Part shown: positions 1-64,000 of the stretch, in pieces | Layout of the letters: each line of letters opens with the position of its first letter | Numbering within the stretch: position 1 is the stretch's first letter | IMG/VR virus record: IMGVR_UViG_3300038463_000730 | Span: 1-64,000 of that record | DNA length: 64,000 bases | Direction: 5' to 3' (one strand) | Notes under the pieces: model-generated | Seen by the model: the letters and a program-made list of their open reading frames with translations, nothing else | The model's database searches: none | What the model was told of the DNA's origin: nothing | Program-made: the position numbers and the translations under genes

Positions 1-252
1 TCATGAGATTCTCGATTCTGGAACGGTCTCACCCTCGAACATGACGTCCGGTCCCATGATCGATTCGGCGATATCTACTGCGTACTGTGGAATCTCCCAA
101 TCTCCCGGCCAACCGCCAACTCCCTCGGGACTGACGAGGTAGAGATCGTACACGCACGACACGGCGAAGTCGAACGCCGAGCCGAACGCACGGTCGTTTC
201 GATTCCGCGCCATCCACCGACGAACCAGCGCCTCGCGCTGGGCTTGGTTCAT
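1..252 (-). CDS. hypothetical protein
   Basis: ORF MNQAQREAL...; stop at 1-3; co-oriented with block. Confidence 0.6.
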   Translation of the reverse strand: MNQAQREALVRRWMARNRNDRAFGSAFDFAVSCVYDLYLVSPEGVGGWPGDWEIPQYAVDIAESIMGPDVMFEGETVPESRIS

Positions 253-317
253 TGCGTTCCGCTTATAATACACGCGCCGGAACCAACGTGCTCTCGGATT
301 GAATACTCGACGTTGGC

Positions 318-545
318 TCACAGCATCCTCCGACCATGGAAGTTGTTCGACATTCTCTTCAATGTCAACTTGGCTTGCTCGACCGGAACATTACCTCCGA
401 CGATAAACGAGCAACACGAACATTGCTCCTCGGGAAACTGCGTCGGAGGATCGGCAGCGGGTAACGCAACCCACTTGTGATCGCAATCGTAGGAGCGACG
501 AAGGAGAACAGTCTCTCGCACAAGGTGTCCAACGGTCGGATACAT
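318..545 (-). CDS. hypothetical protein (CSCC motif)
   Basis: 75 aa ORF tiling the minus-strand block. Confidence 0.55.
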   Translation of the reverse strand: MYPTVGHLVRETVLLRRSYDCDHKWVALPAADPPTQFPEEQCSCCSFIVGGNVPVEQAKLTLKRMSNNFHGRRML

Positions 546-550
546 GATTT

Positions 551-721
551 TTAGTTCTCCCGCATCGCCGCCTCCTCGGCGAGTGTGCGACCTAGTTGTT
601 TTTCGTAGGCTTCGAGTTTGTCCAGCATGATCCGTTCATCGATATGTAACGATGTAGCTTTACGAAGAGCTTGGAGATGCTCGTGCAACTCCCGCAACTC
701 GGCAGGACTTAGCCGGTGCAT
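551..721 (-). CDS. small hypothetical protein (not in ORF track)
   Basis: Hand-translated 56 aa MHRLSPAELRELHEHLQ...; start overlaps the stop of the upstream gene by 1 nt. Confidence 0.6.
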   Translation of the reverse strand: MHRLSPAELRELHEHLQALRKATSLHIDERIMLDKLEAYEKQLGRTLAEEAAMREN

Positions 722-999
722 TATTTCCTCTTGAACTCACCACGTGAGAAGCGTTGCCGGGCTTGCTCGATTGCTCGGGCCTCGACCTTTTTCATCTCTT
801 CGCGCCATGCCGTATCACCAGCTAACGCGCCATCCGCCGCGTAGATTGCGTTGATCTGGTCTTTACGAATCGAACTCATATCGACTGTCTCGTCGATATC
901 TGTTCCACGAACCCGGGCCGTAACGTAACCACGCCCGCTCATCTTGACGTCGAGCTGTTTGGTAAACGAAAGGCGGTTCTTATCGCGGTTCTTACTCAT
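721..999 (-). CDS. hypothetical protein
   Basis: 92 aa ORF, ATGA-type overlap with upstream gene. Confidence 0.65.
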   Translation of the reverse strand: MSKNRDKNRLSFTKQLDVKMSGRGYVTARVRGTDIDETVDMSSIRKDQINAIYAADGALAGDTAWREEMKKVEARAIEQARQRFSRGEFKRK

Positions 1000-1118
1000 G
1001 GATACTGATACTCAGGTTTGCTGATGTCCAAGTCGTATCGCCAAGCAATGTAAAAGCAGACTGCCATGACTAAAAGGGCCAGAACGAACCCGTTAACCGA
1101 TGCCTCTTTCCTAGCCAT
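996..1118 (-). CDS. small membrane protein
   Basis: MARKEASVNGFVLALLVMAVCFYIAW: single hydrophobic segment. Confidence 0.55.
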   Translation of the reverse strand: MARKEASVNGFVLALLVMAVCFYIAWRYDLDISKPEYQYP

Positions 1119-1158
1119 GGCAATCCTCACACGTCTACTACTCTCGTGGCGACTCGAT

Positions 1159-1689
1159 TCAGGCGTTCTTGCTGGCCTTGAACTCCGCCACCGCCTCGTC
1201 GTGACGAGGTAGCATCTCCGGGGCCGCTCCGTCCACCACGAGGATCGAACCGCCATAACTCCACACGGAACGCAGCACCTTCAGGAGCGCCTTCTTCTGC
1301 GCCACCGGAATGTACGTGCAGCCCTCGGCCTTCACGAAGTCGCGCTCGATGTTGGCCTCGGTGGCAAGCTTGAGAAAGCCCCCGGCGAACGGCGCTTCGA
1401 GACGGAGCACCTGGGCTCCGTTGCGCTCCACGGTGTCGAGCGTGAGGATCTTCCGCTCGGCCTTCTTCATCGTCTTCTCGACCGCCGCCTGCTCCTTCTT
1501 CGTGCCTCCCGTCGCCGCGACAGCCACCTTCGTCTCGCCGAGGAGCTGCGCGAGCAACCCCGTCACGATGGCCCGGCTGGCACCGGTACCGGCCGGAGCT
1601 GCCACGGTCGCGGGCGCCTCGACCGGCTTCGCCGCCACCTTCTGCTTCTTGTTGCTCGTCTTCTTCGCGTTCGTCTTCGTCGTGTTCAT
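1159..1689 (-). CDS. hypothetical protein, Lys/Ala-rich N-terminus
   Basis: ORF; start reassigned to MNTTKTNAKK. Confidence 0.65.
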   Translation of the reverse strand: MNTTKTNAKKTSNKKQKVAAKPVEAPATVAAPAGTGASRAIVTGLLAQLLGETKVAVAATGGTKKEQAAVEKTMKKAERKILTLDTVERNGAQVLRLEAPFAGGFLKLATEANIERDFVKAEGCTYIPVAQKKALLKVLRSVWSYGGSILVVDGAAPEMLPRHDEAVAEFKASKNA

Positions 1690-1853
1690 GTTGTCCGCAA
1701 TCCCTTCCATGTTCCTGATCTCGACTGGCTGCCTGATTGCTTCCAGCCGATTTCCTGAGCTGCGCTCCAGCATCTCACCGATCGATGCACTGAGACGCCC
1801 GCTACCTTCGTTCATCATGTTCGTGTGCTTTCTATTTAGGCTCCGGCACCTTC

Positions 1854-2036
1854 TCAATGAAGTAACCGAGGCATTGGTTGTGGGTAATCTCGTGATCCAA
1901 CATCAGTACACATGTATTGCCAGCGCTCACCATACTCGCTGTTGTAACAAGCAACGTCACCGTATTTGGCTTTGAGCTGTTCCCATGCCGCATTCCATTC
2001 TGGACTGTCCCGAACGATGATTGTGAAGTTGGTCAT
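1854..2036 (-). CDS. hypothetical protein
   Basis: 60 aa ORF. Confidence 0.55.
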   Translation of the reverse strand: MTNFTIIVRDSPEWNAAWEQLKAKYGDVACYNSEYGERWQYMCTDVGSRDYPQPMPRLLH

Positions 2037-2050
2037 GTTCTATCACCCAG

Positions 2051-2566
2051 TTAGAGCAGACTAGAACTTAACAATCTCACAATTCCACTATCCTCTTTGG
2101 AGGATGGGTATACGATGACGACGTTCATCAGATGCGATTTCCCGTCTTTAAGAACAGAGAAGAGTGCTTTAGCGTCGGTCTTTTTGATATAACCGTTTAG
2201 CTCTCCTTCTCCGGCACACATTCCATATTTGAATTCGTCTGCGTCACACAAGCGAATTGAGTAGTAGGCAGCTTTGCCCTCACTAAACTCGTAGTTGTAA
2301 TAGTCTGACAACTTACCAACCATTACGAAACTAGATTTCTCGGTTGGCATAGTTGCTTTGTAAACACTTACTGGCGAAGTGTTATACGTTTTGGGTACCG
2401 GATCGGGCTCCGGCACGGGATCCGCTACGGAAACTGCTGCAACGGTGCCATGATCGGCTTTGATGCTCGCTTCCGTCTTAGCATTCCCAATCACGATTCC
2501 AATTAGGATCACAAGTGGAATGATGTAGAACAAGTGCTTCGGATTTACCTTCGTGTCATTCGTCAT
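2051..2566 (-). CDS. membrane-anchored hypothetical protein
   Basis: N-terminal TM segment FYIIPLVILIGIVIG then Pro-rich linker. Confidence 0.7.
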   Translation of the reverse strand: MTNDTKVNPKHLFYIIPLVILIGIVIGNAKTEASIKADHGTVAAVSVADPVPEPDPVPKTYNTSPVSVYKATMPTEKSSFVMVGKLSDYYNYEFSEGKAAYYSIRLCDADEFKYGMCAGEGELNGYIKKTDAKALFSVLKDGKSHLMNVVIVYPSSKEDSGIVRLLSSSLL

Positions 2567-2570
2567 TACA

Positions 2571-3425
2571 TCACCATTGTGTTGTCGGGCCTGTAAATGG
2601 ACCGAGCTTCATCGCTTCGCGTGCCCAAGCGCAGTTGGCGTTGTGATAACCGATCCATGAATCGGTCTCACTATTCGGCAGCATCCGCATGTATTGCATT
2701 TGACGCCGAATCTTCTGAATCTTGCGAGCTTGTGTACCGATGATCTCGGCCATGTGCCCGACCATTCCGATTCTCGAATCGATCCGAAGGATGTTGTTCC
2801 GATCCTGCTCGCATTCCTTCTGAACCTTCCGAACATCATCGTAGGTTCGAGGGTCTTCCAACCGCTGCGACCAACGTGAATACGGAGGATGCGCCCGCTT
2901 CATCATGGCAAGCTCGTGCTCACCTGAACGATACTCGTTCCAGAACTCCGGAAGCCGATCGTAAGAACGATTCAACTCGCGCTCCGCTTCCCACAGCGGA
3001 ACGTGCCAGAACTCCGGCGCCATGTACCACTCGAACTTGCTCTCCGGACTCGGCGAACGACCGGTCTGTTCGATCGCTTCAACCAAGTCGATTCCGATCT
3101 TGATCTCCCGGGCCTCACCGATATGCTTCGGTTTGTATGGTTCGTTACTGATCGATACCCCGCACCACAAACCAGGGAACCAATCGTTCGTTACTTTGGC
3201 AGGCAGCGTCGCAACACAGCTCAAGTAGTGCGGATGAAACGGCGCCTGGGCCAAGCGGACCAGGAAGATACCCGTTTCACTGGTCCGCTCTTCCCACCAC
3301 GCCGCGCACTCGTATGAGTCGTTACGGTAAACGTGCGGTTGATTGACTCGCACGGCACCGATCACTGTTCCGACCACGACACTAGAATAGGATTCGGGAC
3401 GTAGCTCGGTAGGAATGTGGATCAT
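2571..3425 (-). CDS. hypothetical protein
   Basis: 284 aa ORF. Confidence 0.7.
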   Translation of the reverse strand: MIHIPTELRPESYSSVVVGTVIGAVRVNQPHVYRNDSYECAAWWEERTSETGIFLVRLAQAPFHPHYLSCVATLPAKVTNDWFPGLWCGVSISNEPYKPKHIGEAREIKIGIDLVEAIEQTGRSPSPESKFEWYMAPEFWHVPLWEAERELNRSYDRLPEFWNEYRSGEHELAMMKRAHPPYSRWSQRLEDPRTYDDVRKVQKECEQDRNNILRIDSRIGMVGHMAEIIGTQARKIQKIRRQMQYMRMLPNSETDSWIGYHNANCAWAREAMKLGPFTGPTTQW

Positions 3426-3437
3426 GTTGAACTCCGT

Positions 3438-3728
3438 TTATGCCTTCCATTGGCCGTAGCCATTAACGCTTCCGAGTTGATAGAAACCGGTGAACCAAAC
3501 TTGGCCCTGCCGTGGATCATCGTCGCTGCACTTCCAGCAAACGCTAATCTTATCGGCATCGGGAAACTCATCTACACTAGCGTGTGCTGCCTTGATCGCA
3601 TCCTCTTGCGTCGTGAAGGAACGCTCGTTGTTTCCGTCGATGTAGACCAGCCATTCGCCGGGGTATTCCACACACGGCTTCGTGCGATGCACCGTTCCGA
3701 GGTCAGCGTAGCGGGGAAGCGTGGTCAT
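3438..3728 (-). CDS. hypothetical protein
   Basis: 96 aa ORF. Confidence 0.65.
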   Translation of the reverse strand: MTTLPRYADLGTVHRTKPCVEYPGEWLVYIDGNNERSFTTQEDAIKAAHASVDEFPDADKISVCWKCSDDDPRQGQVWFTGFYQLGSVNGYGQWKA

Positions 3729-3730
3729 GT

Positions 3731-3785
3731 TCCGTCTTCCCGGACTCCGTCTTCCCGGACTCCGTCTTCCCGGACTCCGTCTTCC
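3731..3785. repeat. 15-nt tandem repeat (TCCGTCTTCCCGGAC)x3 plus partial
   Basis: Read directly; may encode (KTESG)x3 in a 55-aa minus-strand ORF at 3703-3870. Confidence 0.9.
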
Positions 3786-3866
3786 ACATCAATCGGTCCC
3801 CAGATCTGGTATTCGCAACCGATGCTTCCGGTATATTGAATGTCCAGTTCTTTGCATGCCGTGGGT

Positions 3867-4103
3867 TCATCGACATTGTTGGTCCAAGTATGCAACAACA
3901 TTGTTATTTACCGCATTGAGTGGAAGACCGTTCTTCATCAGCTCTTCCAATACATCGAGCTTCGCTTGTTGCGGTTTGCCTCGACCGTTCTCCCAGCGAT
4001 TGATCGTGACATAGTCAACGCCAATCAAGCTAGCGAGCGCCTTCTGTGTTATCGCATTCTTGCGTCGGAACTCGCGTAGCTTCCGAGGAAAGGCCTGATC
4101 CAT
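3867..4103 (-). CDS. XRE-family helix-turn-helix transcriptional regulator
   Basis: LREFRRKNAITQKALASLIGVDYVTINRWENGRGKP matches the HTH_3 pattern. Confidence 0.85.
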   Translation of the reverse strand: MDQAFPRKLREFRRKNAITQKALASLIGVDYVTINRWENGRGKPQQAKLDVLEELMKNGLPLNAVNNNVVAYLDQQCR

Positions 4104-4435
4104 TACCGCACCGTATACATCCGGACTCGGCCAGTATCGGAGTCTTCCCAAACGAGACCAAGTTCGAGAAGTTTCGCCACCGTGACTTCCATGATGTCGA
4201 GTGCCATCAAGGGTGGAACCGAATCACTCATCTCCGAAGCATAGGCAATCGGGCGAGCGATCCTGACCATCGTATGGATTCCGGGACGAACCAATGCGAT
4301 TTTCTCACCGATAGATGTAGTATTGGATGTGTCGATGATCGTTCCCATACTGTACGGGCCATCATCGAGCACTCCGAACATCCGAACCGGAACGCCGCGT
4401 TTGATCTCCTCAGCCTTGATTGCTCGCCACATCAC
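4103..4435 (-). CDS. hypothetical protein
   Basis: 110 aa ORF; TAATG coupling to downstream gene. Confidence 0.6.
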   Translation of the reverse strand: MMWRAIKAEEIKRGVPVRMFGVLDDGPYSMGTIIDTSNTTSIGEKIALVRPGIHTMVRIARPIAYASEMSDSVPPLMALDIMEVTVAKLLELGLVWEDSDTGRVRMYTVR

Positions 4436-5112
4436 GTATTCCTTTCGACCAGCTCCAACGCTTCTCCACCTGGAGCGTTATGGTTACGTGAAGGTTCAGA
4501 AACAACCTTCCGACTCACAAGTTCGGCATGTTCTCCGACCTTGATTACGAAACTGAATTCACCTCTGGTATCGTACTCGGCTTTCGGCACGAGAAAGATT
4601 CGTTCAGATGAGCGTTCGTAGTGACCACGTTCGTCACGTCCACCTTTGACCGCCGTACATTCCACCATTCCGGGGTGCATGGATGAGGTACTGGCGGCAA
4701 TGACGAGCATATCATTCAGGTGCTCGGAACGAAACTTGGCTTCGCGTTTCTTGAACGACTCGGCCAGCGGAATCTCGTAGTCCGGCTCCGGGTTTCGGCC
4801 GGTCCCGTCCTCACCTAGCATCCGCCGCCATGCTTCGTACAGATTCGGGTACCAAGTCTTGGCCGAACGATGCGCACGCTCGATTGCCTTGGCATCGAAG
4901 TGCTGTTGGAACACCAAGACAACCTTGGCATACTCACAGTCTTCTTCGTAATGTCGGTCTTCGTTATGGAAGCACGGAGCCTTGTTGAAAAGCTCACGAT
5001 TGCGACAAACCGACAAAACAAAACCGCCATGACTGGCCGTTGAGTATGACATGATACCACGCGCAATCTTTGTAGACTGTTGTGCTGGTCCCCATTTTGT
5101 TCTGGTTGACAT
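4432..5112 (-). CDS. DUF7007-like protein
   Basis: WGPAQ...GIMSYSTASHGGFVLS...YEEDCEYA resembles this family from memory. Confidence 0.6.
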   Translation of the reverse strand: MSTRTKWGPAQQSTKIARGIMSYSTASHGGFVLSVCRNRELFNKAPCFHNEDRHYEEDCEYAKVVLVFQQHFDAKAIERAHRSAKTWYPNLYEAWRRMLGEDGTGRNPEPDYEIPLAESFKKREAKFRSEHLNDMLVIAASTSSMHPGMVECTAVKGGRDERGHYERSSERIFLVPKAEYDTRGEFSFVIKVGEHAELVSRKVVSEPSRNHNAPGGEALELVERNT

Positions 5113-5148
5113 CGCAGTTTCCTTTCCACTGATATATAGTACCAGTAT

Positions 5149-5979
5149 GTGCCAAGAAGTAACAAAGCTGTAGTTAAAAAGAGCCTCGCCGGAAAACGTT
5201 TTGGAAAGCTAACCGTTGTCGCACCGATATTTCTAACCAAACGTAACCATTACGGATGGGAATGCAAGTGCGATTGCGGCGCTACCGTCTTGGCGTCAGC
5301 CTACGAACTGCGCTGCGGTAGCACAATCAGTTGCGGTTGCGCAAGACGAAAGCCAAAACCACCTCGAAAACCGCGAGTACTCAAAACCGATCCACCAATC
5401 AAACAACCAGATTCCTTTTGGGAAAAAGTTGATAAGACGGATGGATGTTGGCTTTGGGTCGCCGGAAAAGATTCGGGAGGATACGGTATATACCGTAAAC
5501 GTCCAGCTCATCGAGTTTCTTACGTTTTAGCGTATGGCAGCATCCCAGATGGACATATCATCTGTCACACGTGCGATCATCGTGGTTGCGTTAGACCGGA
5601 GCATCTATATGCCGGGACCGATGCTGACAATGCGCGCGACCGAAACATGTGTGGTAAGGGTGCGAGAAACTTCAGCGGTCCAGTAAAGAAAACTACACCG
5701 CTAGAGAAGTTTTGGGCGCGAGTAAATAAGAACCCTGATGGTTGCTGGGAATGGACAGCATCACTAAGTTCCAACGGTTACGGTCGTTTTAGTCCGACCT
5801 CTTGCTACCGTGATCGTGTTTTAGCTCACCGCTTCAGTTACGCACAATTCGTCGGAGCAATTCCAGACGGAATGATAATCTGCCATCACTGTGACAACAG
5901 AAAGTGCGTGCGACCAGATCACTTATTCGTTGGAACGAACGCTGACAATGCAAAAGATCGTATACTCAAAGGGCGATGA
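5149..5979 (+). CDS. HNH homing endonuclease with two HNH domains
   Basis: N-terminal GKRFGKLTV; two copies of FW.KV.K...CW.W...AHR.SY...ICH.CD...CVRP.HL..GT.ADNA.D; antisense to flanking genes. Confidence 0.9.
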   Translation: MPRSNKAVVKKSLAGKRFGKLTVVAPIFLTKRNHYGWECKCDCGATVLASAYELRCGSTISCGCARRKPKPPRKPRVLKTDPPIKQPDSFWEKVDKTDGCWLWVAGKDSGGYGIYRKRPAHRVSYVLAYGSIPDGHIICHTCDHRGCVRPEHLYAGTDADNARDRNMCGKGARNFSGPVKKTTPLEKFWARVNKNPDGCWEWTASLSSNGYGRFSPTSCYRDRVLAHRFSYAQFVGAIPDGMIICHHCDNRKCVRPDHLFVGTNADNAKDRILKGR

Positions 5980-6495
5980 TCAATTTCCCTTCAGCAAGTT
6001 GTGTTGACGAATGAACTTGCACGCAATCATGGCGCTGGTCCGGGCTTCTTCCGTTCCAGTATTGTGATGAAGCGCACGGTCCAGCAGGCTATTAACCTTA
6101 CCCATGGCTGCCGCATCGAATCGATGTGCGGCCGGAGAAGGACAGGCAGGTTGTGACGGGGCCTTCGGGGGCTTGGGCGTAGACTTGGGCTCGGCCTCGG
6201 GCTCGGCCTCGGGCTCGGCCTCGGGCTCGACCTCATGTTCGGGCTTTGCTTTCGGCTTTGGAGCACCGGGAGGGGTTTGGTTTCTTGCATGTGCCTTGGC
6301 TCGTTCACCGGGCGGACGACCACGCAACCGAACAAAGAGTTTCGGGTTACGTTCGGCATATCGATCGACTTCGTCGATTGACGGAAGCTGACGCCCCCAC
6401 CATTCTTTACGAATACGATTGACAGCTCGTTCGTCGGAACGGAAACCAAGTCGTTGCAGACACCACTTAAGGCGAACATTGAGTCCTGACGCCAT
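5980..6495 (-). CDS. protein with EAEP linker and C-terminal DUF2786-like helix pair
   Basis: KVNSLLDRALHHNTGTEEARTSAMIACKFIRQHNL; 12-nt repeat x4 at 6187-6234. Confidence 0.6.
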   Translation of the reverse strand: MASGLNVRLKWCLQRLGFRSDERAVNRIRKEWWGRQLPSIDEVDRYAERNPKLFVRLRGRPPGERAKAHARNQTPPGAPKPKAKPEHEVEPEAEPEAEPEAEPKSTPKPPKAPSQPACPSPAAHRFDAAAMGKVNSLLDRALHHNTGTEEARTSAMIACKFIRQHNLLKGN

Positions 6496-6524
6496 AGTTC
6501 ACCTCCCATCTCGGCATCCCATGT

Positions 6525-6770
6525 TCAGCTCGGCCCAGCGCTATCTACGGCTCGCATGGCGTAGACAATTACATATGCGAGATACTTCGCATCGTTCTCT
6601 TGTCCGAGCTTGCGATTGATCTCGGTGATGTTCGGTTCAATAACCTCTTTGGCAATCAGCTCGGCCCACTTGGCTTCGCCTGATTCCCAGTTCTGAACAA
6701 CGATGCGCTTGCACTGGGCAATCATATCGTCGGTCATGAAGTCGCCAATCGCTACTGTCTTGTTTGACAT
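6525..6770 (-). CDS. hypothetical protein
   Basis: 81 aa ORF. Confidence 0.65.
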   Translation of the reverse strand: MSNKTVAIGDFMTDDMIAQCKRIVVQNWESGEAKWAELIAKEVIEPNITEINRKLGQENDAKYLAYVIVYAMRAVDSAGPS

Positions 6771-6773
6771 GGT

Positions 6774-7163
6774 TTACTCCGGCAGCTTCTTGAAGCCAAC
6801 GCTATCGACCAGCCACAACACACCGGAGGCTCCGCCCATGATCTCGACAATGTCTCCCATACTCATGCTGGTATGAGTATCGAGCCTACGGATCATCATG
6901 TTGGCCTGGCCTTGCGGGCTCCACATCTCGCCTTGCATGGCGTGAAAAACGTCCTCGGGATGGTCCAGGTTGATCGTGCCGATCAAAACGTAGTTCTGAG
7001 TGAGCGTCGAACGGGTCGGAAGCAAGTTACGCTTGACCAACCAATCATGGCCCATCATGGCATCGGCAGCGAACGATCCTTTCCAGTAGTAGACCTTGGT
7101 TGTCCCGGCTCCGTAGACCGGGTTGCCTGTTACGATGGCGGCATCGGCGAGTGTCGTGTACAT
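6774..7163 (-). CDS. YodL-like domain protein
   Basis: EDVFHAMQ...HTSMSMGDIVEI...WLVDSVGF resembles the YodL HSLSVSDIV motif; GGAG RBS. Confidence 0.55.
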   Translation of the reverse strand: MYTTLADAAIVTGNPVYGAGTTKVYYWKGSFAADAMMGHDWLVKRNLLPTRSTLTQNYVLIGTINLDHPEDVFHAMQGEMWSPQGQANMMIRRLDTHTSMSMGDIVEIMGGASGVLWLVDSVGFKKLPE

Positions 7164-7330
7164 GATTATCTCCTTCGCTTAGGCTTCCAGCCAGGCCGGA
7201 GGCCGCTGAAAGATGCCACCTAGCCACGGGCTCGGTTCCCGGCTAACCACTACACCACGGTGCCGTTAGCTGAGCATTCGTGGTAGTGTATTTACCGTTT
7301 TAGGCTAGGTGACATCTTGCAACGAACGTT

Positions 7331-7792
7331 CTATTCCGGGTTCAATGCGTGAACCTTCCAGAACTCCGTGCAGCGGGCCAACTCTGAGCCGCCAGCCTTG
7401 ATCACATCCGGGTCGCCCGGCTCACGAGGGCTCGCAATCAATCCCCCGTATGCCGTGTAGAGAATGATTCCGCCTGGCCCGTCGGGTCCGGTAGGGCCAC
7501 TTTGTGGCCCCGCGATAACTACCATCTTCCGGACCATACGCGGGGCACGCCGAACCATTCTCGACACCCACGTCCGGGTGCCACGTCGCTCGTAGTAGAC
7601 CTCCGACTCCAGCACGGGCTCATCTCCCATTGTCGGACCATGCAACGCACTCGGAAGACTCGCCAAGTTCTCCGGGATGTCGATGACTTCCGCAAAGAAG
7701 CTGGTTCGTTCTCGGAAGGTTGACCGGATCAACTCCAAGTGACCGAGCGTCAGATTGTGATCGGTGTGACTCTCGCTAGTAATACGAAACAT
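7331..7792 (-). CDS. hypothetical protein
   Basis: 153 aa ORF with GGAG RBS. Confidence 0.7.
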   Translation of the reverse strand: MFRITSESHTDHNLTLGHLELIRSTFRERTSFFAEVIDIPENLASLPSALHGPTMGDEPVLESEVYYERRGTRTWVSRMVRRAPRMVRKMVVIAGPQSGPTGPDGPGGIILYTAYGGLIASPREPGDPDVIKAGGSELARCTEFWKVHALNPE

Positions 7793-7827
7793 TGTCTCGG
7801 CCCTCCGGGCTCCCCGCCCTTCAATGT

Positions 7828-8160
7828 CTATTCGTCTTCGCCGGTTGTCTCGAACCCGTCGTCACCGGCTGGATCATTACCAGCGGGACCGTCTTCTTCC
7901 TCCTCTTCCTCGTCTCGGTCCACCTCCCCATCCGACAGGACATCGAGCGGCTCGAACCCAACCAGCTTCCGCAGCTTGTTGTTCGATTCGACCGATACCG
8001 TGCCGCAATTCTGGCAACCTTCGGTCTCGAAGTCGTTGGCAACATCCGAGAGGATCGTTGGCAACTCGGTTGCCATGATGTTGGCGAGCGTGTTCCTGAG
8101 TAACTCGGGGTCCGTGATGGTCCGGGCTAGCGCGTCCTCAATCATGTCCTGAAGTTTCAT
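7828..8160 (-). CDS. hypothetical protein (CxxC, acidic tail)
   Basis: 110 aa ORF. Confidence 0.65.
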   Translation of the reverse strand: MKLQDMIEDALARTITDPELLRNTLANIMATELPTILSDVANDFETEGCQNCGTVSVESNNKLRKLVGFEPLDVLSDGEVDRDEEEEEEDGPAGNDPAGDDGFETTGEDE

Positions 8161-8399
8161 CCGGTCTCCTCGTTGCCATCTTGGAATTCACCAGTGAACG
8201 CACCGACGAGCATGAGGTTGGATTGAACCCGATCACTCATGTCATCCACGTCAGCCCAGAAGACGTTCTCACCCTTTGCCGGATCCATCTTGGCATACTC
8301 GGCCTTGGCAACTTCGTTGCGCTCCTTGAACGTATCGTACGGCCCGAGACTCTCCATCTCGCAACCGTTCACCAGACATAGAACGAAGTACTTTGCCAT
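8157..8399 (-). CDS. hypothetical protein
   Basis: 80 aa ORF; GGAGG RBS. Confidence 0.7.
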   Translation of the reverse strand: MAKYFVLCLVNGCEMESLGPYDTFKERNEVAKAEYAKMDPAKGENVFWADVDDMSDRVQSNLMLVGAFTGEFQDGNEETG

Positions 8400-8411
8400 G
8401 ATGTCCTCCTG

Positions 8412-8591
8412 TTAAAGACTGTTCCTCTTCCGGTGCTCGATCCATTCGATCGCTTCCTTGGCAACATCGTCGATCTGTTTCAGGTAAGCCTGCGCCGAGG
8501 TAACCTTCTGCCCTTCCTGAGCCAACTTCCGAATCTTCTCCAACGCTACCGTCAACCGTTCGACTTCCTTGATCTTGGCCGTGCTCACCAT
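8412..8591 (-). CDS. small helical protein (not in ORF track)
   Basis: Hand-translated 59 aa MVSTAKIKEVERLTVALEKIRK...; GGAGG RBS. Confidence 0.65.
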   Translation of the reverse strand: MVSTAKIKEVERLTVALEKIRKLAQEGQKVTSAQAYLKQIDDVAKEAIEWIEHRKRNSL

Positions 8592-8691
8592 TACCTCCGA
8601 CCTCCGGTTACCGGTCTGCCATGTCTTCCTGGCGCTTCTCTTCGTTCATTCGGGATATGGCATTCCCATATGCATATTCAGTCATCTTAGC

Positions 8692-9183
8692 ATGACCGAA
8701 GATGAAAGAAAAGAACGCCAACGGATCAGTAATCTCCGCTACAACAAGGAAAACAAAGCCAAACGTGCAGAACATCAGCGCAAGATTGCACCACAATTAC
8801 GGGCTTATCGCAAGGCTTGGCGTGCAAAGAACCGCGACAGATGCCACGCTGCGGAACAGAAACGAGCCACGAAGTTTGAGCGCAGACTCAACCACTCCAT
8901 TGGTGCGGCAAAAGTGCGTAACCTGGAATTTACTTTGAGCGAGGAGGAGTGCCGGAATCTTATCGAGATGCCCTGTTACTATTGTAATAATGAGCTTGGC
9001 GAGAAGACGATGACGAGTCTAGGGCTTGATAGGTTGGACCCAAAACTTGGCTATGTATCTGGAAACTGCGTTTCATGCTGTAAGATATGCAACTTCCTCA
9101 AGTCCGATCGGTTCACCCCCGAAGAGACAAAGGCTGCCGTTGATGCCATTTTGGCTCATCGTCGTTCTTGCATTGCCTCGTAA
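8692..9183 (+). CDS. HNH/His-Me finger endonuclease
   Basis: LEFTLS...PCYYC...GLDRLDPKLGYVSGNCVSCCKICNFLKS; antisense to block. Confidence 0.8.
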   Translation: MTEDERKERQRISNLRYNKENKAKRAEHQRKIAPQLRAYRKAWRAKNRDRCHAAEQKRATKFERRLNHSIGAAKVRNLEFTLSEEECRNLIEMPCYYCNNELGEKTMTSLGLDRLDPKLGYVSGNCVSCCKICNFLKSDRFTPEETKAAVDAILAHRRSCIAS

Positions 9184-9497
9184 CGAGCTTCCTCATTACT
9201 TTGGCACGTATCCCAGAACTCTTCGATCAACGCGGCATGAAGCAGCTTGTCATCTTTCAGCCGAAGCATGGCAGCCGGGTCCAGTACCCAATCTTGGACC
9301 GACTCGCTATACGTCTCGATCAACGTGATCTCGATCGATTCAGATCCGGCCTTCGGTACCGGAATCCCCTCATCGTCGAGCCGTTCCGGGATCGTAATGA
9401 CGCCGCAGATGTAGTAGTCCACGCCACCGAACTCGAACTCTTCGGCCTCGAAGTCACACTCGTCTCGGCTGGCACGGCTAGTCAGGTGCATGGTCAC
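9156..9497 (-). CDS. hypothetical acidic protein
   Basis: 113 aa ORF. Confidence 0.65.
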   Translation of the reverse strand: MTMHLTSRASRDECDFEAEEFEFGGVDYYICGVITIPERLDDEGIPVPKAGSESIEITLIETYSESVQDWVLDPAAMLRLKDDKLLHAALIEEFWDTCQSNEEARYEAMQERR

Positions 9498-9910
9498 GGC
9501 TCCTGTTCTACCTTGATCGTTTTGAGTGACTTGACGAACCGATTGTACGCGGCGATCGTCTGGGCATCAGTCAGTTCCAACGAAGATGAACCCTCGCGCA
9601 AACCAAGGTTGCCCCGCAGCCTACACAATGTTTCGTGCATCGCCTGTACGTGACTGTAAATATGCTGGACAGCCGTTGCTTCGGCCATGTTCTGCTCGGG
9701 ATATGTCGCGACGGTCACCTCGTCATCGGCATTCGTCTCGATCACTTTGAACCACCGACGCCTCGGAGCATTACCGTCAGGCCCCGTTCCATGACGCCAG
9801 CGCTGAAGGTTGGGGCAACGACAACCGCCAAGTTGAGGTTCGGTATATGGGTGAGCGATACCTTCGCAGTCACCGCATCGAACTATGTCAGGGTGATCAT
9901 TAGTAGTCAC
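9494..9910 (-). CDS. hypothetical protein with CxxC...CxC
   Basis: ORF; probable GTG start at MTTNDHP. Confidence 0.6.
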   Translation of the reverse strand: MTTNDHPDIVRCGDCEGIAHPYTEPQLGGCRCPNLQRWRHGTGPDGNAPRRRWFKVIETNADDEVTVATYPEQNMAEATAVQHIYSHVQAMHETLCRLRGNLGLREGSSSLELTDAQTIAAYNRFVKSLKTIKVEQEP

Positions 9911-10112
9911 GTTCCAGTCCTTCCAGTCCTTCCAGCACCGACTCCAGCGGCACGACCGTTTCGTTCTCGCAGCAGTTTTGGCGAGCATGTTTCTCGACCG
10001 TGAAGACCCGAGCCTTCTCCAGCTTGTCGGTATATGAATGTTCCTGGCCCGGTGGAGCGACGTACCGGCCTCGCTTCGTTTCTTTGTAGTCTTTCAGGAG
10101 GATGATGAACAT
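9900..10112 (-). CDS. hypothetical protein
   Basis: MFIILLKDYKETKRG...; GGAG RBS. Confidence 0.6.
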   Translation of the reverse strand: MFIILLKDYKETKRGRYVAPPGQEHSYTDKLEKARVFTVEKHARQNCCENETVVPLESVLEGLEGLERDY

Positions 10113-10114
10113 CG

Positions 10115-10336
10115 TTACTCCTTGCCGCTGTACCAATCCAAGATCGCTTGGAGCGTCTTGGGAGATACCTGAACGATGTTGTTCAAACCCGGCCTTGACG
10201 GGCAACCCTGCTCGATCTGGAGCGCCGGTTCGCCATCGTGCATCGAACCAGGGTCACGGTATGTCACGACCTCCACCCTTGGAGTCAGCTCACCGCCTCC
10301 GGTGATCATGATCTTGTCACCCGTTTTGCGCATCAT
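10115..10336 (-). CDS. hypothetical protein
   Basis: 73 aa ORF. Confidence 0.6.
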   Translation of the reverse strand: MMRKTGDKIMITGGGELTPRVEVVTYRDPGSMHDGEPALQIEQGCPSRPGLNNIVQVSPKTLQAILDWYSGKE

Positions 10337-10500
10337 CAGCTTCTATCCTCCAGTGAGAACCGGACCAGCATCTCTTGGAAGGTCTCGAAGTTGATTACCT
10401 TCGTCTTCACCCACTCGTAGACGATCTGGCGTCCCTTGATTTTGTTCAGCCGATAGTATTCGACTGCCGTGGCGACTCTGGTTAAGTCGAGGGTCATCAT
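10336..10500 (-). CDS. small hypothetical protein
   Basis: MMTLDLTRVATAVEYYRLNK... Confidence 0.5.
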   Translation of the reverse strand: MMTLDLTRVATAVEYYRLNKIKGRQIVYEWVKTKVINFETFQEMLVRFSLEDRS

Positions 10501-10507
10501 CGGACCG

Positions 10508-10720
10508 CTACTTCTCGTCGTTGAGTTTGGAATGCTGAACGAGCTGATGAAACTGCGTGTTGTCGCAGTTGTTTCCGAGGAGACGACGCCAAGCATCGGC
10601 AGCCGAGACAAGGTCACGACCGAACCGACGATAGACCAGCCACGCCATGTCGCAACTATCCTCGTAGGAGAAGCGCTCGCCCTTGGTTGTCGTGATGTCG
10701 ATGTCTTGCGCCATTGTCAT
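10508..10720 (-). CDS. hypothetical protein
   Basis: 70 aa ORF. Confidence 0.6.
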   Translation of the reverse strand: MTMAQDIDITTTKGERFSYEDSCDMAWLVYRRFGRDLVSAADAWRRLLGNNCDNTQFHQLVQHSKLNDEK

Positions 10721-10977
10721 ACCGCTCTCTTCCAGTTACCGTTGCGAACATCATCCGCCATCCCGGAATAGATACCCCGGCGCTCCGTCAGGGTAGCCCG
10801 CTCCTCCTTCGTAATGTTGAGACGAAGGGTTGACAGAAGAGTTGATTCGAGCCCGTCGAGATAGTCAGCAATCTTCTTGACGATCTCGGCCTCGGTCAAC
10901 TCACGAGGTCGGGTCACGAGACTCGGGTTGACTTGCGGAACGCGGAACATCGGTTTGACTCGAACTCGTTTCGGCAT
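10717..10977 (-). CDS. hypothetical protein
   Basis: 86 aa ORF. Confidence 0.6.
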   Translation of the reverse strand: MPKRVRVKPMFRVPQVNPSLVTRPRELTEAEIVKKIADYLDGLESTLLSTLRLNITKEERATLTERRGIYSGMADDVRNGNWKRAV

Positions 10978-11164
10978 CGTTTGCTCCAGATGTTCCTACC
11001 GGACCCGGCCCTGACGGGCAATGCTTCTCGGTGAAGTTGTTTTCCCGGTTTGACTTATCAGTCAGGATATGTAGCTCGTGGTCCGGGTAGAACCGGATGA
11101 TGAACGTGACATCTGCCACGTTGCATACGAACGGATTCCGAACCTCATCGCCCTTCTTACCCAT
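10901..11164 (-). CDS. hypothetical protein
   Basis: 87 aa ORF with GGAGG RBS; overlaps downstream gene. Confidence 0.5.
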   Translation of the reverse strand: MGKKGDEVRNPFVCNVADVTFIIRFYPDHELHILTDKSNRENNFTEKHCPSGPGPVGTSGANDAETSSSQTDVPRSASQPESRDPTS

Positions 11165-11187
11165 GACTGGCCTCCGCTACGACTCCC

Positions 11188-11871
11188 TTATGTTCCGTAC
11201 TCGAAGCAGTGAACGGTTGTCGCGGCGTTCGAGATGATCATCACGTCATCGTTGCGACGGTACAGTGACGAACCGTGGCTCCGATGGAAGTGACCACACA
11301 TGAGGAACTTGGGAAGGTACTCGTTATCGTAGTCGAGCCACGACGAGAGGTGCTGATTGCCAAGCTTCGAGCTAGGACGATTTGGATCCTCCTCGTCGCT
11401 CAGGATGCCGAACGGAGGACAGTGGGCGACCAGGATATCGACCTTGCTCTTCGGTATCTTCGCGACCGCTTCCCTCATCTGCTCGTGATCCAACTCACCA
11501 TTCCAATGACCTTGGATGCGGGGCACGTACGGGAACCCGTAGAATGCAATCCCGCAATACGTAGATAGGAACCCGTCGATGTTGATCGCTTGGATTCCGT
11601 TGGCCTGAAGTATCTCGGCCGTGTTGACGAAGGTATGGTTACCTCCCGATACAACATAGGTCCGGCCATCGAGCCATCGCTTGTAGTCTTCGATGTGCTC
11701 CCGAACCCATATCCGCTGAAACCGTTTCTCCTCTTCCACGTCCGCCGCGACCATGCTGGCCCGCGGTGCGTGATTCGGTAGGTCATCCCCCGAGTCGATG
11801 ACCATGATCGTGCGAGGAGAAAGGTCGGGGAACGAACCATGTCGGTCTGAACAATGATCAATACGAAACAT
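11188..11871 (-). CDS. calcineurin-like metallophosphoesterase
   Basis: Motifs SDRHG, SGDD, GGNH, AHCPP, CGHFH. Confidence 0.85.
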   Translation of the reverse strand: MFRIDHCSDRHGSFPDLSPRTIMVIDSGDDLPNHAPRASMVAADVEEEKRFQRIWVREHIEDYKRWLDGRTYVVSGGNHTFVNTAEILQANGIQAINIDGFLSTYCGIAFYGFPYVPRIQGHWNGELDHEQMREAVAKIPKSKVDILVAHCPPFGILSDEEDPNRPSSKLGNQHLSSWLDYDNEYLPKFLMCGHFHRSHGSSLYRRNDDVMIISNAATTVHCFEYGT

Positions 11872-11894
11872 GGTCGTCTCCTTTCTATTCCGGT

Positions 11895-12443
11895 TCACCC
11901 CGGTCCTTTGTAGACTTGGCTCATCCGCTCCTCCGCACCGAGCCGGAGGAAGTCCAACACCGTGCAACCCTGACCCGTTGCCGGGTTACGGTAGCGTTTT
12001 TCCGTACGAACGTAAAGCTCGCCGAGCCGTTCCCAGCTACCCAGGGCAGGAACGGACGCACTCCCGACGTAGAGCCGCTCAGGCGTCTTCGCCGCTACGA
12101 CCTCCGGTCCGGCTTGGCAACCCGGGAGCCCACGGTCGTTGGGCTCCGCCCCGACCAAAGGTCGCCACAGCTCGGCTCGGTAGAGAGCCCGGTGGTACCA
12201 ACCGGCAGCGTGCCAGAGATACTCCTCCGGCCCGGCCAGTGCGAACGGCGACATGCACGAGGCATAGTCAGAGTCTTTGGAACTGAACCGACCCAGGATC
12301 GAATCCTGGCACCAATAGATGTCGATCGTCCCGTACCCACCGAGGAATACGCAACACCGAGAGTCGTGGAGATGTTGTGAACCGGGGTAGTTCGGGTCAG
12401 GCTTCGCTACTGGATTGGGCTTGAAACTGAGTTGCTTGCTCAT
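11895..12443 (-). CDS. hypothetical protein
   Basis: 182 aa ORF. Confidence 0.6.
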   Translation of the reverse strand: MSKQLSFKPNPVAKPDPNYPGSQHLHDSRCCVFLGGYGTIDIYWCQDSILGRFSSKDSDYASCMSPFALAGPEEYLWHAAGWYHRALYRAELWRPLVGAEPNDRGLPGCQAGPEVVAAKTPERLYVGSASVPALGSWERLGELYVRTEKRYRNPATGQGCTVLDFLRLGAEERMSQVYKGPG

Positions 12444-12640
12444 TCGTCAACTGCCTTCTTGACCGACGTGATTCCCTCGAACGAATCGTCAATGACAAGG
12501 TCATCCCGGGCATCGAACGTCCCGGCCATGACTAGCTCACGGGCCTGCTCTTCCGACAGGAAACGTAGTTGTGTCGAAGGACTTGGCCAGAGGCTCGATC
12601 CCGTCACGCTTGTAGTCCTTGCAGTGCTACCGCTCCGCAA
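12440..12640 (-). CDS. hypothetical protein
   Basis: 66 aa ORF; start uncertain. Confidence 0.45.
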   Translation of the reverse strand: MRSGSTARTTSVTGSSLWPSPSTQLRFLSEEQARELVMAGTFDARDDLVIDDSFEGITSVKKAVDE

Positions 12641-12696
12641 GTCCTACCGGCACAACCACCCCGCATTCTCATACCTGGCCCGCGTTTGACCAGTTA

Positions 12697-12733
12697 GGAT
12701 GCGTTCGAGGTGGGACTCGAATCCCACGCATCC
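12697..12733 (-). ncRNA. degenerate tRNA T-arm-like hairpin
   Basis: Minus strand GGATGC-GTGGG-ATTCGAGT-CCCAC-CTCGAAC-GCATCC. Confidence 0.3.
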
Positions 12734-12788
12734 GGAACTTTCGGCCCGGCATGTCGGGCTACCTTTGAGGCGTTCGCTAGGGCGTTCG

Positions 12789-12980
12789 CTAGTGAACGTC
12801 TCTCGACTCTTCCAATCCCTTGCGATGACCACGGGCAAACCCGATGCTGAACGAACATCCCGAACAGGGACACTCGCAACATTCCTGCGGTTCGTCATCC
12901 GGGTTGCCACGCTCCTTGGCAGATAGATCCATCCGGTTACACCGGCCTCCGTCGCAATGATGCTTGTCTCGGCGTGCCAT
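12789..12980 (-). CDS. small Cys-rich protein
   Basis: 63 aa; HHC...C...CCECPCSGC. Confidence 0.5.
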   Translation of the reverse strand: MARRDKHHCDGGRCNRMDLSAKERGNPDDEPQECCECPCSGCSFSIGFARGHRKGLEESRDVH

Positions 12981-12986
12981 GCTTGC

Positions 12987-13109
12987 TTACTCCTCCTGCT
13001 CGGGCCGGGGCTCGGGTGGCTCCGGCGTCTCGAAGTCGATGATCGAACCGGGAGTGAATGCCCGAAACCATTGCTCGGCCGCTATCTCGATTACTTCGTG
13101 TGTTTGCAT
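12987..13109 (-). CDS. small hypothetical protein (not in ORF track)
   Basis: Hand-translated MQTHEVIEIAAEQWFRAF... Confidence 0.45.
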   Translation of the reverse strand: MQTHEVIEIAAEQWFRAFTPGSIIDFETPEPPEPRPEQEE

Positions 13110-13273
13110 GAGTCACACTGGTCTCCGGGGTTCTGCACCCCGAGATTGTTCTGGCACGTTCGACACTTGCGTCGAATCTCGACGGGAGGAAGTAACTCGT
13201 CCGAAACGAACGGGCGGCACGCAGGTCCGCGCCAAGGTTGGGTACAGGCGTCTTCGCCGCTAGGTTTGTTCAT
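13091..13273 (-). CDS. small Zn-ribbon-like protein
   Basis: CRTC...CDSC. Confidence 0.55.
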   Translation of the reverse strand: MNKPSGEDACTQPWRGPACRPFVSDELLPPVEIRRKCRTCQNNLGVQNPGDQCDSCKHTK

Positions 13274-13282
13274 CGTTTCCTC

Positions 13283-13633
13283 TCAGAACGCGGAGTTCGT
13301 TTCACCCCACGGCGTCTCGTTGTCCGAGCCCGACTCATCCGGCTCATCCGACTCGTTCTCATAGAAGCCGTTGGCAAACCCGACCAACGCACCTTCTACA
13401 ATGGCATGATCGTTCGGTGCCGGGCATTCGTTTCCCGATTCGATATCGAACCAGGTAAACCGGGGCGGACTTTCGACGGTCTTGCCTGGTTCGATATGTG
13501 TGAAGCCGATGTCGTCCAGGTTGCACCAACAGGTTCCCGTCTCCTCCCATGCCGAGAACCCTTCCGACATGATCCCGACGCCACGATCGGCAGGCTCGAC
13601 ACTGAAGACGATTCGTTTCTCCATCGGGCGCAT
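13283..13633 (-). CDS. hypothetical acidic protein
   Basis: 116 aa ORF; GGAGG RBS. Confidence 0.65.
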   Translation of the reverse strand: MRPMEKRIVFSVEPADRGVGIMSEGFSAWEETGTCWCNLDDIGFTHIEPGKTVESPPRFTWFDIESGNECPAPNDHAIVEGALVGFANGFYENESDEPDESGSDNETPWGETNSAF

Positions 13634-13636
13634 TGT

Positions 13637-13792
13637 CTACCTCCCTGATGCTTTGGATTCCGCTGCACCGATAGCGGCACAAGCCGCACATCCGACGCAA
13701 CTTGCAACAGGTAGAACAATGAAGAAAAAGACAACGGCTAACACGATGCCGAGAAATGTTCCTCCCGCACTCTTTACGACTTCGTTGCTCAT
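13637..13792 (-). CDS. small membrane protein (not in ORF track)
   Basis: MSNEVVKSAGGTFLGIVLAVVFFFIVLPVASCVGCAACAAIG; GGAG RBS. Confidence 0.6.
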   Translation of the reverse strand: MSNEVVKSAGGTFLGIVLAVVFFFIVLPVASCVGCAACAAIGAAESKASGR

Positions 13793-13887
13793 AACTTCTC
13801 CTGGTTACGGCTTGCGTTTGTTCTTTTCGTTTGCGGCAGCCATCCCGCAAACCACCAGGATGACGATGAAGATTAGCCAGCCCACCG

Positions 13888-14043
13888 TCAGACCTCCGTG
13901 TATGCAACAGAGATGTTTCGACCAGGGTTGGCCGGGCCGAGCTTCTTCTTCGCTTTGTCTTCCGCCGCGTTCTGACCAGCGGCCCGGACCCACTTGTCAC
14001 GGGGCTGCTCGACACCATCGACGTAGGTAATGTACGTTTTCAT
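13888..14043 (-). CDS. small hypothetical protein
   Basis: MKTYITYVDGVEQPRDKW...; GGAG RBS. Confidence 0.55.
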   Translation of the reverse strand: MKTYITYVDGVEQPRDKWVRAAGQNAAEDKAKKKLGPANPGRNISVAYTEV

Positions 14044-14189
14044 GTTGGTCTCCGGTTCGGATTGTTCTCGATCGCCACGACCACGCCGGTACGCTCGAAG
14101 ATCCGGCTCGCTGCTTTGGTCGCCTCCAGCATCGAGTCGAAGTATCGCCAACGTCGAGCCTTGACGACGTAGGGTTTCTTTGACTTCAT
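14040..14189 (-). CDS. small basic protein (not in ORF track)
   Basis: MKSKKPYVVKARRWRYFDSM...; ATGA overlaps on both sides. Confidence 0.6.
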   Translation of the reverse strand: MKSKKPYVVKARRWRYFDSMLEATKAASRIFERTGVVVAIENNPNRRPT

Positions 14190-14371
14190 CCCGCACCTCC
14201 GGTCTGAACTTTCGCGTTCTTGATACAGAAGCCAGTCTCGTCGCTAGCCTGGTCGATAGCTTCGTCTTCGCTTTCGGCCTCGACCGTCATGGTACTGGGG
14301 AGAGCCACGAGCTGAGTCACACCATCGGTCTCCCGGTCCCACTTGATGTTCGTGATTAGAAACTTGGGCAT
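14186..14371 (-). CDS. hypothetical protein
   Basis: MPKFLITNIKWD...AIDQASDETGFCI. Confidence 0.65.
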   Translation of the reverse strand: MPKFLITNIKWDRETDGVTQLVALPSTMTVEAESEDEAIDQASDETGFCIKNAKVQTGGAG

Positions 14372-14375
14372 AGCC

Positions 14376-14627
14376 TTACCCAGTCCTCTTCAGCGCAATC
14401 TTGGCAACCATCTCACGGCCCTTGTCCGTGATGGTCAAGAGATGGTTCGACTCTTCGATCAACTCGCCCGACTTGGCCAGGCTGATCAACATCTGGTACT
14501 CGTCCAGCGTCATACCTTTGCTGTTGAACGCGGCGTAGAGATACCCGTTCGGGGCTCCTGACTTGCCAGCCTTGGCAACCGTTTCGAGAATGACCGCGAG
14601 ATACTGGTTCGCTTCGTTCCTGGTCAT
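14376..14627 (-). CDS. winged-helix-like small protein
   Basis: 83 aa; ends LLTITDKGREM, a typical wHTH wing ending. Confidence 0.55.
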   Translation of the reverse strand: MTRNEANQYLAVILETVAKAGKSGAPNGYLYAAFNSKGMTLDEYQMLISLAKSGELIEESNHLLTITDKGREMVAKIALKRTG

Positions 14628-14630
14628 GGT

Positions 14631-14780
14631 TCAGCCCTCCTCCGCCTTCAACATGTAGCCCGACAACACCTTGCGGATCTGAGCCAGGTTCGCCTCGGTG
14701 AATCCGATCGTTCCATCCTGCGGAGTATCGTGACGACCGACGTTGTGAGGTTCGTTCGATTCGTTCGGATCATTTGACAT
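14631..14780 (-). CDS. small hypothetical protein
   Basis: MSNDPNESNEPH...; GGAG RBS. Confidence 0.5.
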   Translation of the reverse strand: MSNDPNESNEPHNVGRHDTPQDGTIGFTEANLAQIRKVLSGYMLKAEEG

Positions 14781-14800
14781 GATCGTCTCCGGGAAAAGGA

Positions 14801-14940
14801 AGCCCCTTGTCGGACTCGAACCGACATGATCTAATCCCACCAGAGTGCTCTGGAGCACCGAGGCTCTCGCCTTCGTTGCTTGTAGATTCGATCTCCCCCG
14901 TCTAGCACTCGACGGGTTGCCCGCCAACCGGGCAAGGGGC
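14801..14940 (-). ncRNA. tRNA-like RNA (acceptor stem plus T-arm, non-canonical 116-nt core)
   Basis: GCCCCTT...GTCGG-TTCGAGT-CCGAC-AAGGGGC-T; perfect 7-bp acceptor, no canonical anticodon arm, no CCA. Confidence 0.65.
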
Positions 14941-14949
14941 GTAGCGAAG

Positions 14950-15780
14950 GCGCCTGTATGTAAACTTACTACCACTATGAGAATTAGATGCGTGAGTTGG
15001 GTTCGACCCTAGCGTCTGTCCCAACGATGATCAGTCGTCGGTTCTGCGCCTCACGCAACGGCTTTCGGCCTGTGCATTGCCTGTCGCTCGGTCCCGTTAT
15101 GTTCGTTAGAAAGCCTTGCTTCTAACTATCGGCTACGCTTCTGAGAGGAACACGAAAGTCTACTGATCCGAGCTGGTCTCTGTTGCAACAGAGCCAGTCA
15201 CGTCAGCTAACGAGTGTTCAATCGTCATCGGCACGTGCCTAACCCGTTCGCTACTCGCCTTGCATCTCGGCGCAATGTTGAATCGGGCTGTTTGGTGGGA
15301 CGCAGGATACACTCAGGTTATGTAGGCTTCCCCGGAGCTACCTCTCATCACAATGAGAACTGGGTCGTAGTTGCAAAGGCGGTTCTTCTTTCCAGAGCGC
15401 TGGCCTTGCGGCGTTCTGGTAAAGCTAACCCGAGGCCCTTAGCAACGGGTCACGTCCTACTCACTATTCGGCGTGACCTTCTATAGACCGTTAGTAGCGT
15501 TGTATTACTACGGGGCCGTTGCCGCCTTACCGCGGCGCGGGCATACCCTTGGTCATTGGACACCTCTTTCGCTGCGAAGATGTTTGCCCGTTCACCCGCT
15601 GACCGTCATGGGTTAGTAGGGTCGCACTCTCTCACAAGGTTCGCGCAGACCATCATTGGGTATAAACTTAGTTCGCTGCTACACCATTGGAGCACCTCAC
15701 GTTTGAACCGGAGGATTCTTCGCGTCCTCCGTAGCTTGTACTGCCGAAAGGCACCGTGTCAACGGCGCCGGATCGGTAGA
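14950..15780 (-). ncRNA. candidate large structured ncRNA (~0.8 kb)
   Basis: No credible ORF; GNRA-capped hairpins on minus strand (15060, 15392, 15521); GAAUA/AGUA internal motif at 15448-15478. Confidence 0.6.
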
Positions 15781-15788
15781 GGTTCGTT

Positions 15789-16145
15789 TCACTCTCGTAG
15801 ACCACGCATCACGCCACGAACGAACGGGACAGTAAACGGAGCTGAGAGCAGCAGCCCTCCAAGTACACCCGGGTACATGGCGACGACAATCGCTGCGACG
15901 AATGCAACGATTGAACCAACACACTGAAAGGCAATGTTGCTGGCTTTCTCATTCGGTTGTTTGGTTGGTGGCTTTCGAGGTTGCACCGTAGGTGCTGGCC
16001 TAGGTGCTGGCCTGCTATCGGGAGAGAGCTTAGTCTCCTCGATCAATCTACACGCTTGGAAGGCAGCATTACGCGCTTCATCTTTTGGAGTATTAGGATG
16101 CGCGGCCAGAGCGATTAGCTTCCTTATCTTTTCGGCCTTATCCAT
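15789..16145 (-). CDS. DUF2786-like N-terminal domain protein with C-terminal TM segments
   Basis: MDKAEKIRKLIALAAHPNTPKDEARNAAFQACRLI. Confidence 0.65.
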   Translation of the reverse strand: MDKAEKIRKLIALAAHPNTPKDEARNAAFQACRLIEETKLSPDSRPAPRPAPTVQPRKPPTKQPNEKASNIAFQCVGSIVAFVAAIVVAMYPGVLGGLLLSAPFTVPFVRGVMRGLRE

Positions 16146-16186
16146 GTTTCAGCACACTCCGGGCCTAGGCCGATATATAGATCGGT

Positions 16187-16744
16187 ATGAAAGATTACGA
16201 TACCTGTCCAGGTTGCCGTGGAACGAAACGTAAAGTAGCGAAGCTATGTCGCCCTTGCCGCTACCCAGTCGGTAAAACTAAAGTATGCAAAGGCCCCTGC
16301 GGTCTCGACTTGCCTATTACGGCATTTCGTATCCGAACAAGGAAGACGCCAAAGCCTCGCTCACGTTGTATGGGATGTGAAAGTAAGGCAGAACGCAAGC
16401 GTTACAATGCCAGACCTATTGCAACCCGCAAGGTATCCACTCGCCGATGGGAGAAGAACAACCCAGAGAAGCATAAGGCGCAACTGCTACGCGCTCGGGT
16501 TCGCAAGCTCGGGTTAGCTTCTGATATGGATAGGATCATTGCGTTTGCCGCGCAGTATTCCGCCTGTCCATTGTGCGGCACTACTAAGAGTGACTTGGCT
16601 GGTTCTCGCATGTGCATTGACCACGACCACAAGACCGGCAAGTTTCGTGGTCTTATCTGCGAAGCATGTAACTTTGGCATCGGCCAATGCAAAGATAGCC
16701 CGGCAACATTACGTGCTGCGGCAGACTATCTCGAATCAGCCTAA
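16187..16744 (+). CDS. recombination endonuclease VII-like homing endonuclease
   Basis: CPLC...IDHDHKTGKFRGLICEACNFGIG...D...LRAAADYL; antisense to block. Confidence 0.9.
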   Translation: MKDYDTCPGCRGTKRKVAKLCRPCRYPVGKTKVCKGPCGLDLPITAFRIRTRKTPKPRSRCMGCESKAERKRYNARPIATRKVSTRRWEKNNPEKHKAQLLRARVRKLGLASDMDRIIAFAAQYSACPLCGTTKSDLAGSRMCIDHDHKTGKFRGLICEACNFGIGQCKDSPATLRAAADYLESA

Positions 16745-17199
16745 CGCCCGGCGCATTCTGGACCCAGGCCGATCAAAAGGCTGCTCGGGACGGTCAGAGC
16801 CCGACCACATCTCCCACACCGACCCTCATGCCATACCTCAACCTGAGGAGGCATCCGACCCGACACAAGATAGTTCCAAGCATATAAGAACGCTTGGATA
16901 CTCGGCGCTGTTACGGCGATCCTTGCTTTCCTACTATGACTGTAGGTTTGCCGATCGAAGATCGTTCCGACGAATTCGTATGCCGATTCATTATCAGGTC
17001 CGGTCAGGACCGATACAAAGTGCGGCGTTCGAGATCCAGGTTGTGAGCCGGGCCGGGTATCTTCCTTTTGCCGTAGTCGGTAAGTAAACCGAGTTCCGGT
17101 CTTCTCACTAACCAACGTGACCCGAGCGTTGCCAGCTAGGATGAAGTTGCGAGCCTGTTCGCCTTCCGTGATTCGAGACTCGCTTCCGGGCTTGGCCAT
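16741..17199 (-). CDS. DUF6011-like protein
   Basis: C-terminal WHEGRCGRCGRALTVPSSLLIGLGPECA. Confidence 0.75.
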   Translation of the reverse strand: MAKPGSESRITEGEQARNFILAGNARVTLVSEKTGTRFTYRLRQKEDTRPGSQPGSRTPHFVSVLTGPDNESAYEFVGTIFDRQTYSHSRKARIAVTAPSIQAFLYAWNYLVSGRMPPQVEVWHEGRCGRCGRALTVPSSLLIGLGPECAGR

Positions 17200-17474
17200 G
17201 TTCCGACTTCCTCCAGCGCAGTGAATGTCCGTTGCAAGATATCGAGCCGGTTCAGCATACGGACACGAGCCATACCGGCCCAACCCCACGCGTACCTGTT
17301 CTCCGGGCCAAGCTCGCCGTTCCAAACATCCAGGCAGTATACTAGACCGTAGACCAACATAGCTCGGTCAAACTGATCTCGGGTATGTTCCCCGGCCCAC
17401 CAACATAGCGCGGCTCGACTATCTCGATGCTCGGAGGCTCGGCTGAGCCATTCGATTGATTCGGCATTGATCAT
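17136..17474 (-). CDS. hypothetical protein
   Basis: 112 aa ORF. Confidence 0.55.
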   Translation of the reverse strand: MINAESIEWLSRASEHRDSRAALCWWAGEHTRDQFDRAMLVYGLVYCLDVWNGELGPENRYAWGWAGMARVRMLNRLDILQRTFTALEEVGTWPSPEASLESRKANRLATSS

Positions 17475-17496
17475 GTCGGGCCTCCTGCACTCGCCG

Positions 17497-17856
17497 CTAC
17501 CGAGCTATGTTGACAGGCTTGCCAGAGTCGAGACAAACCAATCGGTAAGATGAGTCCGGGCCACACAATCGCTTGCGAGGAACCTTGAATCGTTCGACAC
17601 CGATCATGAGGGTCGAACCTTGAAGCTGAGCATGCGGGCGTTCGAGCATGACCCACTGAGTATCATCATCGCTTCGGTCTTCGACGACAACGCAATCGGC
17701 GAACGCGGGAGAGATGGCGGTCCCGAACTTCGTTCCGGCATCAGCAGAGCGAACCTGGCCTTGACAGGCAACATAGCTAGACTTGCTGATCTCCCTCAGC
17801 ACGTTGCCAGGTTGAAAGTCGTCTTCCGTCAACTCGCACAACTTCCCATCCGGCAT
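17497..17856 (-). CDS. hypothetical protein
   Basis: 119 aa ORF. Confidence 0.6.
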   Translation of the reverse strand: MPDGKLCELTEDDFQPGNVLREISKSSYVACQGQVRSADAGTKFGTAISPAFADCVVVEDRSDDDTQWVMLERPHAQLQGSTLMIGVERFKVPRKRLCGPDSSYRLVCLDSGKPVNIAR

Positions 17857-17876
17857 GACTATGTTCCTTTCTTGAC

Positions 17877-18314
17877 CTACTTACGGAGCTGGTTGATCTC
17901 GTCCTTCGCGTCGTCGATGACGGTGCCGCCGAACTTCCGAGCGGCGGCGGCTTGCTCGGGCAGCTTATCCCGTTCTTGCTGCGCCGCCTCGCCCGTTTTG
18001 ATCGCCCCTTCGATCACGGCGTCTTTCGCGCTGGTCGCGAGACTCCGCACCTCTGCCGATGCGGCGTCGCAGTAGTGACGGAGACTCGGATGCTCCGTCG
18101 CGTCGATGCGAGAGCACGCCGGAAGCGGGATGACCAGCGTGGGCTGCTCGTTGCTCGGCTCGGGTTGAGCGGTTGACACGGGCTCGTTCGGTCGGGCCGG
18201 TTCTTCCTGGCTCGGAGCAATGCTACTCGGTCCCTTCGGTGCAAACTCGGAAGGGGTGCAGGCCAGACCGGCGACGGATGCGAGCGACACGGCGAGCAAC
18301 ATGATCAGCTTCAT
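17877..18314 (-). CDS. predicted lipoprotein
   Basis: Signal peptide ending in lipobox-like GLAC, then Pro-rich linker. Confidence 0.7.
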   Translation of the reverse strand: MKLIMLLAVSLASVAGLACTPSEFAPKGPSSIAPSQEEPARPNEPVSTAQPEPSNEQPTLVIPLPACSRIDATEHPSLRHYCDAASAEVRSLATSAKDAVIEGAIKTGEAAQQERDKLPEQAAAARKFGGTVIDDAKDEINQLRK

Positions 18315-18355
18315 TGTTCTAGTTCTCCTGGTTTGTTTCGTTCGTATTAGAAGAA

Positions 18356-18455
18356 TGGTGCCCGCCCAGGGGATCGAACCCCGGCATACTCCCGACCTTG
18401 TACTTCGGTAAGGGTACTTCCCAACCTATCCTACTCTACCTTCACCTGGCCAGGC
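18356..18455 (-). ncRNA. tRNA-like RNA with encoded CCA
   Basis: GCCTGGC...CGGGG-TTCGATC-CCCTG-GGCGGGC-A-CCA; interior is not a cloverleaf. Confidence 0.6.
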
Positions 18456-18536
18456 TTAGTAGAGTCCTTTCAAATTGGGTTCTCGGTAACTTGCCAGTCA
18501 CCGCCTGTTACGGGCTAACTTGGTCAACCAGTCGCG

Positions 18537-18833
18537 TTAGCCAGTGTACATGATACTGGCATCCGACATTGCTTTCTCGTACGAGTACGCCTTCTCGGGC
18601 TTGTCGGAATACCCGTATCGAAGACGCCACGTATCGGTCACGACGTTGTATTGGTAGATCGTGTCGAAGAACCGCTCGAAGTTATCCGAGACCTCGATCA
18701 CGTCTCCTTCCTGCCGTATGTATAGAAGCTTCTCGACGAAACCCTCGTCGTCCGGGCTATCCCACTTCGTTCGTGCGTTCGACAAGATTGCCTCGACGAA
18801 CGACTTGACCTGGGGCGATGTCTGCCAGTTCAT
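18537..18833 (-). CDS. hypothetical protein
   Basis: 98 aa ORF. Confidence 0.65.
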   Translation of the reverse strand: MNWQTSPQVKSFVEAILSNARTKWDSPDDEGFVEKLLYIRQEGDVIEVSDNFERFFDTIYQYNVVTDTWRLRYGYSDKPEKAYSYEKAMSDASIMYTG

Positions 18834-20120
18834 TCATCCCTCCGAATGGTTCTGGTTCGACTTGTTCGAACCGTTGATCAGCTTGTCGATGTCTTCGGCC
18901 GAACCTACCAGGCCCTTGCCGAACACCGCCTCCTGCAACATGGAAGCAAGCGACTTACCCTTACCCGAACGAGCGCCGGTCTTGGTGCTCTTCGTGTAGA
19001 CCCCGCTAGCCTTCGCTTCCTCACGAAGGATGTCACGAATCTCGTAAACGATCGGATCCTGGATCGTGAGGCCGAGCGCGGTCATGTTGACCACGTACCG
19101 CTTCGCGTCTTCGTAGGCGAGGAGCTTCTCCGTCGTCACGGCCCCCGGAATGGTACGCCGAGTCCAATCACGCACGTCCACCTTGTCTGCCAGCGGAACG
19201 CCGAGGAGATCCATGAACACCCGTCGAGCCGCTTCGATCATCTGGTACGCATTGATCTGGCAACGACGATACTGAAGCATGTAGCGAGTCGTGCCAGCGT
19301 GGGAGCTGAGTAGCTCGGAGTGAGTCTCGACGATGACCCGAGCGTCGATCCCACCCTTCTCGCGAGTCTGGCAGATCATCTGCCTACGAGCCTTGCGGTA
19401 CTCAGTAAGCAATGCGTTCGTGTCATCGACCTTGGCCTTGGAGTTACGACGCTGGCCGAGAACCGTATCACGATCCCCCGTGTTTGCCACGGCGCCGATG
19501 TTGCCACCGATCATCCTTCGCACATCGACGAAGAACGCTTCGATTGCCTGTTTCTGTTGAACCGTTCCCATGTGGACCGGCTTGACGTTGATCGTTGCGC
19601 TCGGCGTATACGCTTCGGGAACAATACCCTTTGCGTAGTTCAGCTCAGGGCGCGGAGCGATTTCCTTCGCTTGCGCCGCTTCGGCAGCTTTCGCCGCACG
19701 CCGCTCTTTACGTGACTTCGGTTGTTCCTCTTCCTTCAGCTTCGCGTTGACCTCCTTGATCAACCCGATCGCCTTGCGGAAGTTGCGACGCTCTTCCTGG
19801 TTGATCTGGCGATCACCGGGTTGCGCCGGGATCAGCTTGATCCGAACATTCTCACCGATGCGAACCGGCTCCGGCGTGGCCCGACCAGAGATCGGTTTGG
19901 CAGACTTCAGCAAGTCATCCAAGTCCATCCGCACGACCACGGCCAACGCCGTGTAGGCCGCTCTGATCTGATCGTTCGACTTCCCGGTCAAGATGCCGTT
20001 GATATACGGCTGGGCCTTGGGAAGCTGAGCCAACTCGTCCGCGTGTTCCTCAACGAACTTCCTCGCGGGCATGAACGTCGCGGCCTTCTGCAATTCCCTC
20101 AACATATCCGGTTTGAGCAT
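18834..20120 (-). CDS. hypothetical protein (428 aa, basic)
   Basis: Long ORF, GGAG RBS, no recognised domain. Confidence 0.8.
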   Translation of the reverse strand: MLKPDMLRELQKAATFMPARKFVEEHADELAQLPKAQPYINGILTGKSNDQIRAAYTALAVVVRMDLDDLLKSAKPISGRATPEPVRIGENVRIKLIPAQPGDRQINQEERRNFRKAIGLIKEVNAKLKEEEQPKSRKERRAAKAAEAAQAKEIAPRPELNYAKGIVPEAYTPSATINVKPVHMGTVQQKQAIEAFFVDVRRMIGGNIGAVANTGDRDTVLGQRRNSKAKVDDTNALLTEYRKARRQMICQTREKGGIDARVIVETHSELLSSHAGTTRYMLQYRRCQINAYQMIEAARRVFMDLLGVPLADKVDVRDWTRRTIPGAVTTEKLLAYEDAKRYVVNMTALGLTIQDPIVYEIRDILREEAKASGVYTKSTKTGARSGKGKSLASMLQEAVFGKGLVGSAEDIDKLINGSNKSNQNHSEG

Positions 20121-20225
20121 GTGATTGTCTCCCGTTGTGATTGACTACCATCGGTCCCGATCAATGCGGGATGATAGTCGGTTTGATAAGGAGAGTAAGT
20201 GTAACTAAGCTATGTTGCACGTGAA

Positions 20226-20279
20226 ACATTGGGTAGGGACTTATTGACATTGCCATCTTTACCGAACCGACCCCAATGT
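20226..20279 (-). promoter_or_regulatory. structured RNA motif, copy 1 (GGTAA...GTCAATAAGTCCC inside a stem)
   Basis: Stem ACATTGGGGT/ACCCAATGT enclosing a core shared with 21127-21186. Confidence 0.5.
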
Positions 20280-20286
20280 CGAAGCA

Positions 20287-20301
20287 CAATGGAATGGAGC
20301 C
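20287..20301 (-). promoter_or_regulatory. 15-nt motif copy 1 (GGCTCCATTCCATTG on minus strand)
   Basis: Exact repeat, five copies. Confidence 0.7.
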
Positions 20302-20315
20302 GTTACGTTGACCCG

Positions 20316-20651
20316 TTACTCCGCGGCCTTGTCTCCTGTACCGGCCAGGTTCTCCCAATGAGGAGATATATCCTCCGGATCAGCGAACATGGAGAACGCG
20401 CCGCCGTATCCGTACTGCGCATTGAGCGCCTGGCTCACCTCCGTCATCGCGTGCTCTTTCGACACCGTGTCACGCACGCTGAATGGTAGGTAGTCGATCT
20501 GAACCATCTCGATCGATTCCCTAACCATCAGCCGATCGATGTCACGTCGGAGCTTGTTGACTCGCCGCTTCTCCGTTCTGCGCTGGAGCATTCCTCCGCC
20601 GCTAGGTAGTTGGATCATGGCGTGCTTGTGTGCTTGACGGAGCTTGATCAT
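20316..20651 (-). CDS. hypothetical protein
   Basis: 111 aa ORF. Confidence 0.65.
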   Translation of the reverse strand: MIKLRQAHKHAMIQLPSGGGMLQRRTEKRRVNKLRRDIDRLMVRESIEMVQIDYLPFSVRDTVSKEHAMTEVSQALNAQYGYGGAFSMFADPEDISPHWENLAGTGDKAAE

Positions 20652-20654
20652 CGC

Positions 20655-21092
20655 TCAGTGAACCTCCTCAGTCGTTTCGATCTTCGTCTCTTCCTTCTTG
20701 GGCCAGCCGAATGCCACCTCCTCGATGTGAAGCCGGAAGTCCTCGTCCCACGAATGGCGAACGAGCGGCTCGATGTCGCCGAGGATCTTGATCAATCGGG
20801 CCTCCTCCTCATCCCGGAGCACGTGCCAGGCATCCGTCGCCCGACGATACTGCTCGCGCACAACATTGTGCGCCTCCTCTTCCGGTGACTCGGGGCGAGG
20901 GTTGGACTTGTACCACTCCTCGATCATCGCGTTCAGTGCATCACGCTTGCCGATTTCTCGACCGAGCCGCACGTACTCATGATCGCGGAAGTTCTCCGCG
21001 TCACGCTCTTCCTCGAACGCACGAAGCGTCTTCTCGAAACGATCGCAGCAACGACAACCCGAAACGAACGTAACAACGTGAATCGTCTTCAT
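20655..21092 (-). CDS. hypothetical protein
   Basis: 145 aa ORF; GGAG RBS. Confidence 0.7.
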   Translation of the reverse strand: MKTIHVVTFVSGCRCCDRFEKTLRAFEEERDAENFRDHEYVRLGREIGKRDALNAMIEEWYKSNPRPESPEEEAHNVVREQYRRATDAWHVLRDEEEARLIKILGDIEPLVRHSWDEDFRLHIEEVAFGWPKKEETKIETTEEVH

Positions 21093-21126
21093 GGTTGCAC
21101 TCCTGCGGGTTAGAGTAACTCGATAT

Positions 21127-21186
21127 GATTCGCAGGCGGGGACTTATTGACTTGGCCCTCTTACCTATGTATCGACTCTGCGAATC
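21127..21186 (-). promoter_or_regulatory. structured RNA motif, copy 2
   Basis: Stem GATTCGCAG/CTGCGAATC enclosing GGTAA...GTCAATAAGTCCC. Confidence 0.5.
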
Positions 21187-21193
21187 CCATTAG

Positions 21194-21235
21194 AGCGCGC
21201 CGGGGGAATCGAACCCCCGTATACCATAGCGCGCT
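21194..21235 (-). ncRNA. 42-nt tRNA minihelix-like element
   Basis: AGCGCGC-TATGGTATA-CGGGGG-TTCGATT-CCCCCG-GCGCGCT-C. Confidence 0.6.
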
Positions 21236-21246
21236 TGGCCGTATTA

Positions 21247-21696
21247 CTACGCGGCCTTCGTGATCGCTTCGAGACTCTTCTTCGCGTTCGCCACGAACGA
21301 CTTACCCATCGGCGTCTCCAGCACCGATCCGTACACGGCGAGGTAATCCTCGGCGAGCTTGAGGTAGTACCCGCTGAGCGGCGCACCCTCGACCGCATCG
21401 ATCCAACGCACCGGACCCTTGCCGCCGCGCCCCTTGGACTTGAACCCCTCCTTGCCGGTGAGCTTGTCCAGCGCCGAGTTGATTCGCCACGAAGTCACGG
21501 CGAGGAAGGTCTTGGACTTCACCCCGTTCGCATCGGCCTTCTGCGGAACGAGGCCCGACGCCATCATTCCGGCGAGCGCGGTGAACAGGATCTCCGTCGT
21601 CGTGAATACACGCGGTCCCGGCTTCGGAGCCGCAACCTTGGCAGGCGTGGTGTTGGTCTTGATCGAAATCGCAGCGAGAACCTTGTTCGTGTGCAT
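21247..21696 (-). CDS. hypothetical basic protein
   Basis: 149 aa from MHTNKVL; GGAG RBS. Confidence 0.7.
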   Translation of the reverse strand: MHTNKVLAAISIKTNTTPAKVAAPKPGPRVFTTTEILFTALAGMMASGLVPQKADANGVKSKTFLAVTSWRINSALDKLTGKEGFKSKGRGGKGPVRWIDAVEGAPLSGYYLKLAEDYLAVYGSVLETPMGKSFVANAKKSLEAITKAA

Positions 21697-21750
21697 GACT
21701 TGTTTCTCTCCTGGTTTGAGTAACCGTAACTCGCAACTACCGGCCCTCCA

Positions 21751-21765
21751 CAATGGAATGGAGCC
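21751..21765 (-). promoter_or_regulatory. 15-nt motif copy 2
   Basis: Exact CAATGGAATGGAGCC on plus strand. Confidence 0.7.
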
Positions 21766-21847
21766 GCTTGTGACATTGGATCGCACGACTGGATTCGATC
21801 CGTAGGAACATAGTCGCGTTGACTACTTCCGTCGTGCGAAGACTTGC

Positions 21848-22648
21848 TCAGCCACGTGAGAACGTGACACGGGTTTCCGAGACCTTGACTCCGAATCCCA
21901 AGGTAGCCCTCGGATTGTGAGTCTGGTGTGTGATCGGTCCCTTCTTCTCGCGGCTCGTTTGACTTGCCGCCGCCGATGCTGCTTCGACGTAGGTGACATG
22001 GATCACCTTCGGATTACCGCTCGGATAGTTCTGGCAGACGCGGATCGTACCCTCGTCCGTCTCCACGGGTTCCTGCTCTTCGTAACGAACCCGCATACCC
22101 TGATGCTGGCCTCGTTCGGACTTCAGGACCCACCAACGGCAACCCGCACGGTGAGCCTCGAACGCCTTGTCATAGTTCGCCGTACGAGTCTCCTCGCCCG
22201 GAATCTCGACAATGAGCTGAAACGGCTTGAATGCGCCGGAGTGTTTCACGACACGCTTCGCCGTGAAACCGCCGATGAAGTACACACCCCACTTCTCCCA
22301 GAGATCCGTATCGACGTTCTCTTGGAAGATAGCGGACTTCTCGTTCCGCTTCGCCGCCTCATAGGCAACGGCCACGTCCGGGTCTCCGAGCCCGATATCA
22401 CGAGCGAGTTTCCCGCATGAGAACACGGCCTTGTTCCGCGTCTCCAGATCCGTCTCGCACAACGCATTGTGCAGTTTGAACGCCAGGGTCTCCCCTTCGC
22501 TCGCATCCTTCGGAACGCTCACGCGCCCTTCGGGCTTTGCCTTCGCCGGAGCCTTTGCAGGTTTCGGCGCTTCTTTCGCGACGGGCTTACCGATCACCTT
22601 GATCGGGGTGATCGTACCCGTTTCACGGTTTCGCTTGATCACTTGCAT
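21848..22648 (-). CDS. hypothetical protein
   Basis: 266 aa from MQVIKRN; GGAGG RBS. Confidence 0.75.
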   Translation of the reverse strand: MQVIKRNRETGTITPIKVIGKPVAKEAPKPAKAPAKAKPEGRVSVPKDASEGETLAFKLHNALCETDLETRNKAVFSCGKLARDIGLGDPDVAVAYEAAKRNEKSAIFQENVDTDLWEKWGVYFIGGFTAKRVVKHSGAFKPFQLIVEIPGEETRTANYDKAFEAHRAGCRWWVLKSERGQHQGMRVRYEEQEPVETDEGTIRVCQNYPSGNPKVIHVTYVEAASAAASQTSREKKGPITHQTHNPRATLGFGVKVSETRVTFSRG

Positions 22649-22673
22649 TCGCGTCACCTCCGTTGTTGTTTCG

Positions 22674-22688
22674 CAATGGAATGGAGCC
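22674..22688 (-). promoter_or_regulatory. 15-nt motif copy 3
   Basis: Exact repeat. Confidence 0.7.
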
Positions 22689-22689
22689 A

Positions 22690-23955
22690 ATTGCTTAAGT
22701 TGCGAGTTTCCTCACATTCAAACCCACGTATCTAACACGGAGTCGTCATCATCGAACGGTAACTCCCATACTACAGCAATCAAGCGTAGATATGTTGTGT
22801 AGCAGATTCGTAGGCTTGAATGCGAAGGCCAGGGTTCTCACCGTATGGTTTAGCCGATACAGGAAAACCCTGGCTTCGCAAGTTTATGCTTAGAGACCAA
22901 CCTACCAACTAACCCGCTCGGTTCACATACACTTTACCCCATATGACACTGATAGGCGTCCGGCATTGCTCGCCGATGACTCTCTCCTACCTATGGCCGT
23001 GTTGAGATTACCACTAGACCTAGACGCCTGGCATTATCCCGCCAATGGCTTTCTTCTCGGTTTCGTGATCCGATGCACACATTCAAGTGTGACACTGGTA
23101 TCTAGTAACACGATGCAACCCGTAACAGCGAATTAGTAACTCACGTATCACCCGGCACAACCCACTAGGCTTGCGTACCTACTTCCTTTCACACGGCGTT
23201 TTTACACGCCTCACCATGTATGTAGCCTTTCGGCATCACGGCGAGTTTTCATGTTACTCGCTTTCGGCCCCTACACACTTACCCGGTCAACGATTCCAAT
23301 TCACGCTCAACCTACACACCAGGCCAAGGCCAAGTTTTCAGCTAATCATGTTTCGGTTTCTCGCGGGTTAGCATGTAGCTTTGCGCGCCCCTAGCAGATT
23401 GCGAAGACAATACGCTTTCGGTACGGCGCTTCGCATACGAAGAGCTATCTCCTGTCCCTTAGCGATACGGCTTACAAGGCCATACGGTATACCCCAATGT
23501 CAAAGGCGCCCGGTACTAACTCACCGATAGCTTTCTCCTTTGACCTTTCGGTCACTCCGCACCCTCTAACACTGGACTAGTCGCGACCCCTTGGCATCGC
23601 AACCCTATCCCGTAGAGTGAGAGTCATGGTTACTGTCCCTTTCGGAACGCCAACTAGTTAGCTGGCCCGACCTACTCGTTTCGGATATACTATCTCGCCT
23701 ACTCTAGGGAGACAGTCTCTCCGTTTCTTATAGTCGTCCTACTTGCAACGGGTTCCCATTCCCGATGCGTTCAGCATTAGCCCACCTCTCCCGTCAAGGA
23801 GCGAGGTCATATGATGGGCGCCACGTTATGCCCTAGAGGCTAGACTTACTCCGAGGACCCCGTAGGGTAGGCATACCGCCCGGAGGGAACTAGCCACCCT
23901 ACCAGCGAGCGGCTGATAGGTGGGTCGTGGGAGTCGGATTCGGCTCCACCCACTG
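22690..23955 (-). ncRNA. candidate giant structured ncRNA (~1.3 kb)
   Basis: ORF-free; many minus-strand GAAA/GNRA hairpins (23225, 23541, 23410s) and long stem at 22822-22879. Confidence 0.65.
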
Positions 23956-23959
23956 CAAG

Positions 23960-23974
23960 CAATGGAATGGAGCC
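23960..23974 (-). promoter_or_regulatory. 15-nt motif copy 4
   Basis: Exact repeat. Confidence 0.7.
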
Positions 23975-24059
23975 TAGTCATCTCGCGGAACCGAATCGCG
24001 AGACCGCGGCAACCCCGCTTTTCAGCGGGGCGGCATCGCTGCGGCTCAAACCCGGACCA

Positions 24060-24074
24060 CAATGGAATGGAGCC
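24060..24074 (-). promoter_or_regulatory. 15-nt motif copy 5
   Basis: Exact repeat; preceded on minus strand by palindrome GAGCCTACCGATCGGTAGGCTC. Confidence 0.7.
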
Positions 24075-24124
24075 TACCGATCGGTAGGCTCTGATTCTTG
24101 TGAGAGTAGATCGCGCGCCCGCGT

Positions 24125-24351
24125 TGCACGTACCATGCCAGCCCAATTTGACGCGAGACAGCAATGAGACGACGCGCTGCGTTATGGCATGTTTCGAGCT
24201 ATATAATGCATAAAAGATACCTACAATGTCTTTACAATAACATTGTAATTGATCTGGTATGATCTAAGCTATATATTGCACGGAACATACCAATCATACT
24301 CCAGGCCTGGCACGGAACTTGCCTGCCACCCGCCGCTGGCACGAATCTTGC
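24125..24351. promoter_or_regulatory. cluster of sigma54 (-24/-12)-like sites, both strands
   Basis: TGGCACG-N4-TTGC exact at 24308 and 24337 (+); GG-N10-GC variants at 24185 and 24255 (+), 24125 and 24277 (-). Confidence 0.6.
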
Positions 24352-24368
24352 CTGGATAGAGCGACAAA

Positions 24369-24442
24369 CTGGTGAAAACTCTGGCAGATAACCTGGCAGA
24401 TAACCTGGTGAAACTCTGGCGGTAAAACTTGGCGAAACTGGG
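24369..24442. repeat. phased 10-12-nt CTGG repeats
   Basis: CTGGTGAAAACT, CTGGCAGATAAC x2, CTGGTGAAACT, CTGGCGGTAAAA, CTTGGCGAAA, CTGGG. Confidence 0.75.
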
Positions 24443-24693
24443 ATCAACCCAGCTACGACTCCGATATTCCCCGGCATTGCCCAGCGCTACTGAATCAAAA
24501 CCAGATTAAGCACATCGGTTATTTCAATTTCTTTTGGGAAACTAAAGATCTGGACATAATTCTTGGTCTGGAACGGATCTCTAACCTCGTTTCTAGCCAG
24601 AAGCCAAACCGTTTCCAGTACTTAGCCGATAAAAAAGAAATTTTACGTATCTAGCTGGCCGTTCCTGCTCCCGAATCAGCATACCTTTGAGGA

Positions 24694-24936
24694 TTGATGA
24701 GTAAAGCTCAGGACAGGAGAATACGGCAGAAAAGGCTGCGATCGAAGCAGCTGGAAGAAGCTTTGATTCGCGGTGAGATTCGTTTCTATTCCTTCATGAC
24801 TGCGCGAGTTCTCAATACTATCGTCGGAATCGTTATCGGCTTTTTAGTCGTGACATTTCTCATCCTTCTATTCGTAAAAGGAATCGAATTAGAGAAGCTT
24901 CTAGAGTATATCTTTGACATCGATCCGGATGATTGA
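24694..24936 (+). CDS. small membrane protein
   Basis: Basic N-terminus and one TM segment; GAGG RBS. Confidence 0.6.
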   Translation: MMSKAQDRRIRQKRLRSKQLEEALIRGEIRFYSFMTARVLNTIVGIVIGFLVVTFLILLFVKGIELEKLLEYIFDIDPDD

Positions 24937-24966
24937 AACGTAGTTCGAAACGTAGTTCGAAACGTA
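24935..24966. repeat. 12-nt tandem repeat (GAAACGTAGTTC)x2 plus partial
   Basis: Read directly. Confidence 0.8.
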
Positions 24967-25284
24967 TTAGTCTGGTCATTACATTTGTTATCATTTGATA
25001 TTTGGATTCCTTCCTATTCTTTGATCTCCGGGCTTTGTTTTTGGGACGCCAGGAGAGGCAGCCGGAATCTAATCCTGGCTCCAATCCAATCCTCGCGGCA
25101 GGAACGTGGCAAAGAATAATGGTTCGGATCGGCTCTTGATAGGCCAGAACTAGATATTTCAGTCGAGCCAGCTCAATCTCCCGTTTAATAGAGCAAAACC
25201 TGAATCATTCGGGTCGTTCCGGTAGTCGAGTTCCCGGGCCGGTACAACAGGAGGGGAACGTGGAATCACGGGAAAAGATCTGGA

Positions 25285-26202
25285 ATGAAGTCCCTCCTAA
25301 AAGGCATGCCACCCGGAATCGTCGGGAAACCTATATTTGAAAACGGTCAGACTCGTTACAGGACAGCCGGGCCGGAGGGACCGGGATATTGGACCCGCAC
25401 GGAACAAGGCTATATGATCTGGGAAGGTGACCCGGCAAAACCTCAAGGAGAACTAAACCGAGCTAGTTTAGAAGACGCTCATCAGGAATTGATCCGGATG
25501 AAGCAACTACTTGATGAAAATTCTCCGCTTCCTCCTCTCCCGCCCATTCCACCGCTTCCAGTCTTGGATATGGATCCGATCCGGCCCACTCCTTACTTTG
25601 CGGAAGTTCTCCAGGCCAATCAGAATCGACTTAAAGAAGACCAGACGAACATGGAAAGGTTGGCTCGGAGCTATGAAAATTCTAGGCCTGAAATGAAATT
25701 GGAAGAAAACCCAAAACGTTTTTGCGAAACATGTTCGCAAGAATTACCAGTCTTGTTTACCGGTTCGTATCGAGATAATGCCAACCTGAATGCCAATCTG
25801 AATATTCGCGCAGTTAAAGAGTTAAAATCCATGTACCTGAAAAGTCTAGCACGAACCATCGGATTAACATTCCAGAAACGGATCATGATTCTCGGGCCAA
25901 ACGTTTGGTATTTTTTGATTGGGTTGTGGTTGTTGCTTCGTTGGGTATTTGTTCTCACGGTAGGAATTTGGTGCGCTGGAGATCTGGCGAACCAATTCTA
26001 CTTCCATTGGAACGTATCAGTATGGCATGAGGGAAACCTATCCATGCCGTATCTAGCTTGGTTTAGAACTTGGCTTCTTGGTTTGCCGGTTGTTGTTTTG
26101 TTCTTTGCCGGTTGGGGAATTTTCGGAGCCATTCATCATTTCGGGATGATGCATGTAAAATATCGGCACATCCAACTTCCGCCCGGACCGCCTCCCGGAT
26201 GA
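25285..26202 (+). CDS. membrane protein, Pro-rich N-terminal half, CxxC, two to three TM segments
   Basis: 305 aa ORF. Confidence 0.7.
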   Translation: MKSLLKGMPPGIVGKPIFENGQTRYRTAGPEGPGYWTRTEQGYMIWEGDPAKPQGELNRASLEDAHQELIRMKQLLDENSPLPPLPPIPPLPVLDMDPIRPTPYFAEVLQANQNRLKEDQTNMERLARSYENSRPEMKLEENPKRFCETCSQELPVLFTGSYRDNANLNANLNIRAVKELKSMYLKSLARTIGLTFQKRIMILGPNVWYFLIGLWLLLRWVFVLTVGIWCAGDLANQFYFHWNVSVWHEGNLSMPYLAWFRTWLLGLPVVVLFFAGWGIFGAIHHFGMMHVKYRHIQLPPGPPPG

Positions 26203-26639
26203 AGCCGGAACTTGACGAATGGGAAATTCCCGAGTCCGAACAGGTTAGACAATTGTTATCATTCCTTCAGTTTACCTCCGGTAAAAGTGCTCCAGTAATT
26301 AAGAAAATCGAGCGAGCCTTTTATTTACTAGGACATCGTATTCGATTCAACGAAGAAACCGTTCAAGCTAGTGGATGGTTCGGGTTTGAATTCGTTTGCG
26401 ATCGTTGTCATGTTTGGTTTTTCGTGCCGAGTTCGACATTGGAAAGTGACACGTTTAAAGGCAATAAGGTTTACTCCATCTATGCTTTGAATCGTTCGAT
26501 TCTTTCCGACGATCGTTCATTCGGCCCGCGAGTCTTTCGGGTTACGGATAAAGAAGAGGTCCTGACTCGTATTCCTCATCACAACATTGATTTCTTGAAA
26601 CCAAATTGGGTCTGTCATAAGTATCAGGTTATGGTATGA
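26199..26639 (+). CDS. family A (H-CxxC-C) paralogue
   Basis: LLGH...CDRC...CHKYQVMV-stop. Confidence 0.8.
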   Translation: MKPELDEWEIPESEQVRQLLSFLQFTSGKSAPVIKKIERAFYLLGHRIRFNEETVQASGWFGFEFVCDRCHVWFFVPSSTLESDTFKGNKVYSIYALNRSILSDDRSFGPRVFRVTDKEEVLTRIPHHNIDFLKPNWVCHKYQVMV

Positions 26640-26643
26640 TGGT

Positions 26644-26967
26644 ATGAGCGACGTTCCGATAAAAGTTCAGGAGCTATTCACAGCCAGATTACGAACCCTT
26701 GGTCATCGGGTCAACACATTCTATGAGTACGGTTATCATGATTTAATTGGTCAATGTTCTATTTGTTTGGCCAATTTTGCAATCGTACCGGGTGCCTCGA
26801 ATCGGCCCGGCATCCGTCATTTGTATTCTTTGCGCGAATTGCATCGACCTAGTTATCCTCGTTCTCTGGATATTTGGGGTTGTCGCGTTGAAGAAGGAAT
26901 CATAACCCGCGATATCAAGCTTCATTTCGCTCCATTGGTTTGTCCAAAGTTTGCGGCTTTTCTTTAG
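26644..26967 (+). CDS. family A paralogue
   Basis: TLGH...CSIC...CPKFAAFL-stop. Confidence 0.8.
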   Translation: MSDVPIKVQELFTARLRTLGHRVNTFYEYGYHDLIGQCSICLANFAIVPGASNRPGIRHLYSLRELHRPSYPRSLDIWGCRVEEGIITRDIKLHFAPLVCPKFAAFL

Positions 26968-26978
26968 ATAAGGTTCGG

Positions 26979-27361
26979 ATGCATCCCGAGTTCGTCATCT
27001 ATCGTCACGTCGGAGGAAAAAGTATCGTTCCGAAAGTTGAGCGGATCTTTCGTTTGCTCGGGCACCAAATCGAATGGAGTCCGTACATTCGTCATTTGCA
27101 TGTCGATGGTTACGATTTTCTTTGTAACCGGTGTTACGAGCGATTCTTTATGCCGAGTAAGAATTTCGCTCCTTTCTCGGTAGACATCGAGTATCCTCTT
27201 TATTTTGTTTGCGAATGAAATGGTCTTTCGATATCGGTGACTTCAAACTTGGGAATTGGATGTTCCAGGTCACGGATTTTGTTGGAGAGGATCTGACTTG
27301 GGATGGTCTAGCTTTTCTTCGGCCTCAGTATCTTTGCAAACGGTTTCATGTTCTTCTTTGA
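26979..27361 (+). pseudogene. family A paralogue split by a frameshift
   Basis: LLGH...CNRC ends at 27218; C-terminal ...YLCKRFHVLL-stop is in the -1 frame and ends at 27361. Confidence 0.7.
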
Positions 27362-27364
27362 CGA

Positions 27365-27805
27365 TTGCGCCGGATTTACATTTATAACCAGATCATGACT
27401 CCGGTTTTTCGCGCCTCTCAGATTGTTCTGGAGATCAACCGACATCTTCGAGTGTTTGGTCATCGGATTTCTCGTCTCGTAACCGATTCTGGAAAAGAGC
27501 TTGGAAGTCGTGGAGCACGGCGTTGGCGTCCCGGAACGGGCAGTCGCTTTGCCAATTGCGTTCATTGTCATGTTCGACTCGAAGCATTTTTGTTTCATTC
27601 CGGTTCTGGTGATGGAATTTCGAATATGTTTTGGGTTAGTAAAGTGGAGAAAGTTTATCGGCCCGGTGGATATATTACTCGATTCTTCCAGATAAAAGAA
27701 ACATCTTCCGGATTTGCTTTGGATGAACCGTATGCCAAATTACTAGAGCGACGTCAGAAGTATCCTGAGATATTGGTTTGTACCAGGATTGCTGCGTTCT
27801 TATGA
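27365..27805 (+). CDS. family A paralogue
   Basis: VFGH...CVHC...CTRIAAFL-stop. Confidence 0.8.
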   Translation: MRRIYIYNQIMTPVFRASQIVLEINRHLRVFGHRISRLVTDSGKELGSRGARRWRPGTGSRFANCVHCHVRLEAFLFHSGSGDGISNMFWVSKVEKVYRPGGYITRFFQIKETSSGFALDEPYAKLLERRQKYPEILVCTRIAAFL

Positions 27806-27966
27806 TCAGTACAATTCATGTTAGGTCGAACACATCGCATACTGGTTAAGCATCGGCCCGAGTTGGACTCAATCCATTGGAGTTTATTTGTTTTCGGAAT
27901 CAAATGTTCGATAGCGATCTGTCGAGATCTGCTTAGTGTCTTCTCCTACCGGTACCGAGGTGATGC

Positions 27967-28179
27967 ATGGCTCAAGATAGCGAAGAGGTTCTTGCGGCTC
28001 GATATCGGAGAGAAATAGACGCTTGGAAACGAATTCTGGAAGCTGGTGAGAAAACAATTGATCCGGATCGGGAACACGATTGGGAGGATATGTGTTACGG
28101 ATTCTTTCTTGCTTTAGCGCCGAATCAACAAGTCGCTGAAGAGTTGACGGTATATTGTTACGATCATAACTTACTGTGA
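27967..28179 (+). CDS. hypothetical protein
   Basis: 70 aa ORF; GAGG RBS. Confidence 0.6.
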   Translation: MAQDSEEVLAARYRREIDAWKRILEAGEKTIDPDREHDWEDMCYGFFLALAPNQQVAEELTVYCYDHNLL

Positions 28180-28198
28180 GGACCGAGGCGAAGCCAAG

Positions 28199-28483
28199 AT
28201 GAACGAATGTAAATACTGTTCTCCTACAGGTGCCGGAACGACTCGCTGCGATAATCCAAATTGTCGTGCTCCGACACTGGATGAGCTGAATCAGATGAAT
28301 GGGATCAGTCCTTATCGAAGTCCTCATGTTCCTGAGTACAAACTTCTCTCCAGCCATCACAGCATGAAAGACCTGGAGGAACATGTCAATTCTGCCTCCG
28401 GCGAAGGATTCGAGCCGCTCATGATGACCGGAACCGGTTCGGGCCACGGTGGGTACGTTTTCGTATTGATGGTTCGACGGTAA
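28199..28483 (+). CDS. Zn-ribbon plus DUF4177-like protein
   Basis: CKYC...C...C then EYKLL...LEEHVN...EGFE. Confidence 0.6.
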   Translation: MNECKYCSPTGAGTTRCDNPNCRAPTLDELNQMNGISPYRSPHVPEYKLLSSHHSMKDLEEHVNSASGEGFEPLMMTGTGSGHGGYVFVLMVRR

Positions 28484-28490
28484 CGAAGTC

Positions 28491-29108
28491 ATGATCGACG
28501 GGTTAACTTACATTCCCGGGTTCATCACGCCGGAGATCGAATCAGATCTGCTGACCGCGATCGATATGATGCCTTGGGATATGAGCTTGAAGCGTCGTAC
28601 CCAACATTATGGTTACCGTTACGATTACACTCAGAAGTCGATTGATCGATCTCAGTTTTTGGGTCCGTTTCCTTCTTCCTTTGATGATGTGGTCCGGTTA
28701 CTTAAACCGTACGGAACGTTTGATCAATGCATTATCAATGAATACATGCCTGGTCAAGGTATCGCGGCCCACGCCGATTGTATTCCGTGTTTCGGGCCAG
28801 TCATTTGTTCGGTTAGTCTCGGATCGACATGTACGATGGACTTTGCTAATTTTCGTAACGAGAAGCCTTACCGTCGAGCCGCGATCGAATCGTTGTTCCT
28901 CGATGCTCGTAGCTTGATCATTCTTGATGGTTCGGCTCGATACGATTGGACTCATGCCATTCCGGCTCGGAAGCACGACGAGATGATTGAGCGCGGTCGT
29001 CGGGTCTCGTTAACATTTCGCTCGGTCATACCCACGGTCATACCCACGGTCATACCCACGGTCATACCCACGGTCATACCCACGGTCATGCCTTCGGTAC
29101 AGAAATGA
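28491..29108 (+). CDS. alkB: AlkB-family 2OG-Fe(II) dioxygenase
   Basis: RRTQHYGYRYDY, NEYMPGQGIAAHAD (HxD), WTHAI, RVSLTFR. Confidence 0.9.
   Translation: MIDGLTYIPGFITPEIESDLLTAIDMMPWDMSLKRRTQHYGYRYDYTQKSIDRSQFLGPFPSSFDDVVRLLKPYGTFDQCIINEYMPGQGIAAHADCIPCFGPVICSVSLGSTCTMDFANFRNEKPYRRAAIESLFLDARSLIILDGSARYDWTHAIPARKHDEMIERGRRVSLTFRSVIPTVIPTVIPTVIPTVIPTVMPSVQK
29023..29090. repeat. 12-nt tandem repeat (CGGTCATACCCA)x5 encoding (VIPT)x5
   Basis: Read directly. Confidence 0.95.
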
Positions 29109-29114
29109 ACTCCG

Positions 29115-29474
29115 ATGAAATCCGATATCAAGAACCTTAAGCGCTTCCGAAGTCGGGTTAACAAAATGGCCAACCAATATGAGCTGGATAAAGCTCGCGA
29201 GTTGTTAACCATGTTCGAATGTGAAAGTTTGATTGACGTCGTATCTGCTTCATTGCCGCGATATCTTCTTCGTAACTGGAGGCTGGTCGAGTTTAAACAG
29301 CAAGAGACAGCGTACGATTCAACATCGTTTTGGAAGTTTCGTTATGGTCGTCGGAGGTTCTTTTGTCACTTAACCGTTAATTGCTACGATATTGTATCGT
29401 ACGTCAACTTCGAAGACCCGGAAAAGTACGAAGAAATCGAACGCCAGATTAAACGTTACGCGCAATACATGTAA
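29115..29474 (+). CDS. hypothetical protein
   Basis: 119 aa ORF. Confidence 0.65.
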   Translation: MKSDIKNLKRFRSRVNKMANQYELDKARELLTMFECESLIDVVSASLPRYLLRNWRLVEFKQQETAYDSTSFWKFRYGRRRFFCHLTVNCYDIVSYVNFEDPEKYEEIERQIKRYAQYM

Positions 29475-29481
29475 GCAACGT

Positions 29482-29778
29482 ATGAGTAATCAAGCTACCA
29501 AACTCGCGACCGTTCTTCTAGAACGCCTCGGCCACAAACCATCAGCTTGGACCGTGACCTCGCTCGGGTTCGATATTACGACTTGTACCGTATGCGATGC
29601 GCCGTTTCTCGTCGATAGCCGTGGTACTAAGATCATTCTCTCAACAACCGGCTTAATGAGTATTAGTGGTTGGGAGAAGACTTATACATTTAAACCAGAA
29701 GACGTTACATACTTTATTCGCCAGGTTGCTCGCCGGTTTCCTTGGGCTTTTTGCTTGAAGTTTCAGGTTATGGTATGA
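29482..29778 (+). CDS. family A paralogue
   Basis: RLGH...CTVC...CLKFQVMV-stop. Confidence 0.8.
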   Translation: MSNQATKLATVLLERLGHKPSAWTVTSLGFDITTCTVCDAPFLVDSRGTKIILSTTGLMSISGWEKTYTFKPEDVTYFIRQVARRFPWAFCLKFQVMV

Positions 29779-30152
29779 AACGCGATTCGATCAGCTTCTT
29801 TATTGAGAGGGACTCGGATCCATCTCATCAGAAATATGCCGAGCAGTTCATCCGTTTACTCGGCCATCGAACCAGTCCGTGGATCCTGGAACGCGCTCAT
29901 CCGAACTATGGTTCGTATTCCGGTATGTATCATCTTACTCGTTGCGCTCATTGTGACATGTTGTTCGACGTCAAGATCTATCATGATTCGGCCGATGTAA
30001 ATGCTGCCGATGGCTTAATGATATATTGGCGTAAGCACGAATATTCTGGCGAGAACGATGCCGATTTGGTCACTCGAATCAATAAAACGGCCAAAATGAT
30101 GCGCCAGCACCGAACCCAAGTCATCTGCCCGAGATTAACGGTATTGCTATAG
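29775..30152 (+). CDS. family A paralogue
   Basis: LLGH...CAHC...CPRLTVLL-stop. Confidence 0.8.
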   Translation: MKRDSISFFIERDSDPSHQKYAEQFIRLLGHRTSPWILERAHPNYGSYSGMYHLTRCAHCDMLFDVKIYHDSADVNAADGLMIYWRKHEYSGENDADLVTRINKTAKMMRQHRTQVICPRLTVLL

Positions 30153-30164
30153 AGTAGGTTACGC

Positions 30165-30575
30165 ATGAACATCAAGCCCGAAGCACTATTTAAGAAGTTT
30201 CTCGAACGAATGCAACACACATATTCGATTCAGAAGAAGAAACCGACATCAAAACCAAACATCCACTTTGATGATGCGGAACTTCGTTTCGAAGAGATCG
30301 TTCGTGCTCGGTGCCATACTTGTCTTCGTGAGTACCGCCTGCTACTTACGAAAGAGACCAACTATACCAAAGTAGGTAAGGTAGGTCACACGTACGAAAT
30401 CCGTGTCAACGGTAATAAACAAGACAATGTATCGTACAACCGTTTGTTGTTTGGATTCGAGGGAGAGTTCGTCGATAACGAGATCATCATCCCGGAAGAT
30501 TGGTTTACTTCGGCTTACAAGATTGCGATGGAAAAGAAGCTATCTACCTGTACTAAATTCGATGTGATGAAATGA
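30165..30575 (+). CDS. family A paralogue
   Basis: RMQH...CHTC...CTKFDVMK-stop. Confidence 0.75.
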   Translation: MNIKPEALFKKFLERMQHTYSIQKKKPTSKPNIHFDDAELRFEEIVRARCHTCLREYRLLLTKETNYTKVGKVGHTYEIRVNGNKQDNVSYNRLLFGFEGEFVDNEIIIPEDWFTSAYKIAMEKKLSTCTKFDVMK

Positions 30576-31030
30576 GAAAACCGACTCATCTTCAAGAACT
30601 TCGCGCTTGGGCTCACGAACGAGCTAGATTGATCGGGCATTCAATAACTATTCCGAACCGATATTCTTTTGAGCCCGGAAGGCATCTTGGTTATTTAAGT
30701 TCTTGCGCTCATTGTCCACAGAAGTTTGTATTGTGTTTGGAACGGCGCCAACTTCAAAAAGACATATCCTATTCCGGCAAGTTCTCGCTTGAGACCGGTC
30801 ATCTCCTGTACCTGACCGATCAATATACCGAGGTTAGGAATGTCACGGGTTACCTTCGATCGATCTTTGGGCAAGAACTAAACAAGAAACGTTTCTCCGA
30901 TCTGCCGAGCTACTTTCATATCATCGGTGTCCACTGCTATCATTTGGATCGAACCATATCGATGGATGAACCGATGAAGAAACCGAGGACGAAGAAGTTC
31001 TTGTGTCCTCGGTTGAAGACGTTTTTATGA
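30572..31030 (+). CDS. family A paralogue
   Basis: LIGH...CAHC...CPRLKTFL-stop. Confidence 0.8.
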   Translation: MRKPTHLQELRAWAHERARLIGHSITIPNRYSFEPGRHLGYLSSCAHCPQKFVLCLERRQLQKDISYSGKFSLETGHLLYLTDQYTEVRNVTGYLRSIFGQELNKKRFSDLPSYFHIIGVHCYHLDRTISMDEPMKKPRTKKFLCPRLKTFL

Positions 31031-31500
31031 AAAACTACCCTGAGTCATTTTCTCATTATCCATGGTACATGGCATTCGAATACATCATCAACATGATGCG
31101 AATTGCGTGCCATCATCGGATGCAAATAGACGATACACCGCTTGTACGCACGATCGGAACCGACCAAGCATTTCTTGCCAATTGCATTGCTTGTGAAGCA
31201 ACGTTTATTATTATGTATCGCGCTTATTCTGGTGGAGCGGCTTCCATATGGGTTATGCAAACAATGGATTACGAAACTTTACAAACCAAAACTGATGTAA
31301 ACTTGATGTCTATTAACGGAATAACCGATATACGTAACGCATTCGGCACAGATGTCGTGAATAGTCTGCCGAATCCATTAGATGGACATTGGGTTGTTCC
31401 GGTAATGGTTCTTTACCAAGATGGTCTGGTTATTACACGACGAGAGCAAGATTATACGGACCAGATCAACTGGTGTTCGAGATTCAAATCATTCTGGTAA
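31027..31500 (+). CDS. family A paralogue
   Basis: ACHH...CIAC...CSRFKSFW-stop. Confidence 0.75.
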   Translation: MKNYPESFSHYPWYMAFEYIINMMRIACHHRMQIDDTPLVRTIGTDQAFLANCIACEATFIIMYRAYSGGAASIWVMQTMDYETLQTKTDVNLMSINGITDIRNAFGTDVVNSLPNPLDGHWVVPVMVLYQDGLVITRREQDYTDQINWCSRFKSFW

Positions 31501-31589
31501 TCCGAAAACTATCTTGCATGAATTTAGTCGAGATCCATCGGAGTTATTCGTATAACCGAACTAACGTGTAAACCGCTGATAACACTCCG

Positions 31590-31880
31590 ATGTCATATTC
31601 CTACACAAATTCCGTTATACCGAGCAAGTCACGGCGTTATGCTTTGCCTTGGGAGTTGAAAAACGGTCAATATATCCGCAGACTTTTTGCCGGAGAGACC
31701 GAATTAACTCCAATTATTTTGACGTTTGATTCTTTCCGTTGTTCATGGACGAGTCGCCCCGAATCCGCCTATTACGTTGGAATGTGTACCAGTCTTGAAG
31801 GAGCCAAATCAACGGCCGAGCGGCGTTTGAAGAAAATGGGGTTCCTATTCATAAGCAAACGTTTGGTTTGTATGTTGTGA
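31590..31880 (+). CDS. family B (PW...AK...L..xG) paralogue
   Basis: YALPW...EGAKSTAERRLKKMGF...KRLVCML-stop. Confidence 0.75.
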   Translation: MSYSYTNSVIPSKSRRYALPWELKNGQYIRRLFAGETELTPIILTFDSFRCSWTSRPESAYYVGMCTSLEGAKSTAERRLKKMGFLFISKRLVCML

Positions 31881-31895
31881 TGACGTGAGGATCTG

Positions 31896-32084
31896 ATGTA
31901 CCGTTATCGCCAAATTGAAAACGTCGTTCCAACCGAACTTGAAAACTTACTGAATAAAGAAGCAAAGGATGGCTGGGAACTTGCCAGTACGTACAATATC
32001 ATGCAACGTGACCCGTGGTCTCACTACCACAATAAATTGAATGTCGTTCTGCGCCGTGATCGACGGTTAGATTCATTCGGATGA
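31896..32084 (+). CDS. DUF4177-like small protein
   Basis: YRYRQI...ELENLLNKEAKDGWELAS...VVLRR. Confidence 0.7.
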   Translation: MYRYRQIENVVPTELENLLNKEAKDGWELASTYNIMQRDPWSHYHNKLNVVLRRDRRLDSFG

Positions 32085-32404
32085 AGAACAGAGTTGCTTA
32101 TCCATGGGTAACCAATCCAATACCTTTGTTGCGCATGATTGTTATGTATCGTGACCTTTATTGCAATTGGCATGAAGAACCAGTTCATAAGTTTGCCACG
32201 ATAGCTATCTACTATGAAGAAGCGGGTACGTTCATTATCGAAGGTCCGATCGAACAATTTATTCACGGAGAAGAGAAGAATCTTTTCGGCCAATATATCC
32301 CGGAATCCGAGATGACGTGGGACGTTGGCAAAGCATACGTTGACCGATATCTCGTATTGAACGGATTTCGCCTGGTAGATCAACGAGCCGCAATCTTCGG
32401 ATGA
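32081..32404 (+). CDS. family B paralogue
   Basis: VAYPW...GKAYVDRYLVLNGF...RAAIFG-stop. Confidence 0.7.
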   Translation: MKNRVAYPWVTNPIPLLRMIVMYRDLYCNWHEEPVHKFATIAIYYEEAGTFIIEGPIEQFIHGEEKNLFGQYIPESEMTWDVGKAYVDRYLVLNGFRLVDQRAAIFG

Positions 32405-32436
32405 CGACCGGCGCTTCCTGACTTCCATCGAGTCTG

Positions 32437-33042
32437 ATGATCAAAGAAGGAACCCGAATCACAGACGATCAGCCCCGAACACCGCTCATCGGTCAGTACA
32501 AGCTTCGCCAGGATGTCGTTCGTGTCTCAAAACGAATCGTGCGTCGTCTTGGGCATCTCATGCCGAAAGGAGCATGGCTCGAAACCTTCTCCTATCCTGG
32601 CTCGAAACTAACGGCGCGGTGTCGTCATTGTTCTCGCATTTTCGTTCTCTCGGGGCGCCCCGATGTCGGGCAAGGTAAGTGGAAGGTCGCGCCACAGTAC
32701 ACGACATCCGACGAACCAGGATTCATTGCGCGCTTCGAGCTTGACCCGTGGATTATGTTTGAAGTTATTTCAAACGCGGCAGAGATCGAGACGTCAACGG
32801 CGTTTCAAAGCGGTCGCGCGGCAACTTCTTCCGAACGGATCACGGATGTTGGCCCGAGGGATTGGGAACTGAACGCTTTTCAGCGCAGTTTTCATACGCT
32901 CGTGCAATTAGCAGGCGGAACACCTCCAACGTTCGAGGACGAATCTCTTGACGAAGAGACGAAGGAAGCTCGGCTCATTGAAAAGAAGCTCAAACCAATC
33001 GATAAACGTTTTTACTGCGCGAAGGTAAAGACCTGGTTGTAG
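32437..33042 (+). CDS. family A paralogue (long insert)
   Basis: RLGH...CRHC...CAKVKTWL-stop. Confidence 0.8.
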   Translation: MIKEGTRITDDQPRTPLIGQYKLRQDVVRVSKRIVRRLGHLMPKGAWLETFSYPGSKLTARCRHCSRIFVLSGRPDVGQGKWKVAPQYTTSDEPGFIARFELDPWIMFEVISNAAEIETSTAFQSGRAATSSERITDVGPRDWELNAFQRSFHTLVQLAGGTPPTFEDESLDEETKEARLIEKKLKPIDKRFYCAKVKTWL

Positions 33043-33082
33043 TCGGAAGTCGAGAGTCCGGTTGGGGAATCGTCTACTCGGG

Positions 33083-33478
33083 ATGATCGATGACTCGAAT
33101 GAGAGTGCTTATCGCTCGTACATGTTGCTGACGCATTTGGTTCTGCGTGTCATGGGCCATCGAATCGGTCCGTTCGCAAAACTTCGGGATGGAACCAGCA
33201 CACCGGGCGAGGGGCTCGTAGTCACGGATGAAGCGAAGTGTTCCGCTTGTGGCCGTTATTTTCGAGCGACCATGACAAACCGAACGTATTTTCAGATTCG
33301 CATTTCTCACGTTCATAACAATGTCATGTATTCGCCTCGCTCGTTCTACTTCGTAGCCAGCTTTGAGCCAACCAGCCGGGAATTGCTCGATGCACCGGTC
33401 AGCCATGTTCGTCGGTTCTTAGCAGCGGAGTCAAACTACAAGGAATCTATCTGTACACGTTTTAAGGTGATGGCTTAA
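33083..33478 (+). CDS. family A paralogue
   Basis: VMGH...CSAC...CTRFKVMA-stop. Confidence 0.8.
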   Translation: MIDDSNESAYRSYMLLTHLVLRVMGHRIGPFAKLRDGTSTPGEGLVVTDEAKCSACGRYFRATMTNRTYFQIRISHVHNNVMYSPRSFYFVASFEPTSRELLDAPVSHVRRFLAAESNYKESICTRFKVMA

Positions 33479-33497
33479 AAAAGGTTCGGGCATTATT

Positions 33498-33809
33498 ATG
33501 AAAATTCTTTCCATTTTACCTTGGAACTCTTTCGGTAAGCTTAAGGCATTCAAGATTTTTCATACTCGTTCGTCGATGTACCCGACCCATACCCATTTCG
33601 CTCGGGCCGGTGTGATTCGTTCCTCTTCTTGGAAGAATAAAGTTGCCTACGTTTGCGAAGTGAAACGCTTTCGAAAGGAGAAGGTTGTTCTCTTTGGCAT
33701 CGCCTATTCGCTCAAAGCGGCGAAAGACAAAGTGGATGAGTTTCTGCGCCAGAATAACGTTCGCATCAAAACCCGTAAACAGATCGAGCGACTCCAGGTG
33801 ATGAAATGA
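33498..33809 (+). CDS. family B paralogue
   Basis: SILPW...AAKDKVDEFLRQN...ERLQVMK-stop. Confidence 0.75.
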   Translation: MKILSILPWNSFGKLKAFKIFHTRSSMYPTHTHFARAGVIRSSSWKNKVAYVCEVKRFRKEKVVLFGIAYSLKAAKDKVDEFLRQNNVRIKTRKQIERLQVMK

Positions 33810-34096
33810 ATCGTAAGACTGCTTTCCCTTGGCGTAAAGTGTTTGCTGTTTCGGAAGTCTATGCCAGGTTCGATCCGAAAGGCGTTAAGATTGCGCAGAT
33901 CATCGTTCGAAAAAGTGACGATGGTTCGTTCGCAATCTGGAATATCCTGGCGACCGAGATGATCGACGGTGATGCGATCACCGGGCGTTGCGAGACGTTG
34001 GACTACGCATTCGAATTAGTGGATGACACGTTAGAGATGCACGGCTGGACTCTTCTTTGCACGGATATGAAGTCGGAAACAGCAATCCGTTTGTAG
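33806..34096 (+). CDS. family B paralogue
   Basis: TAFPW...YAFELVDDTLEMHGW. Confidence 0.7.
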   Translation: MNRKTAFPWRKVFAVSEVYARFDPKGVKIAQIIVRKSDDGSFAIWNILATEMIDGDAITGRCETLDYAFELVDDTLEMHGWTLLCTDMKSETAIRL

Positions 34097-34097
34097 C

Positions 34098-34442
34098 ATG
34101 ATTACTCGGTATGTACTTCCTTGGACCGCCATTCCGAAGGCTCTACGAGCCCCGGATTATCGGTACTATTACTCACGAACAATCGTTTCCCCAACCATTC
34201 CGTATGGCATGGGGTTGTCTGCTGGTTCGGTTCATCTTCTTAATGGGAAATACAAAGGACAATGTGGTCCGAATGATTGGCAATGGGCCGTATGGAACTG
34301 GCAAGAGGAACCTCTTCGGCATTCAGTTGATTCATGGTCTGGAGTCGGTTGCACGGAAGAACAAGCTCGTCGTTATGTAGATAAAAAGCTACGTAAGCTT
34401 GGATTCAAATTCGTTACAAAAAAGTGTTTGGTGTTCCTATGA
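34098..34442 (+). CDS. family B paralogue
   Basis: YVLPW...QARRYVDKKLRKLGF...KKCLVFL-stop. Confidence 0.75.
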   Translation: MITRYVLPWTAIPKALRAPDYRYYYSRTIVSPTIPYGMGLSAGSVHLLNGKYKGQCGPNDWQWAVWNWQEEPLRHSVDSWSGVGCTEEQARRYVDKKLRKLGFKFVTKKCLVFL

Positions 34443-34891
34443 GCGAAGCTGCAACCAAACGCCCGGATGAAAACGACATCCTACGAATCGTACATAATAC
34501 CATTACAGGAGCTATTCGTCGGATTGGTCACCAGCTCGCCGAAAACAAATGGAAAGAAGGACCGGTCATTTACGGATATCATCACGGTCATGCGTGGTGG
34601 CAGGATTGTGCCCGTAAATGTAAATGGCGATTCGCAATCGAGAAACAGCTTGATATTGCCGGTCGCACCCGTTTCGATATACGAGCGGTCGTCGTTCATA
34701 ACGAGAATCCGTTCATGCAAGAGATCCTGGAAAGCCACTCGCTATTTGAAATCGTTCTAGGACCGGACTTGAACCTCATCGGAGATTACACAAAACAGAA
34801 CGTCATCATTCCACTAGACGAGAACGTGATGAGAACGTTTGTTCTCGGCAGTAAAGATTGTCTATGCAGTCGTTTAACAAATTTCATCTAG
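34439..34891 (+). CDS. family A paralogue
   Basis: RIGH...CARKC...CSRLTNFI-stop. Confidence 0.8.
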   Translation: MSEAATKRPDENDILRIVHNTITGAIRRIGHQLAENKWKEGPVIYGYHHGHAWWQDCARKCKWRFAIEKQLDIAGRTRFDIRAVVVHNENPFMQEILESHSLFEIVLGPDLNLIGDYTKQNVIIPLDENVMRTFVLGSKDCLCSRLTNFI

Positions 34892-35265
34892 AGTTCCCGC
34901 TCGTCACGGATGAAATCGTTGCGAAGGCGACGCTTATCCTGACCATGCTAGGACACAAAATTGATGAAACGTCATGGGAGATCGAATCATACGGCCACAC
35001 GTTTAAAGCAGCGGCTCCACGAGTGCGTTGCTTGATTCAGAACTGCACTCACGTTTTTGGATTGATGGAAATGAGGTTTCCACGAAGTGTCAAACTGATT
35101 CGATACTTTGAACTAAACAGTGATAAAATACCAGACATACTTCTACTTATTCCAGGTCCGAGCGTTTCGCTAGATCAACTTCGAGCTACGGTAAAAACGC
35201 ACCCTGACTTTAATACTAGAGAAGTAGAACAAGCTTATTGTGTTCGGTACCGGAACCTGAGATGA
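34858..35265 (+). CDS. family A paralogue
   Basis: MLGH...CLIQNC...CVRYRNLR-stop. Confidence 0.8.
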   Translation: MSMQSFNKFHLEFPLVTDEIVAKATLILTMLGHKIDETSWEIESYGHTFKAAAPRVRCLIQNCTHVFGLMEMRFPRSVKLIRYFELNSDKIPDILLLIPGPSVSLDQLRATVKTHPDFNTREVEQAYCVRYRNLR

Positions 35266-35540
35266 ACCGTGACCTGAGCAAAATGTTGTTTCCTTGGCAA
35301 CAGCTTCCACGTCATCGGCACGCCAACTACTCTGCTCGTTACGTTAGACGCGATCGTTACGGTGAAAATATCGCTTGGATTTGGTTAAGATCGGACAGGA
35401 AGGACTGGTTATGGGAAATCTCATCAACGGGCTTAACGGGTTTCGATATGGACTTGCAGGTAGCGATGACGAAAGTGAATATCTTGCTGATCTCCGCAGG
35501 GTATACGGAACTACCAAACCGACTAAAGGTTCTCCTATAA
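35262..35540 (+). CDS. family B paralogue
   Basis: MLFPW...VAMTKVNILLISAGY...NRLKVLL-stop. Confidence 0.75.
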   Translation: MNRDLSKMLFPWQQLPRHRHANYSARYVRRDRYGENIAWIWLRSDRKDWLWEISSTGLTGFDMDLQVAMTKVNILLISAGYTELPNRLKVLL

Positions 35541-35551
35541 TTCGGATCGCC

Positions 35552-35857
35552 ATGCCATGGCATCGCGACTATTGGGAGAATGGTTGGCCAGCACCGAGTC
35601 AACCGTGCAACGATAAACGAGTTCGTATGATGTCGATGCGGATGAATCCGGAACGATACATGCTCGGAACGATTGTTCAGAACCTCGGGCAGAAAGATTT
35701 CTCTTGGGAAGTTAACAGTCAGGTATTGACGGAGAATATACTAGACGAATGGAAAGGACGATGCCGTTCCGAACTCGACGCCACTTTAACGGTCGAACGT
35801 ATTCTCCGAGAGAATTGCTTCAAACTACTAGAAGAGAAGCACTTGTTACTAGGATGA
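35552..35857 (+). CDS. family B paralogue
   Basis: MPW...DATLTVERILRENCFKLL. Confidence 0.65.
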   Translation: MPWHRDYWENGWPAPSQPCNDKRVRMMSMRMNPERYMLGTIVQNLGQKDFSWEVNSQVLTENILDEWKGRCRSELDATLTVERILRENCFKLLEEKHLLLG

Positions 35858-36642
35858 AACCTGTCAGCACAAAGATGTCTCGAATCCAAGATCAGCTGAC
35901 CATTCTCAAAGAATGGAGAGCGTTCGAGTTCTTTGGCATTCGATTGATGGATAAACTTGCTCACGACATCTATCCGATGGAAGTGAAGCTTGAAGCTCGT
36001 CCAACCGACATCAATGCTTACACCGAATGTAGGCGTTGTCTCAAGAGCTTTCGCTTCCGTCTTATGCAAATGGCGAATGGTGACAAGTTCTGGCGACTGA
36101 CTGGCCGAGCCACAACTAATTCTCATCATTCATACGAACTACCTTGTTACGATCTTGACTATGATAGTCCGCAAGCCGGGATCGAGCTGTTAAGCGACAT
36201 CGATGACAACGGATTGTTCTGTTCAGAGGTTCGTGAATGTCACATCGATCGTAAAGAGTTCAAGAAGAAGCTCTATAAACTTGCGAAACTATCCTCTAAA
36301 TACTTCGAGCATTGTTTTTTGCATAAGGCTACGTTCAAACGGATCGTAGCCGGTTACATGACTCAAGGTGACATCACGTACACTCGGGCCCGAACTGCCG
36401 CGTTCGAGGGTCGATGCCGCGTTTGTAACATGACCTTCGGTATTCGTGTGGATGATCAGATTCACACATTCTTTCTTGGTGGGCCGAGCGGTAAATCGAT
36501 TCTGATTGAGAAAGCCGATGTACTAAATGTTGACGATTGGCTGGTCGATGCATCAAAACGCATAAGAAATGAAACGAACATCACCTTCAAAAACCAAGAC
36601 TATGCTCATTTCGCCTGTACTCGTCTCGAAATTCTTAAGTGA
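35854..36642 (+). CDS. family A double-domain protein
   Basis: KLAH...CRRC...LFC; then YFEH...CRVC...CTRLEILK-stop. Confidence 0.75.
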   Translation: MKPVSTKMSRIQDQLTILKEWRAFEFFGIRLMDKLAHDIYPMEVKLEARPTDINAYTECRRCLKSFRFRLMQMANGDKFWRLTGRATTNSHHSYELPCYDLDYDSPQAGIELLSDIDDNGLFCSEVRECHIDRKEFKKKLYKLAKLSSKYFEHCFLHKATFKRIVAGYMTQGDITYTRARTAAFEGRCRVCNMTFGIRVDDQIHTFFLGGPSGKSILIEKADVLNVDDWLVDASKRIRNETNITFKNQDYAHFACTRLEILK

Positions 36643-37075
36643 TCCAGATGAACCCGATTACTACAAAGCGGCTCGGATCGTTGCCAACTTAATGAAGCAT
36701 GACTTGGCTGAAAAGAATCCTTGGAAGAAACTGCAAGGGGAATACGGAACAGTCGTGGATGGCCACTGCCAATGCCTCTACCCAACGTGTCAACGGCATC
36801 TCTTTGTTTGCAAGGTGAATCTCCCGATCGATCCGACCTTCCTTAATAAACTAGGAATCATCGAGGAGAAAACAACCCACGCCTACTATCTCATTCAGCA
36901 GCATGAAGGACGGGAACAGACACTCTGCACGCTCGGCTACGGTCGCACGGATCGCCGGTATGCTAAATACCGACAGTATCATGCGTACGTATCGATCCCC
37001 AGGTTGTTAGCTGGTAAACAAATCATTCAAACTGACGATAAGTACTTGTGCGGTAGATTTAACATTCTCCGGTGA
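36569..37075 (+). CDS. family A paralogue (start uncertain)
   Basis: LMKH...CLYPTC...CGRFNILR-stop. Confidence 0.75.
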   Translation: MKRTSPSKTKTMLISPVLVSKFLSDPDEPDYYKAARIVANLMKHDLAEKNPWKKLQGEYGTVVDGHCQCLYPTCQRHLFVCKVNLPIDPTFLNKLGIIEEKTTHAYYLIQQHEGREQTLCTLGYGRTDRRYAKYRQYHAYVSIPRLLAGKQIIQTDDKYLCGRFNILR

Positions 37076-37078
37076 ATT

Positions 37079-37426
37079 ATGTCAGATTTTGACTTGGTAT
37101 TTCGAGACTCGATGTCGTTTATCAAACGATTGGGTCATCGTATCCCGCTCGGAGAATGGCGGGACATACGTGGTGGCACATTAGGATGGTGCTCGGCCTG
37201 TGAACGCGGATTCATGTTCAAACGTATTCCGGTAGAACAATTCATACTATTTGAGTGTACCGATTCGTACAATCATGGTGCATCTGCTGCGATAGCTTAT
37301 TGGTCCAGCAAATTACATTCTTTTCAAAAAGGTTACTACAAGATATTTAAAATTGGTGACCCCGTTGATTTCGTTTCTGCTACTCATACCAAATTCATGT
37401 GCTCCAGACTACGGGTAATGATGTAA
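37079..37426 (+). CDS. family A paralogue
   Basis: RLGH...CSAC...CSRLRVMM-stop. Confidence 0.8.
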   Translation: MSDFDLVFRDSMSFIKRLGHRIPLGEWRDIRGGTLGWCSACERGFMFKRIPVEQFILFECTDSYNHGASAAIAYWSSKLHSFQKGYYKIFKIGDPVDFVSATHTKFMCSRLRVMM

Positions 37427-37755
37427 TGCACCTAGAATATTTCTCTGCGTTCCTTCGTCATCTCGGTCATGAACTGGCTGACTGGAGAATGATCGAGTCC
37501 AAATATTGGAAAGAGTTCCATACCTATTGTCCGAAAGTTGGTTGTGGCAAAATGTTCAAGATCCACAACCACTCTAGTCAATGGACAATGGATCGAATCA
37601 TGGTTAATCAATACGGCCATGACCGTGAAGAGAAAGTTATGGATTTCCATGATCGTGAACTGAGCGCATGGAATGGTGAGCCGCTTAATTATCATCGGGA
37701 GAAAGCTACCATATACAAGCAACATCTGTGTTCGAAAGTGAAGGCTTTTCTATGA
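37426..37755 (+). CDS. family A paralogue
   Basis: HLGH...CPKVGC...CSKVKAFL-stop. Confidence 0.8.
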   Translation: MHLEYFSAFLRHLGHELADWRMIESKYWKEFHTYCPKVGCGKMFKIHNHSSQWTMDRIMVNQYGHDREEKVMDFHDRELSAWNGEPLNYHREKATIYKQHLCSKVKAFL

Positions 37756-38069
37756 GTTTCTATCACAACAAACGAGTTATCCTGATCACAACCAAACTAC
37801 TCCAGCATTTCGGCCATGAGCTTGACCCGGTCAACTGGCAGCCTGGGGAGGACTCGGATCTGGTCAACGCTTGCACGAATATGGAGTGTCGGAATCGGTT
37901 TACTTTGTTCACACCTTTTCCACACAACTACTCGGCCGATCGTATCTGGCGTATGATGAACATCGAATCATTCGAAGGCTTCCACTTCAATGAGAGCATG
38001 GAGTATCAGGAAGTAAAGAATCGTGTATTGCGCATTCGTAATAAGAACCTGTATTGTGGCTGTCACTAA
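37752..38069 (+). CDS. family A paralogue lacking the C-terminal tag
   Basis: HFGH...CTNMEC...LYCGCH-stop. Confidence 0.75.
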   Translation: MSFYHNKRVILITTKLLQHFGHELDPVNWQPGEDSDLVNACTNMECRNRFTLFTPFPHNYSADRIWRMMNIESFEGFHFNESMEYQEVKNRVLRIRNKNLYCGCH

Positions 38070-38398
38070 TGGCCCGTTCTTTGTACCATAGGAAAGCTGA
38101 ATCTGGCTTGCGTACCCTAGGTCATAAGATCGAGGTACGTGAGGTCATCCCGACTCTCAACGAATTGAACGCGCGAGCCGTGTTTACCGACTATGTGGTA
38201 AAACTGTGGGTATGTTTAAAATGCAAAAAAGTATTCATGCTACACAAAACGCCCAGCTCGCAGTACGTTACCAAGCACGTTGAACAATTCTACTCAACAT
38301 TCATGTTTACTGTCCTGCGTGGCGAGGTGTATGGTCAGACCTTCCTAAACAAGGTTGACAGGTATTTCATATGCGACCGACTGAAGAATCTAGCGTAG
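38069..38398 (+). CDS. family A paralogue
   Basis: TLGH...CLKC...CDRLKNLA-stop. Confidence 0.8.
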   Translation: MARSLYHRKAESGLRTLGHKIEVREVIPTLNELNARAVFTDYVVKLWVCLKCKKVFMLHKTPSSQYVTKHVEQFYSTFMFTVLRGEVYGQTFLNKVDRYFICDRLKNLA

Positions 38399-38772
38399 AA
38401 GAGTCCGGCATAAGAGAAGCTGAAATCGTCAGCTTCAATCTGGACTGGAGCATTTGCGAATCGAACGTGGCGAAGATTCTTACGAGCTGGGGTCACCAGA
38501 TCGACGAGCAATCCTGGGTCAAAAACAAAGCCGATGAAGGCCGATTAATTTGGTGCTCGAACGAATCTTGTCGAAAACTTTTCCAGGTCACTTTAATCGG
38601 TGGCACAAACATCGCCTGGAACATCGGACAGCTTATCGTGAAGGAAGATGAAGAGCATCTTTATCGACGCGGAATCATCATCTTGTTCAACGACATTTAC
38701 TACAATGTCAGCCACTTAAAACGGGGAGTTAAACCCGAATTCTTTTGTTCTCGGTACATTAACTTCAGGTGA
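38371..38772 (+). CDS. family A paralogue
   Basis: SWGH...CSNESC...CSRYINFR-stop. Confidence 0.8.
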   Translation: MRPTEESSVEESGIREAEIVSFNLDWSICESNVAKILTSWGHQIDEQSWVKNKADEGRLIWCSNESCRKLFQVTLIGGTNIAWNIGQLIVKEDEEHLYRRGIIILFNDIYYNVSHLKRGVKPEFFCSRYINFR

Positions 38773-38835
38773 CTTTCGCCATCCGCCGTAGTAAGCTGTC
38801 GGTGCTTCGGAAGAGCCGTTTAGAGCCTGGCGATA

Positions 38836-39267
38836 ATGAGACATTTTCTAAAGAGCAGAACAGTTTCTCGCGTCGAGATCCCGAATAAGGATCGTCTTCA
38901 GCTCTTTAGGATGGACTCTTTGACTAAAAACAAATCAATTGCACTCGACAGTGGTGATGATTCTTGCACCAGAATAAAAATTGCCGAACCGGAAGATACT
39001 CGGCATTGTGTCGCGCCACCGGCTCCGACAGAAAAAGAATCGGATGAAATGTTCGGGCTCGAAGCTGGATTGATTCGGCTGCCCGTCATGTCTGCGATTT
39101 CGGACCCGTACGTGCTGGAGGAACTAGTTCTATTCACACGTAGCGAGAAGCTTCATGAGATGGCGGAGGATTTAGGACTCTTTGACGAAGAGGAAGAAAA
39201 GTCCACCGTTGACAGCCACACGATCGCTCCCGGCAGGATTCGTCGGAAGCTTGATGACATTGCCTAA
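38836..39267 (+). CDS. hypothetical acidic protein
   Basis: 143 aa ORF. Confidence 0.6.
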   Translation: MRHFLKSRTVSRVEIPNKDRLQLFRMDSLTKNKSIALDSGDDSCTRIKIAEPEDTRHCVAPPAPTEKESDEMFGLEAGLIRLPVMSAISDPYVLEELVLFTRSEKLHEMAEDLGLFDEEEEKSTVDSHTIAPGRIRRKLDDIA

Positions 39268-39533
39268 TGGACGAGTGCCCTCTATGTGGGTCGTGCGTTC
39301 CGTCGCTGTGTGATTGCTCGGCAACCCTGAAACAAATTCACAACGATCTAGTCGAGATCAATCGGCGAATCGAAAGTGAACGACCTCGGAATACACCGAT
39401 CACGATCCTTCCAGTCCCGGATAAGAAAATCAAATACTCACCCGACCTCAGAACTCCTGCGGAACCAACCTCGAAACTAGCTCAGTTCTTTAGACGTATA
39501 AAGGATTGGTTTCGTGGTATATGGTCGTGGTGA
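39267..39533 (+). CDS. hypothetical protein (N-terminal CxxC...CxC)
   Basis: 88 aa ORF. Confidence 0.6.
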   Translation: MDECPLCGSCVPSLCDCSATLKQIHNDLVEINRRIESERPRNTPITILPVPDKKIKYSPDLRTPAEPTSKLAQFFRRIKDWFRGIWSW

Positions 39534-39904
39534 CATTAGCAGCAATTCAAGCGCCAATAATCAAACGAGCCGTTCGAGTCTTCCAGCACTTCGGTCATCA
39601 TTTCGATCTTCAGCGGGTCAAACTAAAACCAAACTTCCGTCCTATCTCTCGCTTTCCTGACCCGAACATCAATCTAGCTGTCGGACCGAACAAAGGACAG
39701 AAAGTCTATTGCGCAGGGTACGCTTCGGTTTGTACGGTGTGCAGCGTTAATCTAGGCATGCAAGAAAGCCCATTCGAACATGAGTGGGCTTTTTCAATTA
39801 ACGAGTTGGTACTTCGGGATTACTCAGAAGACGAGCAGCTAAACACCGAACTACACCGTAGATACCCAGGTCTGGTTTGTCCCCGTCTTAGGAATTTCTT
39901 ATGA
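39521..39904 (+). CDS. family A paralogue
   Basis: HFGH...CTVC...CPRLRNFL-stop. Confidence 0.8.
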   Translation: MVVVTLAAIQAPIIKRAVRVFQHFGHHFDLQRVKLKPNFRPISRFPDPNINLAVGPNKGQKVYCAGYASVCTVCSVNLGMQESPFEHEWAFSINELVLRDYSEDEQLNTELHRRYPGLVCPRLRNFL

Positions 39905-40284
39905 TCGTCAACACCGAGCAACAAGCCAAACTTCACAAAGTTGTCAGTGATTGTGTTACGGCTTTCGACTTCATTGACCATTCGTTCCCATTTAGACTTC
40001 TACGGCAAGCATCGATGGTAGCAGCCCACATTCCTGAGGTCAAAGAATATCCTCGAACAACTACAACACGATTCGTTGGTTATTGCCGAAACTGTTCTAT
40101 TGAAATAATGTTAACTGTCGGATCATTCCCAATGCGTACGTACACTCACTATGATTTGTTTTTCAATCGAGAACGGTCTTTCAATCTCGTTCTAGACCGC
40201 ACGTTCATTAAAGACCTGGGGTTTCGTACACACTCGAATGGTTTCACAATACCGATTTGCAAAAAGTTCGAGGCTTTCGTATGA
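39901..40284 (+). CDS. family A paralogue
   Basis: FIDH...CRNC...CKKFEAFV-stop. Confidence 0.75.
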   Translation: MIVNTEQQAKLHKVVSDCVTAFDFIDHSFPFRLLRQASMVAAHIPEVKEYPRTTTTRFVGYCRNCSIEIMLTVGSFPMRTYTHYDLFFNRERSFNLVLDRTFIKDLGFRTHSNGFTIPICKKFEAFV

Positions 40285-40619
40285 GAACGAAGATTCAGAT
40301 TGAACTGGAGACGTTAGCCCGAGCCATGAGTAAACGTTTTCTACACAAATTCTGGGGCAAAGAATACATCGGCTTAATCAAACGAGTCAAAGGGTACTGT
40401 AGTCACTGCGGCATTCAAATTCTATTGGTCAAAGGAAAGGGTGCCGAGCATTCGTTATTCCTTGGGACACGACACTTTCGCGTGGGCAATGAGCGGTTCG
40501 CTTCATCCGGAACTTATCCTAGCTTGATCGTTTCAAAAATGCTGATCATGCCATCAGATCCGATATCGAGAGAATTGCTTCTTGAGCACGGCTGTAAAAA
40601 GTTCGTAGCTTTACTATGA
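40281..40619 (+). CDS. family A paralogue
   Basis: RFLH...CSHC...CKKFVALL-stop. Confidence 0.75.
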   Translation: MRTKIQIELETLARAMSKRFLHKFWGKEYIGLIKRVKGYCSHCGIQILLVKGKGAEHSLFLGTRHFRVGNERFASSGTYPSLIVSKMLIMPSDPISRELLLEHGCKKFVALL

Positions 40620-40634
40620 CGAGAGATCCGGGTC

Positions 40635-40991
40635 ATGACAGCTGTAATTGGAATGGCGGAATTGAACCTGGAAACAAAGCAAACATTTGAGGAGCTGGTC
40701 CAGATTGCCCGTCCCTACGTTCGTAAATTAGGCCACACGATTGGCGAGTGGGAGCTTGGGCCTCGACCTCACATCAGCTTCCACATCTTCACAATTTGCA
40801 AAGCGTGCAAGAAGAAAATCAAATGCCAGAAGTGCCTTGTCGTTGGGACTGAAGACGAGATCACGTATCGCTGGGAGATTATCGTTGGTAACTACATAAG
40901 TGTCTCGTTGAGCCGTGAAGCCGAACTAGTCGAAAACATTAAAGACACGTGGGAACGATGTCTCTGTACTAGACTATCGGTGATGCTGTAA
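40635..40991 (+). CDS. family A paralogue
   Basis: KLGH...CKAC...CTRLSVML-stop. Confidence 0.8.
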   Translation: MTAVIGMAELNLETKQTFEELVQIARPYVRKLGHTIGEWELGPRPHISFHIFTICKACKKKIKCQKCLVVGTEDEITYRWEIIVGNYISVSLSREAELVENIKDTWERCLCTRLSVML

Positions 40992-40992
40992 C

Positions 40993-41319
40993 ATGAAATA
41001 TCTTACGGAAGATAAACTACAGGTCATCCACACTGGCCTCCGAAAGATGGGACATCGCATCGATTGGAAATCTCCAGATGAACCGGTGTTCAATCTAAAT
41101 GGGGAACTGATCCTGGTCGGAACATGCCAGAATTGTCATCAACTGCTTGAATGTTTTTATTCTGGAATGAGTTCGGTCTGTAACGTCTACGTTGACAAGG
41201 TTCGAACGATATACATTTCGAAAAAGGGTGACGTTCGAATAAGTGGGATGAATGGGATGAAATATTACCCCGTGAGTTACGGCTCGATTCAATGCCCGAA
41301 GCTTGTTGTCATGCTTTAG
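40993..41319 (+). CDS. family A paralogue
   Basis: KMGH...CQNC...CPKLVVML-stop. Confidence 0.8.
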   Translation: MKYLTEDKLQVIHTGLRKMGHRIDWKSPDEPVFNLNGELILVGTCQNCHQLLECFYSGMSSVCNVYVDKVRTIYISKKGDVRISGMNGMKYYPVSYGSIQCPKLVVML

Positions 41320-41327
41320 GATAATCT

Positions 41328-41606
41328 TTGGCAAATCCACAGACTCAATCAATCGCCAGCATTTTCGCAGCGATAAAAAAGAAAACGGGGCATAAAGTCG
41401 ATAGGCTCGATAATGAATTCGTTCGCGGTTGGCTCGTTTATACGGCCAGGTGTCGATACTGCAATTCAGAAATTGAGCTTTACACAGAGGGAAATCTAGT
41501 CGCGATCAATAAATTCATTGCCGGTTCGTTTGAAAACAATCGATGGCGAATCAATCCATTGGTCACGAAGATGCTCTTGTGTAAAAGATTGAAGGTGATG
41601 TTGTGA
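41328..41606 (+). CDS. family A paralogue
   Basis: KTGH...CRYC...CKRLKVML-stop. Confidence 0.8.
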   Translation: MANPQTQSIASIFAAIKKKTGHKVDRLDNEFVRGWLVYTARCRYCNSEIELYTEGNLVAINKFIAGSFENNRWRINPLVTKMLLCKRLKVML

Positions 41607-41929
41607 TGCCGCTGATCATTTGGCCGTTGATTCCAAAGCCTGTCCCATCCGGGACAATCGAACAAAAGACCGAGTGGTTTTTAGCAATGCTTTGCGAGGT
41701 CCGCCGCCGTGCAGGACATCGCTGGGCACCTCTAAAGGAGGGAGCCTTTGACGTGCCGAGGGTCATTTGCCTCTACACATTCTGCCTCTCGTGTGGCATA
41801 TACATTCACATGTACCCGGAGGAACCACACCTTTACTTCCAGAATGGAACTGGAGGCTTACAGTTCGGTTTTGACATCCCAGACGGTTGGAAACCAAAGG
41901 TTTGCGACAAGCTGGCGTCATTCGTTTAG
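41603..41929 (+). CDS. family A paralogue
   Basis: RAGH...CLSC...CDKLASFV-stop. Confidence 0.8.
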   Translation: MMPLIIWPLIPKPVPSGTIEQKTEWFLAMLCEVRRRAGHRWAPLKEGAFDVPRVICLYTFCLSCGIYIHMYPEEPHLYFQNGTGGLQFGFDIPDGWKPKVCDKLASFV

Positions 41930-42203
41930 TACCGGGTGACTTTCTCTCAATGCCACTTTTCTCGCTTCGAGTTCGGCCAATTCCATTGACTCTGGTCGTG
42001 CAGAATACATACTGACTACAGACACGACTTGAAAAGGTGGGGTATTCAACCACCAAGGACCGATGGTAGCGCTCCTTTGCGGCCGATGGCAAAGCTCTCG
42101 CTTTCGAGCCTCAGACCAGCCTATCGTCAGGTGTTTTCAACCAGTTGTAAGTTGTTGAATTCACACAGGATCTAACCGCTACTACGAGTACACGCCGGAC
42201 CTT

Positions 42204-42219
42204 TGGCACCCGGTTTGCA
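42204..42219 (+). promoter_or_regulatory. sigma54-type promoter
   Basis: TGGCACCCGGTTTGCA fits TGGCAC-N5-TTGCA; intergenic, about 80 nt upstream of a gene. Confidence 0.65.
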
Positions 42220-42301
42220 AAGTGTTTTCGTAGGCAGCCCGATAAGAGTTGGATCTCCGTTCCTCACGAACTCAACCAAGGGAGCCCAGGCCAAACCCCA
42301 A

Positions 42302-42724
42302 AGGATGGATCAGATGACAACGACTCGTAACACAGCCAGTACTTCGCCCCCTGTGACGCCGATGACTCCTGCAACTCCTGGATTGGCCGATGCAAATGCG
42401 CTGATCAAGAGGGTGTTCGACGCCACGGAACACGCGATCGAAAACCTCACGATCGGCGAACGCATCTCCTTGAAAGGCTTGACCGAAAGGGTTTCGGCCT
42501 TTCTAGCTCTACCGCAGTCAACTGTTTCACCTTTCGTCTCGCTCTGGACGAAAAACAACAGTGACAAATGCACAGTGATGAAAGGACGAAAAGGAGGAAT
42601 CTATCGCGGCAAGCCCGTGAGAAAAGAAGACCTCGTCCCACGTTGCTCGCATTGCGGTCAAAAGCTACGCGCTGGAAAAGGCGCGGCAGCGAAGAAGCAG
42701 GAAACGACGCCGAAGGCTGCGTAA
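42302..42724 (+). CDS. basic, putative DNA-binding protein (wHTH-like core plus CxxC)
   Basis: LKGLTERVSAFL...VMKGRKGGIYRG...CSHC; Lys-rich tail. Confidence 0.65.
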   Translation, partial: RMDQMTTTRNTASTSPPVTPMTPATPGLADANALIKRVFDATEHAIENLTIGERISLKGLTERVSAFLALPQSTVSPFVSLWTKNNSDKCTVMKGRKGGIYRGKPVRKEDLVPRCSHCGQKLRAGKGAAAKKQETTPKAA

Positions 42725-42760
42725 CCATTCGTCAAATCATCATCTGTCCGGCCTAGAACG

Positions 42761-42797
42761 AGGCCCGGCGCGAAAGCGTTCGGGCCTTTTTCTTTTG
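42761..42797 (+). terminator. Rho-independent terminator
   Basis: AGGCCCGGCGC-GAAA-GCGTTCGGGCCT followed by a T-tract. Confidence 0.85.
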
Positions 42798-42906
42798 TCA
42801 CAAATGTACGCCATTACCGCCTCACACTGGCAAAACGCCACGCCTCAAGCGAAAGCTACGACTCATCGTTTGACGATGGACTGAGAACGAATCGATCCCC
42901 GTTGGC

Positions 42907-43362
42907 ATGGTTGATCACACCGTACCGCGCTTCGTCGAGCTGGCATTCGGCAAACTTCAGCCCTTCGATCGATGCCCGCTGTGTGAGTCGAAAGCTCCGG
43001 CATGCTTTTATCTTCGAGAGTCGAACAGCACACGGTATTTTATTGATCCGAAGGATGACTCCCGAACCATCATCTCGGATCAAATCCTGCACTTTAGCTG
43101 CCGTACTCAGTCAATCCAGATCGTTCAGAAGGTTGAAGCAAATAGAAGACTTGTTACCTCGTCATGTCAGGTAGAACGTAATGGTTCCCTGTACATAGCG
43201 GTGATCGACTTCGCACAAAACAACACTTCTTTTCGGAAGACACGCGCAAAGCATGAAGATGGCTACCAGTTCAGTGTAACGGGGTGCCGCAAACGCCTGT
43301 TCCTCTCTGAGAGCGTAGATGAATGGTGTGACTCACTAGACCGCTTCTTTAACTTCGCATGA
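42907..43362 (+). CDS. hypothetical protein (CPLC)
   Basis: 151 aa ORF. Confidence 0.6.
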   Translation: MVDHTVPRFVELAFGKLQPFDRCPLCESKAPACFYLRESNSTRYFIDPKDDSRTIISDQILHFSCRTQSIQIVQKVEANRRLVTSSCQVERNGSLYIAVIDFAQNNTSFRKTRAKHEDGYQFSVTGCRKRLFLSESVDEWCDSLDRFFNFA

Positions 43363-43431
43363 TCTCAATGCTTAGCGACTTTCGGTGGTCGGGCCATTGA
43401 CACGAGCTACAGGTGAGCTACTGTAATAGAC

Positions 43432-44043
43432 ATGATACCGGACCTGACCCAAGCGCTCGCCAATGCCGCGATCGGCATGAAACGCATTCATTTCACGCCC
43501 GGTGACGAAAACTCGTACCAGAAGTCGTACGTCGAGGGAGAAGAGTTGATCATCAACGATGATCGAAATCGCGCTCATAATGGATTCCGGATGAACATCC
43601 GAACATTGGTTTTTACCGAACTCGCGAAGGTTCGTAACGAAACCAAACTATTCAGGCCAACGTTCGAGCCTGCAACACGAGCCACTGGGATCCGACCGAT
43701 CGCTATTCAAATCAATGACAGCTCGGTCATGAACGATCATTGGGAAGCTAGTTTGATCTATCGCTGCGCATTGAACTTGGAGCGGCGGTACTTGATGGAC
43801 ACCGTACTCTATTACATGTCGCGGCGAATCAAAACTGCCAACTCTGAACTGCGGATTGAATGGGAAGCACACAACCATAACTGCCGCATTACAGAGTACC
43901 CGATTCTCACAGAGGAGAACCCGAGCGTCGAAGCAATTCGGGCGGCACGGACCGGGAAACTAAAGCACACGTTTAAAAACGTGAATCGTGAATTCTTTGA
44001 AACGATCGGTTCAAAAATCGAGCGATTACAAACGTGGCTCTAA
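43432..44043 (+). CDS. hypothetical protein with C-terminal tag ERLQTWL
   Basis: 203 aa ORF. Confidence 0.7.
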   Translation: MIPDLTQALANAAIGMKRIHFTPGDENSYQKSYVEGEELIINDDRNRAHNGFRMNIRTLVFTELAKVRNETKLFRPTFEPATRATGIRPIAIQINDSSVMNDHWEASLIYRCALNLERRYLMDTVLYYMSRRIKTANSELRIEWEAHNHNCRITEYPILTEENPSVEAIRAARTGKLKHTFKNVNREFFETIGSKIERLQTWL

Positions 44044-44194
44044 CGGTCTAATGGTTTCCAGTCGCCAAAATCATTGGTTTCTGCACTATCAAACATCGTC
44101 CTTTTCTGGTACACTTCCGTGATAAATCAGTGGTTACGGCCACTTGAGGGTTTGTTCAGAGTTCAGCCGTACGCTGAAATAAAAGGGGGATTCA

Positions 44195-45256
44195 ATGCTC
44201 AGTGCATTCATCTTGAGCAATCGACGTGAAATCATTGCAAATTCGTGTAGAACGATCGCATTGAGATCTGGTTTGATTCCAGACGAAACTCCTGCCGCAG
44301 TGCCGGTATTCCTGAATTTTTTTCTCAGCCAATTGGTCAATATTCTTTCGTATTCGTGTCCTGATGACGGAATGAAACGAACGGCTGCCATCCACGGCGG
44401 CTCGATGCTGGGTCTCGGTTATTCCGTTTCACATGTCGTCCACGACTATGGAGACATTGGTAAGGCTATTATCTGTTTGGCTTTGAAATGTGAAATAGTC
44501 TTCACTGTCCAAGACTTTTACCAGCTATGTCGATGCATCGATTCAGCAGTTTCGGCAGCCGTTACAGAATACGAACGTCTTCGAGACCAGAACGTTGCTC
44601 GGGCCGAGACAGAGCGCATCGGTATATTCGCCCACGAATTACGAAACAAGATGAGTGCCGCAACACTCGCCTACCAATCCATCGTTTCGGGACGCTCACC
44701 TGTTAAAGGCGGAGTCTCGGCAGTCGTTACAAGGAACCTGATCAACGTTAATGATCTGATCGAACGAGAAATCAATCAGGTTCGAGTTGACTCGGGGAAT
44801 TGTCACCAGAAACGAATCCATCTTTACCAGTTTATGGAAGAAGCCGGATCGGATGGAATGGTTTCGGCAAATGCTCGCGGTATCTCGCTTAAGGTAAGCC
44901 CGACTCCACGCGAGATCGACATCGACGTCGATCAACAGATTCTTGCTGGAGCTGTTTCGAATCTATTGCAGAATGCATTCAAATTCACACCTCAAGGCGG
45001 ACAAGTGCTGCTGCGTACGTCTGTCTTGGACCACCGCGTTTTGATCGATGTGGCGGATGAATGCGGCGGTTTGCCAATTGGCAAGAATGAGGAATTGTTT
45101 CGAGCGTTCGAGCAACGCGGAACGAATCGCTCCGGACTCGGGCTCGGATTGTTCATCAGCCGAAAAGGCGTTGAGGCTAATAATGGCTCGATCCATGTTC
45201 AAGACATTCCCGGATCAGGATGCGTTTTCACGATCGATTTGCCATTGGCTTCGTAG
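44195..45256 (+). CDS. orphan cytoplasmic sensor histidine kinase
   Basis: H-box FAHELRN, N-box NLLQNAFKFT, DECGG, F-box LFRAF, GLGLGL, G2 GSG; no TM segments. Confidence 0.9.
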   Translation: MLSAFILSNRREIIANSCRTIALRSGLIPDETPAAVPVFLNFFLSQLVNILSYSCPDDGMKRTAAIHGGSMLGLGYSVSHVVHDYGDIGKAIICLALKCEIVFTVQDFYQLCRCIDSAVSAAVTEYERLRDQNVARAETERIGIFAHELRNKMSAATLAYQSIVSGRSPVKGGVSAVVTRNLINVNDLIEREINQVRVDSGNCHQKRIHLYQFMEEAGSDGMVSANARGISLKVSPTPREIDIDVDQQILAGAVSNLLQNAFKFTPQGGQVLLRTSVLDHRVLIDVADECGGLPIGKNEELFRAFEQRGTNRSGLGLGLFISRKGVEANNGSIHVQDIPGSGCVFTIDLPLAS

Positions 45257-45304
45257 CACTGTTCTGATTTGTCGAGGCGTTCATTCGGCGGTCATTCCTC
45301 ATGA

Positions 45305-45841
45305 ATGGCCCAAGGTAATTACGATCCGAATGTCACCGACGTCGATAAGCTCGAAGGTATCCGGCTTCATGAGGCTGCCGAGACCGAACGCAAACTCATC
45401 TCCGAACGCGAGCTGACCAAACGCGAAGAGTTGAAACAACGAGACACGGGCGGATTCATTGCCGGTCGTGTCGGAATGATTATCGTTGGCGTCGGAGCAA
45501 TCATTGCGATTGCGATCAGCGCAAACAGTTACATCGACAAGATCCCGCCTGGCGGCGCCCGTAGTCCGATCGTGCTCGAACCAGCGAAGATCATTACGCC
45601 TCCAGCACCGGAGAAGATGAAATGCGCAGATGAATTCTGGCGTGTCTCGGGAGCCCAGGCTTACATGCATGCCTCGTGTTCGCACGAGACACACCAGGCT
45701 CGCACGGAGCACATGATCGGTAACGGTGAGCCGATGGACATTATGTTCTGTCTATGTCCGGGTAATCCGATGGCAAAGGCTCCAGAACCAACACCAGCAG
45801 TGCCCGCACCGACTCCGACAGCTACAACAGAGAAGAAATAA
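45305..45841 (+). CDS. single-pass membrane protein with Cys-containing exported domain
   Basis: TM segment GMIIVGVGAIIAIAI; Pro/Thr-rich tail. Confidence 0.7.
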   Translation: MAQGNYDPNVTDVDKLEGIRLHEAAETERKLISERELTKREELKQRDTGGFIAGRVGMIIVGVGAIIAIAISANSYIDKIPPGGARSPIVLEPAKIITPPAPEKMKCADEFWRVSGAQAYMHASCSHETHQARTEHMIGNGEPMDIMFCLCPGNPMAKAPEPTPAVPAPTPTATTEKK

Positions 45842-45967
45842 GTTTCGAGGGTGCATAAGCTCAGGGGTCCAGTCCCGCCGATGTTGTATGTAGCGCTGCT
45901 ACAACGTTGGAAGGTAGAGCTAGGTCGTCAAAGGCCTGGTCGTCGGTCCGAATCCGGCTGCATCCAC

Positions 45968-46678
45968 TTATTCTCCAGCTTCACGCTCAGTATCGGGGAC
46001 AGGTTCTCGCCTCGTTTGAGGTTGAATCTCGAACGGCTCCGCTGGTAACTCGGGAGGTTCGGCCTCACCGTAATTCCATTGCTGTTCGTATGGCTCTGGT
46101 TCTTCTTTTGGTTCCGTTGGTAAGACGGGTGCAATATCAACTGCGGCAACCCCGTTCTCCTGAATACGAGCCAACCTATGAAGCTCCTTAATTGAGAATA
46201 ACGACTGAAACAGTATTCGTACATTGTGACGGTCAGCTTGCGAATCGATCGCATCTAGTTCGTAGATGATCTTCGCTACATCCAATCGCGCCTTCGTCAC
46301 CGGATTATCCGGGATTTCGAATTCCGGATCAATATCGAGCGGAGGAGCCTCGGTTTGCAGATCTGCAATCAGATCATCAAGCCATGGCTTATAGTAGTTC
46401 GGAATGAACGAATCAGCAAGATAACGGTACTGACTAAGTGATCTAGTAACCTGCTTTCTTGCTTCCGGCCTTCCGCCAACTTCTAGGTATTCAGATTCAT
46501 ATCGAGCGATCATTACCTGGATATTGGCTAGGTCATTAGGAATCGAATCTCGAATACCTTCAAGAGCCGAGATCATTTGTTCCTTCGACAGCAAAGGAGC
46601 TCGAACGGCTGAGTAATCCTGACCTCGTTTAATTGCCAAGCGATTGGCTAATTCGAATGTTTTTGTGAATCTAGACAT
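45968..46678 (-). CDS. hypothetical protein, Pro/Glu-rich C-terminus
   Basis: 236 aa ORF. Confidence 0.7.
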   Translation of the reverse strand: MSRFTKTFELANRLAIKRGQDYSAVRAPLLSKEQMISALEGIRDSIPNDLANIQVMIARYESEYLEVGGRPEARKQVTRSLSQYRYLADSFIPNYYKPWLDDLIADLQTEAPPLDIDPEFEIPDNPVTKARLDVAKIIYELDAIDSQADRHNVRILFQSLFSIKELHRLARIQENGVAAVDIAPVLPTEPKEEPEPYEQQWNYGEAEPPELPAEPFEIQPQTRREPVPDTEREAGE

Positions 46679-46774
46679 ATCAAATACATGCTATAACAGT
46701 GGCATCTAAATTGTTCGAACGATCGCCGATGTCGAGCTGTACTTTGGCTTGTTCTTTTCTCTAAAGGTATTTGT

Positions 46775-47308
46775 GTGCATATCTTCCTTAGCGTAATTGG
46801 TTTGCTTTGTTCGATCGGGACAACCATCCTGTTCAACCAAATCATTCTTCCAGGTTACTTTCGGACACGAAAGTTTAACTACATTCTGGAAGACATAATT
46901 AACGAGGACGTTGCATCCATTATCTTTCGATTGGAAATGAACAATTGGTATGAAGCATTCGATCGTATGGCTACGAAGAACGTTCGTAATCAACTTCTGC
47001 GAACTCTTCAGCGCGGGTTTCGCCTGGGCAGCTCGGTCGAGCAAAGACCGCTCATCGTCGGTCAGGCGCTCGGCAATCTAGCCCGTATGAGCGGCAAGGC
47101 CCGGCAACGTGCAATCAAGATAACGATCATGCTTTCACTTCGCCATCAGAACTACGATTTCATCGTTGGATTATTGGACCGTAACAAAACGATCAAGACT
47201 AAGATCTTTCTTTCTACGATCAAAACAATCAACAACCCGAACCGTGAACTTGTATTCAAATACATGAACCGAGATCACGATACAGCAAAGCTATTAGTCA
47301 TGCTTTAG
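46775..47308 (+). CDS. membrane-anchored helical protein with C-terminal tag KLLVML
   Basis: N-terminal hydrophobic segment; 177 aa. Confidence 0.65.
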   Translation: MHIFLSVIGLLCSIGTTILFNQIILPGYFRTRKFNYILEDIINEDVASIIFRLEMNNWYEAFDRMATKNVRNQLLRTLQRGFRLGSSVEQRPLIVGQALGNLARMSGKARQRAIKITIMLSLRHQNYDFIVGLLDRNKTIKTKIFLSTIKTINNPNRELVFKYMNRDHDTAKLLVML

Positions 47309-47310
47309 TT

Positions 47311-47733
47311 ATGATTAACATTACAGATAAAGAATTCAAACTGTTTCGGGCTGCGTGTCCGAAATGCAACAACTCACTTTTCCCCACAAGGCTTGAGGCG
47401 AATTACGATCGGTATTGCAAGAAGTGTAATTACCGCGCCGCATTCTATCTTGACACGAGCAAGCGTACCACCTTCCTGAACTACGAGCAAATCTACGGCA
47501 CCCGGGAACACGGTATCAAAACTGTATTGGTCCGAATCGATTACACCGAACAAGCCGCGATAATCACCGTGTTGAATAAAGGATTGTTCATTCCCTCTTC
47601 TCTGGATCGAGAGTCTCGTGAGGAATACAAAATGCCATTGAAAGATGAGTACTTTGACGACAACTGCTTGATACGAATGGACGCATTAGACGAGATCGTA
47701 ACCAGATTCAAAAAATTGGGTATCATGCGCTAA
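47311..47733 (+). CDS. Zn-ribbon protein with C-terminal tag KKLGIMR
   Basis: CPKC...CKKC. Confidence 0.7.
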   Translation: MINITDKEFKLFRAACPKCNNSLFPTRLEANYDRYCKKCNYRAAFYLDTSKRTTFLNYEQIYGTREHGIKTVLVRIDYTEQAAIITVLNKGLFIPSSLDRESREEYKMPLKDEYFDDNCLIRMDALDEIVTRFKKLGIMR

Positions 47734-47763
47734 ACATGCGGATGGCCCGTTATATCGAGGAAT

Positions 47764-48150
47764 ATGAGTAAGTCTAATTCTGCCACCCGCTTAGAATCTT
47801 TGAAATGCTTGCTTCGGAATTCGCTTCCGAAAAAAGACGCCTCAGCAAAAGCTTCAGTTGCTCCATTGTTGTCAGATGACGATCTGAAGGTCTTTCTTGA
47901 ACACGGAGAGAACGCAACCAAAACTGCGATGAACATCTCGGAAGTGCCGGACCACTATTCTGATCTAGTCATCGAGTACGCGATGTATATGGCATTGATG
48001 TCTAACTCTCTTATTGAGAAGGGTCGCGAGTTTGCGTTCCTCGACAGCGGAGTGACGTTTACTCCTCCCGCTCTCGCAGACCACATGATGCAAGTAGCTC
48101 GTGCGGTGATCGACGGTTGGTTCAAGAAGGTCGCGTTCTACAAGAGCTAA
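47764..48150 (+). CDS. conserved-looking phage protein, possibly head-tail adaptor-like
   Basis: LIEKGREFAFLDSGVTFTPP motif recalled from large-phage proteins; function is a guess. Confidence 0.5.
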   Translation: MSKSNSATRLESLKCLLRNSLPKKDASAKASVAPLLSDDDLKVFLEHGENATKTAMNISEVPDHYSDLVIEYAMYMALMSNSLIEKGREFAFLDSGVTFTPPALADHMMQVARAVIDGWFKKVAFYKS

Positions 48151-48151
48151 G

Positions 48152-48691
48152 TTGTACATACCGTACAACAATTTCTATCTGAAGAACGTCTTCATCGTAG
48201 ATAACGTGCCATACGGCGCGATGGCGTCCTACCCTGGTGATCCCGGGTTACCACGAGTCTTGGTCACGCGAAACCTTCGACAGACCAACCATCTCATTGG
48301 AGGTCCGCAGATCGAGATTCAGGACTTCGGTGACCATTTCTACATCGAACCATTCGAGATGGAATCGGAAGACCAGTTCAACAAACTGGCCCTACTCGCT
48401 ATTTGTGAAGCTCACAAACTAACACGTCAAACGGCAGATAATCACAAAGATGCCGAGTACATGCTACTGCGATGGGACATGGATATCGGTGTTTCGGTCC
48501 CGGATCCACATAATCTCAACGACTACTTTCTCTTAGCTAACAAAGAATACTTCGGCTGCGTAGCTATTCGTGACCTATCTAACTTTGACCAGCTGTACGC
48601 TCTCGCGATAGCCAATCCACGTGGCGTAGTCAAAGTGACAAACCGGTCCGTGCCAACGTGCGAATCTCATTTAGGCCCGTTGAAGTTTTAG
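48152..48691 (+). CDS. hypothetical protein
   Basis: 179 aa ORF (TTG start). Confidence 0.6.
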   Translation: MYIPYNNFYLKNVFIVDNVPYGAMASYPGDPGLPRVLVTRNLRQTNHLIGGPQIEIQDFGDHFYIEPFEMESEDQFNKLALLAICEAHKLTRQTADNHKDAEYMLLRWDMDIGVSVPDPHNLNDYFLLANKEYFGCVAIRDLSNFDQLYALAIANPRGVVKVTNRSVPTCESHLGPLKF

Positions 48692-49104
48692 TACATCACT
48701 GGATAAACTACACGCCCACCATCTAGGTCGATCGTAGTTACAGGCTTGTTCATACCGAGCATGTACTTCACCGTATTCTCGCTGCCACCCGTTCGGTCGG
48801 GCATGACCAGCGCGTACAGATGATCCGAGTCACGCGCAATCTTCTTATTCCGAGCGTAGAACCGCTTCGTTGCTTCAGAGTACGATGCAGCCTTCGGTTC
48901 CTTTGCAGGGTAATGGACCAGCATCGACACACCGAAGTAATCGGCAGCTTGCTCGGTGAAACCATCTGCCCCTTGCGGACACCCGCCCGACACCAGGACC
49001 AGTTCGTCCCCGTGCTTCGCGATCATCTCTTTCACGAGATCGAATACGAGTTGACGATCGACTGCACTGGTACGCCTTCTGCTTCCTACGATACCGATTT
49101 TCAT
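48688..49104 (-). CDS. SLOG-family (DprA/YspA-like) nucleotide-binding protein
   Basis: IGIVGSR, VSGGCPQGAD, RNKKIA, GGSENT. Confidence 0.8.
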   Translation of the reverse strand: MKIGIVGSRRRTSAVDRQLVFDLVKEMIAKHGDELVLVSGGCPQGADGFTEQAADYFGVSMLVHYPAKEPKAASYSEATKRFYARNKKIARDSDHLYALVMPDRTGGSENTVKYMLGMNKPVTTIDLDGGRVVYPVMY

Positions 49105-49277
49105 TCGTGTTCCTCTTCCTTACGTACAGGGTGTACATAGCCAGAACGTGCGACCGGCTTCTTCTCTATCGGAAAGCACTTGACCGGATGGATCGGTCTC
49201 GACTCGTTCTCCAGCTCAGTATAAGGGTAGTACAAATTTCGGTGGATAGCAAAGTCTTTCGGGTCGATCACGTTCAC
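49101..49277 (-). CDS. small hypothetical protein (not in ORF track)
   Basis: Hand-translated 58 aa; 4-nt overlaps with both neighbours. Confidence 0.5.
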   Translation of the reverse strand: MNVIDPKDFAIHRNLYYPYTELENESRPIHPVKCFPIEKKPVARSGYVHPVRKEEEHE

Positions 49278-49537
49278 TCCATAATGTGTCCGATTAGCTC
49301 GGTCTCTTCAACATCCAATCGAAATACTTCTTTGGCAAATTTGATTGCCAGCTCGTCTTTACCACTACGTACAAGTTCCTCAAGAACTTCGAGGTAGATT
49401 TTCTCGGGAGAGTATCCGATCAATTCCTGTGTATTTCCACCACAAATAGAAAGGATGAATCGATCCGCAGCCTGATTGTTACAAAACGATTTACTTTTGC
49501 CGCTGTAACCTCGGCACTTAACAGTAATGATCTTCAT
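49274..49537 (-). CDS. family C paralogue
   Basis: MKIITV...ELIGHIME-stop. Confidence 0.75.
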   Translation of the reverse strand: MKIITVKCRGYSGKSKSFCNNQAADRFILSICGGNTQELIGYSPEKIYLEVLEELVRSGKDELAIKFAKEVFRLDVEETELIGHIME

Positions 49538-49538
49538 C

Positions 49539-49802
49539 TTATTCCATCACATGTCCAGTAAGATCGGAGGCCATGATATCAACGTTCTTTTTGAAATGCC
49601 GATAAAGCGCTAGTGCAATATCGTATTGCTTTAGCTCAACCAACTTCTTGTAAGCTAGTTCAGCTGCTTGCGGCATGAAGTCGCCATAGCTAGTGAGATG
49701 GTTGTTAATAAACTTGATTGCTCGTTTCTGAGCAAGAAGTTCAGTTGAAAACGACTCAACGTTATGACACGGTTCCCCGAAAACAACTGTCCAGATTTTC
49801 AT
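49539..49802 (-). CDS. family C paralogue
   Basis: MKIWTV...DLTGHVME-stop. Confidence 0.8.
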   Translation of the reverse strand: MKIWTVVFGEPCHNVESFSTELLAQKRAIKFINNHLTSYGDFMPQAAELAYKKLVELKQYDIALALYRHFKKNVDIMASDLTGHVME

Positions 49803-50062
49803 TCGAGTGCATGCCCGGTCAAATCTGATTCGTGGATTGTTCCGACCTCTATCTCAAGGTTGGCCAACCTCAATGCCTCGCGATACTCCTCATGTTGCAT
49901 CAGAATATCAAACGTAGGTTTCAACCGCCCCATACTTGGGGCGCATGTAAGAACATGCTTCAGCGCTTCTTTCTCTGTAGCAAACGAAGTCACTCGCTTT
50001 ATCTTAGCCGAACCACTTGAGTTACTTCTATAGTCCCAAACGATAGCTGTCCAGATTTTCAT
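49799..50062 (-). CDS. family C paralogue
   Basis: MKIWTA...DLTGHALE-stop. Confidence 0.8.
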   Translation of the reverse strand: MKIWTAIVWDYRSNSSGSAKIKRVTSFATEKEALKHVLTCAPSMGRLKPTFDILMQHEEYREALRLANLEIEVGTIHESDLTGHALE

Positions 50063-50328
50063 TCCATCACATGACCGAGTAGGTCATTCTCCTTGATACT
50101 AATTCCTGAGTGTGACTTATACTTCTCATAGAACTCATAAGCCAGTTTGTATTCTTTCTCGCGGACAAGAATGTTTAGCACGAGATTGAACGGATCTTTT
50201 GGATCATACCGATAGGCGCTACGATCATTGATTAGCTCGATCAGCAGCGTTGCTACGTACTGGTAAGCCAGTTGTTCAGTCGCGTACGAGACTATCTTTG
50301 CCCTGTGCTCTATTGTCCATATCTTCAT
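50059..50328 (-). CDS. family C paralogue
   Basis: MKIWTI...DLLGHVME-stop. Confidence 0.8.
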   Translation of the reverse strand: MKIWTIEHRAKIVSYATEQLAYQYVATLLIELINDRSAYRYDPKDPFNLVLNILVREKEYKLAYEFYEKYKSHSGISIKENDLLGHVME

Positions 50329-50591
50329 TCTAGCGGATGTCCTTTCAGGACAGTGGACTCAACACAAATCTGAGCATCCTTATTGGATGAGTTAAACAAA
50401 TCCAACATGAATTTGTACTGTTCCTCGTCCTTTAAGTAATGAAGGAGCCCAAGAAGTCGCCTTGGGACATTATGGCGTCGAATCATAACTAGTTCGGCCG
50501 CTCGCTTCAGCGCAATGGCCTCGGTCGCATAAGCCTCGACTTCAGGAGAATCTTCTTCATGCTGGGAAAACACGACAGACCAAATCATCAT
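50325..50591 (-). CDS. family C paralogue
   Basis: MMIWSV...VLKGHPLE-stop. Confidence 0.8.
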   Translation of the reverse strand: MMIWSVVFSQHEEDSPEVEAYATEAIALKRAAELVMIRRHNVPRRLLGLLHYLKDEEQYKFMLDLFNSSNKDAQICVESTVLKGHPLE

Positions 50592-50602
50592 GAAACGTTG
50601 AT

Positions 50603-51034
50603 TTGACGATCGAACCGGATCTCGTCAAGTTCTCGTTAGACTGGCTGCCAATAAAATCGAATCGATATATGCTAAAAGTTTCTGTTATGCTAGACGTATG
50701 GGAAAAGATGCTCTCCAAAGCCCAGATGCCATCTGCTCAATCTGGAGACATTGAAGATGTCCTAAAATCTTCTGGGCTATTCGATGTAGCCCAGCAGGTA
50801 TCTCCATTACTGGATCAGGCTGGGGTTCCTGGAAACGCATCGGTTGAAATCGGATTAACAATAGATCGTGGTCTTAACCCGAGTTTTCCCGTTATAACAA
50901 ATCCTCCGAGCCCGACAGCCAGGGCATTATCCGGGCTGCTAAAACAGCACTTTGCGGGTCCGATCAAGAAAGCGTTAACAAACGCTAAACTGAACGTAAC
51001 GGATACGGTCAGCCTAAAATGGCTGAAGTTCTGA
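50603..51034 (+). CDS. hypothetical protein
   Basis: 143 aa ORF, start uncertain. Confidence 0.55.
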   Translation: MTIEPDLVKFSLDWLPIKSNRYMLKVSVMLDVWEKMLSKAQMPSAQSGDIEDVLKSSGLFDVAQQVSPLLDQAGVPGNASVEIGLTIDRGLNPSFPVITNPPSPTARALSGLLKQHFAGPIKKALTNAKLNVTDTVSLKWLKF

Positions 51035-51136
51035 GAGATCCAGTAGTTAACTGATCTTAACAGATCAAGATCTAATCCCTCCCCCTAATATCCCCCTCAG
51101 TGAGAGACGATATCGTCAGAGATCGATCCTGGCTAT

Positions 51137-52393
51137 TTAGTACGTGCCAGAAGAATTGATCAGTTCGTTAATCTGCTGTAAGAACTGGGCTGCCTTTGGA
51201 TTCTGGCGACCATTTCCTTCGTAGAATTTCTTCCGCCATTGAAGTGCCGGTAGATAAGTTTTGTTCCACTTGTCCTGCGACTGCTTCCGTTTCGGATCTT
51301 GACTCTGTCGAGAGTTCTGAAGGTATTGAACGAGCTTCTTTGAAGCATCGATAATGTTCTGTGCGATCTGATCGTCACTCTGTGTATTTTGTTTTGGCGC
51401 CTGAGTAGCTGCTTCACCGACGTTTTTGTTTTTGATCGCGGTAGCAACGTCCGGCATCAGCCGGATAGCTTGAATCAATGGCTCAACTTTGACAGCTTGC
51501 TCACTTAGACGTTTATCTGTATCGACTGCCTGCGGAGACTGACCGGCCTGTACGAGCTGGTTAGCGAGTTTCTCTGCATTCTGAAGGCCCAAGGCCAGGG
51601 CCGAACCAAACTGTTCTTTCGGCAACTGATTGGCTTCGTAAATAGTTTGAGCCAAATCATTTGCTGTATCGGTGATGTCTTTTTTACCAAGAACATTTGC
51701 CAAGACGCCGATCTGCTTCAGCAAATCTTTCAAGCTAACAATGTTGTTCCACTCATTCGTACCACCGGCCTCTTGCGCTTTCTTGCGCAACTTCAAATCA
51801 GCCAACTTATTGAATGTTGCGGCCAACGATGCGACGTTCGAAATAGGTTTCGAAACCGGACTCGATGGGCTTGGAGTCGGAGCCTGTTTTTGTTTTGGTG
51901 ATTGAATAACCGGTGTCGAATCAATAATTCGAACGACTTCAGGATCGGTCAAGATACCGTTGATGTACGATATGTTTACCAGAGCGTTCGGATCCTGTGC
52001 TCCGGCCGTTGCATAGTAATGCTGACGCCATTGAAGTGCCGGTAGCCACTTACGTACGAATTGATCGTAGAGTGGTTTCTGAGCTGCCGTGAGTCGGGTC
52101 GGGTCTGCGCCTTGTAGATTGGCAAGAATCTTTTTCGATTCATCGATGATGTGCTGCACAATCCGATTTTCACCCGCCGAGTCAACCGTTTTTGGAGCAA
52201 GACGATTGGTAATATTCGGATCTACCGGTCCACCGGTACCGGCCGATTCAGACGGTCCACCGCGAGTCTGCGTAGGAATGCTGTGTTCAGCTTTTTCCTG
52301 AGCGATAGTCTTGTTCGTATGCTCGTAGCCAGGCTGAATCGGTCCGCCCGTACCGGCAGCCGGAGAGACAACATCAGAACGCTGACTTAGTAC
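51137..52393 (-). CDS. Gln/Ala-rich repeat-domain protein; -1-frame continuation of 52387..53028
   Basis: Frame is open from 52435 to 51137; two PAL(Q/V)WR domains; no strong independent start. Confidence 0.7.
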   Translation of the reverse strand, partial: VLSQRSDVVSPAAGTGGPIQPGYEHTNKTIAQEKAEHSIPTQTRGGPSESAGTGGPVDPNITNRLAPKTVDSAGENRIVQHIIDESKKILANLQGADPTRLTAAQKPLYDQFVRKWLPALQWRQHYYATAGAQDPNALVNISYINGILTDPEVVRIIDSTPVIQSPKQKQAPTPSPSSPVSKPISNVASLAATFNKLADLKLRKKAQEAGGTNEWNNIVSLKDLLKQIGVLANVLGKKDITDTANDLAQTIYEANQLPKEQFGSALALGLQNAEKLANQLVQAGQSPQAVDTDKRLSEQAVKVEPLIQAIRLMPDVATAIKNKNVGEAATQAPKQNTQSDDQIAQNIIDASKKLVQYLQNSRQSQDPKRKQSQDKWNKTYLPALQWRKKFYEGNGRQNPKAAQFLQQINELINSSGTY

Positions 52394-53028
52394 TTTTTTT
52401 TTACGTTGAGTCTTCCAGCTTTTTGCTGAGCTGCTTCACCCGTATTTGTCGGTGGCGCTGCGGGACCAGGCTTTGGTGCCGTGCCGTTCGGCATCGGAGC
52501 CGGTGTACCAGATCCCATATTCTTGTAACCATTGGTGATGGTGTAGAAAGTCTTGTCATCAGCCATGATGCCGTTAATTTCAGACATCAACAGAATCGCG
52601 TCCTGATCGTTCAATCCGGCCGCACCCTTAGCAAGCCAGTTACGACGCCAAACGAGAGCTGGATATAATTTCTTCATGAACTCATCAATCTGTTTACGCT
52701 GAGCATCCGTGACGCTCTGCATATTGATGCCGCTCAAGCTAGCCAAGATACTCTTAGACTGGCTGATGATGTTCTCGGTGATCTGTTTCTCACGAGCCCA
52801 ATCTTGTTTTGGCTGTGGCTTCGCTTCACCCGTGCCAGGTTCGGCGTGACCAGATGGTGTTGGTCGGAAACCAGAATCAATATTTACATTGGTCGGGTCA
52901 ATAGACTGTGCCGCGACCGGGTCAGTTGGGGTTGCATTTGGTTCAGCAGGCGTTTGCTGTGCCAGAACCCGACGCAAACGTTGCTCGGCCATTTTTTCAA
53001 ACACGTTAGCTTTTTCAAGAATTTTCAT
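52387..53028 (-). CDS. repeat-domain protein, N-terminal part
   Basis: 213 aa; NIISQSK...LYPALVWRR domain. Confidence 0.8.
   Translation of the reverse strand: MKILEKANVFEKMAEQRLRRVLAQQTPAEPNATPTDPVAAQSIDPTNVNIDSGFRPTPSGHAEPGTGEAKPQPKQDWAREKQITENIISQSKSILASLSGINMQSVTDAQRKQIDEFMKKLYPALVWRRNWLAKGAAGLNDQDAILLMSEINGIMADDKTFYTITNGYKNMGSGTPAPMPNGTAPKPGPAAPPTNTGEAAQQKAGRLNVKKKY
52393..52402 (-). other. slippery site A_AAA_AAG (A9G run), candidate -1 frameshift
   Basis: GTA AAA AAA AAG TAC TAA in frame 0; -1 frame continues V-L-S-Q-R... Confidence 0.65.
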
Positions 53029-53079
53029 TTTACCTTATCCCAAGTTGATATCGAATTATTGCCACGGCTTTACAACGAA

Positions 53080-53832
53080 TTATGGTAGAGGACCCTTTTT
53101 CCACCAAGGAATGAATGGATCATGGAATTGAGCTGCCGAACCAGAAGGAGGTCCGATATTTCCATTAAGTGCCATTTTCTGATGATAATATAGCGTCCCC
53201 ATTGTTAATCGTTCCAAAGGAAATGTAGGACCGGCATGATGGTGGTCTGGCGTCATGATCCCGGCTTGCCCGAACGGGCTCAAGGCCGAGCCTCCTTGCC
53301 AAGCCGATTGCCATGGATATGTGCGAACAATGTGATGATCCCAGTCCCATTGCTCAATCATCTCCCGATGAAAAGGCCCGAACGGCGGTGCTCCCTCAGG
53401 AATATGATCGATGAACGGGTTTTCTCTTGGCCCTTCCTCAATTAGTACGTGAGGGCGAACGTCTCTCTCTGGTTTGAAATGAAGCCCTGGTTCATGCCAG
53501 CAGCCATGTTCTGCGCGATAGCCATCGTAACCGTCAACTCGTTGCGCATACGGATCCGATTCGCTACGACGAACATAATTTACCGAAACCAAACCATTTC
53601 GTAAATCCAGGATAAAATCTACGTTTTTACGATCACATGAATAGATATCCTGGCGAATTACAAGTACACGACGACCTAACATATACACTTGACGATGGTA
53701 GGTCGGGTCCACTGTGACTCGATCATCGAATTCTTCGCCTGTAATGATCTCTGATAGATCAAGCTGAGTCTTCAAAGACAACAAATCTTGCTGAGTCATT
53801 TCAGGATTGATAACAATGATGCCAGGAATCAT
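53080..53832 (-). CDS. hypothetical protein, His/Pro-rich C-terminal half
   Basis: 250 aa ORF. Confidence 0.7.
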   Translation of the reverse strand: MIPGIIVINPEMTQQDLLSLKTQLDLSEIITGEEFDDRVTVDPTYHRQVYMLGRRVLVIRQDIYSCDRKNVDFILDLRNGLVSVNYVRRSESDPYAQRVDGYDGYRAEHGCWHEPGLHFKPERDVRPHVLIEEGPRENPFIDHIPEGAPPFGPFHREMIEQWDWDHHIVRTYPWQSAWQGGSALSPFGQAGIMTPDHHHAGPTFPLERLTMGTLYYHQKMALNGNIGPPSGSAAQFHDPFIPWWKKGPLP

Positions 53833-53840
53833 GTCGTTCC

Positions 53841-54062
53841 TTATGGGATCGGAGTAGTAGCGCCGAGGACCGCAGCTATACGGTCAATAGCTTCTTGAAC
53901 AGTCTTTGGTGGAGTTCCGGCCCATTTCGTATGATCGGCAGGAGTGTAACAAATATCAATTGGAGGTGGTTCGACAACAATCACCTTCTTCGGATCCCTA
54001 TCAAACAATGGATAGGGGGACGGGTAGTGATGTCTATGATCATAATCGTCTCGGTCAGTCAT
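53841..54062 (-). CDS. small hypothetical protein
   Basis: YTP...W...P.TVQEAIDRIA motif of the kind seen in phage virion/fibre proteins. Confidence 0.6.
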   Translation of the reverse strand: MTDRDDYDHRHHYPSPYPLFDRDPKKVIVVEPPPIDICYTPADHTKWAGTPPKTVQEAIDRIAAVLGATTPIP

Positions 54063-54167
54063 ACCGGTATGTCTTTTTATGGCTAACCGGGCTTGTCGAG
54101 ATCGACGGTTTCGTCTGTTTCGTATCTCACACCAGCTATTTCTTACGAATTACATGGAGCACAAATC

Positions 54168-54689
54168 ATGAGCGACTGGAATCCTCCGACATATCGGTTC
54201 GCCTTACGTGAAGGTCTTAAGGACGAGAAGATTTTCCTTCCCCGAAAAGGGGAGCCGTTGGCTACAGGGTGGGATGTTCGGGCTGCTTTTAAGTTTCCTA
54301 CAGGGGAAACAGATCGGGAACCGCTTAAACTGCGCCCGGGACAGTTCTTTAAGATACCGCTCGGATTCCGAGTCTTTTGCCCACCGGGCTGGTGGTACAG
54401 CCTTCACCCTCGATCTAGTTCGTTCATTAAGAAGTCGATGCACTGTCTTATCGGAGTGATTGATGAGACGTATCCTGACGAACTTGTTTTCGCTGGTCAA
54501 TATATTCCGGATGTCAGTTCGTTAGGAAACGATCTAGTTATTAACTTCGGGGATGCGATCGGGCAAATCATTCCGGTGCGCAGACAAGAAATGGTGATCG
54601 AGGAAATCTCGAACGAAACGATGGAGCAGATGCTCGTCAACAGAAATGCCGTACGCCAGGGCGGGATCGGCTCGACGGATAAGAAATGA
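54168..54689 (+). CDS. dut: dUTPase (trimeric type)
   Basis: ATGWDV, PLG, PRSS, GVIDETY, QII, C-terminal RQGGIGSTD. Confidence 0.9.
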   Translation: MSDWNPPTYRFALREGLKDEKIFLPRKGEPLATGWDVRAAFKFPTGETDREPLKLRPGQFFKIPLGFRVFCPPGWWYSLHPRSSSFIKKSMHCLIGVIDETYPDELVFAGQYIPDVSSLGNDLVINFGDAIGQIIPVRRQEMVIEEISNETMEQMLVNRNAVRQGGIGSTDKK

Positions 54690-54967
54690 ATAAGACTGGA
54701 AACTTCGAAACTACAGATGAAAAGGTGTCAGAGGCCAAGCAAAAACCTTTGCACGTTTACGAAATAAAGATCGAGGCAGATGTTCCGTCGATCTTGACGT
54801 ACCGAATTACCGCCGAGTCGCCAGAGAAAGCGCTTGAACGAGCGCTCAAAAGCCAACCTTCGGGGGTTCGACCGAATCTTGCGCGTAGACGGAACCTCAA
54901 AGCCTCGGTTGTTGAAGCCGGTACTTCAATCATTCGGCTTGTGCGTGACCTTAAGAAATCTTGGTGA
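54686..54967 (+). CDS. hypothetical protein
   Basis: 93 aa ORF. Confidence 0.65.
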   Translation: MNKTGNFETTDEKVSEAKQKPLHVYEIKIEADVPSILTYRITAESPEKALERALKSQPSGVRPNLARRRNLKASVVEAGTSIIRLVRDLKKSW

Positions 54968-54973
54968 GGCCTG

Positions 54974-55615
54974 ATGTCAGACATTGAATTCTATATTCTC
55001 GACACTGAAACGAACGGACTTAGAGTAAACTATCACGAGTTGACACAAATCTGTGTCATTCGACGACGTGATCGAATGCGTTATGATTGCACGATTCGTG
55101 CGTTATTCCCCCAGCGTTCGGAGCCGATGGCGCTAAGGATCACAGGTAAAACGCATGACGACCTCCGCAAAGGTGTCGAGCAGATCGAAGCAGTCGATAC
55201 CTTCGAAAAGTTTCTAGCAACGGATGGTTCGAAACCCTCACACCGATGCATCGTCGCTCATAACCGATCATTCGATCAACGCTTCATGCATGCACTATGG
55301 ATTCAACATAAACGGGATTTTCCAGCGGATTTGTGGGTCGATACGATTCCAATGTTCAAATCGTGGGCAAAGAAACAAGGGATGGTTAAACCATCGGCCA
55401 AGCTAGAAGCCGTAGCGGCAGCGATCGGAGCACGTAAGGTTCCGGGCCTGCACAATGCTGTTGATGATTCGAAGAACCTTTACTTCATCTTTCAAAAACT
55501 AGAAGAGCTTGGCGAAGATTTTTTGAGCTTTGCAAAACTGATCCCTTGTCGTTCATCCATCTCTAAAGGAGATGAGGAGAACGATCTGATGAAAGAAGCT
55601 GCCGAGGATGAATAA
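54974..55615 (+). CDS. DEDDh 3'-5' exonuclease (Pol III epsilon-like)
   Basis: LDTETNG, VAHNRSFD, WVDT, HNAVDD. Confidence 0.9.
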   Translation: MSDIEFYILDTETNGLRVNYHELTQICVIRRRDRMRYDCTIRALFPQRSEPMALRITGKTHDDLRKGVEQIEAVDTFEKFLATDGSKPSHRCIVAHNRSFDQRFMHALWIQHKRDFPADLWVDTIPMFKSWAKKQGMVKPSAKLEAVAAAIGARKVPGLHNAVDDSKNLYFIFQKLEELGEDFLSFAKLIPCRSSISKGDEENDLMKEAAEDE

Positions 55616-56009
55616 CGTATTCTGGGTTTCGCTTATCTATACATGTTTTTGGGTCGTGATGATCTTCGTTACGAAGATCGCAATGCAATCTTTCAAGATT
55701 AAGGTCTCGTTCAAGAGTGTCGTGGCGATCATTGTTCAGAACGTCATGACCGCTTTTGGCTGGGTCGTACTGGTAGCGTTGATCAAAACGTATGCGCTGG
55801 CTGCCTGTATTAACGCGGCCTATTTCATTACGAAAGAGTTGCTTTTTACCAAAGCATACCAGAAGCAAACGACCTCTGCCATGATCGGCACACTGACAAT
55901 TGCTTGGCTTTTCTGGCCCCAGTATTTGGGGTTCAATCTATTCTCATCTTTTCATACGAAAGAATTTGACGCAGTTCGGACTGCGGCCCAGTCCGGATCG
56001 GATGAATAA
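55608..56009 (+). CDS. multi-pass membrane protein
   Basis: Several hydrophobic segments. Confidence 0.65.
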   Translation: MNNVFWVSLIYTCFWVVMIFVTKIAMQSFKIKVSFKSVVAIIVQNVMTAFGWVVLVALIKTYALAACINAAYFITKELLFTKAYQKQTTSAMIGTLTIAWLFWPQYLGFNLFSSFHTKEFDAVRTAAQSGSDE

Positions 56010-56718
56010 GGTCGGGATAGATAAGTTTTACGATCGACATCGTGGCTACGTCAATGTCACAGCGGGCTATCTCAGTGAAAAACGTATTCCGTTTATTCTC
56101 AAGTCTTGTAGATTGCGGCCTTATGCTTCTCTTAGTGCTCCTCTACCAACTACTCCGCAACTCGAAAGGTGGTGGGTGGATGAATTCGGTAATTCGTTTA
56201 TGGTTGGTAAGAATAAGCGAGTATCGCTCCGATACGGAGATTTGAAAATTGAGCGCTCCAAGCTACAGACTACAGATCTATACGCGAATGTCAGCATTAG
56301 AGACCTATACACGATCAGTAGGTTTCTTTACATATGTGTGGCTGAGTTTGACGTGGTCAGAGATGCGTTGGTTCAAACGATTCCATCGCCAGTTACTTCA
56401 GGAAATGGGCAAGGCAATAACCTGATATATATTTTGAGCTTCCTTGGTCGGGATAATTTTTTTCGAACCAGACTCCTATACCGGGACCAGGAAGACAAGA
56501 TTTCTACGTTGTATCTAGGCTACAAACTTCTGAAGATGATCGCTACTTACACAGACATTCGTTACTATCACAAGTTGACTGCTAGATCTATACTACCGAA
56601 CCTCCCGCTGGTGAATGTGCGCCAGTGGGTTTCTTTTTTACCATCACATACCAAGTTGGCATCTGAAATAGAATCCGAGTGCCCGCTTGCAACAAAAATC
56701 ATCGGGTTGGAGAAATAA
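55900..56718 (+). CDS. hypothetical protein
   Basis: 272 aa ORF; true start probably near 56002. Confidence 0.65.
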   Translation: MLGFSGPSIWGSIYSHLFIRKNLTQFGLRPSPDRMNKVGIDKFYDRHRGYVNVTAGYLSEKRIPFILKSCRLRPYASLSAPLPTTPQLERWWVDEFGNSFMVGKNKRVSLRYGDLKIERSKLQTTDLYANVSIRDLYTISRFLYICVAEFDVVRDALVQTIPSPVTSGNGQGNNLIYILSFLGRDNFFRTRLLYRDQEDKISTLYLGYKLLKMIATYTDIRYYHKLTARSILPNLPLVNVRQWVSFLPSHTKLASEIESECPLATKIIGLEK

Positions 56719-56724
56719 CAGATA

Positions 56725-56949
56725 ATGGTTTCGAACAAGCGTGATCGATTGGAATTTGAAGGCGAAGTGGTTGAGGAGAACAAGGGCAAATTCCTTGTGA
56801 AGGTTACGGAGACCCACTCCGTGCGTTGCACTCTGGCCGGGAAGGTCCGTCAGAATCAGGTGCATATCCTACCCGGTGACAAAGTAAAGATTGAAGTTAG
56901 TCTTTACGATACGACTCAGGGTCGTATCACGTTCCGTATGAAGAAGTAA
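56725..56949 (+). CDS. infA: translation initiation factor IF-1
   Basis: LEFEGEVVE...F.V...CTLAGKVRQN.VHILPGDKVKIEVS.YD...GRITFR. Confidence 0.92.
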   Translation: MVSNKRDRLEFEGEVVEENKGKFLVKVTETHSVRCTLAGKVRQNQVHILPGDKVKIEVSLYDTTQGRITFRMKK

Positions 56950-56955
56950 AACCGA

Positions 56956-57096
56956 ATGTCAAGCTGGTCGAAGCTGCGAAAGTTTACTTTCGTCGAGATA
57001 GATCTGTGCAAGAAGTGCTACCGCGCTATCTTCGTCCATGCGTCAGACGAAATGGATGCGCGGAACCAACTTAAGGTATCGTGGGCTGTGGATTGA
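56956..57096 (+). CDS. small protein with CxxC (not in ORF track)
   Basis: Hand-translated 46 aa MSSWSKLRKFTFVEIDLCKKCY... Confidence 0.4.
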   Translation: MSSWSKLRKFTFVEIDLCKKCYRAIFVHASDEMDARNQLKVSWAVD

Positions 57097-57116
57097 TCAA
57101 TGTTTCCACCTCGAAA

Positions 57117-57150
57117 GCAAAAAAGCGCGGATACAAATACGCGCTTTTGC
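57117..57150. terminator. hairpin between convergent genes, possible bidirectional terminator
   Basis: GCAAAAAAGCGCG...CGCGCTTTTGC. Confidence 0.55.
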
Positions 57151-57237
57151 GAACACAAGTTGAACTTGATAATCTGCTAGACCGATTCTTGTTGACCAAG
57201 AAAGATCTTGATATTCTGATTAACCTATCGTATTAGT

Positions 57238-58047
57238 TTATGGAACGAGCGCTTCGACCCGCGTCGGAACCCATAAGTCGTTGGTCATATCGGCAGCAAT
57301 ATAGGCCGAACTAAACCATGCGTGTCCTGGGTAGTTCGTATCTCCCCATCCCGTTCCCCACGAATTACGAACGAGGAACTGAATGTCCGGGTTACGACGA
57401 ACACCAACGATGCACTGCGCGTGGCCACCGGCCGGATTGGTTGGTGGTTGCCACACATTCGTGCCACCGGTCCAGCTTTCATACTGTTGCGAAACCTGAG
57501 TTCCGAACACGACCGGGTGATTGGCGCGAATCGCCATTTCAACATCGGCAATTCTCTGGTCACCGGTTGAGTCGATTCGGTAGAAGTTCGACAATGGAAC
57601 TTCGTTATCGCTGGCTACTTTGTAAGCCTGTGTTGGTGGTTGGGTAAATACAGCAGCTTCGACATACGGCCACTCCGACTCCGGACAAATACCGAAGCGC
57701 ATTAGAGAGTCAAAAGCATTGTGAATGAATGTGCCCTGGTCTACATTCGTATCATGATCGTATGAACGAGCATTCCAATAAACGAACAAACGTGACAACG
57801 GTGTAATCGTTACGCCTTCGACACCCTGTAGAATCTCCAACGCGCCACATGTTGAGTTGGCAACACACGAGCCGAGCTGACCCTGATCAAAACATGGAAC
57901 CTTTTCAGAGATGATGTACGGGTTGGCTGCTGGAGTCGCGGCCATCCTAGCAAACGCGAGCTTCGTCATGCCGCCGCGCATGACTGAGAATTTGTTGTAA
58001 GGAACCCAGCTTGGTGTTGGTCGGTATCCATTGATATTGTAAGGCAT
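57238..58047 (-). CDS. papain-like C1 family cysteine peptidase
   Basis: DQGQLGSCVAN, GGHA, VRNSWGTGWGD. Confidence 0.9.
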   Translation of the reverse strand: MPYNINGYRPTPSWVPYNKFSVMRGGMTKLAFARMAATPAANPYIISEKVPCFDQGQLGSCVANSTCGALEILQGVEGVTITPLSRLFVYWNARSYDHDTNVDQGTFIHNAFDSLMRFGICPESEWPYVEAAVFTQPPTQAYKVASDNEVPLSNFYRIDSTGDQRIADVEMAIRANHPVVFGTQVSQQYESWTGGTNVWQPPTNPAGGHAQCIVGVRRNPDIQFLVRNSWGTGWGDTNYPGHAWFSSAYIAADMTNDLWVPTRVEALVP

Positions 58048-58059
58048 CGTATCCCCTAG

Positions 58060-58368
58060 TTACTTAGTTGGTTTGTTACAAAGATTTGCCGATTCACAAT
58101 CCGTGATTCCGGCGAGACATTTCGGATCGATTTCGATGCCGTTGTTTTGCGTCTGACGACAAAAATCTCCGAATGACAGGCCCTTCGCGGTTGGCTGACC
58201 CAACGCGCAATTGAGCTTCAATAGGTTCTTTTGGGCCGCATCACAGGAATCTGTATCGGTTACGAGCGGCGTCGGATGTGGCGGCGCATACGAACTACCG
58301 CAATGAATCGATGACAACGCAATCGAGCCAACAATCACAACGAATATCCCTTTAAGTAGTTTACTCAT
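58060..58368 (-). CDS. secreted/lipoprotein, Cys-rich
   Basis: Signal peptide ending IHC; five further Cys residues. Confidence 0.65.
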   Translation of the reverse strand: MSKLLKGIFVVIVGSIALSSIHCGSSYAPPHPTPLVTDTDSCDAAQKNLLKLNCALGQPTAKGLSFGDFCRQTQNNGIEIDPKCLAGITDCESANLCNKPTK

Positions 58369-58440
58369 AACAATAAGATGTATGAAAAATGATAGAAGGA
58401 TCAGGTGTCGATATCCTGCTTGTTTTACCCTTCGAACGAT

Positions 58441-59451
58441 ATGCTTCCTCTGATTAAAGAAGGGCTTACGTTCGATGATGTTCTGTTGGTACCGAGGCAT
58501 TCGAAAGTGAAAAGCCGATCGGATATCAAACTGAACGTGAATCTGTCCGGTTTCAGATTCAACACGCCAATCATCCCGGCAAACATGAAGAGTGTTTCGG
58601 GAGAAGCGATGCTCCACACCATGCAAGCTCGTGGAGGAATGGGACTACTTCACCGGTTCATGCCATTCGGCGAACAACTAACGATCATGAGTCAACCGAA
58701 TGTATTGTTCGGTCACGTTGGTGTTTCACTAGGTGTGAATGAAATCGACCTGATTCACCTGGAACAGTTCTATAAGATCGGTGTTCGGATCTTCTGTATC
58801 GACGTTGCTCATGGCGACTCGGATGCTTGTATCGAGATGACTAAGGCGGTCGCGGCCAAAACCGGAACATTGGTCATCTCAGGTAATGTAGCGACAGGAG
58901 ACGGAGCGAGCCGTTTGTGGGCGGCTGGTGCGGATGTTGTAAAGGTTGGGGTCGGACCAGGAAGCCTTTGTACGACCCGGATTGAGACCGGAAACGGTGT
59001 CCCGCAACTTACTGCATTGATGGAAATAGCGGCGGTTCGCGACCACATGAATTACAAAGGTCGTAAATTCATCATCGCGGATGGCGGTATCAAAAACGCT
59101 GGCGATTGTGTCAAGGCTCTCTGTTTCTCAGATATGGTGATGGTCGGTAATCTGCTGGCTGGAACAGACGAGACGCCTGGCGACTTCATCAAACTTACCG
59201 GCGCAAACTACAAACGATATGATGGTAGCTCGACGCACAAAACTAATCGTGTTGAGGGCGTTACAGCCCTTGTTCCATCGAAGGGTCCGGTGGAACATAT
59301 TCTTACCAAATTGGAAGAAGGAATACAGTCAGGATGTTCCTACCAAGGCGCGAGTAATCTAGCCGAGCTGAAACTGTACGTACATATGATTCGCATTACC
59401 AATGCTGGGCTGCAAGAGAGTCATCCTCATGATGTGGCGGTCATCAAATGA
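58441..59451 (+). CDS. IMP dehydrogenase / GMP reductase family protein (no CBS subdomain)
   Basis: [41 protein letters not shown]. Confidence 0.9.
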
Positions 59452-59834
59452 AGGTTATTGATCCGGGACACGAGTATGAGTTGAAAACGTTGGATGTTCC
59501 TGAGAACACGATCTCAGATCCGCTTTTAATAGCGTTTGTTAAACGCACCGGGGATAACTATCCCGGCAACATCGAGCCTGCTCATTCCGGAACGACTTCG
59601 CAAGAAGTCATGCGCATGTTGATTGAACGGGCAAAATACGTCAACCATCAGAAACCGCACGAAGCTAATGAGCTTATCATCAAGCATCTGCGCGACTGCA
59701 TTTGGATGTTGGAAGAACGAGCTGCTCAACAACACAATCGCAAACTGCCAGAGCGGCACACGGTTCGATATGCAATCGAGTATATTGAAACGTGTCCACA
59801 GTGTGGCCACATCTACTGTGAGCATGCGGAGTGA
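59448..59834 (+). CDS. conserved phage hypothetical protein
   Basis: FVKR.G..YPGN...GTTSQEV.R.LI.R pattern; CPQC near the end. Confidence 0.65.
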   Translation: MKVIDPGHEYELKTLDVPENTISDPLLIAFVKRTGDNYPGNIEPAHSGTTSQEVMRMLIERAKYVNHQKPHEANELIIKHLRDCIWMLEERAAQQHNRKLPERHTVRYAIEYIETCPQCGHIYCEHAE

Positions 59835-59969
59835 GACAGCATTTCATTATCATTCAGCTGATCATTCTGACTCTGATGGTTGCTAAAACAGAGTTCAGCT
59901 CTGACTACGGACTAGGTCAGAAGGTCAGTACTACTATATGTGCTTTGTTCATCTTCCATGCACTGATTT

Positions 59970-60347
59970 ATGTGTTCCATAAAATCAACTATGAACCTAT
60001 CAAAAGAAACGATCGATATCGGCATCCATCGCGGGAAGAGAATTATCGAAGGAGTTGGGCATCGGATTCCTTGGATTGAAGCGTATCAAGATGCTTTTCA
60101 GAAATACGAAGGCAATCAGGTACTAATCAACGGGTTATGCAAACATTGCTCACAGCGATTCAAAGTAGTTCATTGGGGTTCACAGGCCATAATCGTCTAC
60201 TATACCGATCGCTGGAACCAATTATGTAAGTTCGATTTGAACGAACGTTGGTTTTCGAATCGAACGGCAAACAAAAAAGAGGACCAAGAACGGATTCGGG
60301 CGTTGTTAAAAACAAACGTCTGTAGACGTCTTCAGGTCATGTTATAA
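59970..60347 (+). CDS. family A paralogue outside the main array
   Basis: GVGH...CKHC...CRRLQVML-stop. Confidence 0.8.
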   Translation: MCSIKSTMNLSKETIDIGIHRGKRIIEGVGHRIPWIEAYQDAFQKYEGNQVLINGLCKHCSQRFKVVHWGSQAIIVYYTDRWNQLCKFDLNERWFSNRTANKKEDQERIRALLKTNVCRRLQVML

Positions 60348-60515
60348 ATGGCCCGTTTATCGTGGTTTCGATACAGAATAACGATTATGAATAGTAAACG
60401 ACGTGTGGAGTACAACTATTTCTACGACCATTTGTATGAAGCACTGATTGCGATCGGGCTCTATGGAGCAATGGGTAATGTCATACGTATAGGTATGAAC
60501 AGAAATGAATACTGA
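60348..60515 (+). CDS. small protein, paralogue of downstream gene (not in ORF track)
   Basis: 55 aa; FYDHLYEALIAIGLYGAMG. Confidence 0.55.
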   Translation: MARLSWFRYRITIMNSKRRVEYNYFYDHLYEALIAIGLYGAMGNVIRIGMNRNEY

Positions 60516-60732
60516 GGCTATCACTAGGCTGCCTAGATTCGCAAGAATCACGGTCGAACATTGGCGTCGGTACGATGGTAGGCGGTTCAAATACCGAATC
60601 TGTTACTACAGTAATCAAGAAGATGATGGGGATGGTGGGTTTGTCGGATTGATCTATCAGAATTTGTTCGAGGCGCTTTTGGCCGTTGCGATCTTTGGAA
60701 TGTTCGGAAGGGTAAGAATAGGTAACAAATGA
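60505..60732 (+). CDS. small protein
   Basis: 75 aa; IYQNLFEALLAVAIFGMFG. Confidence 0.6.
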   Translation: MNTEAITRLPRFARITVEHWRRYDGRRFKYRICYYSNQEDDGDGGFVGLIYQNLFEALLAVAIFGMFGRVRIGNK

Positions 60733-61049
60733 ATATCAATGTCATTACTTCACGTATCATCTTGGCTTGTTTTGTTGGCCCGATGCTTTTCGCATTGGCA
60801 TGCGAGGATTCTCCCAAGACAACAGATGGAAAACCGAATCTGGATTGGGCCGGTGATGCTTCGAAAGAATGGGTGAAAGACGTAAAGACCGAAATCCGTG
60901 GCGTTAGCTGTATGTACCACAGCTCGTACGCACTCTGTGATCTTCTTTACCCGAGTGGTGCGACGGATCAGCTAAAATGTTATCCTGGAAAGAATGACGA
61001 GACGCCTCGTGGTTGTTTCCGTGTAGAACCGGTGAAGGCATCAGAATGA
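60729..61049 (+). CDS. predicted lipoprotein
   Basis: Signal peptide with ALAC lipobox. Confidence 0.6.
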   Translation: MNINVITSRIILACFVGPMLFALACEDSPKTTDGKPNLDWAGDASKEWVKDVKTEIRGVSCMYHSSYALCDLLYPSGATDQLKCYPGKNDETPRGCFRVEPVKASE

Positions 61050-61570
61050 GAATATTACTAGGATCGGAACTGGACGCGACGAACAAGTGGTTCGAAATGG
61101 TTCGTCAAGAAGCGATCAAATCACCCTGCAAACGAGCCAGATGTGGAACGGTGATCGCTCGGATGTATGGCGACGAAATTGCGCTCGGCTGGGGCTGGAA
61201 TCAACCGGCCGGTGGAGTCAATCCGCGTTGTGAAAACCTAGCTCTTCGATCAGGTTTCAAGTCAGACAAGACTTGCTGCATTCATGCCGAGCAAGTCGCG
61301 ATCATGCACGCTCTCTCCCGTGGGCGAGAGTATGATTCACATTATGCCAGACTCTATTTCGCACGAGTTGATGACGATGGTCAGCTGAAACCATCGGGAC
61401 AACCCTATTGCACGATCTGTAGCAAAATGGCTTTGCATGCTGGAATCAAAGAATGGTGTTTGATTCATAAAGCAGGCGTGACGGTTTACGATGCAACAGA
61501 ATACAATGAACTAAGTTATGATTACGGTGACCCGGTTACGACCGGCCCAATGGGAGCGTACAATGGCTAA
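61046..61570 (+). CDS. dCMP deaminase-like (cytidine deaminase fold)
   Basis: GWNQP, IHAEQ, PYCTICSK. Confidence 0.85.
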   Translation: MRILLGSELDATNKWFEMVRQEAIKSPCKRARCGTVIARMYGDEIALGWGWNQPAGGVNPRCENLALRSGFKSDKTCCIHAEQVAIMHALSRGREYDSHYARLYFARVDDDGQLKPSGQPYCTICSKMALHAGIKEWCLIHKAGVTVYDATEYNELSYDYGDPVTTGPMGAYNG

Positions 61571-62129
61571 ACGAATCAGCATGATTGCGGCAGTGGCTCA
61601 GAATGGTGTCATGGGGGACGCGGATACAAACAAGCTTCCGTGGCATTACCCCGAGGACTTCAAGCGTTTCAAGGCTGTTACGACAGCCGGATTCGAGCCA
61701 GAGGTTCAGGGCACGATCATCATGGGTCGTAAAACATGGGAATCGATCGGTTCGCGTCCGCTTCCGAAGCGTCGCAATATCATTGTGTCCAGCACAATGG
61801 GTCGCCTCGGTAATGACCCGGCCAAGCCGGATGTCGTCTACGTCAGTACGCTCGAAGACGCGATCGAGAACGGCACAGACAATATCTGGATCTGCGGAGG
61901 TTCGTCAGTTTACGAGCAATCGATGAAGTATGCCGGGTTGATCGACTTGACGATCGTTCCGGATGCTCCGCAGCTAAAGAATCCTGTGCGGTTTCCGTGG
62001 ATCAATCCTCTTCTGTTCAAGCTCGTGTCAGAAGAATCGACTTCATACACGAAAGGTGACATAACGGGTAAATTGATTCATGTACAGTATGAACGCATCG
62101 ACGATACATTGGAAGCGTTTACTCATTGA
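61563..62129 (+). CDS. folA: dihydrofolate reductase
   Basis: MIAAVAQNGVMG, LPW.YPED...F, IMGRKTWESI, PLPKRRNIIVS, ICGGSSVY. Confidence 0.92.
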   Translation: MAKRISMIAAVAQNGVMGDADTNKLPWHYPEDFKRFKAVTTAGFEPEVQGTIIMGRKTWESIGSRPLPKRRNIIVSSTMGRLGNDPAKPDVVYVSTLEDAIENGTDNIWICGGSSVYEQSMKYAGLIDLTIVPDAPQLKNPVRFPWINPLLFKLVSEESTSYTKGDITGKLIHVQYERIDDTLEAFTH

Positions 62130-62572
62130 GCACTGTGATGTTGATCGGCCAGGCTGCTGTTGGGTATGATACCGGCATGCTGACTATGAACGTGAAGCTA
62201 TGCTCAGTAATCATCGTGACCGATTCAATCTGTCAACTGATAGGTGAGCCGGATAACGTAACTATTCCAGGCCCACCGAGAACAATACTCGCTCATGGTG
62301 ATGGTGGCGTCATTGCTGCGTTCTACGATGACGGTAGATTAGAACTGGTCGATACAGCAAGAGAAACCGGGCTTGCTTTGTATCGGCTAACGAAACAATT
62401 CAAGATATCATCAATGAGTGAGAGCCCGGTTGTCATTCGTATCTCGATGGCTCAACACACCATCACGATCATGGATGACATGAAGCTAAGTTGGACTGGT
62501 AACCAATCTCTAGAGTTAAAACTAGTACAAGATTACATGAAGCATTTTGCTAACGCGGAGGTGATGGCATGA
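62126..62572 (+). CDS. hypothetical protein
   Basis: 148 aa ORF. Confidence 0.6.
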   Translation: MSTVMLIGQAAVGYDTGMLTMNVKLCSVIIVTDSICQLIGEPDNVTIPGPPRTILAHGDGGVIAAFYDDGRLELVDTARETGLALYRLTKQFKISSMSESPVVIRISMAQHTITIMDDMKLSWTGNQSLELKLVQDYMKHFANAEVMA

Positions 62573-63000
62573 GCGCAAGTGAAACAGATGCGGCAAACGA
62601 GGAAATCAAAGCTCTTCAGGCTCGGGTCATAGACTTGGAGACAAAGTATTCCTATGCGATCGAACAGATTCATGATCTAGGTGTTCGGTGCAAACTTAAC
62701 CGAGACAATGATCATCCTTCGTTCAAGATCGATCCTGAACATGTCTTCAAAGTAGAAGAGGCGCTTACGAAGATCTATAAGGGACCGACCAGCCCGTCTC
62801 GGTTCCGGCTTAGTCCAGAGGCCGAAGCGAAGGCCGGTGCATTCATTACGAAACATAACGAGTTGCACCGGGGTAAATACCAAGGCGCGATCGGCGGAGC
62901 GCTAACATTTACTTTCACCGATACAAGCATCGGCCAGATCCAAAACGTCGAATGCTATTGTGGCGATAAAGAGTGCATCAACGCCGATGAGGTATGGTAA
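62569..63000 (+). CDS. hypothetical protein
   Basis: 143 aa; GAIGG.LTFTF..TSIG...C.CG. Confidence 0.65.
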   Translation: MSASETDAANEEIKALQARVIDLETKYSYAIEQIHDLGVRCKLNRDNDHPSFKIDPEHVFKVEEALTKIYKGPTSPSRFRLSPEAEAKAGAFITKHNELHRGKYQGAIGGALTFTFTDTSIGQIQNVECYCGDKECINADEVW

Positions 63001-63299
63001 TGGCTGCTAGAAAAACAGCCAAGCCTGAGAAACGGTATGTTGTAATATGTATGCATGATGGTGGATTGCGCCAGGTCTATACACAGAAGTCTTACGATTA
63101 CGCTATCGCCATTGCCGGGCTCTATTGGATGAGCCGTGACCTGATGTTCGATCCGAATTCAAAAGAAGTATTTTTAGTGGACCCAAAATACTTCGATCCT
63201 GACGATCTCGTTCTAACTCGTAAGAGAGGCAAAATCGCTTACGTATCTTACAGCGATACTCAGATCTGGATTGTTCAGGAAGGTAACCACTGCCTATGA
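63000..63299 (+). CDS. hypothetical protein
   Basis: 99 aa ORF. Confidence 0.6.
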   Translation: MAARKTAKPEKRYVVICMHDGGLRQVYTQKSYDYAIAIAGLYWMSRDLMFDPNSKEVFLVDPKYFDPDDLVLTRKRGKIAYVSYSDTQIWIVQEGNHCL

Positions 63300-63724
63300 A
63301 GGCTACGTTTCATCCCAACGGTTTCTTCGTTCGTGTACTGCACCAGTTCAGTAACGGGATGCGACTTCGTCTACACACATGGCCCGCAGATCGCTCGGAC
63401 AGATCGGATCCACATGACCATCGCACGTGGTTCATATCACTCCCACTCTGTGGCAGATTCATTGAACATCGTTATCGGGAGGTTCCGGGCTCGATACCTA
63501 TTTACAAATGTCGCGTTACAACTGGAGCTGAACGATTGGATGTTCATCGTGATGGGCAGTCCGGTCTTGAACGTATCGAGACGAAAATTCGGTATCCCGG
63601 TATTCCGTATTATTGTTCGAAGGAAGTGATTCACTCGTACAGCCCAGCACGGAAGCGATTCGCTGCATCACTTGTGTTGTTTGGACCAACGATCGGAAAG
63701 ATACCGAAGGCTTGGATTATTTGA
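63296..63724 (+). CDS. cupin-like protein
   Basis: LRLHTW, PHDHRTWFISLPLCG.F.E, IHS: His-rich double-stranded beta-helix motifs. Confidence 0.65.
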   Translation: MKATFHPNGFFVRVLHQFSNGMRLRLHTWPADRSDRSDPHDHRTWFISLPLCGRFIEHRYREVPGSIPIYKCRVTTGAERLDVHRDGQSGLERIETKIRYPGIPYYCSKEVIHSYSPARKRFAASLVLFGPTIGKIPKAWII

Positions 63725-64000
63725 AACTTATTAGTTTTTCAATGCTTAGAAGGCTAGTTCGCGCACGTCTTAATGCATCATCAAATGAGATAGTATCTCA
63801 ACATTACAATGTCTCATTGAGCTAAATGTAATTGACGTGCTGTTGCCATGAATTTTGGCATGCTCCATCAGTCTATTTGTTGGTACGAACAATTGAATAG
63901 TTTCGTTAACTACGCTGGTCCCAAGCATAGTTACACAATATTCGCACTTTAAACATCCATAAAGTTTATATGGAGCGGGTAGCCAACTTCACTTAATTCT

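What the first reader, a model, noticed from the sequence alone, without database searches (positions are those of the whole stretch)
14950..15780. Second large structured RNA candidate (~0.8 kb) directly upstream of a tRNA-like element
Seen: an ORF-free segment with minus-strand GNRA hairpins (GCCGCG-GTAA-GGCGGC at 15521-15536; CCAGAACGCC-GCAA-GG...TCTGG at 15392-15419; GGCC-GAAA-GCC at 15060-15070), a stem with GAAUA/AGUA loop-E-like nucleotides (15448-15478) and a palindrome at 15178-15193. Established: GOLLD RNAs are about this size and usually lie near tRNA genes. Inference: GOLLD-like or a new class.
Basis: partly seen in the sequence, partly recalled or inferred. Interest (0 to 1): 0.7.

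Follow-up and report, generated by a model that had tools for sequence, protein, structure and literature searches.

The report
Phage noncoding stretch, tRNA-like end
A 1-kb stretch without genes in a 435-kb peat phage genome is real and ends in a convincing tRNA-shaped element, but it is not a GOLLD or ROOL RNA, its body folds no better than neighbouring genes, and no relative or RNA data could be found to show that it is a structured RNA of its own.

Summary
The gene-free segment is real. Window 14781-15788 has stops in all six frames, no SD-led ORF and no codon periodicity. It is the second-longest low-coding stretch of the 434,688-bp phage record; the 22.7-24.0 kb element is the longest. 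It lies on the minus strand between co-oriented genes.

Its 3' end (14801-14940) is a robust tRNA-like fold with a perfect 7-bp acceptor stem, a canonical T arm and a fold z of -4.4. It is not a canonical tRNA. It is one of three tRNA-like elements in intergenic spacers of this operon. The minihelix type recurs after consecutive genes in distant relatives, with compensatory changes in 4 of 12 pairs.

The claim of a large ornate RNA is weak for this segment:
- The core has an MFE z of -1.4, while coding controls span -0.4 to -4.2.
- GNRA hairpins are not enriched (P = 0.09).
- Only one of the three cited GNRA loops is a closed tetraloop.
- GOLLD, ROOL and all other Rfam models give no hit.
- No homologue, second copy or RNA-seq coverage was found, so covariation and transcription remain untested.

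Best reading (about 0.4): a co-transcribed noncoding intercistronic RNA whose 3' boundary is set by a tRNA-like processing signal.

The parts
14781..15788 (-). Gene-free, stop-filled intergenic stretch ('RNA1' plus tRNA-like element) between two co-oriented genes
   Evidence: Stops in all six frames. No SD-led ORF. No codon periodicity. Gene callers leave it empty. Second-longest low-coding stretch of the genome.
14801..14940 (-). TLE-C, an expanded tRNA-like element. It has a perfect 7-bp acceptor stem (GCCCCUU/AAGGGGC), a 6-bp D-like hairpin, a 6-bp anticodon-like hairpin with an 8-nt loop, a branched insertion of about 67 nt in the variable-arm position, a canonical T arm (14809-14825) and discriminator U. 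No CCA is encoded.
   Evidence: MFE fold is a cloverleaf-like junction, z -4.38, 0 of 200 shuffles as good. CM built from the phage's own tRNAs scores 13.6 bits, E 0.034. Acceptor scan. ARAGORN and Rfam tRNA do not call it. The 24-nt T arm plus 3' acceptor is identical to a 74-nt tRNA(UAA) of three Actinomycetota MAGs.
14943..15088 (-). 3' multibranch domain of the noncoding stretch. It includes a 69-nt cloverleaf-ish module (14989-15057) with a 7-bp stem and the loop CUGAUCA.
   Evidence: Helices with P 0.93-0.99. Domain z only -2.16. tRNA CM scores 6.7 bits, E 3.2, not significant.
15173..15197 (-). Near-perfect palindromic hairpin (10 bp, loop UGCA)
   Evidence: P 0.98-1.00. It lies in the only core window with a notable z (15100-15299, -2.95).
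15370..15446 (-). 77-nt extended hairpin. The MFE/ensemble apex is CGC[CGCAAGGCCA]GCG (15398-15413); the GCC-GCAA-GGC tetraloop hairpin at 15403-15412, the only closed GNRA tetraloop of the core, is a local alternative at that apex.
   Evidence: Helices with P 0.90-0.99. GNRA scan.
15448..15478 (-). 7-bp stem enclosing a GAAUA / GUGA / GUAGG internal region (loop-E or sarcin-ricin-like by eye)
   Evidence: Stem P 1.00. The motif assignment is by inspection only and was not tested.
15521..15536 (-). 5-bp GC hairpin with hexaloop GGUAAG (not a closed GNRA tetraloop)
   Evidence: P 0.99. Absent from the GNRA scan.
15750..15769 (-). 8-bp hairpin 20 nt after the stop codon of the upstream gene
   Evidence: P 0.97. 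Not followed by a U tract, and not listed as a terminator.
15789..16145 (-). Upstream gene: 118-aa protein with a DUF2786 domain and a C-terminal hydrophobic tail
   Evidence: Pfam PF10979, E 1.4e-6. Called by JGI.
14631..14780 (-). Downstream gene: 49-aa ORF. Its GGAG Shine-Dalgarno sequence starts 11 nt after the discriminator base of TLE-C.
   Evidence: Sequence. Called by JGI.
18360..18515 (-). TLE-B, a second expanded tRNA-like element. It has a T arm and a 3' strand GGCGGGC-A-CCA, starts 21 nt after a stop codon and ends 45 nt (counted from the encoded CCA) before the next ATG.
   Evidence: CM 13.2 bits, E 0.043. Sequence. Fold closes the acceptor and T arm.
21193..21234 (-). TLE-A, a 42-nt acceptor plus T-arm minihelix. 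It starts 12 nt after a stop codon.
   Evidence: CM 24.4 bits, E 2.8e-5. The same architecture is repeated after consecutive genes in relatives, with 4 of 12 pairs compensatory and 100% paired.

Best explanation
The segment is a noncoding intercistronic part of a long leftward (minus-strand) phage operon. It is probably transcribed together with its neighbours.

Its 3' end is marked by a tRNA-derived structure, TLE-C. The acceptor/T-arm stack of TLE-C is the shape recognised by tRNA-processing enzymes: RNase P at its 5' side, and RNase Z or 3' trimming at its 3' side. Cleavage there would release an upstream noncoding RNA of about 0.85 kb with a defined 3' end. It would also give the downstream mRNA a 5' end only a few bases before its ribosome-binding site. 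This resembles tRNA punctuation of mitochondrial transcripts, or MALAT1/mascRNA.

What is shown: the segment is noncoding; TLE-C folds like a tRNA; tRNA-like elements recur in intergenic spacers of this operon and of distant relatives, with compensatory changes.

What is inferred: co-transcription, cleavage by RNase P or Z, and any function of the 0.85-kb body. The body is only moderately structured, a string of local hairpins.
For: Noncoding status.

Orientation: the segment lies between co-oriented genes. No sigma-70-like promoter and no intrinsic terminator lies on the minus strand inside it. The operon's own 15-nt upstream motif is absent there.

TLE-C: cloverleaf-like MFE with z -4.38, a perfect 7-bp acceptor adjoining a canonical T arm, and a hit by the phage's own tRNA CM.

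Family: three tRNA-like elements lie on the same strand in intergenic spacers, each just upstream of a gene start (21092, 18314, 14780). In relatives that share only one protein gene (31-51% identity), 42-nt minihelices follow consecutive genes. A larger ACCA-ended element sits 50 nt before a start codon. Between the window and its relatives, 4 of 12 minihelix pairs change on both sides and all cells stay paired, against 1 of 500 shuffles.

Background: RNase P is known to process non-tRNA substrates including phage RNAs, tRNA-like structures and operon mRNAs (PMC11143913).

Genome economy: a 1-kb untranslated stretch is exceptional in this genome, which argues for retention by selection.
Against: There are no transcription or cleavage data: no listed RNA run holds the locus, and the three metatranscriptomes laid show nothing for the flanking genes either.

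No homologue of the segment was found, so there is no conservation or covariation test.

The body folds no better than coding controls (core z -1.4), and its 5' third (15500-15788) has z >= 0.

TLE-C scores weakly as a tRNA (13.6 bits) and rests on one sequence.

In TLE-A and TLE-B the element directly follows a protein gene, so by analogy the body could be a decayed gene rather than an RNA gene.
Confidence: 0.4

Rival explanations
1. Relic DNA. The body is the decayed remnant of one or more former genes, either protein genes or a small tRNA cluster. TLE-C and the cloverleaf-ish module at 14989-15057 are what is left. The stretch has no function of its own.
For: The MFE z of the body is within the range of coding controls and GNRA hairpins are not enriched. 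TLE-A and TLE-B each follow a protein gene, so the body occupies the position of a gene. TLE-C shares its acceptor stem and T arm exactly with a real tRNA(UAA). A second weak tRNA-shaped module lies next to it. The phage carries 24 or more tRNA genes elsewhere, all on the same strand.
Against: There is no residual codon periodicity. tblastx finds no similarity to any other part of the genome, and the tRNA CM finds no further hits in the 5' 700 nt. Phage genomes usually lose useless DNA, yet this is the second-longest noncoding stretch in 435 kb. The sequence is identical in peat samples taken from 2020 to 2025, though that only shows a single clone.
Confidence: 0.25
2. A new class of large structured phage RNA, similar in biology to GOLLD and ROOL (phage-borne, next to tRNA-like genes, possibly self-assembling) but unrelated in sequence and fold.
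For: The size, phage origin and adjacency to a tRNA-like element fit the GOLLD/ROOL setting. Many hairpins have pair probability above 0.9, and the minus-strand ensemble is better defined than the plus-strand one (36% against 19% of bases with P >= 0.9). Two loops are self-complementary (UGCA, UGAUCA) and could kiss. The same operon lineage holds other long noncoding stretches with strong folding signals: 22.7-24.0 kb z -5.8, L022 z -4.9, L034 gaps z -6.6 and -8.5.
Against: There is no Rfam match. The core z is only -1.4. No homologue was found in phage, plasmid, viral, metagenome or genome collections. There is no similarity to the other long noncoding stretches. No RNA evidence exists.
Confidence: 0.15
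3. A DNA-level element, such as a replication origin, partition or packaging site, or protein-binding control region. The palindrome at 15173-15197 would be an operator.
For: It is a long noncoding stretch with a 24-nt near-perfect palindrome.
Against: There are no iterons, tandem repeats or AT-rich tract; only short chance-level repeats occur. GC content is the same as in the flanks. The segment sits inside a co-directional operon. The obvious control region of this arm, with repeated motifs and divergent transcription, lies at 24.1-24.6 kb.
Confidence: 0.08
4. TLE-C is the attP core of an integrating element: a copy of the 3' end of a host tRNA gene.
For: A 24-25-nt stretch is identical to the 3' end of a tRNA(UAA) in three Actinomycetota MAGs. 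The record is labelled 'provirus'.
Against: The 5' acceptor strand is present as well, and the whole folds as a closed tRNA-like unit. No tyrosine integrase or large serine recombinase is found anywhere in the 434,688-bp record. The element lies inside an operon, 15 kb from the record's end. Two further tRNA-like elements with different sequences lie in the same operon.
Confidence: 0.04

Closest known systems
GOLLD RNA (Rfam RF02032)
   Same: Both are encoded by phages, both are about 0.8 kb or more of noncoding sequence, and both lie next to tRNA-type genes (10.1101/2024.12.08.627333).
   Different: The GOLLD covariance model gives no match at E <= 10 in the whole genome. There is no evidence here for an ornate conserved fold, and the body's MFE z is ordinary.
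ROOL RNA (Rfam RF03087)
   Same: Both are phage or prophage-borne large noncoding RNAs, often near tRNA islands.
   Different: There is no match at E <= 10; note that the control genomes did not ring for this model either. The window's real tRNA island lies far away, at 266-420 kb.
tRNA-like 3'-end or punctuation signals (mitochondrial tRNA punctuation; MALAT1/mascRNA; RNase P cleavage of operon mRNAs and phage RNAs)
   Same: A tRNA-shaped module sits at the junction between an upstream RNA and a downstream cistron. An acceptor/T-arm stack is present. The module recurs at several junctions and in relatives, with covariation. RNase P substrates of this kind are known (PMC11143913).
   Different: Cleavage is not shown here. 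The host and its RNase P are unknown. To my knowledge the elements have not been described for phage operons; that statement rests on my own knowledge and two literature searches, not on an exhaustive review.
Canonical phage tRNA genes (class II tRNAs with a long variable arm)
   Same: TLE-C has an acceptor stem, a T arm with a GUUCGAGUC loop, D-like and anticodon-like hairpins, and an extra arm in the variable position. Its acceptor and T arm are identical to those of a real tRNA(UAA).
   Different: There are no linker bases at positions 8-9. The D-like stem has 6 bp with a 5-nt loop. The anticodon-like loop has 8 nt. The 'variable arm' is a branched insertion of about 67 nt. ARAGORN and the Rfam tRNA model do not call it, and the own-tRNA CM gives only 13.6 bits.
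RNase III processing sites between early genes of T7-type phages
   Same: Both are repeated structured RNA elements in the spacers of a long polycistronic phage operon (comparison from my own knowledge).
   Different: The elements here are tRNA-shaped, not long irregular hairpins, which implies a different nuclease.

Membership tests
GOLLD (RF02032) | Match to the family covariance model (conserved 3' domain) | tested here: not met
   No match at E <= 10 in the whole 434,688-bp genome. No Rfam gathering hit in the window. Nothing at E <= 10 in 14500-16200.
GOLLD (RF02032) | Phage or prophage origin and proximity to tRNA genes | tested here: met
   The record is a phage genome. A tRNA-like element lies directly 3'. 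This feature is shared with many non-members.
GOLLD (RF02032) | Extensive covarying secondary structure across homologues | not testable with these tools
   No homologue was found in any collection searched.
ROOL (RF03087) | Match to the family covariance model | tested here: not met
   No match at E <= 10 in the genome. Caveat: no control genome rang for this model.
Canonical tRNA | Recognised by tRNA finders or models | tested here: not met
   ARAGORN finds 0 genes in the window. The Rfam tRNA model is not among matches at E <= 10. The own-tRNA CM gives 13.6 bits against 50-83 bits for the phage's ARAGORN-called tRNAs.
Canonical tRNA | 7-bp acceptor stem stacked on a 5-bp T stem with a GTTCRANNC loop | tested here: met
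   GCCCCUU/AAGGGGC is perfect and directly adjoins GUCGG-UUCGAGU-CCGAC.
Canonical tRNA | 7-nt anticodon loop, and D arm with the 8-9 linker | tested here: not met
   The loop is the 8-nt GAGUGCUA. The D-like hairpin follows the acceptor stem without a linker.
tRNA-like intergenic elements of this phage lineage (defined here) | Acceptor plus T-arm stack, on the operon strand, in a spacer just upstream of a gene start | tested here: met
   TLE-C ends 20 nt before the ATG at 14780. TLE-A and TLE-B are placed likewise. Relatives show the same placement.
tRNA-like intergenic elements of this phage lineage (defined here) | Conservation with compensatory changes | tested here: inconclusive
   Met for the minihelix type (TLE-A: 4 of 12 pairs compensatory). 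No counterpart of TLE-C itself was found.
Group I / group II introns | Match to intron models; flanking exons of one gene | tested here: not met
   No Rfam intron hit. Group-II D1D4-1 (RF01998) has no match. The flanking ORFs are separate genes with their own start and stop codons.
tmRNA | tRNA-like domain formed by the 5' and 3' ends, enclosing a tag ORF; G3-U70 | tested here: not met
   ARAGORN finds no tmRNA at default settings, and relaxed settings give only overlapping implausible calls. The acceptor closes over 139 nt with C3-G70.

The most novel reading that the evidence does not exclude
This jumbo-phage lineage uses tRNA-shaped elements as punctuation marks of a long operon. The 1-kb stretch is a stable, previously unknown large noncoding RNA whose 3' end is made by tRNA-processing enzymes, a phage counterpart of MALAT1/mascRNA. 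It would belong to a set of lineage-specific large structured RNAs together with the 22.7-24.0 kb element and the gaps in relatives.
Probability: 0.15. Interest if true: 0.75.

Novelty: new variant of a known kind. Interest (0 to 1): 0.42.

Why it matters
If the tRNA-like elements are processing signals, this would be a phage operon punctuated by tRNA mimics. That mechanism is known from mitochondria and a few eukaryotic long noncoding RNAs, but to my knowledge it has not been described for phages. It would also explain why large phage noncoding RNAs such as GOLLD and ROOL so often sit beside tRNA genes: the tRNA shape could define their ends. For the 1-kb body alone the stakes are lower. It may be an RNA with its own function, or only a spacer.

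Tried and rejected
- Rfam: a search of the whole window at gathering thresholds, and of 14500-16200 and 22600-24300 at E <= 10, gave nothing meaningful. GOLLD, ROOL and group-II D1D4-1 searched alone over the whole genome gave no match.
- tRNA and tmRNA finders: ARAGORN at default settings finds none in the window. At relaxed thresholds it gives only overlapping, implausible tRNA and tmRNA calls.
- Second copy or paralogue in the genome: none by blastn or tblastx. There is no similarity to the 22.7-24.0 kb element.
- Alternative genetic code: all three stop codons occur in every frame, so no single reassignment opens a frame. No other code was applied.
- Homologue hunt:
  - DNA against phage and plasmid records: no match.
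  - Flanking and nearby proteins against viral contigs, four scans: none.
  - Metagenome contigs, two scans: none.
  - The 5.8-billion-protein index for both direct neighbours: one weak DUF2786 hit, and the 83-aa protein finds only itself.
  - Exhaustive search with the 428-aa protein: one homologue, on a 2.9-kb contig.
  - A profile search with the 280-aa protein found six further homologues, seven with the one on L022. They share only that gene with the window and carry no counterpart of the segment.
  - blastn of the segment against 401 Actinomycetota genomes: only chance-level matches of 23-41 nt. One of those genomes, G339, is unpublished; no positive claim rests on it.
- Population variation: contigs and reads from seven DNA runs are 100% identical, so no covariation signal exists.
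- Transcription: no RNA run holds the locus, and three metatranscriptomes of one of the studies gave no contig on 13000-18900. This is no evidence of silence.
- Long-range pairing: the 17-nt complementarity between 15247-15263 and the 5' strand of TLE-C is no stronger than in shuffles (P = 0.46).
- A weak colinear tblastx chain between L038 and 14584-15029 was not confirmed by blastn or protein comparison.
- Four short matches between RNA1 hairpins and the second L034 gap are not colinear and have E 0.3-1.
- The attP reading was rejected for lack of any integrase.

Full report
**Setting.** The window is the first 64 kb of a 434,688-bp IMG/VR record labelled 'provirus'. The record was cut from a 502,994-bp JGI peat-metagenome contig; window coordinates are offset by 77 bases from that contig. 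The record carries 24 ARAGORN-called tRNA genes at 266-420 kb, all on the minus strand. Most of its proteins have no family match, so it looks like a jumbo phage. Window 1-24 kb has 54-57% G+C against about 47% elsewhere. It is a densely packed array of mostly small genes, most of them on the minus strand. Annotated genes include DUF2786, DUF6011, DUF7007, endonuclease VII, HNH and a metallophosphatase.

**The observation.** The stretch between the stop of the DUF2786 gene (15789) and the start of a 49-aa ORF (14780) is 1008 nt long.
- All six frames hold 6-19 stops, and each of the three minus-strand frames holds all three stop codons, so no code change opens a frame.
- No Shine-Dalgarno-led ORF of 20 codons or more exists on the minus strand.
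- G+C shows no 3-periodicity.
- The JGI and Logan gene callers call no separate gene there.
- A codon-usage scan of the whole genome ranks 14880-15791 as the second-longest low-coding stretch, behind only 22712-23915. tRNA clusters account for several of the next-longest stretches.

The cited hairpins exist and are well defined in the partition function. However, only GCC-GCAA-GGC (15403-15412) is a closed GNRA tetraloop. The 'GTAA' loop is the hexaloop GGUAAG and the 'GAAA' loop is the pentaloop CGAAA. Three GNRA hairpins in the core against 1.1 expected gives P = 0.09.

**Is the body unusually structured?** It is not, by energy.
- With a 300-nt span limit and 24 dinucleotide shuffles, the core 14950-15788 has z = -1.4, and the whole stretch has z = -3.4.
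- Ten 1-kb controls from the same operon range from -0.4 to -4.2.
- The 22.7-24.0 kb element reaches -5.8.
- In 200-nt windows only 15100-15299 (-2.95) and the tRNA-like part stand out, and 15500-15788 is at or above zero.
- The minus-strand ensemble is better defined than the plus-strand one (36% against 19% of bases with P >= 0.9), but 3 of 10 shuffles and 1 of 10 coding controls come close.

**The tRNA-like element.** ARAGORN and Rfam do not call a tRNA. I built a covariance model from 17 of the phage's own tRNAs. On the minus strand of 12-25 kb it finds three elements:
- 21193-21234: 24.4 bits, E 2.8e-5.
- 14799-14865: 13.6 bits, E 0.034.
- 18358-18417: 13.2 bits, E 0.043.

The element at the end of the stretch, TLE-C (14801-14940), has a perfect 7-bp acceptor stem directly adjoining a canonical T arm. 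It folds as a cloverleaf-like junction with z = -4.38, and 0 of 200 shuffles fold as well. It departs from a tRNA in four ways: no 8-9 linker, a 6-bp D-like stem, an 8-nt anticodon-like loop, and a branched insertion of about 67 nt where the variable arm would be.

Its T arm plus 3' acceptor (24 nt) and its 5' acceptor strand are identical to those of a 74-nt tRNA(UAA) found in three Actinomycetota MAGs. The flanks of those genes share nothing with the window. TLE-C is therefore tRNA-derived. An attP reading is unlikely, because the record holds no tyrosine integrase or large serine recombinase and the element is a closed fold inside an operon.

**A family of tRNA-like elements.**
- TLE-A is a 42-nt acceptor plus T-arm minihelix that starts 12 nt after a stop codon.
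- TLE-B (about 156 nt) starts 21 nt after a stop codon, ends in GGCGGGC-A-CCA, and lies 45 nt before the next ATG.
- TLE-C ends 20 nt before the next ATG, with the Shine-Dalgarno sequence in between.

A profile search with the 280-aa protein of 21848-22657 found distant relatives at 31-51% identity. Their contigs share only that gene with the window. Even so, they carry near-identical 42-nt minihelices after consecutive genes, for example L036 5022, 6201 and 7193. These have conserved flanks and a CTCTAACC box, which the window also has before the start at 21092. One relative also has a larger ACCA-ended element 50 nt before a start codon. Between the window and its relatives, 4 of 12 minihelix pairs change on both sides and all cells stay paired, against 1 of 500 shuffles. 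This amounts to two lineages, so it is modest but real evidence that the shape is selected at the RNA level.

**Known families.** GOLLD (RF02032) and ROOL (RF03087) give no match at E <= 10 in the whole genome. No Rfam family reaches threshold in the window. The segment shares only the genomic setting of GOLLD and ROOL: phage-borne and near tRNAs.

**Homologues and expression.** I found none of either.
- There were no DNA matches in phage or plasmid records and no second copy in the genome.
- Six collection scans found no relatives.
- Both direct neighbour proteins are orphans or nearly so.
- 401 Actinomycetota genomes gave only chance matches.
- Seven DNA runs from peat hold the identical sequence, so there is no population variation.
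- No RNA run holds it, and three metatranscriptomes show nothing for the flanking genes either.

**Context from relatives.** Long noncoding stretches recur in this operon lineage:
- at least 560 nt upstream of the homologous gene in L022 (z -4.9);
- a 1087-nt stop-filled gap in L034, L035 and L038 (z -6.6);
- a 529-nt gap in L034 (z -8.5).

One of three coding controls in L034 also reached z -5.8, so these z values are noisy. None of these stretches resembles the segment or the 22.7-24.0 kb element in sequence. The segment studied here has the weakest folding signal of the set.

**Verdict.** The hairpin details are overstated. The GOLLD-like reading fails its membership test, and a new RNA class can be neither shown nor excluded.

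My best reading (about 0.4) is a co-transcribed noncoding intercistronic RNA whose 3' boundary is set by a tRNA-derived processing signal. That signal belongs to a family of tRNA-like punctuation elements in this phage lineage. RNase P is known to cleave such non-tRNA substrates (PMC11143913), but cleavage here is inferred.

The rivals are:
- a decayed gene or tRNA relic (0.25);
- a new ornate RNA (0.15);
- a DNA-level site (0.08);
- attP (0.04).

Noticed in passing
window 22691-23960 (minus strand): This is the other long noncoding element and the longest low-coding stretch of the genome. It has a much stronger folding signal (z -5.8) and 5 closed GNRA hairpins on the minus strand against 0 on the plus strand. 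There is no Rfam match. A relative (L022 1-663) has a structured noncoding stretch (z -4.9) at the same position upstream of the homologous gene, without sequence similarity. It is a better candidate for a structured RNA than the finding studied here.
   Followed up: partly
window 20287-20301, 21751-21765, 22674-22688, 23960-23974, 24060-24074 (minus strand): There are five exact copies of the 15-mer GGCTCCATTCCATTG, found nowhere else in the 434,688-bp genome, with no conserved flanks. At least one sits about 20 nt upstream of a ribosome-binding site. L022 has a diverged counterpart (TTATTCATCTTCGG-like, three copies). It is probably a phage-specific promoter or 5'-leader signal. None lies upstream of the segment studied.
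   Followed up: partly
window 21193-21234 and 18360-18515; L036 5022-5063, 6201-6242, 7193-7234; L034 9912-9953 and 14347-14421: tRNA-like minihelices, and larger ACCA-ended tRNA-like elements, sit in the spacers after consecutive genes in the window and in distant relatives. They show compensatory changes and a conserved CTCTAACC box downstream. This looks like a repeated intercistronic cassette.
   Followed up: yes
G000:C1:420700-420872 (minus strand), beyond the window: A 173-nt element has a perfect 7-bp acceptor stem, a D-like hairpin, a T arm and a long arm of about 115 nt in place of the anticodon arm. It lies next to tRNA-Thr. It is another expanded tRNA-like RNA, or a tRNA with an insertion, that ARAGORN does not call.
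   Followed up: partly
G000:C1:373599-374804 (minus strand), beyond the window: This cluster holds a tRNA with anticodon CUA (an amber suppressor type) and three tRNAs that ARAGORN reports with two-base anticodons because of odd anticodon loops. It may point to stop-codon recoding or unusual decoding in this phage. No alternative code was applied here.
   Followed up: no
L034 11615-12701 (= L035 3867-4950, L038 1416-2707) and L034 12930-13458: Relatives carry their own stop-filled gaps of 1087 nt and 529 nt with very low folding energies (z -6.6 and -8.5), though one coding control in L034 reached -5.8. The first gap is 98-100% identical among three contigs whose adjacent 300-aa gene is 91% identical. 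There is no Rfam match for the first gap (L035 and L038 were scanned); the second gap, found only in L034, was not scanned.
   Followed up: partly
window 24100-24600: The G+C content drops from about 56% to about 47% here. The spacer holds repeated GCCAG-type motifs and AT-rich palindromes between the minus-strand arm and the plus-strand genes. It is probably a divergent control region, or the seam between two modules of different origin.
   Followed up: no
window 14802-14826 and 14934-14940; L026-L028: The T arm and acceptor stem of the tRNA-like element match exactly a 74-nt tRNA(UAA) of three small-genome Actinomycetota MAGs. That tRNA is class I in size although its anticodon is that of a leucine tRNA. 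Together with the actinophage-type domains in this arm (DUF6011, DUF2786, DUF7007), this hints at an actinobacterial connection.
   Followed up: partly
whole record G000: The record is labelled 'provirus' and 100% complete, but no tyrosine integrase or large serine recombinase was found in 434,688 bp. The viral region starts 77 nt from the end of its 502,994-bp contig. The provirus label may be an artefact of host-like genes at the far end.
   Followed up: partly

What the first reader, a model, noticed from the sequence alone, without database searches (positions are those of the whole stretch)
20287..24074. Exact 15-nt motif GGCTCCATTCCATTG repeated five times along the leading end of the minus-strand block
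Seen: CAATGGAATGGAGCC on the plus strand at 20287, 21751, 22674, 23960 and 24060. All copies have the same orientation, are intergenic, and lie 25-170 nt upstream of a gene start or flank the giant RNA candidate. The flanks differ. Inference: a phage-specific promoter element, a nut/boxA-like antitermination site, or an endonuclease processing site that releases the ncRNA and downstream mRNAs.
Basis: partly seen in the sequence, partly recalled or inferred. Interest (0 to 1): 0.66.

Follow-up and report, generated by a model that had tools for sequence, protein, structure and literature searches.

The report
Boundary tag of a giant-RNA operon
Five identical 15-letter tags mark the unit boundaries at the head of an operon in a roughly 0.5-Mb peat megaphage; its first product is a 1.3-kb structured RNA, and the tags most likely act in the RNA (pairing and cutting signals), not as promoters.

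Summary
GGCTCCATTCCATTG occurs five times exactly, all on the minus strand and all intergenic. There is no other copy with two mismatches or fewer in the 434,688-bp record, and three independent assemblies are identical.

New findings:
- The single best pairing partner for the motif in the genome is a 14-nt "anti-motif" 4 nt downstream of copy B. It forms a hairpin with B or a closing helix with copy C around a 1.27-kb region. That region is ORF-free and its predicted structure is specific to the minus-sense strand.
- The first gene after the RNA (ORF1) has remote homologues in other metagenomic contigs, and they show the same architecture. This is sigma54-type -24/-12 elements, then 1-3 direct repeats, then a 0.6-0.8 kb gene-free region, then ORF1.
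- One relative carries a clear variant of the motif (GGTTCCATCATTCCATTGTG), again forming the first hairpin of the RNA, in one or two copies.
- At gene junctions where this phage has the motif, relatives have repeated tRNA-like minihelices. This phage also has three tRNA-like elements.

Best reading (about 0.4): a transcribed, lineage-specific boundary or processing tag. A promoter reading is disfavoured. An operator, an antitermination site and a recombination boundary remain possible. No RNA data exist.

The parts
24060..24074 (-). Motif copy A (GGCTCCATTCCATTG). Its first 5 nt are the end of a 22-bp perfect palindrome.
23960..23974 (-). Motif copy B, the 5' strand of the first hairpin of the structured RNA.
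   Evidence: Hairpin 23938-23978: -22.1 kcal/mol, z -4.84, 0 of 200 shuffles fold as well.
23942..23955 (-). Anti-motif CAGUGGGUGGAGCC, the only strong complement to the motif on any transcript strand of the genome. Pairing includes 2 G.U pairs and 1 bulged U.
   Evidence: Duplex energy -23.0 kcal/mol. It is the best of about 72,000 windows outside the trivial antisense strand. The next best in the 18-25 kb unit is -15.7.
22689..23959 (-). 1,271-nt ORF-free structured RNA candidate between copies B and C.
   Evidence: Multiple stops in all six frames. Only ORF-free gap over 1 kb in the record. Minus-sense halves z -2.95 and -6.45, against plus-sense -0.22 and -1.54. CCGAAAG occurs 5 times against 0.18 expected. 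No Rfam family.
22674..22688 (-). Motif copy C, at the 3' boundary of the RNA, 12 nt before the Shine-Dalgarno sequence of ORF1. It pairs with the anti-motif in the global MFE fold.
21751..21765 (-). Motif copy D, in the spacer between ORF1 and ORF2.
20287..20301 (-). Motif copy E, in the spacer between ORF4 and ORF5.
24070..24091 (.). 22-bp perfect palindrome GAGCCTACCGATCGGTAGGCTC overlapping copy A.
24125..24140 (-). Sigma54-type -24/-12 element TGGCATGGTACGTGCA facing the operon, 50 nt upstream of copy A.
   Evidence: A homologous element, TGGCATGGTTTTTGT, lies upstream of the motif in L366. The class is enriched across related loci.
24277..24292 (-). Second sigma54-type element, TGGTATGTTCCGTGCA, facing the operon.
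24308..24351 (+). Two consensus sigma54 elements (TGGCAC-N5-TTGC at 24308 and 24337) facing the rightward genes.
   Evidence: 3 in the genome against 0.8 expected.
21851..22648 (-). ORF1 (266 aa), the conserved partner gene of the RNA. Function unknown.
   Evidence: no family. (12 remote homologue clusters). (model pLDDT 72.9, no informative fold match).
21194..21235 (-). tRNA-like minihelix (7-bp acceptor stem, 9-nt linker, T-arm) in the ORF2/ORF3 spacer.
   Evidence: The same architecture is repeated 3 times in L368.
18837..20120 (-). ORF5 (428 aa), the second conserved gene of the module.
   Evidence: 33% identity, E 5e-27, to the gene after the ORF1 homologue in L363.
18356..18515 (-). 160-nt tRNA-like RNA candidate (acceptor stem, T-arm, 3' ACCA) in the ORF6/ORF7 spacer.
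   Evidence: z -2.6

Best explanation
The 15-mer is a transcribed, lineage-specific boundary tag in the leader and intergenic spacers of one leftward operon. The operon starts at about 24.1-24.3 kb, and its first product is a 1.3-kb structured RNA.

Shown:
- There are five exact, co-oriented, intergenic copies.
- There is one unique complementary segment (the anti-motif), 4 nt after copy B.
- B plus the anti-motif make a stable hairpin. Copy C can pair with the same anti-motif to give a 14-19 bp helix that joins the 5' and 3' ends of the RNA.
- The architecture is conserved in loci that share ORF1: sigma54-type elements, then direct repeats, then structured RNA, then ORF1.
- One relative has a motif variant that again forms the first hairpin of the RNA.
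- tRNA-like minihelices occupy the equivalent gene junctions in relatives and at other junctions here.

Inferred:
- The operon is transcribed from the sigma54-type elements as one long RNA.
- The tag then works in that RNA to define unit ends.
- It could do so as a double-stranded tag:anti-tag stem (an RNase III-type substrate, as in rRNA precursors and T7 early RNA). Or it could act as a single-stranded pyrimidine-rich site read by a module-encoded protein, with ORF1 the obvious candidate.
- On this reading it does the job that RNase P/Z substrates (the tRNA-like elements) do at the other junctions.
- The identity of all copies would be kept by the need to match a single partner.
For: - Exactness and uniqueness of the motif.
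- Position downstream of the only promoter-like elements, with no intrinsic terminators between copies.
- The anti-motif is the best partner genome-wide (-23.0 kcal/mol; next best in the unit -15.7).
- Its G.U pairs work only in minus-sense RNA.
- The B hairpin has z -4.84.
- The global fold pairs C with the anti-motif.
- The structure is strand-specific, minus-sense z -2.95/-6.45 against plus-sense -0.22/-1.54.
- In relative L366 the motif variant occurs twice, 117 nt apart, after sigma54-like elements. Copy 2 forms the first hairpin (z -5.84) of an 835-nt stretch with z -7.73, upstream of the ORF1 homologue.
- In L363 a different 19-nt repeat has the same A/B/C layout.
- tRNA-like minihelices punctuate every junction in L368/L369 and precede ORF1 homologues in L362, L364 and L371.
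Against: - There are no RNA data at all, because no RNA run holds the sequence. No end of any RNA is known.
- Local predicted structures differ among the five copies.
- Only B has a significant nearby complement; A, D, E and C give p = 0.08-0.46.
- L363 has no anti-repeat in the sequence available.
- In L368 and L374 the possibly related repeats begin 6-7 nt after the -12 element, overlapping the expected start site. That position suits an operator as well.
- The 1.27-kb RNA cannot be aligned to the relatives' gene-free regions by sequence, so RNA homology rests on position only.
- ORF1 has no recognisable nuclease or RNA-binding fold.
Confidence: 0.4

Rival explanations
1. DNA operator or 'stoperator'. 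A lineage-specific DNA-binding protein binds the asymmetric 15-bp site just downstream of the promoter (A, B) and in intergenic spacers (C-E). It blocks initiation or elongation in an orientation-dependent way, as the monomeric repressors of Cluster A mycobacteriophages do.
For: - The site is asymmetric, intergenic and co-oriented with transcription, and the copies are exact. Stoperators have these properties (PMC9283540).
- The repeat sequence differs between related loci while the layout is kept. Repressor-operator co-evolution would produce this.
- In L368 and L374 the repeats overlap the expected start site.
- An HTH_3 protein is encoded in the block at 3870-4151.
Against: - There are only 5 sites in 3.8 kb of a genome of about 0.5 Mb, against more than 20 genome-wide for stoperators.
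- The anti-motif hairpins in two lineages, with RNA-only G.U pairs, are unexplained.
- No two-domain repressor was identified.
- There is no integrase, so no sign of lysogeny.
Confidence: 0.15
2. Promoter or start-site-proximal element. Each copy directs or tunes initiation, through an unknown phage polymerase or factor or as part of sigma54 promoter units, so that A and B are tandem promoters for the RNA.
For: - This is the usual meaning of exact, co-oriented intergenic motifs upstream of phage genes.
- No convincing sigma70-type leftward promoter exists upstream of A.
- In L368 three sigma54-like elements are each followed after 7 nt by an 18-nt repeat at roughly 100-nt spacing.
Against: - There is no -10-like or -35-like element in or at a fixed distance from the motif.
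- The -24/-12 spacing inside the motif is wrong by 2 nt (my reading).
- No T7-like polymerase, beta subunit or other candidate was found among the largest ORFs.
- B and C are predicted to be inside RNA helices.
- There are only 5 copies in the genome.
Confidence: 0.1
3. Processive antitermination site (nut/boxA/ops-like). The motif, in the nascent RNA or the non-template strand, loads a factor that lets polymerase read through the long structured RNA and the block of 24 kb or more. The leader-plus-spacer layout would resemble rRNA operons.
For: - Copies lie in the leader (A, B) and after the structural RNA (C), like boxA in the leader and spacer of rrn operons (established knowledge).
- All copies are downstream of the promoter-like elements.
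- The block is long, unidirectional and compositionally foreign, at GC 55% against 47%.
Against: - There is no NusG/RfaH-like gene.
- The exact 15-mer is only a scattered single chance hit in prokaryote genomes, never two in one 8-kb stretch as an rrn leader plus spacer would give. The scan was cut at 120 rows.
- The sequence differs between related loci, which does not fit a conserved host factor.
- Five copies are more than known systems use.
Confidence: 0.1
4. Recombination boundary. The copies are the shared core of cassette junctions (an att-core or PeSL-like module exchange), kept identical by recent copy-and-paste, with no regulatory role required.
For: - Identity is sharply bounded and the flanks are unrelated.
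- The region is accessory and absent from a phage with 61% terminase identity.
- In relatives the unit between two copies is present (L366) or precisely absent (L365, L367), with breakpoints inside the repeat.
- Gene content between ORF1 and ORF5 differs between loci.
- PeSL repeats mediate such shuffling in T4-type phages (PMC2839356, PMC4122927).
Against: - No tyrosine or serine recombinase is in the 434-kb record.
- No alternative joints between copies appear in four metagenomes or three assemblies of this phage.
- Only copy B has an inverted-repeat partner.
- This reading does not explain the conserved hairpin at the 5' end of the RNA.
Confidence: 0.1

Closest known systems
Processing stems of rRNA precursors and RNase III sites of the T7 early transcript (established knowledge, not tested here)
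   Same: A long transcript is cut into a structural RNA and mRNAs. Sequences flanking the structural RNA pair to form a helix; here this is the anti-motif with copy C, 14-19 bp predicted. There are several sites along an early or leading operon.
   Different: Here one strand of the helix is an exact 15-mer reused five times against a single complement. Most copies have no partner of their own. No cleavage has been shown.
tRNA punctuation (RNase P/Z processing at tRNA-like elements between cistrons)
   Same: The motif occupies the same kind of junction as tRNA-like minihelices in this operon (21194-21235, 18356-18515) and in relatives.
   Different: The motif itself has no tRNA-like fold. Its sequence is lineage-specific, whereas the minihelix shape is shared.
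Stoperators of Cluster A mycobacteriophages (PMC9283540)
   Same: Asymmetric 13-15-bp sites in promoter-proximal and short intergenic positions, oriented with transcription, specific to a lineage.
   Different: Five clustered sites rather than more than 20 genome-wide. No matching repressor was found. The RNA-level pairing partner has no counterpart in stoperators.
PeSL cassettes of T4-type phages (PMC2839356, PMC4122927)
   Same: Repeated short elements at gene junctions of a hypervariable region. There is copy-number change by exchange between repeats in a relative.
   Different: PeSLs are sigma70-like early promoters plus terminator stem-loops. This motif has neither.
boxA / nut and ops antitermination sites
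   Same: Short transcribed elements in leaders and spacers of long operons.
   Different: No sequence match recalled to boxA or ops. No NusG paralogue. Not found as a multi-copy host element.
Large ornate bacterial and phage RNAs (GOLLD, ROOL, OLE; PMC12286853)
   Same: A large, highly structured phage-borne RNA with tRNA-like elements nearby.
   Different: No Rfam match at gathering or lenient thresholds. At about 1.27 kb it is longer than I recall for GOLLD (own knowledge, not checked here). It is bracketed by direct repeats and linked to the ORF1 gene family.

Membership tests
Sigma70-type or single-subunit-polymerase phage promoter | -35/-10 hexamers at proper spacing, or a cognate phage RNA polymerase gene | tested here: not met
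   No conserved hexamers in the flanks. The promoter scan finds none on the minus strand. PF00940 and PF00562 are absent and the large ORFs show no polymerase. The PF00940 control did not ring, so that single test is weak.
Sigma70-type or single-subunit-polymerase phage promoter | Primary transcript 5' ends at a fixed offset | not testable with these tools
   No RNA run holds the sequence.
Sigma54 (-24/-12) promoter | GG and GC doublets 10 nt apart (TGGCAC-N5-TTGC) | tested here: not met
   Within the motif the TTG lies 2 nt too far from GG (reading). True -24/-12 matches lie upstream of the motif instead.
boxA/nut antitermination site | Match to the host rrn boxA, or presence in host rrn leader and spacer | tested here: inconclusive
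   The exact 15-mer gives only single scattered hits in 185,579 species genomes, none doubled within 8 kb, but the scan stopped at 120 rows. The host is unknown.
ops/RfaH-type site | A NusG paralogue and a GGCGGTAG-type element | tested here: not met
   PF02357 is absent from the record. The motif is unlike ops.
Stoperator | Asymmetric site, intergenic, oriented with transcription | tested here: met
   definition from PMC9283540
Stoperator | Many sites across the genome and a cognate two-domain repressor | tested here: not met
   5 sites within 3.8 kb only. Only a 94-aa HTH_3 protein in the block.
PeSL | Strong sigma70-like promoter joined to a terminator stem-loop | tested here: not met
PeSL | Exchange between copies creates indels in a hypervariable region | tested here: met
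   In the relative only: L366 against L365/L367, a 117-nt unit. Not seen in this phage.
Site-specific recombination core (att / attC) | A cognate recombinase and inverted-repeat binding arms at each site | tested here: not met
   PF00589 and PF00239 absent. Only copy B has an inverted partner.
RNase III-type processing stem | About 20 bp of double-stranded RNA formed by sequences flanking the product | tested here: inconclusive
   Predicted 14-bp core, extendable to about 19 bp, between the anti-motif and copy C. This is prediction only.
Known Rfam RNA families (GOLLD, ROOL, group I/II introns, tmRNA, tRNA) | Covariance-model match | tested here: not met
   No hit at gathering score. Only chance-level partial hits at E up to 5.

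The most novel reading that the evidence does not exclude
The motif is the address tag of an undescribed phage RNA system. A giant structured RNA carries at its 5' end a short antisense segment. That segment base-pairs, in cis or after release in trans, with identical tags placed in front of the downstream genes. The folding or maturation state of the RNA, together with the conserved ORF1 protein, would thereby control the cutting or translation of the tagged messages. Each lineage would have evolved its own tag sequence.
Probability: 0.15. Interest if true: 0.85.

Novelty: new variant of a known kind. Interest (0 to 1): 0.62.

Why it matters
If the tags and the anti-tag define the ends of the 1.3-kb RNA, they give exact construct boundaries for expressing and solving a new large phage RNA that no RNA family library recognises.

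The comparative result matters beyond this phage. It shows a reusable module in several uncultivated lineages: sigma54-type promoter clusters, leader repeats, a large structured RNA, the ORF1 and ORF5 genes, and tRNA-like punctuation. Such a module would be a new entry point into how phages make and use big noncoding RNAs, and into sigma54-dependent expression in phage-like elements, which to my knowledge is rarely described.

It also offers a natural test bed for whether short sequence tags and tRNA-like elements are interchangeable RNA punctuation marks.

Tried and rejected
- **Exact motif in public collections.** The 15-mer gave 24 single hits in IMG/VR and 120 or more single, taxonomically scattered hits in species genomes. 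The 17-mer gave 87 single hits in metagenomes. No locus had two copies, apart from one 1-mismatch pair in L205. All are at chance level. Some of the metagenome hits are bacterial contigs from human-gut samples; they were only counted.
- **Relatives through single proteins.** Relatives through ORF5, ORF1 or the DUF6011 protein by pattern scan: none. Word-based protein search with ORF5 found only itself.
- **Terminase relatives.** 69 loci were found, but the 1-54 kb region has no counterpart in the 447-kb relative. The RNA has no BLAST match in five relatives.
- **Phage collection.** No DNA similarity.
- **Reads.** Only DNA contigs, at least 99% identical, with no informative variation.
- **Trans-acting guide elsewhere in the genome.** None found with G.U allowed and up to 1 mismatch.
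- **Common local RNA structure around all copies.** Not found.
- **Candidate protein partners in the record.** Recombinases, a NusG-like protein and a sigma54 activator are all absent.
- **ORF1 function.** No Pfam, PHROG or atlas hit and no informative fold match; best Z 6.2, generic helical repeats.
- **Sequence alignment of the RNA to relatives' gene-free regions.** Only the start of ORF1 aligns.
- **De novo promoter word search in upstream regions of the whole genome.** Nothing clear.
- **GNRA hairpin count with 4-bp stems.** Not exceptional.
- **First z-score script.** It timed out.

Full report
**1. Observation**

The minus-strand 15-mer GGCTCCATTCCATTG occurs five times exactly. The plus-strand starts are 20287, 21751, 22674, 23960 and 24060. 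Allowing two mismatches adds nothing; 0.14 matches are expected by chance.

The window is the first 64 kb of a 434,688-bp virus record. That record holds no other copy with two mismatches or fewer, and the next-best sites have 3-4 mismatches. The flanks are unrelated up to the edge of the 15-mer.

All copies are intergenic by my reading and by the independent gene calls on the 502,994-bp source contig. Three independent assemblies are identical over 7.8-15 kb spanning all copies. I name the copies A to E in the direction of transcription, from 24074 down to 20287.

**2. Setting**

The record belongs to a myovirus-like megaphage from peat.
- It encodes a terminase, baseplate J, Pol III alpha, a ribonucleotide reductase and 24 tRNAs.
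- The first 24 kb has 54-58% GC against about 47% elsewhere.
- That block is almost wholly minus-strand, consists of ORFans plus DUF7007, DUF2786, DUF6011, HTH_3 and metallophosphatase proteins, and carries three HNH genes on the other strand.
- The 1-54 kb region has almost no counterpart in a 447-kb phage with 61% terminase identity, so it is an accessory region.

The motif cluster sits at the head of this block, next to the strand switch at about 24.1-24.7 kb.

**3. What lies between the copies**

Copies A and B are 100 nt apart.

Between B and C lie 1,271 nt with several stops of every kind in all six frames. This is the only ORF-free gap over 1 kb in the record.
- As minus-sense RNA its two halves fold with z -2.95 and -6.45. 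As plus-sense RNA the values are -0.22 and -1.54.
- The tetraloop word CCGAAAG occurs five times where 0.18 is expected.
- No Rfam family matches.

After C come ORF1 (266 aa), then D, ORF2, a tRNA-like minihelix, ORF3, ORF4, then E and ORF5 (428 aa).

Two more tRNA-like T-arm/acceptor elements lie in later spacers of the same strand. One is a 160-nt cloverleaf-like RNA ending in ACCA.

**4. The anti-motif**

I scanned both strands of the genome for partners of the motif RNA. Besides the trivial antisense strand, the best site is CAGUGGGUGGAGCC at 23955-23942, four nucleotides after copy B (-23.0 kcal/mol). Within the 18-25 kb unit the next best is -15.7.
- The pairing uses two G.U pairs and one bulged U, so it works only in minus-sense RNA.
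- B plus the anti-motif give a hairpin that no shuffle matches (z -4.84).
- In the global fold of 24115-22640 the anti-motif pairs with copy C instead. That closes the 5' and 3' ends of the 1.27-kb RNA, while B and A pair with segments just upstream.
- With flanks, every copy can pair with the anti-motif at -27 to -31 kcal/mol.
- No other guide-like complement exists in the genome.
- The local structures of the five copies otherwise differ. Only B has a significant nearby complement.

**5. Promoter-like elements**

No good sigma70-type leftward promoter precedes copy A.

The 24.12-24.35 kb spacer instead holds four sigma54-type -24/-12 elements that form one repeat family.
- Two face the operon, at 24292 and 24140.
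- Two are consensus matches facing right, at 24308 and 24337.

Copy A starts 50 nt after the proximal element, so all copies would be transcribed. No sigma54 activator, NusG-like protein, recombinase or phage RNA polymerase was found in the record.

**6. Relatives**

A full HMMER search with ORF1 found 12 remote homologue clusters at 55-30% identity. Their contigs (maps) show a shared layout.

*L366 (ORF1 homologue 39% identical).*
- Two sigma54-like elements are followed by the 20-nt repeat GGTTCCATCATTCCATTGTG, twice, 117 nt apart. This is the window's motif with one transition and a 3-nt insertion.
- A gene-free stretch of about 800 nt follows, then the ORF1 homologue.
- That stretch folds with z -7.73. 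Its first hairpin (z -5.84) is made by repeat copy 2 and GUGGAGCC, the same word that ends the anti-motif in the window.
- L365 and L367 are identical except that they lack exactly one 117-nt repeat unit.

*L363.* It has a different 19-nt repeat in the same A/B/C positions around a 575-nt gene-free region. Then come the ORF1 homologue, a spacer with CACCATT twice, and an ORF5 homologue.

*L368/L369.* Seven sigma54-like elements are present. Three are each followed after 7 nt by an 18-nt CCAT-containing repeat at about 100-nt spacing. Every gene junction carries a near-identical 50-nt tRNA-like minihelix with the same shape as the window's.

*L362, L364 and L371.* Each has a tRNA-like element before the ORF1 homologue. 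In L362, the closest relative, it stands where the window has copy C.

*Across the family.* In 45.5 kb from 11 lineages the relaxed sigma54 pattern occurs 16 times sense and 7 times antisense, against about 1 expected per strand.

**7. Interpretation**

The motif is part of a conserved module and lies in its transcribed leader and spacers. Four observations point to a function in RNA:
- the unique anti-motif with RNA-only pairs;
- the conserved hairpin at the RNA's 5' end in two lineages;
- the bracketing of the structured RNA by repeats in three lineages;
- the positional exchange with tRNA-like elements, which are RNA signals by nature.

The repeat sequence differs between lineages while the layout is kept. 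The partner is therefore module-specific (the anti-tag RNA or a module protein such as ORF1), not a universal host factor.

I commit to a boundary or processing tag with confidence about 0.4. The steps 'one long sigma54-driven transcript' and 'cutting at or beside the tag' are inference.

The rivals are given with their odds:
- operator/stoperator, 0.15;
- promoter-proximal element, 0.10;
- antitermination site, 0.10;
- recombination boundary, 0.10.

The last rival is not exclusive of the best reading, since repeats that serve as signals can also mediate exchange, as the L366 variant shows.

**8. Limits**
- No transcript data exist.
- The host is unknown.
- The relatives are short contigs.
- RNA homology between lineages rests on position and structure scores, not on an alignment.
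- ORF1 has no recognisable fold.
- About 58 kb of the source contig was not available for the motif count.

Noticed in passing
window 22689-23959 (-): 1.27-kb ORF-free region with strand-specific predicted structure, five CCGAAAG tetraloop words and no Rfam match. Gene-free regions of 0.6-1.3 kb also accompany ORF1 homologues in L363, L365-367, L370, L371 and L372; the L366 stretch (835 nt folded) has z -7.73.
   Followed up: partly
window 24125-24351: Cluster of four sigma54-type -24/-12 elements: two consensus matches on the plus strand and two near-consensus on the minus strand. They form one direct-repeat family (GGyAwGnTnCGTGCmA on the minus strand). The same class is enriched about 15-fold in loci related through ORF1; L368 has seven in 500 nt. 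No sigma54 activator gene is in the record.
   Followed up: partly
window 21194-21235, 18356-18515, about 14800-14850 (all -): Three tRNA-like acceptor/T-arm elements in intergenic spacers, not called by ARAGORN or Rfam. The second is a 160-nt multi-arm RNA ending in ACCA. Relatives carry repeated copies of the minihelix type at every gene junction.
   Followed up: partly
window 14790-15700 (-): A second ORF-poor stretch of about 0.9 kb that ends in a tRNA-like T-arm (z -1.98). It may be another structured RNA.
   Followed up: partly
window 21139-21151 and 20236-20248 (-): Exact 13-mer GTCAATAAGTCCC twice, each within a longer imperfect repeat upstream of ORF3 and ORF5. There is no other exact copy in the genome.
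   Followed up: partly
window 24070-24091: 22-bp perfect palindrome centred on GATC that overlaps the first 5 nt of copy A.
   Followed up: no
window 24385-24430 (-): Short tandem and dispersed repeats (GCCAGAGTTT(T)CACCAG twice, GTTATCTGCCAG twice) upstream of the leftward sigma54-like elements. They are possible activator or bending-protein sites.
   Followed up: no
window 1-24000 against the rest of G000: The block has 54-58% GC against about 47% for the rest. It has no homologues in the nearest large relative. It contains three HNH/Endonuclease VII genes on the opposite strand (5149-5979, 8569-9183, 16187-16744).
   Followed up: partly
L355 (source contig 423561-444355): The record is labelled 'provirus', but the contig continues beyond its end with phage-like small genes, HNH and GIY-YIG endonucleases and a ribosomal protein L7/L12 homologue. 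No integrase is present. The provirus call looks doubtful, and the genome may be about 503 kb.
   Followed up: partly
G000 266-420 kb: 24 tRNA genes, including a CUA-anticodon (amber suppressor type) tRNA and three with odd anticodon loops. TAG ends only 7 of 112 long ORFs. Several further T-arm-like elements near the tRNA cluster are not called as tRNAs.
   Followed up: no
run X9 on window 20000-24600: This run's contigs join window pieces to other DNA at GATC or AATT sites, as in a proximity-ligation library. One junction links 20646 to position 364,684 of the same genome. Others link to unidentified high-GC DNA that could be the host.
   Followed up: partly
G000 96493-96612 (-): One sigma70-family (region 2) ORF of about 209 aa, the only sigma-like gene found.
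   Followed up: no

What the first reader, a model, noticed from the sequence alone, without database searches (positions are those of the whole stretch)
21194..21235. A 42-nt tRNA 'minihelix': acceptor stem plus T-arm joined by a D-loop-like linker
Seen (minus strand): AGCGCGC / TATGGTATA / CGGGGG-TTCGATT-CCCCCG / GCGCGCT / C. It has a perfect 7-bp acceptor stem, a canonical T-loop, and a 9-nt linker containing the D-loop-like TGGTA, with no anticodon arm. It sits 11 nt after a stop codon and just before a structured motif. Established: RNase P, RNase Z and CCA-adding enzyme recognise the acceptor/T-arm elbow. Inference: an mRNA-processing signal in the polycistron (mascRNA-like) or a decoy for tRNA-directed host enzymes.
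Basis: partly seen in the sequence, partly recalled or inferred. Interest (0 to 1): 0.68.

Follow-up and report, generated by a model that had tools for sequence, protein, structure and literature searches.

The report
Phage tRNA-like minihelix between genes
The 42-nt element is real and belongs to a large, apparently undescribed family of anticodon-less tRNA look-alikes that sit just after stop codons between small phage genes, most likely as cutting signals for the host's tRNA-trimming enzymes.

Summary
It is not an isolated curiosity. Pattern scans and covariance models show that the window element belongs to a family with more than 180 copies. Carriers include uncultivated phage contigs, Mycobacterium phages Indlulamithi (11 unannotated copies), Fowlmouth, MrMiyagi and Cuke, Corynebacterium phage PSonyx, and prophage regions of Bacteroidota, Clostridia and other bacteria.

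All members share four things: a 12-position stack of acceptor and T stems, a canonical T-loop, a short stemless linker with an invariant GG (D-loop-like A-A-Y-G-G-U), and a tRNA-type 3' tail (A73 in 86%, C74 in 94%). Both stems covary strongly: 364 double-change cells against 80 expected, and 92.6% paired against 36-54% in shifted controls. A model trained only on Indlulamithi copies finds the window element at 34 bits (E about 1e-6).

Three quarters of copies start within -8 to +15 nt of a same-strand stop codon, and the next gene starts a median 32 nt downstream. No Rfam family, ARAGORN call or paper found here covers them.

The best reading is an intercistronic substrate for RNase P and 3' tRNA maturation, which would cut the operon transcript and release a roughly 44-nt tRNA-like RNA. 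Processing itself is inferred, because no RNA data exist for this locus.

The parts
21247..21786 (-). Upstream orphan ORF (179 aa by longest ORF; 149 aa in the JGI call). Its stop is TAG 21249-21247, followed by TAA.
   Evidence: no Pfam or PHROG hit (22, 25); only self-hits among 5.8 billion proteins (30)
21235..21235 (-). N(-1), an A. It can pair with T21194 and so extend the helix to 13 bp.
21229..21234 (-). 5' acceptor-like strand GCGCGC (G+1 = 21234)
21220..21228 (-). Stemless linker UAUGGUAUA. The GG at 21225-21224 corresponds to the family-invariant GG (D-loop G18 G19 analogue).
21201..21219 (-). T-arm: 6-bp stem CGGGGG/CCCCCG and loop UUCGAUU (21213-21207)
21195..21200 (-). 3' acceptor-like strand GCGCGC
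21193..21194 (-). Discriminator position U73 (21194) and C74 (21193). The tail reads U-C-U-A.
21127..21186 (-). Second hairpin, closed by a 9-bp stem GAUUCGCAG/CUGCGAAUC. It corresponds to the small second hairpin that follows the minihelix in Indlulamithi.
   Evidence: not significant on its own
21100..21104 (-). Shine-Dalgarno-like AGGAG, 7 nt before ATG 21092-21090
20655..21092 (-). Downstream orphan ORF (145 aa)

Best explanation
The element is a transcribed, cis-encoded tRNA mimic. It is one member of a widespread family of phage 'intercistronic minihelices'. The RNA folds into the acceptor/T-arm half of a tRNA, a 12-position coaxial stack capped by a canonical T-loop. A short single-stranded linker carries a GG that probably docks on the T-loop, as D-loop G18-G19 do, forming a tRNA 'elbow'.

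That shape, together with G+1 and the N73-C74 tail, is what bacterial RNase P, the 3' tRNA-maturation enzymes (RNase Z or exonucleases) and the CCA-adding enzyme read. Those enzymes would therefore cut the polycistronic early transcript on both sides of the element. This would separate the upstream and downstream cistrons and release a tRNA-like RNA of about 44 nt, which could receive CCA. The hairpin that follows would then sit at the new 5' end of the downstream mRNA.

Shown here: the structure, its conservation and covariation, the tRNA-type end rules, and the gene-boundary placement. Inferred: transcription of this copy, cleavage by RNase P or RNase Z, CCA addition, and any effect on gene expression.
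For: (1) Family. The same stems with a different linker occur in an unrelated phage contig (L037). Nine or more further contigs and PSonyx carry short-linker homologues with covarying stems.

(2) Covariation. In A6, 10 of 12 pairs show double changes. Indlulamithi alone gives 10 of 12 pairs and a score of 0.81 against 0.19 for shuffles. Across 117 distinct sequences, 92.6% of cells are paired against 36-54% in slid controls, with 364 double-change cells against 80 expected and 0 of 500 shuffles as high.

(3) Independent membership. The Indlulamithi-only model R3 scores the window element at 34.0 bits, E = 1.3e-6 in the window and 8.7e-6 in the 434-kb record. The record's real tRNAs score 16 bits or less.

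(4) tRNA-specific features a plain hairpin does not need. The linker GG is invariant, and G53 T54 T55 C56 A58 C61 are conserved. The stack is 12 positions in 16 of 26 parsed members. A73 is present in 86% and C74 in 94%, C75 is depleted, and the commonest tail is ACAA. The megaphage's own CCA-less tRNA genes show the same tail pattern, with C74 in 22 of the 23 tRNA genes the scan recovered. Encoded CCA follows the discriminator in both L037 copies, PSonyx copy 2 and Indlulamithi copy 6.

(5) Placement. 95 of 126 contexts start within -8 to +15 nt of a same-strand stop, and the next ORF starts a median 32 nt downstream. In Indlulamithi, 11 of the gaps between genes 40 and 57 each hold one copy.

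(6) G.U outnumbers A.C 19 to 5 at paired columns, which favours RNA on this strand.

(7) Precedents. The tRNA-like module of M. smegmatis YrlA is cut by RNase P and gains CA in vivo (PMC4201824). The RNase P consensus is a 12-bp stem, a T-loop and RCCA (PMC10731613).

(8) The megaphage encodes a CCA-adding-type nucleotidyltransferase.
Against: No RNA data exist for this locus: all 11 runs holding it are DNA, so neither transcription nor cleavage is shown.

In the window copy A(-1) can pair with U73. Leader-to-3'-end pairing is a known anti-determinant for RNase P.

About a third of copies start 0-2 nt after the stop codon, or even share its last base (PSonyx, L060). A 5' cut there would leave the upstream mRNA almost without a 3' UTR, which looks costly.

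The megaphage has only this one copy, so 'punctuation' is not systematic in this genome.

The window copy deviates from the family: its linker is UAUGGUAUA rather than AAYGGUUUU, its discriminator is U, and it lies 101 nt from the next start.
Confidence: 0.5

Rival explanations
1. The main product is the released minihelix itself, acting in trans. It would be a CCA-tailed, perhaps aminoacylated, small RNA that titrates or misdirects proteins that read the acceptor/T-arm half of tRNA. Candidates include acceptor-end-modifying defence toxins, the CCA-adding enzyme, synthetases and EF-Tu. The gene-boundary position would then simply be where such genes fit.
For: CCA is encoded in four members. 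Discriminator, C74 and G+1 rules are conserved. In Indlulamithi the 11 copies have 11 different acceptor stems, like a set of tRNA species. One PSonyx copy lies next to an RtcB-like RNA ligase gene. The window, L037a and L037b share the acceptor GCGCGC although their T-arms or linkers differ. G1-C72, C2-G71, G3-C70 with U73 is the bacterial tRNA-Gly acceptor identity set (own knowledge).
Against: The elements lack an anticodon arm, so they cannot decoy anticodon nucleases, the commonest tRNA-directed defences. The tight and asymmetric placement after stops and before starts, copy after copy, is better explained by a cis role. In the Chryseobacterium prophage the four copies are nearly identical, which does not add decoy diversity. 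No binding or charging data exist.
Confidence: 0.2
2. The element is an mRNA 3'-end structure. It would protect the upstream mRNA from 3' exonucleases, or pause or terminate transcription, without any tRNA enzyme being involved. This would resemble REP elements or the U-tract-less hairpin terminators of actinobacteria.
For: It is a very stable GC-rich hairpin right after a stop codon. L052 and L059 carry an identical T-loop-capped hairpin after each of 11 ORFs.
Against: No U tract follows: the family tail is A-rich (ACAA) and no terminator consensus was called at the site. A protective hairpin does not need a T-loop consensus, an invariant GG in a one-sided linker, a 12-position stack or an A73-C74 tail.
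Confidence: 0.12
3. It is a DNA-level site. One version is an attP-type copy of a host tRNA 3' end. The other is a folded single-strand recombination site flanking gene cassettes, as integron attC sites do.
For: T-arm plus 3' acceptor copies do mark att cores in other phages: cluster-P mycobacteriophage repressor genes and tRNA-Thr att duplicates at provirus ends. Arrays of small same-strand orphan ORFs, each followed by a structured element, resemble cassette arrays.
Against: The exact 3' half is absent from 185,579 species genomes. The tRNA-Leu genes from metagenomes that share most of it have discriminator A and a different loop base. A complementary 5' strand is present, which att cores lack. 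No integrase is adjacent. G.U exceeds A.C 19 to 5, and the conserved unpaired bases are tRNA-specific rather than attC-like.
Confidence: 0.05
4. It is a decayed tRNA gene that lost its D stem and anticodon arm by deletion, or a chance hairpin, with no function.
For: The acceptor and T-arm are almost those of soil-bacterial tRNA-Leu(UAG) genes, several of which have GGTATAC in the D-loop, as the window linker does. The megaphage has other odd tRNA-like elements. The chance expectation is about 0.1 per record.
Against: The same architecture recurs more than 180 times with compensatory changes and conserved single-stranded bases. The locus is identical in nine metagenomic data sets. An independent model recognises it. 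Keeping the D-loop while losing the D stem would need two separate deletions.
Confidence: 0.04

Closest known systems
Synthetic acceptor-T-arm 'minihelix' substrates of RNase P, CCA-adding enzyme and some aminoacyl-tRNA synthetases (own knowledge; minihelix-derived RNase P substrates are mentioned in PMC10731613)
   Same: Same half of the tRNA: 7 + 5 stacked pairs, a T-loop and a discriminator.
   Different: Those are laboratory constructs without a linker. Here the element is genome-encoded, carries a conserved GG-containing linker between the 5' strand and the T stem, and sits between genes.
Plant mitochondrial t-elements and the mitochondrial tRNA-punctuation model (own knowledge; model cited in PMC8601606)
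   Same: tRNA or tRNA-like structures between or beside mRNAs, used by RNase P and RNase Z to define mRNA ends.
   Different: Those are organellar and are mostly full tRNAs or loosely tRNA-like. No sequence relationship exists, and nothing equivalent has been described for phages in the literature searched.
mascRNA/menRNA at the 3' ends of MALAT1 and MEN-beta (Rfam RF01684)
   Same: A tRNA-like module inside a longer transcript whose excision by RNase P and RNase Z creates the ends of both RNAs; CCA is added to the small RNA.
   Different: It is eukaryotic and a cloverleaf with an anticodon-like arm. The Rfam model scores only 23 bits against a gathering score of 42.5 on one family member.
tRNA-like domain of tmRNA (Rfam RF00023)
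   Same: Acceptor stem plus T-arm with a stemless, GG-containing D-loop analogue and no anticodon arm. The long-linker copy in Indlulamithi aligns to it at 25.6 bits.
   Different: The score is below gathering (47). There is no mRNA-like domain, no pseudoknots, no G3:U70 alanine identity, and ARAGORN makes no tmRNA call.
Bacterial Y RNA YrlA tRNA-like module (PMC4201824)
   Same: A bacterial and phage-encoded tRNA mimic. In M. smegmatis it is cut by RNase P and gains CA onto an encoded C, which matches the family's conserved C74.
   Different: YrlA has a Ro60-binding stem, a D stem-loop and permuted arms, and lies next to rsr. None of these features is seen here, and there is no Rfam hit.
PeSL cassettes of T4-type phages and REP elements of enterobacteria (own knowledge)
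   Same: Repeated stem-loop elements at the boundaries of small genes in plastic phage regions or after stop codons.
   Different: Those are plain hairpins, with a promoter in the case of PeSL. They have no T-loop, no GG linker and no tRNA end rules.

Membership tests
Phage intercistronic tRNA-like minihelix (family defined here) | Two coaxial helices totalling about 12 positions, with the 3' strands contiguous | tested here: met
   The window has 6 + 6 pairs. The family mode is 12. Both helices covary.
Phage intercistronic tRNA-like minihelix (family defined here) | Canonical T-loop closed by G-C pairs (GGUUCGAUUCC) | tested here: met
   The window matches 11 of 11. The motif is invariant in the family.
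Phage intercistronic tRNA-like minihelix (family defined here) | Short stemless linker on the 5' side with an invariant GG three nucleotides after the 5' strand | tested here: met
   The window has UAU-GG-UAUA. GG is present in 16 of 16, and the second G in 117 of 117. The window linker otherwise departs from the AAYGGUUUU consensus.
Phage intercistronic tRNA-like minihelix (family defined here) | tRNA-type tail: discriminator followed by C74 | tested here: met
   The window has U73-C74. In the family C74 is 94% and A73 86%, so the window discriminator is a minority type.
Phage intercistronic tRNA-like minihelix (family defined here) | Sense-strand position just after a stop codon and before the next gene | tested here: met
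   The window element lies 11 nt after TAG and 101 nt before ATG. The family medians are 8 and 32 nt.
Phage intercistronic tRNA-like minihelix (family defined here) | Recognised by a covariance model that did not include it | tested here: met
   R3 (Indlulamithi only): 34.0 bits, E = 1.3e-6, full length, top hit.
Canonical tRNA (RF00005) | Cloverleaf with D arm and anticodon arm | tested here: not met
   ARAGORN finds no gene in the window. There is no RF00005 hit even at E <= 5. Only 9 nt lie between the 5' strand and the T stem.
tmRNA (RF00023) | tRNA-like domain plus tag-encoding mRNA-like domain and pseudoknots; G3:U70 | tested here: not met
   No hit in the window. Position 3:70 is G-C.
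mascRNA/menRNA (RF01684) | Rfam model above its gathering score | tested here: not met
   No hit in the window. On an Indlulamithi copy it scores 23 bits against 42.5.
YrlA / bacterial Y RNA | Ro60-binding stem and adjacency to rsr | tested here: not met
   No Rfam match. The neighbours are orphans. rsr was not searched for specifically.
Intrinsic terminator | GC-rich hairpin followed by a U tract | tested here: not met
   The tail is CUAAUGGG. No minus-strand terminator was called.
attP core derived from a host tRNA 3' end | Identity to a host tRNA 3' end, and an integrase nearby | tested here: not met
   The exact 24-mer is absent from 185,579 species genomes. No integrase was seen among the neighbours. 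A 5' partner strand is present.
Substrate of RNase P / RNase Z / CCA-adding enzyme | Cleavage at N-1/N+1 and at N73, and CCA addition | not testable with these tools
   No RNA run holds the locus. The sequence features are compatible.

The most novel reading that the evidence does not exclude
Phages of several bacterial phyla run a 'tRNA punctuation' system built from anticodon-less minihelices. Host RNase P and 3' tRNA-maturation enzymes would dice early operon transcripts at these marks. The released CCA-tailed minihelices, each with its own acceptor identity, would additionally be charged or bound by host factors and act as decoys against defence toxins that attack the tRNA acceptor end.
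Probability: 0.15. Interest if true: 0.92.

Novelty: new variant of a known kind. Interest (0 to 1): 0.8.

Why it matters
tRNA mimicry as an RNA-processing signal is known from mitochondria and from MALAT1. I found no description of it as a recurrent, conserved feature of phage operons.

This family is common. It is invisible to tRNA finders and to Rfam, and it is unannotated even in curated SEA-PHAGES genomes.

Practical consequences:
- It would explain many roughly 85-nt 'empty' gaps between small phage genes.
- It would correct gene starts; for example, the annotated start of Indlulamithi gene 53 overlaps a copy.
- It would offer a natural counterpart to the engineered tRNA-gRNA arrays used to release several RNAs from one transcript.
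- It can be tested directly in non-pathogenic laboratory hosts, because cultured carriers exist.

It also raises a question about how small a tRNA fragment can be and still be handled by the tRNA maturation machinery in vivo.

Tried and rejected
- **Relatives through flanking proteins.** The 179-, 145-, 428- and 280-aa neighbours have none in the viral collection. The 179- and 145-aa proteins have only self-hits among 5.8 billion proteins.
- **Megablast of the region against GenBank phages.** No match.
- **Natural variation.** Five assemblies and four further peat runs carry the locus with no difference in the element, so this genome gives no covariation.
- **RNA evidence.** None of the 11 runs holding the locus is RNA, so ends could not be mapped.
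- **Donor or host tRNA.** The exact 3' half is absent from the viral collection and from the genome collection. The metagenome hits are ordinary tRNA-Leu/Val genes with discriminator A, apart from L037.
- **Rfam.** Nothing at gathering thresholds. At permissive thresholds, on the window, the Indlulamithi array and Bacteroidota loci, only sub-threshold tmRNA, mascRNA and antisense Plastid-ycf2 resemblances appear.
- **Promoter and terminator scan.** Nothing at the element.
- **MAFFT alignment of all members.** It put the 5' strands in two registers, so Infernal alignments were used instead.
- **RtcB in the megaphage.** Absent.
- **Literature.** Seven searches found no description.
- **Chance hairpin, decayed tRNA and attP.** Considered and rejected; see the rival explanations.

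Full report
**What is there.** It lies 11 nt after the TAG (then TAA) that ends an orphan ORF, and 101 nt before the ATG of the next orphan ORF on the same strand. Alone it folds into the proposed structure at -23.7 kcal/mol, 64% of the ensemble, z = -3.0. ARAGORN finds no tRNA in the window and Rfam finds nothing at gathering scores. At E <= 5 Rfam reports only an antisense, sub-threshold plastid match.

**The genome.** The window is the first 64 kb of a 434,688-bp IMG/VR record cut from a 503-kb peat-metagenome contig. It is a megaphage with 24 tRNA genes, all on the minus strand, and a CCA-adding-type nucleotidyltransferase. The first 24 kb is richer in G+C. It is a minus-strand array of small orphan genes separated by structured gaps.

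**Is it more than chance?** A scan for a T-arm plus a pairing 7-nt flank recovers the record's tRNAs. The only short-spacer cases it adds are this element and one terminator hairpin. Simulated sequence yields about 0.1 such element per record. That is suggestive but not enough by itself. The locus is also invariant in nine data sets, so the genome offers no covariation.

**Finding relatives.** The flanking proteins have no relatives anywhere, so I searched by the element itself.
- Its 3' half is absent from the viral collection and from 185,579 species genomes.
- A metagenome scan gave 34 ordinary tRNA-Leu/Val loci (one cut at its contig end) and one exception, L037. L037 has the same stems and T-loop but a different 18-nt linker, followed by an encoded CCA. 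It lies 9 nt after a stop and 25 nt before a sliding-clamp gene, in an unrelated phage contig.
- BLAST against GenBank phages exposed a look-alike in Corynebacterium phage PSonyx.
- A scan for the T-arm alone gave ten further viral loci (nine distinct sequences) with short GG-containing linkers and flanking strands that differ in sequence but stay complementary.

**A conserved RNA family.**
- A covariance model built from eight members found copies whose T-stems I had not selected for, including a second CCA-ending copy in L037 and several in L065.
- L065 is Mycobacterium phage Indlulamithi. Its curated annotation has 11 unannotated copies, one in each of 11 gaps between genes 40 and 57. Each copy has its own stem sequences.
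- Covariation is strong. It covers 10 of 12 pairs in the mixed set and 10 of 12 within Indlulamithi alone.
- Over 117 distinct sequences from a signature scan, 92.6% of cells are paired against 36-54% in shifted controls. There are 364 double-change cells against 80 expected.
- The two pairs closing the T-loop are the most conserved (one invariant, the other nearly so), as in tRNA.
- G.U outnumbers A.C 19 to 5, which favours RNA on this strand.
- A model trained only on Indlulamithi recognises the window element full length at 34 bits, E about 1e-6. The megaphage's real tRNAs score 16 bits or less. Membership therefore does not rest on circular evidence.

**tRNA rules beyond the helices.**
- The linker GG is invariant and sits three nucleotides after the 5' strand (A-A-Y-G-G-U, like D-loop positions 14-20).
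- The stack is 12 positions in most members.
- The discriminator is A in 86% and the next base is C in 94%. C75 is depleted and the commonest tail is ACAA.
- That tail is the one seen on the megaphage's own CCA-less tRNA genes.
- Four members encode a full CCA.
- A plain hairpin, a terminator or a DNA palindrome needs none of these features. Together they match what RNase P, 3' tRNA processing and the CCA-adding enzyme read (PMC10731613). In M. smegmatis a tRNA-like module of YrlA is handled in exactly this way in vivo (PMC4201824).

**Placement.**
- 95 of 126 distinct contexts start within -8 to +15 nt of a same-strand stop (median 8 nt). The next ORF starts a median 32 nt downstream.
- In Indlulamithi the order is stop, minihelix, a small second hairpin, a conserved SD box, then the start. 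The window copy has the same order with a larger second hairpin.
- Copies occur in arrays of up to 11 among small orphan early-type genes. One carrier is a Mu-like Chryseobacterium prophage.
- The signature is present in Bacteroidota, Clostridia, Actinomycetota and other genomes.
- None of the 144 hits overlaps an ARAGORN call, and those 700 kb hold only four canonical tRNAs.

**Interpretation.** The most economical reading is a cis-acting tRNA mimic that recruits tRNA end-processing enzymes to gene boundaries. That would cut the operon transcript and release a small tRNA-like RNA.

The cleavage steps are inferred. Four points count against an optimal RNase P site or a systematic role here:
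- A rather than U predominates at N(-1).
- In the window copy A(-1) can pair with U73.
- Many copies abut the stop codon.
- The megaphage has a single copy.

A trans role for the released RNA, as a decoy or regulator, remains open. It would account for the encoded CCA ends and the diversity of acceptor stems. Terminator, att-site, cassette-site and pseudogene readings fit the data poorly.

**Novelty.** No Rfam 15 family matches the window, mycobacteriophage or Bacteroidota versions. Seven literature searches found no description. The nearest known shapes are tmRNA's tRNA-like domain and mascRNA, both below threshold. The nearest known logic is mitochondrial tRNA punctuation and plant t-elements. 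I rate this a new variant of a known kind, of high interest, and directly testable in M. smegmatis and C. glutamicum.

Noticed in passing
window 14802-14940 (-): A 139-nt tRNA-like RNA. It has a perfect 7-bp acceptor, a D-arm-like hairpin with a GG loop, a second hairpin, a branched extra arm of about 65 nt and a canonical T-arm. The fold z-score is -4.2. It ends 20 nt before an ATG and lies in about 1 kb without gene calls. Neither ARAGORN nor Rfam calls it.
   Followed up: partly
window about 18356-18455 (-): A T-arm followed by a 7-nt strand, A, and an encoded CCA. The 5' partner pairs at 6 of 7 positions. It is intergenic, about 40 nt before an ATG, and is not a callable tRNA. The minihelix model scores it weakly (14.6 bits).
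   Followed up: partly
window 7164-7330 (-): A 167-nt intergenic stretch that folds into a long closed structure (z = -4.3) and contains a D-arm-like GUAGUGGUUAGC string. No Rfam match.
   Followed up: partly
window 22649-24231: About 1.6 kb without called genes, at the boundary between the 55-58% GC part and the 45-49% GC part. It is rich in GAAA-type tetraloops. One 300-nt piece has z = -2.05. No Rfam match. It may be a large leader or a non-coding RNA at the head of the minus-strand operon.
   Followed up: partly
G000 record 266-420 kb (outside the window): All 24 ARAGORN tRNAs are on the minus strand. They include a CUA-anticodon suppressor (374731-374804) and three calls with two-base 'anticodons'. 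Further uncalled T-arm-plus-acceptor candidates exist, for example 351509-351597 and 420700-420872, the latter with 142 nt between the 5' strand and the T stem.
   Followed up: no
L052:3400-7200 (-) and L059:5400-8500 (+): Eleven small ORFs are each followed 10-14 nt after the stop by an identical T-loop-capped hairpin, then by exactly 51 nt to the next ATG. This is a repeated intergenic cassette without the GG linker.
   Followed up: partly
L042:1497-1560 (Gordonia phage Octobien14, 57716-57780): An orphan T-arm lies immediately after tRNA-Lys and is followed directly by what looks like the 5' half of a tRNA. It is unannotated and sits inside the tRNA cluster.
   Followed up: no
L071 (Indlulamithi) 40300-40350, 44600-44670 and 40960-41009: One element has an acceptor, a true D arm and a T-arm but no anticodon arm. 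Another is a tRNA-like without a D stem. The annotated start of gene 53 (40980) overlaps a minihelix, so the real start is probably the ATG after the conserved SD box.
   Followed up: no
L075:1019-1068 (PSonyx 50818-50867, -): The second PSonyx minihelix ends in an encoded A-CCA and lies directly upstream of an RtcB-like RNA ligase gene.
   Followed up: partly
window 16370-16744 (+): An Endonuclease_7-family gene on the opposite strand interrupts the minus-strand gene array (JGI call with a Pfam hit).
   Followed up: no
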